Shown: piece after piece, positions 1 through 64,000 of the stretch
How positions within the stretch are numbered: position 1 is the stretch's first letter
How the letters are laid out: each line of letters begins with the position of its first letter
NCBI GenBank assembly: GCA_002269645.1
Contig: NIVC01003750.1
Span: forward strand, 1-64,000
Source: Macrostomum lignano
Taxonomy: Eukaryota
Length of the DNA: 64,000 nucleotides
Reading direction: 5' to 3'
The notes under the pieces: generated by a model
Told to the model about the DNA's origin: nothing
Seen by the model: only the letters and a program-made list of their open reading frames with translations
Database searches by the model: none
Position numbers and translations under genes: made by a program

Positions 1-254
1 CGTTTGAACTCGAAAGTATATTAGGATACCTTTTCTGTAGCAGAAAACTAGAAACGAAGTTATCAAGTCATATATTTTTTCTCTATGATTCAGAGACCTG
101 TTTTGTGAACAGAAAGAAGCTTATCTCCCCCCTACTGATAGTAGTCTTGCTAGAATCATATTTAAATATGTCCATTTTTGGCAGGTACAACAGTAGCAAG
201 ATAAAAAATCAGCACATCCAGGCCACATAAGCAGTGAGTAAGCTTTTTCATCAG

Positions 255-550
255 GGGGGGGGGGCGTAGCCCAGCGGTCTAGCGCAGGCTCTGGTGTGCC
301 AGCGACCCAGGCTCGATTCCAAGTGCAGTCACATTAATTTGGGGCTGAATTGGAATCTCGGCTTGGCTCTGCTCGTGCAATTAAGGCCTTGAGAGCCAAC
401 CCCCCAAGGCGCAGTGAAGTGTACATGCCTAACGATAAATAAAGTTAGGGCTGCTGTACACTCCTGTGTGAGTGTGTGCCTGCGTACGTATCCGCGCGCT
501 TGTGTGGCCTGCTCAGGGGAGTCGGTGGATCTCTGCTTCTAATAAAAAAA
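255..550 (+). mobile_element. tRNA-derived SINE (SINE2-like)
   Basis: Pol III A-box-like TAGCCCAGCGG and B-box-like GGCTCGATTCC in a tRNA-like head, followed by a ~200 bp unrelated body ending in AATAAAAAAA; near-duplicated T-rich flanks (tttttcatca / tttttatca). Confidence 0.6.
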
Positions 551-839
551 CATTTTTATCATTTTTTGTGTAAAATTCAGTAATTCAATAATTAATATGC
601 TCGTATTTGAATGAGTTTTACTATAAAGAAAAAAGGAGCTTTAAAGTAAGCAACTCATTTCGCATCGGTTCCAGTAAAAATCATGCAGGCTTTTATGAGC
701 TCTAATGTACGCTATGATTTTTTTTGTTCAGTTGAAATAAGCATATACGACCGTGAGAGCGCTAAACCGCATTTTATTTTTAAGGTCTACCAATTGTTAA
801 AAGTATGAATAGCTTAAAATAGACGGGCCCTGGACTCAC

Positions 840-1114
840 TCAGCATTGCAGGTTGAGCAGAGATGGACATCTCCAGTTTTGGTAGGAGGTAAGACGGACG
901 GACGGCTGTCAGCCCGCTGTTGCGGCACGGCGACTGTTGCGTTTGGGGCGAAGAGACTTGCTGCGAAAGTCGCTGGAGCTGTTCTGCAGGGCGCGCCCGT
1001 TCTTTCGTTTGCGGCGTCGAAGCGGCTGGAGGCGGCGCGACGGGGCGACTTAAATAGGCGAGTTTCCAGCAGAGCTGCGGCTGTTCGCAAGTAGTCCAGG
1101 TGAAGCTCGTCCAT
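840..1114 (-). CDS. Probable first coding exon of an unidentified gene continuing off the left of the window
   Basis: ATG-initiated GC-rich ORF (MDELHLDYLRTAAALLETRLFK...) ending at a perfect GTGAGT donor; no recognisable domain. Confidence 0.45.
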
Positions 1115-1589
1115 CGCTGGCTGCCTCTCCTCTCTCTCTCTCTTCCATCGCGAGCCCCATTGTTGCCAACCTCTAGAAGTTTCCAGTATTCCTCTTCACG
1201 TTTCCAGTAGCGCGGGAGCGCGAGGAGTGGTCACATTGTCAGAGAGACGCCCACATCTGCTGTCTCAGCGATGGTTTCAATGGCTGGCAAACCTTTTTTA
1301 GAGGGCTACCTTCAGTGTTCGTAAAAAGCATTCACTACACAGTTTACCTCAGTAGTCATTAAACTCTTGCTTAAACCGCAGGAAGACCAGGCGGCAATGG
1401 ACTGGACAAAAAGCAGAAAGAAGGAAGACAATGTGCACTGCTTAAGTTCAATAGCAATGCCTGTTATGGACATTGAGCATCGCTCTGCGTTTTTTTACGC
1501 TTACACTGCAGCATAGCGCTGCTTTAGCTCGGATATCTGTGGCCTGAAATGCGACAATATTCAAGTCTCACAACATTGAAATATCACGC

Positions 1590-1702
1590 CACCTAAAATC
1601 TCACCCTACATGAATCTCACCCTACATGAATCTCACCTTACATGAATCTCACCGTTCATGAATCTCACGCAACCTGAATTTCCCTACATGAATCTCACCC
1701 TA
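1590..1702. repeat. 16-bp minisatellite (ATGAATCTCACCCTAC)~6
   Basis: Tandem copies visible directly. Confidence 0.8.
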
Positions 1703-3583
1703 CGGGTGTCATAACGTATAGTTAGTGAGACTCCCAGAGTAGTGGGCGTGGCGGCCCGGCTCTCACTTCAGCTCAAACCGGAGCGAGCGGATTCTATTGA
1801 ATCAGAGCCAGCCATTGAGATGAGCCAAGCAGGTCCAGAATGAGCTGTCCGGAGAGGAAACAGGACTCCATGGCCGTCTTGACTACTCTGGGGCACTTCT
1901 GCAACTTCTGCAGTCGGGAAGCTCATTGTCTTGCTTGGGTACGGAGTCTCGGTGCGAGTTAGCGAGAGAAGATGGACTGGCTGTCTGCAAGCCAATCACA
2001 GCAGGGGCCTCCAACTTCCACGCAGTCTTCTCACCTCACCAAGGGGTGCCTGCCTACCCCATGCTAGTGGGCAGCCGCTCACCTTTAGTGCTCCTTTGGC
2101 CGAACACTAACTGCGTGCACAGCTTGGAGAATCTTCGGCATTTTACTGGATGGGGCTGAGCAGCGCAGCGCATTGAAACCTTGCATTGTGCACTTTGAAA
2201 CAGTCTTCGTGTCTTTTTCTATTTTCTGCATTTTCCGGTTCAGACCGGTCTATCGTGTTTTACGAGTAGGCCTTCTACTTCTAGCTCAATCTATCTAACT
2301 TCTATTTTAGCCTATCTAAAAAGTACATGCATGCGTAATGTCCCATGCTGTACGCCCATTATTCAACGCTTTGAAATTATTATTTGACTACTAAAAATAT
2401 ATTCATGAGATAATGTACTTGTGCATGTGGTTTGTCATAGACAATGTCCACAGGGCGCACTTGAGGGCCTGGGCGCGAACGTAGGCCGCACCGCCGGCAG
2501 TACCCGGGGCGCCGGAATCAGCCAGCAGGCCGCGTCAGCAGCAGCACCTCCTGCACCGGTTGCGGGCAGTACGACTCGGCTCGGATGCTATGGTTTGCCA
2601 GCTCAACTAAATAGACTGTCTATATTCCAGAGCGGCGCCTGCCAGCCACACTGACGGCGAGGATACTTCAACTAAAACCCGTGAGAGACGTCCTGATCTT
2701 TGCTTAGAGGCAGAGTCAGTTTTGTATTCGTCAACAGGACATGACCCGTTGTGCTGATGCAAAAACTCTCTGTATCCGAGATGAAGAATTTCCCGAATGA
2801 GATTCAAAACGATGGAAACTATATCTTCGACAAACCTAACCCTAACCCTAACCGGAGATATGAACCCCTCTTGATAAATGCACTTTGCCATCTTAGTTGC
2901 GCCCTCTTGCTTCACTCACGCAGTCGGTGCAACAAATCAGGAAAAGACTGTTCGAAGGCTCCAGCCAAGCTTTCGTCAGCATCTTTCGGGTAGACTGCAT
3001 GCTCATTCCCTAAACCTCTGAACTCGAAGTACATCGGCCATCAGTTTTGGCTCCATGATGCAGCAGTTCCTACTCTTCTTTGAGCACCTGCTCATAACCA
3101 GCCTCGATACCGTCTTCTTCCTTTGTGTCGTTCGTTTGTACCTAAGGCTCGTAAAGCCAGCAGCTTGCCGTATTGGTCTCCCTGCTTCCTGCATTGCAGC
3201 CAAGGACCAATGAAGTAAGTGTCTCCTACAGCAGTCCTTGATTGCATCCAGCACTCATTTGGTAATCTTAAGTGTGTGCGGAATAAGCCACTTTAAAAGG
3301 GACACCACCTTTTAAGATTGACTGTTTTATCTTGTGACCCCTTCCATTCTGTTTTGGCTAGAGCGTCTGGCCGTGGAAACCCTATCTCTCTCAGTTAGCA
3401 CAGTGGAACAAAGTGCAATTTTACTCGGTACGAAGGGAAATGAAGTGTCTATGGCATGCCCTGCTTGCCAACTGGTGAAATAGACACGTGTGGAAGAAAT
3501 TAAGTGCAGTAGACAAGTGGATAAATTTTAAAGGTATAATATCGAGGAAGCTTAAAACCACGAGTGACACTGAGAAAGCCGAT

Positions 3584-4323
3584 TGTCTAGAAATTCGGCG
3601 ATCATTATTCACATTTTTATGCAGAACAATACATTATGGGTAGGCTGCCTGGGTTGAAACGCGATTGAAACGCTCTCTACATTTGTCCGCCGTCACTGTC
3701 TATGGTTGAAGCATATTTCAATTATATTCAATTCATCACTTATAGCCACTGTATACTTCACTGCCAACAAACACAAGACCAAACACAACAGGAATGAAAC
3801 ACGAAGTAAACGAAATAATTCAGTAAATAACGCTTGGAAGCTCAAAATGATATGTGGCTGGAGAGTTCATCAATAGTTACCTCAATAGTTACATCTGTCA
3901 GTTAGCGTGGTCAAACGACAAAAATTCGGTGTTACCGATAATTCGCACGTTCCTTGTCTCCAGCACGTACCGATGAATAGACGCCCTGAAGCACACCAGA
4001 CTTCGGACAGCGTATGGCTTGCCTTCCTGACTCCTCGTAGCGTAGCGCCGAGGCTTTTCAGTTCATTTCAGTCCTCAACAGCCAGTCTATATTAATATAT
4101 TACTACAAACAATGCATTGTTTTTAGGATCGTCAAACAGAAAAACAATGCAAAGGCTTTTCTACTTTTCTACCTTCTACTTTTCTACTTTTCTACTTGTA
4201 GGCTTTTCTACCGGCGCTCGCCAGACAATCGTTGTCACACACTGGGACCGCTGATTATCTATCAATTATCCTTCATTTACTGCTGCTGAGTTTGAGACAG
4301 AGAAAATATTGATTATACATACG
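3584..4323 (+). repeat. Dispersed repeat copy, homologous in segments to 40722-40860 and 47312-47324
   Basis: Segments 3584-3631, 4099-4144, 4217-4258 and 4311-4323 match contiguous sequence at 40.7 kb and 47.3 kb. Confidence 0.6.
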
Positions 4324-4929
4324 AAGATGTCTACCAATGCTTGCAAATGTATGAAACTGTCCCACTATCTCAACTAGCATAATCCTAACACTGCAACAAC
4401 GCAACCTAACTATACGCACTGAGGGTAGCCAAGTGGAGAATAAACACACAATAGCTCGTAAATGTCATTGTCAAATGTCAATTCATTTTTGCCGAGTCTT
4501 CTCAGGCACAGCAGCTGACCATTCAACAGAGAAAAGCTACATGTATCGCCGCATTTTGAGCCCCCATAAAACAGTGGCTCCTCTGCTGCAGTGGCGCCAC
4601 TGGGCTTGGGTGTACATGTAGCTTCGAAGTTGAGGTCATGCAATGCGCTCACCCACATTGGACTCTCATCTGACAATTGTACCGTCAGGTGCTTCACCTT
4701 AGTCTATCACAGAGCTCCTCCCGACATTAGTGACTGTGGCAGTCATTTGCCAAACTACTCTTATCATGCAGACACTGCCCAGGTGCTTTACAATTTCCGA
4801 AATTTTTCCGCAAGCTCAGGTGCGCGATTGTCAAAAGTGAAACTGCAAGAGGTGAAATCTCTTTTCTATTAGCAATACAAAAGCTCACTTTTTGTCCTAC
4901 TGGGCTCAATGTGTGGATTGGGGCGCCGT

Positions 4930-5825
4930 GATAGGTGTGCATGATGGGATTGGAGGGTGACAGGTGTGCATGGGATGGGGGATGAAAGGTGTACATGGGA
5001 TTGGGAGGTGACAGGTGTGCATGGGATAGGGGAGGTGACAGGCGTGCATGGGATAGGGGAGGTGACAGGTGTGCATGGGATCGGGGAGGTGACAGGTGTG
5101 CATGGGATCGGGGAGGTGACAGGTGTGCATGGGATAGGGGAGGTGACAGGTGTGCATGGGACTGGGGGGTGACAGGTGTCCATGTGATTTGGGATGACAG
5201 GTGTGCATGGGATGGGGGATGAAAGGTGTACATGGGATTGGGAGGTGACAGGTGTGCATGGGATAGGGGAGGTGACAGGTGTGCATGGGACTGGGGGTGA
5301 CAGGTGTGCATGGGATAGGGGAGGTGACAGGTGTGCATGGGATTGGGAGGTGACAGGTGTGCATGGGATAGGGGAGGTGACAGGTGTGCATGGGATCGGG
5401 AGGTGACAGGTGTCCATGGGATCGGGGAGGTGACAGGTGTGCATGGGATCGGGAGGTGACAGGTGTGCATGGGATCGGGGAGGTGACAGGTGTGCATGGG
5501 ATCGGGAGGTGACAGGTGTGCAAGGGATCGGGGAGGTGACAGGTGTGCATGGGATCGGGGAGGTGACAGGTGTGCATGGGATCGGGGAGGTGACAGGTGT
5601 GCAAGGGATCGGGGAGGTGACAGTGTGCATGGGATCGGGGAGGTGACAGGTGTGCATGGGATCGGGGGTGACAGGTGTGCATAGGACTGGGGTGACAGGT
5701 GTGCATGGGACTGGGGGTGACAGGTGTGCATGGGACTGGGGGTGACAGGTGTGCATGGAGTTAGGGGGGGGGGGTGACAGGTGTGCATGGGATCAGGGGG
5801 TGACAGGTGTGCATGGGATGGGGCA
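4930..5825. repeat. ~26-bp G-rich minisatellite (GGGAGGTGACAGGTGTGCATGGGATC)n
   Basis: Tandem copies; source of the repetitive ORFs at 4727-5788. Confidence 0.95.
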
Positions 5826-6519
5826 CTCTGACAGGTACATGCATGCGTCGGGGGCTAAGCACAAAAATTTGACCTTTAAAAGCTACGAGCAGCAGGCCTG
5901 CCGCACTTCGGCAGCATTTCTTTTACCACTCCAGCCATAATTGGCAGTCGCAACATGCGCTTCTCTACCAAACTCGGCAGCTCTCACGCGAAAATTAAAG
6001 TACTGGGCGGGTACATTTCAACCCTCAGAGAAACAACAAACGAAAATTTGCTCCTTGCAGCATTAAAATAGCCTGGCTCGAGATGCTGGAATGATGAGGC
6101 GCACTGTGAATTGCCCAGTGACCCCTCATTAAGCCATGCCAGCAGGGAAGCACTCAGAAAGACAAGCTCTACAGGCCTGCTGCAAAAAAGGGCTACTTAA
6201 AATGTTTCAGTAATGGCAGAATTTTTGCGCAAACCAAAGACTCGCAACAACGCCCACACGGTTCCGCCATAGCGCTGAGAGTTGTGGCAGAACTTTAATT
6301 GCAGCTCAAAACCTTGAAAGCGTAAACAGAAAATCTCTTTCTCTCTAAGAACATCGCTGCCAGCCGCACCCAGTAAGGCAGAAAATATTTCTGAGTAGAA
6401 AATTTTTACGGATTAGGCTTCTACCATGAACTGTTAAACTGAATATGTTCTGTCATGACCTTACATATGCTAATTACCGGTATTTATTAATTCCGTCGGT
6501 CTGCTTCCGTTAGTCTGCG

Positions 6520-6877
6520 TGCATGTCTGTCTGACTGAGTGACTGTCTGTTTGTCTGTCTGTCTGTGTCTGTCTGTCTGTCTGTCTGTGTCTGTCTGTAT
6601 GTCTGTCTGTCTGTCTGACTGTCTGTCTGGCTGTCTGTCTGTCTGTCTGTATGCCTGTCTGTCTCTGTCTGCCTGTCTGTCTCTGTCTGCCTGTCTGTCT
6701 GTCTCTGTCTGCCTGTCTGTCTGTCTGTCTGTGTCTGTCTGTCTGTCTGTCTGTCTGTGTCTGTCTGTCTGTCTGTCTGTCTGTGTCTGTCTGTCTGTCT
6801 GTCTGTCTGTGTCTGTCTGTCTGTCTGTCTGTGTGTCTGTCTTCTGTCTGTCTGTTTGTCTGTCTATCTTCTGTCTG

Positions 6878-6964
<87 letters not shown>

Positions 6965-7010
6965 TTGTCTGTCTATCTTCTGTCTGTGTCTGTCTGTCTG
7001 TCTGTCTGCC

Positions 7011-7063
<53 letters not shown>

Positions 7064-7090
7064 GGGTCTGTCTGTCTGTCTGTCTGTGCT
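6520..7090. repeat. (GTCT)n / GACA microsatellite, imperfect
   Basis: Direct observation. Confidence 0.95.
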
Positions 7091-7959
7091 GCCTGCGACA
7101 GTTTGGCAAAAGACAAACCAATGACCAAGCACCCAAACCAATTCATAATTAGCAGTTTAGCGTCTGATAATCTGATAATAATTTACTGAGCTGAATAGCA
7201 GTAGTACAGTGCGAGTATGCGGCGTATAATTTAGGAACACAGACAACTTTCTAAGGTACTAAAACAAGTCAAGGATCGGTGGGAACGGTCTACAAGAAAT
7301 ATTGTCGAGCTCTTGGCGTGAAGACAGCCCGCATGCCTTCAAGTCTCATCGCCAAATCCGAAGGGCTGTAATGAAGACCGCACAGAGCAGCGGCCGATAA
7401 ATTTTCGCCTAAATAGAAAAGTCGCGAAGCTATTGAGAATGAAACCGCTTGCAATTTGGCCGAGCTCGCAATGCCCTCAACACACTACTGACAGTAGCGC
7501 TATGATAATCAGTAGTCACAAAAGTTTTTTTCGCCATAATTTGAAAATGAATCAAAATGTAATCATGATTATAGAATAGTTGGAGAACTTCACCACGCAA
7601 GCTTTATCACAATAGTCAGAGGCAGGGCTGACGAAATGAAATTGAGAAAAGCTATAAATATCTGGCAACTCGGCCCTGGCATCCTGCACAACCGCAAGCT
7701 TTCAAGACAGAAAATTACAATTTTGCTAAGAGTCAACAGCTATTAATTTCTCACGCAAAAGTTCAAATTACATCTTTATAGTTTGCAAAACAATATCTAA
7801 CTAGTAAACTGCATATACTACTTAGTAGTGATAAAATGGTAGCAAAAATAAGGAAGCCAAACTGTTTCGATTCATACACAAAAATACCTATATGTATAGA
7901 AGTCTGCCCATGGTGCTGATGCAGCAACCTCTGTGCTAGGAGTGCTTCTTAGCGTGCTG

Positions 7960-8510
7960 CAAGGAGTGATTCTCGGGGTGCCACAGGGAGTGATTCTCAG
8001 GGTGCTGCAGGGAGTGATCCTCGAGTGCTACAGGGAGTGATTCCCAGGTTTGCCGCAGGGAGTGATTCTCAGGTTTGCCGCAGGGAGTGATTCTCAGGTT
8101 TGCCGCAGGGAGTGATTCTCAGGTTTGCCGCAGGGAGTGATTCTCAGGTTTGCCGCAGGGAGTGATTCTCAGGTTTGCCGCAGGGAGTGATTCTCGAGTG
8201 CTGCAGGGAGTGATTCTCAGGGTGCCCACAGGGAGTGATTCTCAGGGTGCAATAGAAAGTGATTCTCAGGGTGCCGCAGGGAGTGATTCTTAGGGTGCTG
8301 CAGGGAGTGATTCTCAGGGTACCACAGGGAGTGATTCTCAGGGTGCCACATGGAGTGATTCTCAGTGTGCCACAGGGAGTGATTCTCTGGTTTGCTACAG
8401 GGAGTGATTCTCGAGTGCTGCAGGGAGTGATTCTCAGGTTTGCCACAGGGAGTGATTCTCAGGGTGCCACAGGGAGTGATTCTCAGGTTTGCCGCAGGGA
8501 GTGATTCTCA
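7960..8510. repeat. 24-25-bp minisatellite (CAGGGAGTGATTCTCAGGTTTGCCG)n
   Basis: Period of 25 measured at 8101/8126/8151; 24-bp variants also present. Confidence 0.95.
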
Positions 8511-8799
8511 GCGGTTCAGGAGATTTCTGCGTGTACATTCTGGCGCTTTAAATGTTGCACAAAAGTCGTGAGGGGCTGCATCGACTCCAAGTGAGCAGTG
8601 AACGCCAGAGAGTGACTGCAATAAGCAGGAGCGGATAGAAGTGAATAACAGTAATAATAATATTTAATAACACAGTTTTCTTTGTGTAAAATACAAAAGG
8701 TATTTCCAAACAAATAAATAATATAAAAACAATACAAACTCCGAACCGAATAGCAAATCAACATGCAAGCTGTCCGTCAGCGGGCAGACAGCCACGATA

Positions 8800-9065
8800 C
8801 AGTGACAGGCAATGGCACTGACAGTGACAACAGACAATATCACTTACAGTGACAACAGACAATGGCACTGAGAGTGACAACTGACGATGGCACTGACAAT
8901 GACAACTGACAATGGCACTGACAGTGACAACTGACAATGGCACTGACAGTGACTGACAGTGACAACTGACAGTGACAACTGACAATGGCACTGACAGTGA
9001 CAACTGACAGTGACAACTGACAGTGACAACTGACAATGGCACTGACAGTGACTGACAGTGGTGTC
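8800..9065. repeat. Short-period minisatellite (ACTGACAGTGACA / ACTGACAATGGC)
   Basis: Direct observation. Confidence 0.9.
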
Positions 9066-9437
9066 ACCTGCCCAATCACAGAAAAATTGCAAAAGCATTT
9101 CCCAGAAAGCAGTGATTAAACAGCAGTTCACTTCAGTCAGCACTGCGGCATGCGCGGGCAGGCAGACGGTGAGGCCGTGACGGTGAGGCGAACAGCTAGG
9201 AGCTGCTGCTGGGTGGCTGCTGAAAGCGGAACAGAGATGAGCACAATAAGCAATATCATCAAAATGGAGGTGGAGCTCAAATCGCCTAATGATTTAGCAG
9301 TTTGCAGAAACAGCCACTGTCTGAGAACGAAGGTGGAACACGTCACTTCAAGCTGCATGCATGGCCTATTTACATTAATATGTACAGATATGTACAGCAG
9401 TATCAAGCATTGCAAGCCACATCTAACTGGGTTATTT

Positions 9438-34700
<25,263 letters not shown>

Positions 34701-35869
34701 GGCTTTCTCATAGTTATCGCGCTCTATTTCATAAGGTGTCTTTCGACGATTAAGAGCTTGTTGGAGCTTTGTTGCCATTTTATGGCTTCAGTAGCAAACC
34801 TATTGAGGAGCCTAAGATGCAAAATACCGTTTGATCACAAGTTAATGAATGAGTAAGTGCGAACGCGGAAAAGGGCTATAATTAATAAGCTACACAACAC
34901 CACCGGACTGTGCCTAGATAAGTAGTTAGTAGACAAACAAGATACGATATATAAACAACACTACACTTCAAGTCGTTTTTAAAGACAAATATCCCAATAC
35001 AAGCAGTCCAGATAAGTCCTAAAAGTCAAGAGAAAAGTAAATCACATTTATTCATAGCACGTGATATCTGAAGTTAGTTACTTGTATGGCTTGATCGCAA
35101 GCGGTGAATGACGGTGAAAACAAAAATTTCTTTTCTTTTTCTGGGAAACCTCTCTTTTTCAATTCAATATCTTCTAACTACCTTTCTTAACATTCAAAAA
35201 TACTTTTTAAGTTTTTATATAATACGTGATATTATAATCATCCTTTTGTTTTTGTCCAGTTAATTACTAAAACTACGCATTGTATTTCTACTTTTTGTTA
35301 ATACCTGTTAAAATTTATCAATTTAATTGGACCATTAAAAGAAATGAATAGTATAGTAAAACACAACATTCGCCAATCGAAAAAAAATTGAAAAATCGAA
35401 CTCAAAATGCAGGAAATTATTAAGAAAGCTGTTTATCTGGTTATATTTTTTACGATTATTCAGCCAAAATTTACATGTAAGTCGACATCAATTGCATGAA
35501 ATTTAGGAAGTTAAATATGTTGTACCCGTGCAGAATTAAGCATGCAGTAATCTGATGCGTTTAATTGGGCTAATGCTTAATGGCAATACACACTGAACAT
35601 GTATTAAAAAAATTTCAGACGCCAGAATCCTCAACAAAAGGCTAGACTATGGTCTTTTCGAGTCGTCTCAACAATCCAGCAGCTATTTTGTCAATGAAAA
35701 TGAAGTCTATCTTTGTTTCAACAAGACAGACAAAGAAATCGACGGCTTTTTTATTTTCATTCCAACAACGTGACAGACAGCGGATATCACTGGCTAGTTG
35801 TAAAACTGCGCAGACTAATTGCGATTTCCGCCGTGACCATTCAGAGCAGAGGCAAGAGTTGAGTTTCTG

Positions 35870-36130
35870 CCTGTTGTCTGTCTCTGTCCTTTTGTCTGTC
35901 TTTCTCTCTGTCTGTCCTTTTGCCCGTCTTTCTGTCTGTCTGTCCTTCTGCCTGTCTTTCTGTCTGTCTGTCCTTTTGCCTGTCTTTCTGTCTGTCTGTC
36001 CTTTTGCCTGTCTTTCTGTCTGTCTGTCCTTTTGCCTGTCTTTCTGTCTGTCTATCCTTTTGCCTGTCTTTCTGTCTGTCTGTCCTTTTGCCTGTCTTTC
36101 TGTCTGTCTGTCCTTTTGCCTGTCTTTCTG
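35870..36130. repeat. Degenerate TCTG / TCCTTTTGCC compound repeat
   Basis: Direct observation. Confidence 0.85.
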
Positions 36131-36175
36131 TCATGAGTAGTATTTCGTCATCTTCACCCACTCCGATCAACCTGC

Positions 36176-38777
36176 AGAACTGTCTTCTAGGGAGATCTTC
36201 AATCGCTCAGTCGGCATCGAAGTGTGGTTGCAGAGTCAGCCCAGTGATTTCCAGCTAGACAGACAGCACAGTTGCAACTCAAGCAGAACTGCATTGGAAT
36301 TTAAGAGGACAAAAGCCAGCTGGGCCTTTTGTGGCACATCATTAGGAGATTCTGCTGGCCAAAAACTTACTGTGAATTGCCCAAAGACTGAAGTGGTGAA
36401 TCAAAAGCTAATCATTTTGCATTTGGTATATCTAATGATTTTGCTACCCATCGCAGGCATCTGCTCCTGACACCAACATCCTTGATTCTTGGTGCCAAAC
36501 GCCGATTTCAGGCACCAAGCAATTTCCGAAACCGACACCCCCTCCGATTTCCGACACCGACACAATCTTTTCCCGACGCCAAACCACGACTTTCGACGCC
36601 AATATCTGGTTCCCGACACCACAACCCCTTATTGAATATTTCAAATCTCTGACTTCCGCACAAAAACACTCAATTCGCATCCGCAGACCAGCATGCTTAA
36701 ACACTCAATTCACATCCGCAGACCAGCATGCTTAAACACTCAATTCGCATCCGCAGACCAGCATGCTTAAACACTCAATTCACATCCGCAGACCAGCATG
36801 CTTAAACACTCAATTCGCATCCACAGACCAGCATGCTTAAACACTCAATTCGCATCCGCAGACCAGCATGCTTAAACACTCAATTCGTATCCGCAGACCA
36901 GCATGCTTAAACACTCAATTCGTATCCGCAGACCAGCATGCTTAAACACTCAATTCACATCCGCAGACCAGCATGCTTAAACACTCAATTCGCATCCGCA
37001 GACCAGCATGCTTAAACACTCAATTCGCATCCGCAGACCAGCATGCTTAAACACTCAATTCGCATCCGCAGACCAGCATGCTTAAACACTCAATTCGCAT
37101 CCGCAGACCAGCATGCTTAAACACTCAATTCGCGTCCACAGACCAGCATGCTTAAACACTCAATTCGCATCCGCAGACCAGCATGCTGTTGTTGCGAAAG
37201 CCGGTAAGCCAACTGCCTGGCGAAAACTACATGGCATTTTCCAACCTCTGGCTTGGAGAAGACGCCGACTACTTCGATTCGTCTGGTGAGCGAGTGGCTA
37301 GAAGAAGTGGCCATGAAAAATGAAGGATATTTACTGTAAATCTGAAGGTGAATTTCCAAAACCCCAGGTACCCCAAGTACGCCAGTATAGTGTCTGTAGT
37401 CGGCTCGCATGTAAGCATTAGAAGCACAGAATAAGGCCGGAGATAGCAAGCACCTGGCAGGAACATCAACACAGGCCACAAATCCAATTCAAACAAGCAT
37501 CTTTGACTTACTTACTTCACTTAGCTGCAGGGTGGTCTGTAGACACAGCGGGGAGGCAAGGAAGTGGTCAAACTAGAATTCACAAACAAGCATCAGTTAT
37601 GCAGCTAATTAAATTGGTTGAACTTGCTGAATCCGGCCCAGTTTGTTTAAACCGCATCGGGGTGAGAATTTGTTCCCAATTCAAATTTGACTGCTAGCTG
37701 CTAAAATTATAACAAATCACCAAGTGTTGCCTTGGCGGAAATTTTCAGGAGAGGGCCCGGACCGACTGCGCCTCGGCCCGATGCTCCTGGCTGGGGCAAT
37801 TCCGCTGGCAGCTATCCTCATTGCCGCTGCCACTCTGGCTATTCTCTACGCCAGGATGCAGGTGATTTGGCCTTTGCTTTTGTGTGCGAAAGTCAGGGAG
37901 TGCGATTCGGGATGTCAGATTTTAGGGGCTCAGCTTGGGTGTGTCAGGGACTACAGTTTGTGTGTGTCAGGGACTGCAGTTTGGGTGTGTCAGGGACTGC
38001 AGCTTGTGTGTCAGGGACTGCAGTTTGGGTGTGTCAGGGGCTGCAGCTTGTGTGTCAAGGACTGCAGTTTGGGTATGTCAGGGACTGCAGTTTGGGTGTG
38101 TCAGGGACTGCAGTTTGGGTGTGTCAGGGGCTGCAGTTTGGGTGTGTCAGGGTCTGCAGATTGGGTGTGTCAGGGTCTGCAGATTGGGTGTGTCAGGGTC
38201 TGCAGTTTGAGTGTGTCAGGTCTGCAGATTGGGTGTGTCAGGGGCTGCAGTTTGGGTGTGTCAGGCTGCAGCTTGAGTGTCAGGGACTGCAGCTTGAGTG
38301 TCAGGGACTGCAGCTTGAGTGTCAGGGACTGCAGTTTGAGTGTCAGGGACTGCAGTTTGAGTGTCAGGGACTGCAGTTTGAGTGTCAGGGACTGCAGCTT
38401 GAGTGTCAGGGAGAGGCTCGAGTCTTGTCTGAATCACTCTGCACCTGTGTGACTGCAAACAAATTTTACCGGAAAGCAACCAAAGCCACAAAAATCGAGC
38501 TTCGACTTCCACCTGACCCTCCGAGCAGAAGCAGGTGCTCAAGGCCAGAGCGGCCACAGAGCAGCAGCAGCAAGCTGAGCAGCGGACCGAGGATTACCAA
38601 GGCCTGGGCAGCCGCATCAGCGCCCTGTTCTACTCCCAGGCTGTGCATCTCTTCTCGGCTAGCGGGCCACAAGTGGAAGAGGAGACGGGCATCTACGATC
38701 AGGTGCTGATTCTGGGCGAGCAATCCAAGCATGCGCCTGACAACGAGGAGTCCAAACCCTCGCATAGTAGCGGGTAG
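36176..38777 (+). CDS. Partial multi-exon single-pass membrane protein (Cys/N-glycosylation-site ectodomain, TM helix, Tyr-motif tail)
   Basis: Well-supported exons 37749-37860 (..MLLAGAIPLAAILIAAATLAILYARMQ) and 38535-38777 (VLKARAATEQ..EDYQGL..EEETGIYDQV..*) join in phase 0. Probable upstream exons ~37201-37286 (..ENYMAFSNLWLGEDADYFDSSG, GTGAG donor phase 1) and ~36176-36395. Confidence 0.55.
36664..37185. repeat. 35-bp minisatellite (AAACACTCAATTCGCATCCGCAGACCAGCATGCTT)~14.5
   Basis: Period of 35 at 36664/36699; no spacers. Confidence 0.95.
37930..38410. repeat. 21-23-bp minisatellite (GTGTCAGGGACTGCAGTTTGGGT)n
   Basis: Intronic tandem copies. Confidence 0.92.
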
Positions 38778-39034
38778 CCTTTCGGTGCTAAGTAGGCGTC
38801 ACAGGCTTATGGACAGCTAAGTAGAAGGATTATAATTGACAATATCTCTTCTTATGGACATCTGTGATTCAAATGATTTTGTGCGCACGGGCTCGTGGGG
38901 ATGTGCGCATTGAACTTAATCCAAGTAAGGTTTGCAGGGGGTGGCCTTTCATAGATTTTGCAAGTCTAAAAAAGTGACAGGGCAACTCACAAGCAGCAAA
39001 AATTGTAAAGTTCTGACAATCTTCAAGCGAACTG

Positions 39035-39255
39035 TCTATGGCCAATGCCTCCAGTCGCTTGATGCGGCCGGAATAGCGAACTGTCTATGGCCAATGCCTC
39101 CAGTCGCTTGATGCGGCCGGAATAGCGAACTGTCTATGGCAAATGCCTCCAGTCGCATGATGCAGCCGGAATAGCGACTGTCTATGGCCAATGCCTCCAT
39201 GCAGTCGCTTGATGCGGCCGGAATAGCGAACTGTCTATGGCCAGTGCTTGATGCG
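39035..39255. repeat. ~49-bp tandem repeat x4 beginning GTCTATGG
   Basis: Direct observation. Confidence 0.85.
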
Positions 39256-39466
39256 GGACTTGGACGCATATAAAGCATATTTGCTCCATTTGCAGTCCAG
39301 AGGTTCATAATGTGATATATCAGTTACCATGCGTAGATAATAAAAACACTAGATGGGTCACTCGCCTATTTCATGAATAAGCTACTTTCAATTGGGCGTC
39401 TGTATAGAGTTTTTTGGATATATATTTGTGCACCAAGTAAAATTTTAATTTTATATTTAGATTATG

Positions 39467-40266
39467 ACTATAGCATTTTGCAGTCAAGTTTGAACTGCGG
39501 GCATTCAAATTAGACAAGAAGGGAAGAGCCAAATTTCAGAATCCGTCCCCAAGTCAAGCAGAACTTTATGTCTGTGGTACAAACTGAAACACACTGACGG
39601 GCACTCAATTTAGACAACGGGCATTCAAATTAGACAAGCAGCGGAAAGTCTGTGTGCCAGAGAGAAAGACCATGGACAATCCGATTCGTCGCTATGCAAG
39701 AATTTCCAGAGAGAAGCGTGACCTCATTATTGGGGCATGCCAACGTGGTGACTCTGTGGCTGAAATTGCCAACATGTTGGATGTCAAGAGATCATCAGTG
39801 TACAACATCTGGAACAAGTTTGTTCAGGATGGCCAGCGATACGCGCTACCAAGGGGAGGAGCCAGGCACCGTCGAATGAATCCTGCAATGAAGGACCATC
39901 TGGCCGCCTTGTTGAATGCCAACCCTCTGATGACACTCGGGCAAATGCGGGAATCGCTTCTTGTTCATTGATGTGCTGAGCACCCTGTTTTGTTTGTTCA
40001 CACATGCTTACTTTGTTATAACTTGTTCTTATCTTCATAGTTCAGGGTTCACAGAATGGTTGTCTGACAACAGACGCAACACGATCTTGAATTGCCCAGC
40101 CAATGCGCCTGAGAACTTGTCTAATTTGAATGCCCCTTGTCTAAATTGAGTGCCCACCAGTGTGATTTTGTCTAGGCCATAGATAGCATTTGTGCCAGCA
40201 GTGAGATCTGGTCAAGCGTCTAATTTGAATGCCCGCAGTTCAAACTTGACTGCAAAATGCTATAGT
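39467..40266 (+). mobile_element. 800-bp internally deleted Tc1/IS630-type DNA transposon
   Basis: ~50-bp outer TIRs (ACTATAGCATTTTGCAGTCAAGTTTGAACTGCGGGCATTCAAATTAGAC) and inner IRs 39594-39640/40117-40162; TA dinucleotides at the ends; retains the transposase N-terminus only. Confidence 0.85.
39672..39971 (+). pseudogene. Truncated transposase: paired-like HTH DNA-binding region, no DDE domain
   Basis: ISREKRDLIIGACQRGDSVAEIANMLDVKRSSVYNIWNKF...PRGGARHRR..NPLMTL, typical of Tc1/IS630-family N-termini. Confidence 0.75.
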
Positions 40267-41047
40267 AGCAATCAGCGCCCCCCGTTGGGGAGCCAAAAAA
40301 TGCAGTACAAGTTTATGAATATATTTGTCTTCAACTTGAATCTCCAATGTGAGAATCGATTGGTCTATGCGTCGTATTCTTTTATTTTTAGACCTTCTGA
40401 GCTTCTGAGCCATATGACTAGCCAATCCTAGCTTATCCTTTATAGTCTATGGCTCATAGACTAGGCTGGACGCAGCTAGGCCCTTCGTATTCAGCGTAGG
40501 CAGGATTCTCACTTTGGATGGCTTTTTATCACTTTGCTTATCCTTTATAGTCTATGGCCCATAGACTAAGGCTGCACGCAGCCAGGCCCTTCGCAGTCAG
40601 CGTAGGCAGGATTCTCACTTTGGATGGCTTTATTCTCAGTTAGGCTGACAAAACCAATACCCATGCTTTAAGGGCGTTAATGGGAAAATCAGAGGGCGCC
40701 GTTAGGCGCCCGAGGATTTCTCATTGTTTAGCAATTTGACGATCATTATTCGCATATTTTATGCAGAACAATAATTACTACAAACAATGCATTGTCTGTA
40801 GGATCGTCAAACAGAAAACTCGCCAGACAATCGTTGTCACTCACTGGGACCGCTGATTATTTATCCATTGTACCATGACCTTTGTGCCCGCTGGGCACTT
40901 ATTCTTGCCTTTTAATGCCATAGACTACATTTAAGCCCGCTTACACGAGTCAAACTTACTTACTTACTTACTACTGACGGGGGGCGCAGGCGCCGCGAAT
41001 AGGCCGCGAGGCCCCTATCGCAACCCCAAGGTAAAAGAGCACAAGGA

Positions 41048-46132
<5,085 letters not shown>

Positions 46133-47399
46133 TTAGCCAGCAGCCAACTACTTAGCAGCCACCTGCCCCGCAAAAAAGCAGCAGGGGGGATCCGTCCCCC
46201 ACCAGCAGACCAAGACGAGGAAGCTAGCCGCTTCCACGCCAGGCCAGAACGAAAAGGAGGGGGAAGAGCCTCCTCGAAAAACGAAAAGCTGGCGGATGTC
46301 ACAGAGTCCCTCGGTTTAAGTTGCCGTTTGCCCCCCACGAGTCAAACTTACTTTAAGTATCAGATTAAACATGCCTTTTGAGGGAGTTATTTGTATAAAT
46401 CACGAGGGCCTGAGGCCCGAGGGATTTATGAAAATAACTCCCGAAAAAGGCATGTGTAATCTCGTATAAACCATAGACATAAATACTTTATGGGATATTA
46501 TTGAATATTACCAAATAAAATCCCGGAGAACGCAAATATTGTCACGGAAAGTCTTTATTTCTATGGATTATTGTCATTTAACGCCCGATTGTCTATTTGA
46601 AACTTACTCTAATGCAAATTAGCGGGCAGTAAATGTCATTAACTGCCCGCCAATTTTGTCCCACTTTGTCAAGGACACAAATGTCTATGGCACAATAATA
46701 GTACTACCCATGCTTTGCGGGCGTTAATAGTACATTAATACCCATGCTTTGCGGGCGTTAATGAGAAATCAGAGGGCGCCTAACGGCAGATCCGGGAAGA
46801 GTGGGTGAGTTCTACCACCCTAATTATTGTGTCATAGACATTTGTGTCCTTGACAAAGTGGGACAAAATTGGCGGGCAGTTAATGACATTTACTGCCCGC
46901 TAATTTGCATTAAAGTAAGTTTGGCATAGATAATCGGGCGTTTAATGTCATTAACTGCCCGCTAATTTACATTAACTGCCCGCTAATTTGCATTAACTGC
47001 CCGCTAATTTGCATTAGAGTAAGTTTCAAATTGACAATCGGGCGTTAAATGACATTAACTGCCCGCTAATTTGCATTAGAGTAAGTTTCAAATAGACAAT
47101 CGGGCGTTAATGTCATTACCACGCTCGCGCTATCGCGCTCGCGCGCTAATAACATTAACACTCAAAAATAGTGCAGAAGAATATATCATTAACTGCCCGC
47201 TAATTTGAATTAAAGTAAGTTTGACTCCTGCAAGCGGGCTTAAATGTAGTCTATGGCATTAAAAGGCAGGAATAAGTGCCCAGCGGGCACAAAGGTCATG
47301 GTACAATGGGAGATTATACATACGGTACTAGAGGTACAGTGTAAACAATAAGCAAAATCACGAGTGGCGTAGCGAGTTCATTGGATCTGGTTCCGTCAG

Positions 47400-48255
47400 A
47401 AAACAATATCCCCCAATCGAGGATGGTGACCTAGATCGACTGCGGAAATACTTTGACAGAAGCACAGCAGAGCGTCTCCAGGATGAAGTGATTTTTGTGT
47501 GACTCTATACGTTGGGTGAACGCGGCCAAGAGCACCTAAAGTTTCTCAAGAAGAAGGGTACTTTGGTAGAAGGAGTTGACGCTGATGGCGAAGCATATCT
47601 TGGCCTGCCGGATCTGCCAACGAAGAATCAATCGACTGAACCGACACGTGCTAAGAATAATATTACAAAGCAAGCTCTTCTCTATGGACAGCAGCGAGAG
47701 CTTGTAGTCTTCTACCGGAGAGCACAAAGGATTCATCCTTCTTTCCACGACCATTGACCAATGATGGAAGCGGTAACCTTCGGTATTCGGCCAATCAAGT
47801 TCGAGGCATTAACTGGTTAGCCAACTTCATGCGTCATCTGTGCCAAGTCTGCCATTTGTCCAAAGCGTAATACTAACCATTGTATTAGAGTAACGCGCAT
47901 CGCAGATCTGCACGAATGTGGACACAACCTGGACGACATTATGACTATTACAGGGCAGAGGGCCAAGTCGACCGTCCGGCGTTACCTGTCTAGAAGGCGT
48001 GATCGGTCTATTAAACTAGTTTCGACGTCCATCAGTAAGGCGCTTGACCGAACGATTGCAACTACATCACATTCTAATCCCGATGTCAATGTTTCGACCG
48101 GAGCTTCCGTAGCTGCTGTCGTGGACGTGGGTGATGCTGCTGATACATATGAGATCGTGCAGATGACAACTAAGGACCGTGACGAGAAAACAAGCATCAT
48201 TCTCAATTTCAACGGCAAATTTGATAATTTCACGTTTCAAATCAAGGGGACGTAA
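47400..48255 (+). pseudogene. Decayed Crypton-type tyrosine recombinase (DUF3504-like)
   Basis: Across frames: YPPIEDGDLDRLRKYFDRSTAERLQDEVIFV*LYTLGERGQEHL..D.DG..Y...TKNQ; PRP..RY..RGINWLANFM..LSK; TNHCIRVT..LHECGH...IMTITGQRAKSTVRRY. This gives the R...HxxR...(H>Q)...Y catalytic pattern, with one stop and at least two frameshifts. Confidence 0.82.
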
Positions 48256-48924
48256 GTCACGGGAAAAGATATGTGATTTGATAAATGCTGATGTGTCATA
48301 ACAATTAGCTAATTGCTTTTAATGCTTCACTACACACATTTAAAAATGCATTCTATGTTTTTTCTATGCTTGGTTTTGTTAAAATGTGTGCTTAAATGCG
48401 TATTCTGTTTCTCTGTGCTCAATTTGGTGACATGTGTGTGCAAAGTGCATATTCTACGTTTTTCTATGCTCTCAATTTGTTTAAATGTATGTAAAAATGC
48501 GTATTCTACGTTTTTCCACGCTCAATTTTTTAACGCACAGTTTGTGTAAAAATGCGTATTTAGTCCATCTATGCTTTTGTTTTGTTCATCCATGTATTTG
48601 TTAGCGCATGTGTTAAAATGCGTAGCTTTCCTATGATTTTCTATTCCTAATGTTTTTCATGCATTGAACGTTTAGTACAATACGTATAAAATAAATTGTC
48701 TATGGCAAAATTTTCAATCATCGTTAAACAATCAATCTTTGACTGAAGCGTTGTTAGTATGGTAAACCATAGTAACAATATAATCCCAAACAGCAGAATC
48801 TTTTTTCTACTAAAGGCGTGAAGGCGTAAGAGCCGTTTCTGTGGTAGCTAAATCCGTTTTTGACAACAAACGAAACCACTGCACAAAAACATTCTACTGT
48901 GGATCATCTTACACTGTCAATAAC

Positions 48925-50037
48925 ATGACGGCGCAACGAACTCTCGGTGGGATGAGCACCATTTGCCTGTGGTTCGCTCTGGCAGCGCTTCTGACCTACG
49001 TAGCATACACTGCAGTGTCTCGAGAGCGTAGCAACATTGTCAAACTGTCCGAGATCAAGGCGGACAAACTAGATCCAGTGGAGAAAAAGTGCCCAGCTTA
49101 TCAGGAGCTCCGTCGGATCGATTTTCTAAGTCCTTTTTTGCGCCACCAGCTGTGCCGAGGCACGGAGGCCTACAAACGGTCAAAGAATGGATTCCCTATT
49201 TGCGAGTTGAAAACACCGCCTCCGGAGAAGCTGCTCGGCATCGTGCGACAGAAAAGTGAGATTATCCCCATGGTTAACATTCGCGGCGCAAAAACACCCA
49301 TCAGGGGTTACAACGGCGAAGATTTGATTTCGGATGCAATCCGGAAGAACAAAGCCTGGGAGCCAGAGTTAGCCCGGATTATCTTAAAGATTGCCCAGCA
49401 GATACCACGCGTAACTTTCTTGGACATCGGTAGCAATATCGGGGTGTACACTGTTCAGGCTGCACAGCTGGGTTTACCAACGCTAGCTCTGGATGCCAAC
49501 ATCCGCAACCTGTTGAGGCTGCATCTTACCCTACAAGCTTTATCACTAAAGGCTACTCTCATTTGGAACTTCATTGGAAACAACCAGCAGCTCCAGTATC
49601 TTAAATTCCCTAAGGAATCCAACGTTGGTGCCGGCAGAAAGAGTTTGATGAACGATGGTTCAGAGGAAAACTGGCTTAATGACACGATTCCCATCATGCC
49701 GATTCGCAGCGAAAAGCTTAGCCGCCTAATCAAGACTAAGGATGTCGTAATGAAGATGGACATTGAGAAAGGGGAAGCTACTTTTTTGGAGTCGTCAGGC
49801 AGTCTGTTCAACGAGTTCAAAATTTGGGCGGTACAAATGGAGTGGCAGGGTAGCTTGTCAACGGAGCAAGACAGGATGAAGATTTTGGATTTCTTCACAA
49901 AAAGAGGTTACACTGCATGGAAAAGCCCAAATGTTCAGCGCCTTGTTTCTTCTCAGTGGAAGACCTGGGGCGACATGATCGACATTCTTTGGCTGCACAG
50001 CGACTTTCAGCTAAAGCTGCTGGCTCTGAAGAAATGA
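48925..50037 (+). CDS. Intronless FkbM-family SAM-dependent methyltransferase with N-terminal membrane anchor (370 aa)
   Basis: TM ICLWFALAALLTYVAYTAV; motif FLDIGSNIGVYT; VMKMDIEKGE (FkbM K.D.EG.E-like); uninterrupted ORF. Confidence 0.8.
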   Translation: MTAQRTLGGMSTICLWFALAALLTYVAYTAVSRERSNIVKLSEIKADKLDPVEKKCPAYQELRRIDFLSPFLRHQLCRGTEAYKRSKNGFPICELKTPPPEKLLGIVRQKSEIIPMVNIRGAKTPIRGYNGEDLISDAIRKNKAWEPELARIILKIAQQIPRVTFLDIGSNIGVYTVQAAQLGLPTLALDANIRNLLRLHLTLQALSLKATLIWNFIGNNQQLQYLKFPKESNVGAGRKSLMNDGSEENWLNDTIPIMPIRSEKLSRLIKTKDVVMKMDIEKGEATFLESSGSLFNEFKIWAVQMEWQGSLSTEQDRMKILDFFTKRGYTAWKSPNVQRLVSSQWKTWGDMIDILWLHSDFQLKLLALKK

Positions 50038-51414
50038 GGCATTGCCACCCATTCCGCTAACTCCTGGCAAAATGAGTCGTCACTGTTGTAGCCTTTTATA
50101 GCTTACAAAATTGCCTGCTCAAATAAATGAGCAGGCAAATACCTTGAATGATATTCCAACTTTGATATTATTGTGTTTATTACATGGATTTATTACAAAG
50201 TGAGATCGAAACAAGTTTTTGAGGAAGAGTTGATGTTCCAGACTCTCGTTTAAAATAAACTTTAAATCTACAAGCGTTTTTTTTGTCTTGACACACCACG
50301 ATGAAACTCGTATACTGAGTGTAAAAACTCTATCATAACTATACCCAAAAATAGTCAAAAGTTCCACCCACCAAGCAAGATACTCGTATTTTTACTCACC
50401 TTTTACTGTGCATTTTAAATGACACGTTTTCTCTCTAACTACGCGTGATCTGTACAGGTGGAACTTTTGACTGTTTGCTGAGTATATTATTTATGTATAT
50501 GTATATGTATATGTATATTGAGTTGCAATAATCTTAAGAAAAGATGCGTTGCCAACCGGGCCCGTCCCCCGAACGAAGGCGTCAGCTCTAGTACACCGCA
50601 GTAAAGAAGATTACAGTAGCTCGTAAGTATGCAAGCAATCAGAGGCAAAGCCAATGAGGACAACATGTGAGGGGTGATAAAATATTGTAATATTTAGTAT
50701 TTAGTATCTGTGTCAGTTACGAGCGTCAGGGCTAAAAAGAGCTGAAAAGTTACTTTGCGCCTTGCTGATACTCGTACATTTTGCAGCAGCAAAAATCTGC
50801 CTTCAGTGAAGATTTCACTTTGCCAACCCCAAACTACTTATAGTAGACTAAATCAGTGGTGTGTTAGTTATTCATTGGAAAAAAACTAAAAAATGCTAAA
50901 TACGATTTCGGGTGATAAATTGACTCTAAAATGCCGAGACAATGTTGCATATTTGGCAATATCTATTTTAGATTGCACTGGCAGTATTATTCAATATTCA
51001 CACTCAACCCATGAGATATTTTTACATCCTAATTGGTTTTCTCAATTGATAGTATTGCTAGATTCGAAATACACAACTTTGTCGACAGATTTTAACGGTC
51101 AATTTAAGTTTTCTGCGCATGGTATTCATATTAATGATAGCAGCGAAATGTTAATCAATAATTAATCTCTGCCTATAAAAATGAAATAATAGTTTTATGT
51201 ATAACAATACGGCTCAGCATGAACAAAATGATATTTCAATATTATTCTGTATTTTCTGCGCTAAACAGCTGCCTGAGATCTCACGCGATGTTATTCAGTT
51301 CAAGAATGCAGATTTTCCTGCCTTGTTTATCGTTCATTTTGCAATGAATGAAATAAATTTTGCATCAAGAATGGCGCCTGGCCAACTTGGCTTTTAAATA
51401 AGATTGTCGTAACA

Positions 51415-54285
51415 CTGTCTACCAGGTGACACTCCTGTCTAACAGGTGACACTCCTGTCTAACAGGTGACACTCCTGTCTAACAGGTGACATCCTGTCTA
51501 CCAGGTGACACTCCTGTCTAACAGGTGACACTCCTGTCTAACAGGTGACATCCTGTCTAACAGGTGACACTCCTGTCTAACAGGTGACACTCCTGTCTAA
51601 CAGGTGACACTCCTGTCTAACAGGTGACACTCCTGTCTAACAGGTGACACTCCTGTCTAACAGGTGACACTCCTGTCTAACAGGTGACATCCTGTCTAAC
51701 AGGTGAAACTCCTGTCTAACAGGTGACATCCTGTCTAACATGTGACACTCCTGTCTAACAGGTGACACTCCTGTCTAACAGTTGACACTCTTGTCTACCA
51801 GGTGACACTCCTGTCTAACAGGTGACACTCCTGTCTAACAGGTGACACTCCTGTCTAACAGGGGACACTCCTGTCTAACAGTTGACACTCCTGTCTAACA
51901 GGTGACACTCCTGTCTAACATTTGACACTCTTGTCTACCAGGTGACACTCCTGTCTACCAGGTGACACTCCTGTCTAACAGGTGACATCCTGTCTAACAG
52001 TTGACACTCCTGTCTAACAGGTGACACTTCTGTCTAACAGCTGACATCCTGTCTAACAGGGGACACTCCTGTCTAACAGGGGACACTCCTGTCTAACAGG
52101 TGACACTCCTGTCTAACAGGTGACATCCTGTCTACCAGGTGACACTCCTGTCTAACAGGTGACACTCCTGTCTAACAGGTGACATCCTGTCTAACAGGTG
52201 ACACTCCTGTCTAACAGGTGACATCCTGTCTAACAGGTGACACTCCTGTCTAACAGGTGACACTCCTGTCTAACAGGTGACACTCCTGTCTAACAGGTGA
52301 CACTCCTGTCTAACAGGTGACACTCCTGTCTAACAGGTGACACTACTGTCTAACAGGTGACACAGCTCCTGTCTAACAGGTGACACTCCTGTCTAACAGG
52401 TGACACTCCTGTCTAACAGGTGACACTACTGTCTAACAGGTGACACAGCTCCTGTCTAACAGGTGACACTCCTGTCTAACAGGTGACATCCTGTCTAACA
52501 GGTGACACTCCTGTTTAACAGGTGACACTCCTGTCTAACAGGTGACACTCCTGTCTAACAGGTGACACTCCTGTCTAACAGGTGACACTACTGTCTAACA
52601 GGTGACACAGCTCCTGTCTAACAGGTGACACTCCTGTCTAACAGTTGACACTCCTGTCTAACAGGTGACACTCCTGTATAACAGGTGACACAGCTCCTGT
52701 CTAACAGGTGACACTCCTGTCTAACAGGTGACACTACTGTCTAACAGGTGACACAGCTCCTGTCTAACAGGTGACACTCCTGTCTAACAGGTGACACTCC
52801 TGTCTAACAGGTGACACTCCTGTCTAACAGTTGACACTCTTGTCTACCAGGTGACACTCCTGTCTAACAGGTGACATCCTGTCTAACAGTTGACACTCCT
52901 GTCTAACAGGTGACACTTCTGTCTAACAGCTGACATCCTGTCTAACAGGGGACACTCCTGTCTAACAGGGGACACTCCTGTCTAACAGGGGACACTCCTG
53001 TCTAACAGGGGACACTCCTGTCTAACAGGGGACACTCCTGTCTAACAGGGGACACTCCTGTCTAACAGTTGACACTCCTGTCTAACAGGTGACACTCCTG
53101 TCTAACAGTTGACACTCTTGTCTAACAGGTGACACTCCTGTCTAACAGGTGACACTCCTGTCTACCAGGTGACACTCCTGTCTAACAGGTGACATCCTGT
53201 CTAACAGGTGACACTCCTGTCTAACAGGTGACACTCCTGTATAACAGGTGACACAGCTCCTGTCTAACAGGTGACACTCTTGTCTAACAGGTGACACAGC
53301 TCCTGTCTAACAGGTGACACTCCTGTCTAACAGGTGACACTACTGTCTAACAGGTGACACAGCTCCTGTCTAACAGGTGACACTCCTGTCTAACAGGTGA
53401 CACTCCTGTCTAACAGGTGACACTCCTGTCTAACAGGTGACACTCCTGTCTAACAGGTGACACTCCTGTCTAACAGGTGACACTCCTGTCTAACAGGTGA
53501 CACTACTGTCTAACAGGTGACACAGCTCCTGTCTAACAGGTGACACTCCTGTCTAACAGGTGACACTCCTGTCTAACAGGTGACACTACTGTCTAACAGG
53601 TGACACAGCTCCTGTCTAACAGGTGACACTCCTGTCTAACAGGTGACATCCTGTCTAACAGGTGACACTCCTGTTTAACAGGTGACACTCCTGTCTAACA
53701 GGTGACACTACTGTCTAACAGGTGACACAGCTCCTGTCTAACAGGTGACACTCCTGTCTAACAGGTGACACAGCTCCTGTCTAACAGGTGACACTCCTGT
53801 CTAACAGGTGACACTCCTGTCTAACAGGTGACACTCCTGTCTAACAGGTGACACTCCTGTCTAACAGGTGACACTCCTGTCTAACAGGTGACACTCCTGT
53901 CTAACAGGTGACACTCCTGTATAACAGGTGACACTCCTGTCTAACAGGTGACACTACTGTCTAACAGGTGACACAGCTCCTGTCTAACAGGTGACACTCC
54001 TGTCTAACAGGTGACACTCCTGTCTAACAGGTGACACTACTGTCTAACAGGTGACACAGCTCCTGTCTAACAGGTGACACTCCTGTCTAACAGGTGACAC
54101 TCCTGTCTAACAGGTGACACTCCTGTTTAACAGGTGACACTCCTGTCTAACAGGTGACACTACTGTCTAACAGGTGACACAGCTCCTGTCTAACAGGTGA
54201 CACTCCTGTCTAACAGGTGACACTACTGTCTAACAGGTGACACAGCTCCTGTCTAACAGGTGACACTCCTGTCTAACAAGCGCCT
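51415..54285. repeat. 2.9-kb 20-bp minisatellite (CAGGTGACACTCCTGTCTAA)n with 18- and 23-bp variants
   Basis: About 140 copies; each unit has an ACAGG/CCTGT mini-stem. Confidence 0.97.
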
Positions 54286-54405
54286 TCTAGCTGCTGTCTT
54301 TAGCATGTTGCACATCTAGCATATTGGAAACTGGCAGGCCAAGAGCATTGCCAAGTCAAAGCTAGTTAAGTGTATATGAGAAACAACGCATGTTCAGCGC
54401 CCCTG

Positions 54406-55014
54406 TTATTTAGCTGCCATCGGCGGGGCTCCCCGGCCCAGCATAAACCGGATGGACTTCCGGCCGGCCGCCTCCGCCGCAGCCTCGGCCGCCGCCGCCT
54501 CCAGATGGCGACGTCTCAACCTTCGCTCGTGCTCGCACCGAGCCGTGACGTAATCCAGCGGCATGTAGTGCTCGAACTCGGAGCCGTTCACGTACAGCAG
54601 CAGGTTCCACTCGCCTGTCCGGTAGTATGTCCGGATGATCCGCCTGCGCCGCTCCGTGAGCTGGAACGGGACTCGATCCCGGTACACCCAGTAGCTGACG
54701 ATGTCGCCGGAGATGACGCTGAAGGCGGCCACCAGCTCGTACTTGCGCCGCTGCCCGCCAGCGGCACCGAGGGAGGTCGCAGTCGGCCGCTTGTTGATTT
54801 TCTGCTCAAAGTGACGGCGCAGCAGCTCGCGGCAGTCCGCGTCCATCAGGGCCGCGGCGGCCATGGTGGCTGGTGGCAGCCGGATCGGGAAGTGCAGCGG
54901 CTGCGACCTGGCTGTCTGGCGCTTCTGCTGATGAGGCAGCTGCTGCTGCTGGCTGCTGCTCGAGTTCGACGACTCGTGGCCTGAAGGAGTTTGAGACTCA
55001 TTTGAGGACACGGT
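54406..55014 (-). CDS. Terminal coding exon of an unidentified gene
   Basis: GC-rich open frame with a globular-looking core (MDADCRELLRRHFEQKI..YELVAAFSVISGDIVSYWVYRDRVPF..TYYRTGEWNLLLYVNGSEFEHY); CAG acceptor at 55015-55017; TAA stop. Confidence 0.65.
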   Translation of the reverse strand, partial: TVSSNESQTPSGHESSNSSSSQQQQLPHQQKRQTARSQPLHFPIRLPPATMAAAALMDADCRELLRRHFEQKINKRPTATSLGAAGGQRRKYELVAAFSVISGDIVSYWVYRDRVPFQLTERRRRIIRTYYRTGEWNLLLYVNGSEFEHYMPLDYVTARCEHERRLRRRHLEAAAAEAAAEAAGRKSIRFMLGRGAPPMAAK

Positions 55015-55039
55015 CTGATGAGGCTTAATGACATGATTC

Positions 55040-55440
55040 TGAGCACCCAACACCCTCACCTCAAGGACTAGCTCACTCCTGACAGAGATGATTCTGAGCA
55101 CCCAACACCCTCACCTCAGGGACTCACTCCTGACAGAGATGATTCTGAGCACCCAACACTCTCACCTCAGGGACTCACTCCCGACTGAGATGACTCTGAG
55201 CACCCAACACCCTCACCTCAGGGACTCACTCCTGACAGAGATGATTCTGAGCACCCAACACCTTCACCTAAGGGACTCACTCTTGACAGAGATGATTCCG
55301 AGCACCCAACACTCTCACCTCAGGGACTCACTCCTGACAGAGATGATTCTGAGCACCCAACACCTTCACCTAAGGGACTCACTCCTGACAGAGATCACTC
55401 TGACTCCTCAACACCCTAACCTCAGGGACTCACTCCTGAG
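55040..55440. repeat. 51-bp minisatellite
   Basis: Period of 51 at 55081/55132. Confidence 0.9.
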
Positions 55441-56004
55441 AGATTATTCTGGGCCTCCAGAGCCTTACAGTCAGACTCTCGATCCCCACACATGATGTGA
55501 TTTTAAGCCGCACAAAACAGACTCACTTCTGCTCACCTGGAACTTCCCAGAGCTAATTAGTGAGCAGGAAGTTTTCTGTTGGTTTTACTTCGGTACCCAG
55601 GCGGCCAATTCTTTCTGCTTCAAAGCTACTATTAAAAAAGAGTCTTCTACTGTCCCAGCAAACTTTTTAGACTTCTTCAGCAACGCGTTTCAGGCAAGCG
55701 GCCAGCTGAGTTGCTTCAGTGCTGGGAAATTGCTCAGCAAGACAGACATTGCGGGGGCACACTTTTAGCCAACTACTAAGCGAATCATTTTGCCCCAATA
55801 GCGTTTGAGCTCTCGGAGCTGCGCCACAAATTCTGGCCTGCGAGTTCCAAGAAGCTTTTATTGATTGTTCAATAGCAAATGGCTTGCAGAACTTTGTCTC
55901 CTGAGCACATTTGAATGTACTTTTAATCCTCATTTCTTTATCAGCTCTGCAATTTACTACTGGGGTCATAGCATACCCCAAATGAATGGCACGTCTCATA
56001 GCCG

Positions 56005-56730
56005 AGCTCAGAGACCCGCTCATAGCTCAGAGACCAGCTCATAGCTCAGAGACCAGCTCATAGCTCAGAGACCAGCTCACAGCTCAGAGACCAGCTCACA
56101 GCTCAGAGACCAGCTCACAGCTCAGAGACCAGCTCACAAGTCAGAGACCATCTCACAGCTCAGAGACCAGCTCACAGCTCAGAGACCATCTCACAGCTCA
56201 GAGACCAGCTCACAGCTCAGAGACCAGCTCACAGCTCAGAGACCAGCTCACAGCTCAGAGACCAGCTCACAGCTCAGAGACCAGCTCACAGCTCAGGGAC
56301 CAGCTCAGAGACCAGCTCACAGCTCAGAGACCATCTCACAGCTAAGAGACCAGCTCACAGCTCAGAGACCAGCTCACAGCTCAGAGACCAGCTCACAGCT
56401 CAGAGACCAGCTCACAGCTCAGAGACCAGCTCACAGCTCAGAGACCAGCTCACAGCTCAGAGACCAGCTCACAGCTCAGAGACCAGCTCACAGCTCAGAG
56501 ACCAGCTCAGAGACCAGCTCACAGCTCAGAGACCAGCTCAGAGACCAGCTCACAGCTCAGAGACCAGCTCAGAGACCAGCTCACAGCTCAGAGACCAGCT
56601 CAGAGACCAGCTCACAGCTCAGAGACCAGCTCAGAGACCAGCTCTCAGCTCAGAGACCAGTTTAGAGACCAGCTCAGAGACCAGCTCTCAGCTCAGAGAC
56701 CAGCTCAGAGACCAGCTCAGAGACCAGCTC
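56005..56730. repeat. 12/19-bp minisatellite (AGCTCAGAGACCAGCTCAC)n
   Basis: Direct observation. Confidence 0.95.
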
Positions 56731-56995
56731 ATATTGCAGGTCATCAGCAGCATAAGCGGCTCACCGCAGTGGTTCACGCTGGTGTGCTCAACAGTGAGAA
56801 GGGCATCCTCCATTGGCCAGGCGAACGAAGCTGGAGCCTCTCTCAGTCTGCAGTTGATAACCTGGTGGCTGCACATGACCTATCAAACGCATCAGGCGCA
56901 GTTCCGCAACTGAACAGGGCGGGTAAACAGCTTTATTGTTTGGCCGTGCAGAAGGCGGGAGAGAGGCGGCTGCTGCGGGTCGGTACTAACGGCTG

Positions 56996-57009
56996 GTTGC
57001 CATGGAGAC
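56996..57009. promoter_or_regulatory. Candidate RFX X-box GTTGCCATGGAGAC in unique sequence
   Basis: Exact fit to the GTHNYY-AT-RRNAAC consensus on the minus strand (GTCTCCATGGCAAC). Confidence 0.5.
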
Positions 57010-57209
57010 GAAAAGTTGCAGGCTAGAAAATTTCCAAATTTGACAGAGTTTGATAGCTAGGAACTTTGACTGTGAACTTGGGCAAAATTTTTCAAATGCA
57101 GAATATAAAGTAGATTTTGAACTCAAAAATACTCAAAGTTAAACTGCTTGTCTCGATTTCCACTATCAACTCTCTGAGCTTCCTCAATTGGTCGATCAGC
57201 TATCCCCCC

Positions 57210-57945
57210 TCCTTACTCTGTCCCTCACCTTCCTCACCCTGTCCCTCACCCTGTCCCTCACCCTCCTCACCCTGTCCCTCACCCTCCTTACTCTGTCCCT
57301 CACCTTCCTCACCCTGTCCCTCACCCTGTCCCTCACCCTGTCCCTCACACTCCTCACCCTGTCCCTCACACTCCTCACCCTGTCCCTCACCCTGTCCCTC
57401 ACCTCCTCACTCTGTCCCTCACTCTCCTCACCTTGTCCCTCACCCTCCTCACCCTGTCCCTCACCCTCCTTACTCTGTCCCTCACCTTCCTCACCCTGTC
57501 TCTCACCCTGTTCCTCACCCTGTCCCTCACCCTGTCCCTCACCCTCCTTACTCTGTCCCTCACCCTCCTCACTCTGTCCCTCACCTTCCTCACCCTGTCT
57601 CTCACCCTGTCCCTCACCCTGTCCCTCACCCTGTCCCTCACCCTGTCCCTCACCCTCCTCCCCCCTGTCCCTCACCCTCCTCACCCTGTCCCTCACCCTC
57701 CTCACTCTGTCCCTCACCCTCCTCACCCTGTCTCTCACCCTGTCCCTCACCCTGTCCGTCACCCTGTCCCTCACCCTCCTTACTCTGTCCCTCACCCTCC
57801 TCACCCTGTCCCTCACCCTCCTCACTCTGTCCCTCACCCTCCTCACCCTGTCCCTCACCCTCCTCATCCTGTCCCTCACCCTTCTCACCCTGTCCCTCAC
57901 CCTCCTCACTCTGTCCCTCACCCTCCTCACCTAATCCCTCACCTA
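57210..57945. repeat. Degenerate 9/12-bp C-rich repeat (CCCTGTCCCTCA / CCCTCCTCA)
   Basis: Direct observation. Confidence 0.93.
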
Positions 57946-58364
57946 GCAACCTGTCTCCCAGCGTGCATGCTCTAAAAAATTAGAAATATTCCAGCAATTC
58001 AAAGTGGTTACCAGCAAACGCGTCCCGCACATAAACTCCTCTCTCTGTATTTCAGACAGGATCTCGAGAAACCTGACCCGCTCATCATTGATGCGCCCGC
58101 CTACTGCAGGAAATATCTGTCTGAAATTCTCCTCACGATGACCTCGACTCAGATCAGTGCCAAGCGCATCTCGCAGTTCACTCAACCCACTTGGCGCACA
58201 TTTGCATGTTGAGTCCGGCTCAGCTCGGTCGCACGTTAATATTGCATGCCCGCCCGCGTACAGGGAAGGTTAGCGTGAAGCAGATGGGAGAGGCTAGATG
58301 CGAGCCATGGACTTCTAAATAAACATCTGGCCTGGAGACCAAGCACTGCCTCTGCCACTCCAGC

Positions 58365-59545
58365 CCAGTCCCGGGTCTCTGTCTCACCCTGTCCCTCACC
58401 CTGTCCCTCACCCTCCTCCAGTCAGTGACCAGTCCCGGGTCTCCATGGCAACAGTCCCGGGTCTCCATGGCAACAGTCCCGGGTCTCCATGGCAACAGTC
58501 CCGGGTCTCTGTCTGATTCTGTCCCTCACCCTGTCCCTCACCCTGTCCCTCACCCTGTCCCTCACCCTGTCCCTCACCCTGTCCCTCACCCTGTCCCTCA
58601 CCCTGTCCCTCACCCTGTCCCTCACCCTGTCCCTCACCCTGTCCCTCACCCTGTCCCTCACCCTGTCCCTCACCCTGTCCCTCACCCTGTCCCTCACCCT
58701 GTCCCTCACCCTGTCCCTCACCCTGTCCCTCACCCTGTCCCTCACCCTGTCCCTCACCCTGTCCCTCACCCTGTTCCTCACCCTGTCCCTCACCCTGTCC
58801 CTCACCCTGTCCCTCACCCTGTCCCTCACCCTGTCCCTCACCCTGTCCCTCACCCTGTCCCTCACCCTGTCCCTCACCCTGTCCCTCACCCTGTCCCTCA
58901 CCCTGTCCCTCACCCTGTCCCTCACCCTGTCCCTCACCCTGTCCCTCACCCTGTCCCTCACCCTGTCCCTCACCCTGTCCCTCACCCTGTCCCTCACCCT
59001 GTCCCTCACCCTGTCCCTCACCCTGTCCCTCACCCTGTCCCTCACCCTGTCCCTCACCCTGTCCCTCACCCTGTCCCTCACCCTGTCCCTCACCCTGTCC
59101 CTCACCCTGTCCCTCACCCTGTCCCTCACCCTGTCCCTCACCCTGTCCCTCACCCTGTCCCTCACCCTGTCCCTCACCCTGTCCCTCACCCTGTCCCTCA
59201 CCCTGTCCCTCACCCTGTCCCTCACCCTGTCCCTCACCCTGTCCCTCACCCTGTCCCTCACCCTGTCCCTCACCCTGTCCCTCACCCTGTCCCTCACCCT
59301 GTCCCTCACCCTGTCCCTCACCCTGTCCCTCACCCTGTCCCTCACCCTCCTCCAGTCAGTGACCAGTCCCGGGTCTCCATGGCAACAGTCTCGGGTCTCC
59401 ATGGCAACAGTCCCGGGTCTCCATGGCAACAGTCCCGGGTCTCCATGGCAACAGTCCCGGGTCTCCATGGCAACAGTCCCGGGTTTCCATGGCAACAGTC
59501 CCGGGTCTCCATGGCAATAGTCCCGGGTCTCCATGGCAACAGTCC
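58365..59545. repeat. Compound array: ~68 perfect 12-bp CCCTGTCCCTCA units flanked by 22-bp X-box-containing units (AGTCCCGGGTCTCCATGGCAAC)
   Basis: 3 copies of the 22-mer at 58431-58496 and 8 copies at 59365-59540; junction sequence duplicated. Confidence 0.95.
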
Positions 59546-60074
59546 ACTAGGATACTCCGCAGCGAGAGGTCGCGGAACTCAGCAGATGCTGTCAGCCTGC
59601 CTCCGTGCTCACTCTGAGCTTGCATAATTCATTGAGCGATTCTCTACCCGACAGCCCGGCTGCTCTGCAGGCCATGGGCCACAAAAATCTCACTGCAGAT
59701 TTGTTAATTCAAGGTGAATAATTCAAACGACAGGAACCTTTGCCGGCAATAATCTGGGGCTGCAAATCAATTCGGTCTTAACTGCTTAGCCAGTGTATTT
59801 TTCAGTTGGGATGCACTAAAATAGTTGCCGCCGTGAGGCAGAGGGCCTTTAATTCTGCTGGAGGATATTAAAGGGGGCTGTTAAAGCTTAAAGCGAATTT
59901 TATAGAACTTTGGCGGATAGAAAACACATACATATTTTTTGCTTTTTAAAATGTTCAAACATACTACTAATACATGATTATTTAAGTAGGCGAACTCGCT
60001 AAGTCAAAAGCGTAAACCAGAAATACCTTACGTTGGGGGCACAGAGAAGGTCAATCTAATTAGCATATGCAAAT

Positions 60075-60298
60075 TTAGTCCCCTCCCGCGTCCTCCGCAT
60101 CTTCAGCGGGGGCGTCGCCGCCTTCATCTTCGTCTGGAGGAGGCGGCGGTGCCGAATCGTCGGCGTCTTCGCCTGCGGGAGCGTCGGCATCGGCGTCGGG
60201 GGCGTCGGCAACCTCGGCGGCGTCGGCGTCCGCGTCGCCGTCGTTGGCGGCGGGAGCGGCTGCCGTCGCGGCTTCGTCGTCGTCAAGCGGCTTCTCTT
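60075..60298 (-). CDS. Terminal exon encoding an acidic Asp/Ala/Pro-rich tail of an unidentified gene
   Basis: CTGCAG acceptor; EKPLDDDEAATAAAPAANDGDADADAAEVADAPD...GGD*; host-like GC-rich codon usage. Confidence 0.6.
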
Positions 60299-61394
60299 CT
60301 GCAGTAGATAAAAAATATTCGGAAATTTTTAACAGCTCAAGTATATATTATTTCGAATATTCGCATTTGACTACTGCCACCGGGCGATCAGTAGAGTAAA
60401 AAGGTAAAGTTGTGCACCTTTACTTTTTGTTGTGTTTCGAGGATTGTGCGGAGGGCGGGAGTTGCGAAAGTGGAAGAGTTCAGTAAAAGTACGCAGTGCT
60501 TAAAGCTGCTTGAGCTTATAAGCAAATCTTAAGAAACCAGGCAATTTTCAATTTTTAAGTCGGGATGAGGTTGTGTTGCTGGCCTGGCTTTCAAATTAAA
60601 AGTTTAAGATTCCTTTATCGCCAAGGCCTTACGATAGGCTGACAGTAAGGGGTGTTTTGAAAAGTTTAACACATTAGAAATGTTCAAGCAGAAATCAGAA
60701 AAGTACATCGTGTCCGTTTTAAATGGTCTGCATTTCTTAAAGGTTTGTGCCGGAAATACAGTAATAAGTGGGACAGTTCTTGCAGCAGATATTCGGTCAG
60801 TAAGTACTTATTAAATAATCAATGCAACCGGTTGGCGAGCAGTACATTTAGTGCGGAAATAGTTTTATATAACGACAATTGCAAAGTAGAGTCAACTGTC
60901 CACCGCTACCATCAGACAGTTGCTAAGGCACATTTAATAAGCAAGGAAGCATGCTGCGTGACTACACAAGTAAATGAGCACTTACTCTGCCTGATCAGCC
61001 TCTGCTGTGCGTGTGGGAGGCCCGATAACAAGCCGACACAGATTAGCGAGTTCAGTCTGTACATTTGGGGCATCTACTACTCATAGTAGCTTGGAAATCA
61101 ATGCAGTGCAAAATTTGGGAGAAAAATTGAAAAAAAAGTTATTCGGTCAATAAAAAATCATGCACAAAATTATTGGGGCTCTGGTGGAAATCCCGAACTG
61201 CTCAATCAGTGCCGGCTGTTCGAACTCGGGACCTCTGAGTTTTCAACGGGCAGAAGGGGAGGAAAAACGCGATTTTTTGTTATGAATAAAACCAAAACTG
61301 TTACTTTTACAGACTGCATAGTACTTTTACGAGTTAGTAATATTTTTACGAGCTGGTATATAAAGTCAATTTAGCTTTATATACCAGCAAAAAC

Positions 61395-62470
61395 CTCTAC
61401 ATGTAGTCTGAATGTACTATACAAGCAGCCTGTACATGTTGAATGCACTGTACAAGTAGGCTGTACATGTTGAATGCACTGTACAAGTAGAATGTACATG
61501 TTGAATGCACTGTACAAGTAGCCTGTACATGTTGAATGCACTGTACAAGTAGACTGTACATGTTGAATGCACTGTACAAGTAGCCTGTACAAGTTGAATG
61601 CACTGTACAAGTAAACTGTACATGTTGAATGCACTGTACAAGTAGACTGTACATGTTGAATGCACTGTACAAGTAGCCTGTACATGTTGAATGCACTGTA
61701 CAAGTAGCCTGTACAAGTTGAATGCACTGTACAAGTAAACTGTACATTTTGAATGCACTGTACAAGTAGCCTGTACATGTTGAATGCACTGTACAAGTAG
61801 CCTGTACATGTTGAATGCACTGTACAAGTAGCCTGTACAAGTTGAATGCACTGTACAAGTAAACTGTACATGTTGAATGCACTGTACAAGTAGACTGTAC
61901 ATGTTGAATGCACTGTACAAGTAGCCTGTACATGTTGAATGCACTGTACAAGTAGCCTGTACATGTTGAATGCACTGTACAAGTAAACTGTACATGTTGA
62001 ATGCACTGTACAAGTAAACTGTACATGTTGAATGCACTGTACAAGTAGACTGTACATGTTGAATGCACTGTACAAGTAAACTGTACATGTTGAATGCACT
62101 GTACAAGTAAACTGTACATGTTGAATGCACTGTACAAGCAGCCTGTACATGTTGGATGCACTGTACAAGTGGCCTGTACATGTTGAATGCACTGTACAAG
62201 CAGCCTGTACATGTTGGATGCACTGTACAAGTAAACTGTACATTTTGAATGCACTGTACAAGTAGCCTGTACATGTTGAATGCACTGTACAAGTAGCCTG
62301 TACAAGTTGAATGCACTGTACAAGTAAACTGTACATGTTGAATGTACTGTACAAGCAGCCTGTACATGTTGAATGCACTGTACAAGTAGACTGTACATGT
62401 TGAATGCACTGTACAAGTAGCCTGTACAAGTTGAATGCACTGTACAAGTAAACTGTACATGTTGAATGCA
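61395..62470. repeat. 31-bp minisatellite (TGTACATGTTGAATGCACTGTACAAGTAGCC)~35
   Basis: Direct observation; ends abruptly mid-unit at 62470. Confidence 0.96.
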
Positions 62471-62919
62471 AGTAGTATATAAAAAGACGCTTCTAGACCC
62501 AGAGCACTTTTTTAATGACCGTTTTAAGGGTCTAGAGGGGGGACACGGGGGGTAAATAAAAAAACACATCTAAACACCATTAATACATCTAATCACCCAT
62601 AATCACCCCTAACAATAAAAATCATTCCCAACACTTCCAAACACTCCCCAACACCCCCCTCGCGTCCCCCCTCTTAAGACCTTACAAACGGTCATTAAAA
62701 AAGTGCTCTGGGTCTAGAAGCGTCTTTTTATATACTACTACTCTATAACCCCTTGCCCGCGCCGCAGGCGCGAAGGGTAGGAAAGAATAGAAGCTATTTA
62801 TAGTCAGCTCACCTACCCACCCAACATTCCATTTAGACCAGATTTTAGACCAAACAAAACTAGACTATCGTTTTGGTTTTCGTTTTCAAAAATTTGGTCT
62901 AAAATCTGGTCCAAATGGA

Positions 62920-63360
62920 ATGCAGACAATCTTTTTTCTGTTACTAAAAATAGAACAAAAAATGACACACGTTACACATATGCAAAATCTGAATGAATTG
63001 CAGGTAGGAGACCCAGTTGAATACCGAGGTGAGGGGCTTTTTGATGTGGTTGGAACAGCAGCAAATTTTGTTAAAGACAATATGGGGCTTATAGGGCAAG
63101 CTGGCTCCGCAGCAGGTTCTATAACAAATGCTGTAAAAGGAGGAATTGAAGCAGCTAGAGCGGCAGAAGAACTAAAGAAATTGAGAGATTTTAACGACAC
63201 CCTCTCACAAATAAATGCAATAAAAGATTTAAAGCTGGCACAAGCCGCACAACCAACAGAAACCCCCACGAAAAGCGCGCCAATAAGTAATAAAGATATT
63301 CAGGATTTTAATAAAATGTTAACCACAATTAAAGGCGGAAAAGGATTAAAGAAATTTTAA
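62920..63360 (+). CDS. Polinton-type small protein (likely start 62962) with GEGL and GGKGL motifs
   Basis: 146-aa ORF; RGEGLFDVVGTAANFV amphipathic segment; ends IKGGKGLKKF. Confidence 0.65.
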   Translation: MQTIFFLLLKIEQKMTHVTHMQNLNELQVGDPVEYRGEGLFDVVGTAANFVKDNMGLIGQAGSAAGSITNAVKGGIEAARAAEELKKLRDFNDTLSQINAIKDLKLAQAAQPTETPTKSAPISNKDIQDFNKMLTTIKGGKGLKKF

Positions 63361-63370
63361 CAATATAAAA

Positions 63371-64000
63371 ATGGACACAGATAACGACCGCTTATATTTT
63401 ATAGGAGAAATTGTAGATACTTTAGATCTAGATGATAATAAACATAGCCACACAATGTTAAAAAGATTGGATCGATTAGGTAAAAAGTTTGACTACGACA
63501 TCGATACATTTAAACTCGCAGCAAAATATGCACAAGAAGGAAGGCCGATATCCTTTAAGAATCGCGGCAGAAATTATAGGTTGACAGACTCCGATGTGAA
63601 ATTTTTAATGGAGACTCACACTAAAAAGGACGGCGGATTACTACCCATTCTACCGCTTCTTTTAGGACTTGGCGCAGCTGGAGCAGTCGGTTTAGCCGGA
63701 AAAAGAATTCATGATAATGTAAAACAGCTAGGAGAGTTAAGAGCGAAACAGGGGGGAATCTTGCCCCTTGCAGCTTTGCTCCCAATAATTTTTGCAGGAA
63801 TTGGAGCAGCTGGAGGAGTTGCTGGCGGAGCAGCTGGAATTGCAAAAGCAGTAAATGACAAAAAAGCTGCGGACGAAAAAGCTAAAAGAGAGGCCGAATT
63901 TCAAAGACAGCAAATAACGCAGGACGCACAATTTAAACAAAACTTATCGATACAATTAATAGTAGTTCAGCAACAGCTGAGCAAAAAAGAAATGCAGAAG
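63371..64000 (+). CDS. Polinton-type putative membrane-active virion protein (5' part; open to the window end)
   Basis: 210 codons without a stop, not in the ORF track: MDTDNDRLY...KKDGGLLPILPLLLGLGAAGAVGLAGKRI...KQGGILPLAALLPIIFAGIGAAGGVAGGAAGIAKAVNDKKAADEKAKREAEF... Confidence 0.78.
   Translation, partial: MDTDNDRLYFIGEIVDTLDLDDNKHSHTMLKRLDRLGKKFDYDIDTFKLAAKYAQEGRPISFKNRGRNYRLTDSDVKFLMETHTKKDGGLLPILPLLLGLGAAGAVGLAGKRIHDNVKQLGELRAKQGGILPLAALLPIIFAGIGAAGGVAGGAAGIAKAVNDKKAADEKAKREAEFQRQQITQDAQFKQNLSIQLIVVQQQLSKKEMQK

Follow-up and report, generated by a model that had tools for sequence, protein, structure and literature searches.

In the standard model of Polinton replication, the single strand of the element is closed by pairing between its two far-apart TIRs (PMC4196379 and, in its accessible part, 10.64898/2026.07.28.741278). 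At position 62471 of the 64-kb stretch of DNA analysed here (the window), an element begins whose terminus is followed, a short way inward, by an inverted copy of itself. The question raised by this locus is what such a self-folding end represents. With a probability of about 50%, we take the foldback to be a built-in structured terminus, serving as a local panhandle origin and as a template for end repair, a function that we infer from one copy.

Very likely, the insertion represents the left terminus of an adintovirus-like Polinton/Maverick, of which the window covers the first 1530 bp; the assignment is based on the end motif and on a protein X-like ORF located 900 bp inward. [quoted passage not shown] The preliminary description had already recognized a Polinton-like terminus starting with AGTAGT, and this word is indeed found at 62471, at the onset of an AT-rich insertion right behind an intact 31-bp satellite. 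Among vertebrate Mavericks no end motif is commoner than (AGT)2, which occurs 713 times in the supplement of PMC8097293 and has been tied to jumping-back initiation (PMC8097293). With animal Polintons/Mavericks (adintoviruses; PMC8097293, PMC8502044) the element shares this end, AT-rich and densely packed ORFs in which introns are not visible, a protein X-like gene and a sharp host boundary. It departs from described Polintons in that their TIRs pair with the far end, whereas the inverted copy of the terminus is internal here, and in that small virion-type genes begin about 490 bp from the end. In vertebrate Mavericks, integrase and polymerase head the two modules (PMC8097293), and virion-type genes right behind the terminus may indicate a rearranged end. 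No other copy of the structure is present in the 64-kb window, so it is known from one copy, and an exact 20-mer of the terminus matched no locus in the prokaryotic genomes of GTDB.

The adenovirus-like virion accessory gene is ORF2, which matched Pfam Adeno_PX with an E-value of 0.0024 at 18.1 bits, under the curated cut-off of 25 bits. Among 8000 scored candidates, 40 homologues were retrieved at E 0.001 or better, many with PF05829 and nine named as Lottia gigantea hypothetical proteins. A profile built from 21 sequences (ORF2 and 20 of these 40) had adenovirus pX as its top PDB match (E 0.013), and the Atlas neighbours, scoring 0.91-0.92 with recognition below threshold, included Preplasmiviricota clusters, one of them with Adeno_PX in 20% of its members. 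Protein X-like domains have been reported in adintoviruses, according to the accessible part of PMC8502044. The similarity of ORF2 to one homologue (P0001) breaks frame near 63940, which is either decay or a sequencing error. Scanning the prokaryotic genomes of GTDB with the ORF2 alignment profile gave 255 pattern matches, none of which was confirmed, and phage records gave no match by blastn or tblastn; as these collections are prokaryotic, their negative results carry little weight. For ORF1, a full HMMER search returned 14 matches, of which the eight short ones were kept and the six long ones (616-2965 aa), matching in multiple stretches, were dropped as probable composition matches. A word-indexed search found none among 140 candidates, Atlas neighbours were weak (scores of 0.80), Pfam held no family for ORF1 and none common to the nine members, and no PDB match fell under E 0.36. 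By its features, ORF1 is possibly an adenovirus pVI/adintovirus cupiennin-like virion protein.

Table 1. Features of the element end and of the adjoining host DNA (positions in the 64-kb window)
Feature	Position	Strand	Basis or remark
Host 31-bp minisatellite, 34.3 copies, presumed insertion target	61409..62470	.	abrupt end at element
Predicted left copy of 6-bp TSD (six bases left of element)	62465..62470	+	from Maverick TSD length
(AGT)2 terminal motif, left element end	62471..62476	+	sequence; PMC8097293
Left arm, outer part (54 bp), perfectly complementary to 62686-62739; putative origin/att core	62471..62524	+	
Inner left arm, degenerate, rich in G-runs	62525..62552	+	alignment score matched by 1/5000 shuffles
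Loop, 99 nt, no G on + strand, degenerate 9-10-bp tandem array, without predicted structure on either strand	62554..62652	+	
Inner right arm, degenerate	62656..62685	-	
Right arm, outer part, repeating the first 54 bp in inverted orientation	62686..62739	-	
Third trinucleotide unit, unpaired, beyond the internal copy	62740..62742	-	
GC-rich hairpin, C-G-closed GCA triloop at 62764-62766	62750..62777	+	
Third foldback, 30-bp arms (62825-62854/62893-62922), 97% complementary, 38-nt spacer; AGACC/GGTCT motifs	62825..62922	.	
ORF1, 132 aa (146 aa from upstream ATG at 62920); small unnamed protein family	62962..63360	+	
ORF2, adenovirus protein X-like, two GG-hydrophobic segments; runs off window	63371..64000	+	

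On the host side, each of the 34 satellite units matches at 27-31/31 positions as far as 62470, and the far edge of the array is decayed. This pattern is expected of an interrupted array, and the satellite is the presumed insertion target. The abrupt stop of the array thus fits an insertion, as had been proposed, although the claim that it is cut mid-unit depends on an arbitrary choice of phase. The word AGTAG is also part of the satellite unit itself (62465-62475), and such microhomology may have helped to form the junction. Just left of the array, an imperfect short palindrome occupies 61355-61385. The array is very likely a satellite of a Macrostomum flatworm, and the satellite load of the window agrees with the published description of the M. 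lignano genome (PMC5730564, accessible part). The text and three supplements of that paper contain no mention of Polinton or Maverick, and the accessible part of the PMC8502044 supplement contains none of Macrostomum.

Several other elements and genes were observed in the window. At 20011-24069, gag and pol ORFs of an LTR retrotransposon extend over several frames, with zinc knuckle, protease, RT, RNase H and integrase in Ty3/gypsy order, and on the - strand at 41048-45982 a non-LTR retrotransposon is present whose RT and RNase H domains are distributed among several ORFs. A single-ORF FkbM-type methyltransferase (48925-50037) is 96% identical to a Macrostomum lignano protein. An exon at 30550-31059 (- strand) matches the ANTH domain (E 1.3e-12) and, together with a coiled-coil exon at 19067-19561, may belong to a HIP1/Sla2-like host gene whose introns are filled with satellites.

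The foldback itself consists of two arms of unequal quality. The outer arms are identical at 54/54 positions, in agreement with the approximately 55 bp noted before, and local alignment lengthens them to 62471-62552 (82 bp) against 62656-62739 (84 bp) with three gaps and two substitutions. The several mismatches ascribed earlier to the inner parts are therefore real and lie in the inner ~30 bp: 5/5 differences fall within the inner ~31 of 85 columns, inward of base 54, a clustering with a post hoc probability of ~0.006 under an even spread (0.002 when six events are counted). The inverted copy of the first ~85 bp, previously placed at ~62650-62742, is likewise genuine, with its coordinates corrected to 62656-62739, and lies about 190 bases inward from the tip. 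What had been described as a 272-bp unit does form a hairpin, of which the paired part measures 269 bp (62471-62739), since nothing pairs with the final ACT of ACTACTACT (62740-62742). The predicted DNA fold of 62471-62790 reaches -94.5 kcal/mol (z -21.7; 0/100 shuffles equally stable). The G-runs of the inner arms give G4Hunter-type scores up to 2.0 in magnitude; a G-quadruplex was set aside as the runs pair mutually in the stem. A circle junction was also rejected, since its end motifs would meet at the centre and here they lie at the outer edges. The terminal arm moreover holds a TATA-box-like word (62476-62486, 62724-62734), of which one copy faces inward and one outward.

Between the arms, the spacer estimated before at ~95 nt and nearly free of G is a folded loop of 99 nt without any G. 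It is part of a G-free run of 109 nt (62553-62661), the longest in the window, which none of 20000 shuffles of the element part equalled, and its minimum free energy is 0 on both strands. Moreover, the loop has a periodicity that had not been noted earlier (lag 10, z 4.6; lag 19, z 3.9; 0/5000 shuffles): it is a decayed tandem array with a period of 9-10 bp, and because this period has decayed the loop is not fresh. On the - strand, 62553-62661 is G/T-rich toward the element end, which is the polarity of a telomere, and contains one TTAGGG, a resemblance only.

Secondary structure does not stop at the end of the 269-bp unit and persists up to ORF1 (z -10.4). The second GC-rich hairpin lies exactly at the 62750-62777 given in the preliminary description, to which the third foldback at 62825-62922 is an addition. 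The motif AGACC/GGTCT, common to the terminal arms and the third hairpin, occurs seven times in the terminal 455 bp compared to a shuffle mean of 0.72 (0/5000 shuffles), of which mirroring leaves about four independent occurrences. Rfam returned 12 matches, all far below gathering scores and 11 of them to miRNA hairpin models, which we consider generic hairpin matches.

How these parts might work together can be outlined as follows. The 269-bp foldback would be integral to a structured terminus of ~450 bp with three packed hairpins. In a single-stranded state, be it an excised strand or a strand displaced during protein-primed replication, the terminus would pair with its internal inverted copy and not with the far end some 15-20 kb away, and the resulting local panhandle, a perfect 54-bp duplex ending in the slide-back repeat, could be used for protein-primed initiation. 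On the strand with its 3' end here, the internal copy could serve as a template to restore a trimmed end; the outer 54 bp would thereby stay identical and only the inner arm would drift. The G-free loop strand would be unable to compete with the stem. The foldback is assumed to be family-wide and to be present at both ends. We favour this reading because it explains the sharp boundary between perfect and degenerate arm, the lack of structure in the loop and the succession of hairpins that reaches ORF1. It is further supported by the missing TSD around the unit, the absence of satellite behind it, and the hairpins and AGACC/GGTCT motifs beyond it. Counting against it are the single copy, the lack of visible core genes, far TIR and TSD in the window, the virion-type genes behind the end, unlike the vertebrate layout (PMC8097293), the abundance of long foldbacks in this host, and the competition with protein priming that a self-priming paired 3' end could cause.

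Precedents for parts of this scheme are known from other systems, here compared on the accessible parts of the sources. In adenoviruses, a displaced strand likewise rebuilds a duplex origin via an inverted copy in the form of an ITR panhandle, although the partner there is the far ITR and here it is located ~190 bases away (PMC9863843). The terminal-protein telomeres of Streptomyces, where several packed palindromes bear GNA loops, may resemble this end by analogy only, without homology, in their packed palindromes, a terminus pairable with an internal segment, a GCA triloop, a protein-primed end and foldback-templated repair (PMC7205883, PMC5449611). Such GCA loops are typical of Streptomyces telomeres (PMC7205883), and foldback-templated end repair proceeds there via the Palindrome I hairpin and not via longer-range pairing (PMC5449611). 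The terminus described here has three hairpins, one of them with a GCA triloop; in the window, GCA is the loop of 2/20 triloop hairpins, and the C-G-closed form is found twice on the + strand and not on the - strand. Streptomyces differs in being bacterial, with Tap/Tpg-dependent end patching after internal initiation and 13-bp pairing (PMC7205883, PMC5449611); instead of a 13-nt Palindrome I at the end of a bacterial replicon, the terminus here is AGTAGT in an animal genome. The 5' ends of Helentron/DINE-1 elements also have a nearby inverted copy of themselves (PMC4067079), although none of their 13-bp subTIRs, inverted repeats 3-22 bp off, TT targets and rolling-circle enzymes applies here, and no TT target, 12-15-bp subTIR or inverted repeat within 22 bp was found. 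Casposon TIRs can contain internal palindromes (PMC4046053).

The perfect outer and degenerate inner arm are equally expected of the left and right TIR of a miniature element, and this leads to a second explanation: a derivative of 269 bp, formed by internal deletion and consisting of the true left TIR, 99 bp and the true right TIR, would have been captured inside a sibling element upstream of ORF1, after which the composite was moved by the left end of the derivative and the right end of the sibling, with the left copy of the old TSD being lost. The foldback would then be a functionless one-off or subfamily accident. The layout of the unit is exactly that of a TIR pair, its arms of 54-84 bp lie inside the Maverick TIR range of 46-1447 bp (PMC8097293), the internal ACTACT joined to the element interior resembles an integration junction, and the missing TSD and the virion genes beside the end are both explained. 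Accidental annealing at single-strand breaks is moreover cited as a source of Polinton palindromes in the accessible part of 10.64898/2026.07.28.741278, with reference to Kapitonov and Jurka 2006. Conversely, at least two rare steps are needed, 270-bp Polinton derivatives are not met in the accessible parts of the literature consulted, the hairpins and their common motif run on past the unit, and the 64 kb contain no free copy. We consider such a capture possible, though rather doubtful.

Since the 3' end of the predicted - strand fold lies flush on the internal copy, with template continuing inward, the terminus could also prime by itself as in parvoviruses: the folded 3' end would prime synthesis along the genome, and nicking and recopying of the closed terminus would flip the 269-bp unit. 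In the accessible part of PMC11575299, flip and flop ends are the signature of AAV, whose ITR is, like the present end, an imperfect terminal palindrome able to self-prime; its compact double hairpin, Rep nicking site and ssDNA genome are not shown here (PMC11575299), the loop having an MFE of 0 on both strands instead of forming a T-shaped double hairpin. Hairpin priming has been proposed for palindromes at the termini of virophages and PLVs from Halocafeteria seosinensis (10.64898/2026.07.28.741278, accessible part), and the uniqueness that the preliminary description implied for an inward-paired terminus was thus overstated, as this source reports terminal palindromes beside TSDs in related elements. 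Its virophages and PLV subtype 4 are integrated Polinton relatives with a palindrome at the TIR edge adjoining the TSD; here, too, the palindrome sits at the very edge of the terminus. Those palindromes, of 52 nt (subtype 5) and detected in a search that allowed gaps of up to 10 nt, are from a protist and occur mostly with non-pPolB replicases, whereas the present animal end has arms of 54-84 bp that repeat a protein-priming end motif on either side of a 99-nt loop. Retention of the slide-back repeat typical of protein priming argues against hairpin priming, as do the association of the H. seosinensis palindromes with mainly non-pPolB replicases (10.64898/2026.07.28.741278), an open 99-nt loop unlike the compact AAV double hairpin and the lack of a visible nicking enzyme in the first 1530 bp of the element covered by the window. 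We therefore judge hairpin priming unlikely. Among the three readings that had been offered before, a built-in second origin ranks above a fused mini-element and the latter above a flip-flop intermediate, in an order that one copy cannot decide; an integrated copy is at most the trace of a replication intermediate and not the intermediate itself.

The absence of a TSD also bears on whether the unit arrived independently. No TSD of 3-10 bp flanks it in any of 1485 combinations of boundary and length, with seven two-base matches only, and none of three satellite words matches in 62471-64000, so the satellite does not restart behind the unit; both results agree with the earlier statements that the unit lacks a TSD and is not an independently inserted MITE. 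The six left-flank bases do recur at 62919-62924, giving an apparent TSD around a 448-bp unit, which we rejected because the word occurs three times in 1530 bp with four of its bases in the arm of the third hairpin, and because neither a preceding end motif nor satellite behind it is present. That a host MITE or foldback unrelated to the element, such as one targeting TA and spanning 62475-62735, merely happens to border a truncated Polinton is very unlikely. The two-base TA/TA match at 62475/62735 and the long inverted repeats at 39460-40273 and 46568-47110 speak for it; TA is self-complementary, so that any inverted repeat with TA yields this match, chance mimicry of a Maverick end motif beside Maverick-type genes would be required, and the other foldbacks of the window are dissimilar, neither of those two loci having similarity to the Polinton end. 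A foldback alone is unremarkable in this host, because the window contains eight perfect inverted pairs of at least 20 bp within 2 kb, at three loci. The element at 39460-40273 (~810 bp) has 56-bp inverted ends (95%) and nested 20-bp subterminal repeats, and by eye its interior resembles what is left of a Tc1/mariner transposase. The cluster of nested inverted and tandem repeats at 46336-47244, with 132-bp arms (93%) around 123 nt, probably represents a foldback element of the host.

Palindromes that stem from foldback chimeras of reads are nearly perfect and centred on a single point. Here, by contrast, the arms enclose a unique loop of 99 nt and their differences cluster in the inner part, and the 54-bp match is error-free through homopolymer runs. 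An assembly or read chimera at the satellite/TIR junction is for these reasons highly improbable, even though the frame break in ORF2 could reflect a sequencing indel and M. lignano assemblies are difficult and repeat-rich, as the accessible part of PMC5730564 reports.

The built-in terminus may have a wider extension. Tentatively, and at clearly less than even odds, we consider an animal Polinton lineage with telomere-like ends, in which both ends of each copy carry a duplicated origin that encloses a periodic, structure-free loop. Each end would then fold alone, and either initiate and repair without the far end or self-prime and flip; the internal copy could release a 269-bp mini-replicon, and the end-replication strategy would differ from the long-range racket model. 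An internal copy of a Polinton terminus is absent from the accessible parts of PMC10748475, PMC11296320, PMC8363768, 10.1101/2022.07.12.499685 and PMC4067079, and Kapitonov and Jurka 2006 may already have described similar Polinton ends.

The terminal structure is real and unusual and is located on a probable Polinton end, shorter terminal palindromes being known in protist virophages and PLVs. As a single rearranged copy it would be a curiosity. If common to all copies, it would give a hint of the way in which these elements, so far little studied, replicate or mend their termini. The loop being present in both orientations among copies would point to hairpin priming, and a single orientation would favour protein priming or end repair; if the unit were found free with TSDs, Polintons would give rise to derivatives of MITE size. 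As the likely host, a laboratory flatworm, is amenable to transgenesis, free element DNA can be sought. The Polinton replication model is itself inferred from sequence, and an end with its pairing partner close by offers a cheap test of it.
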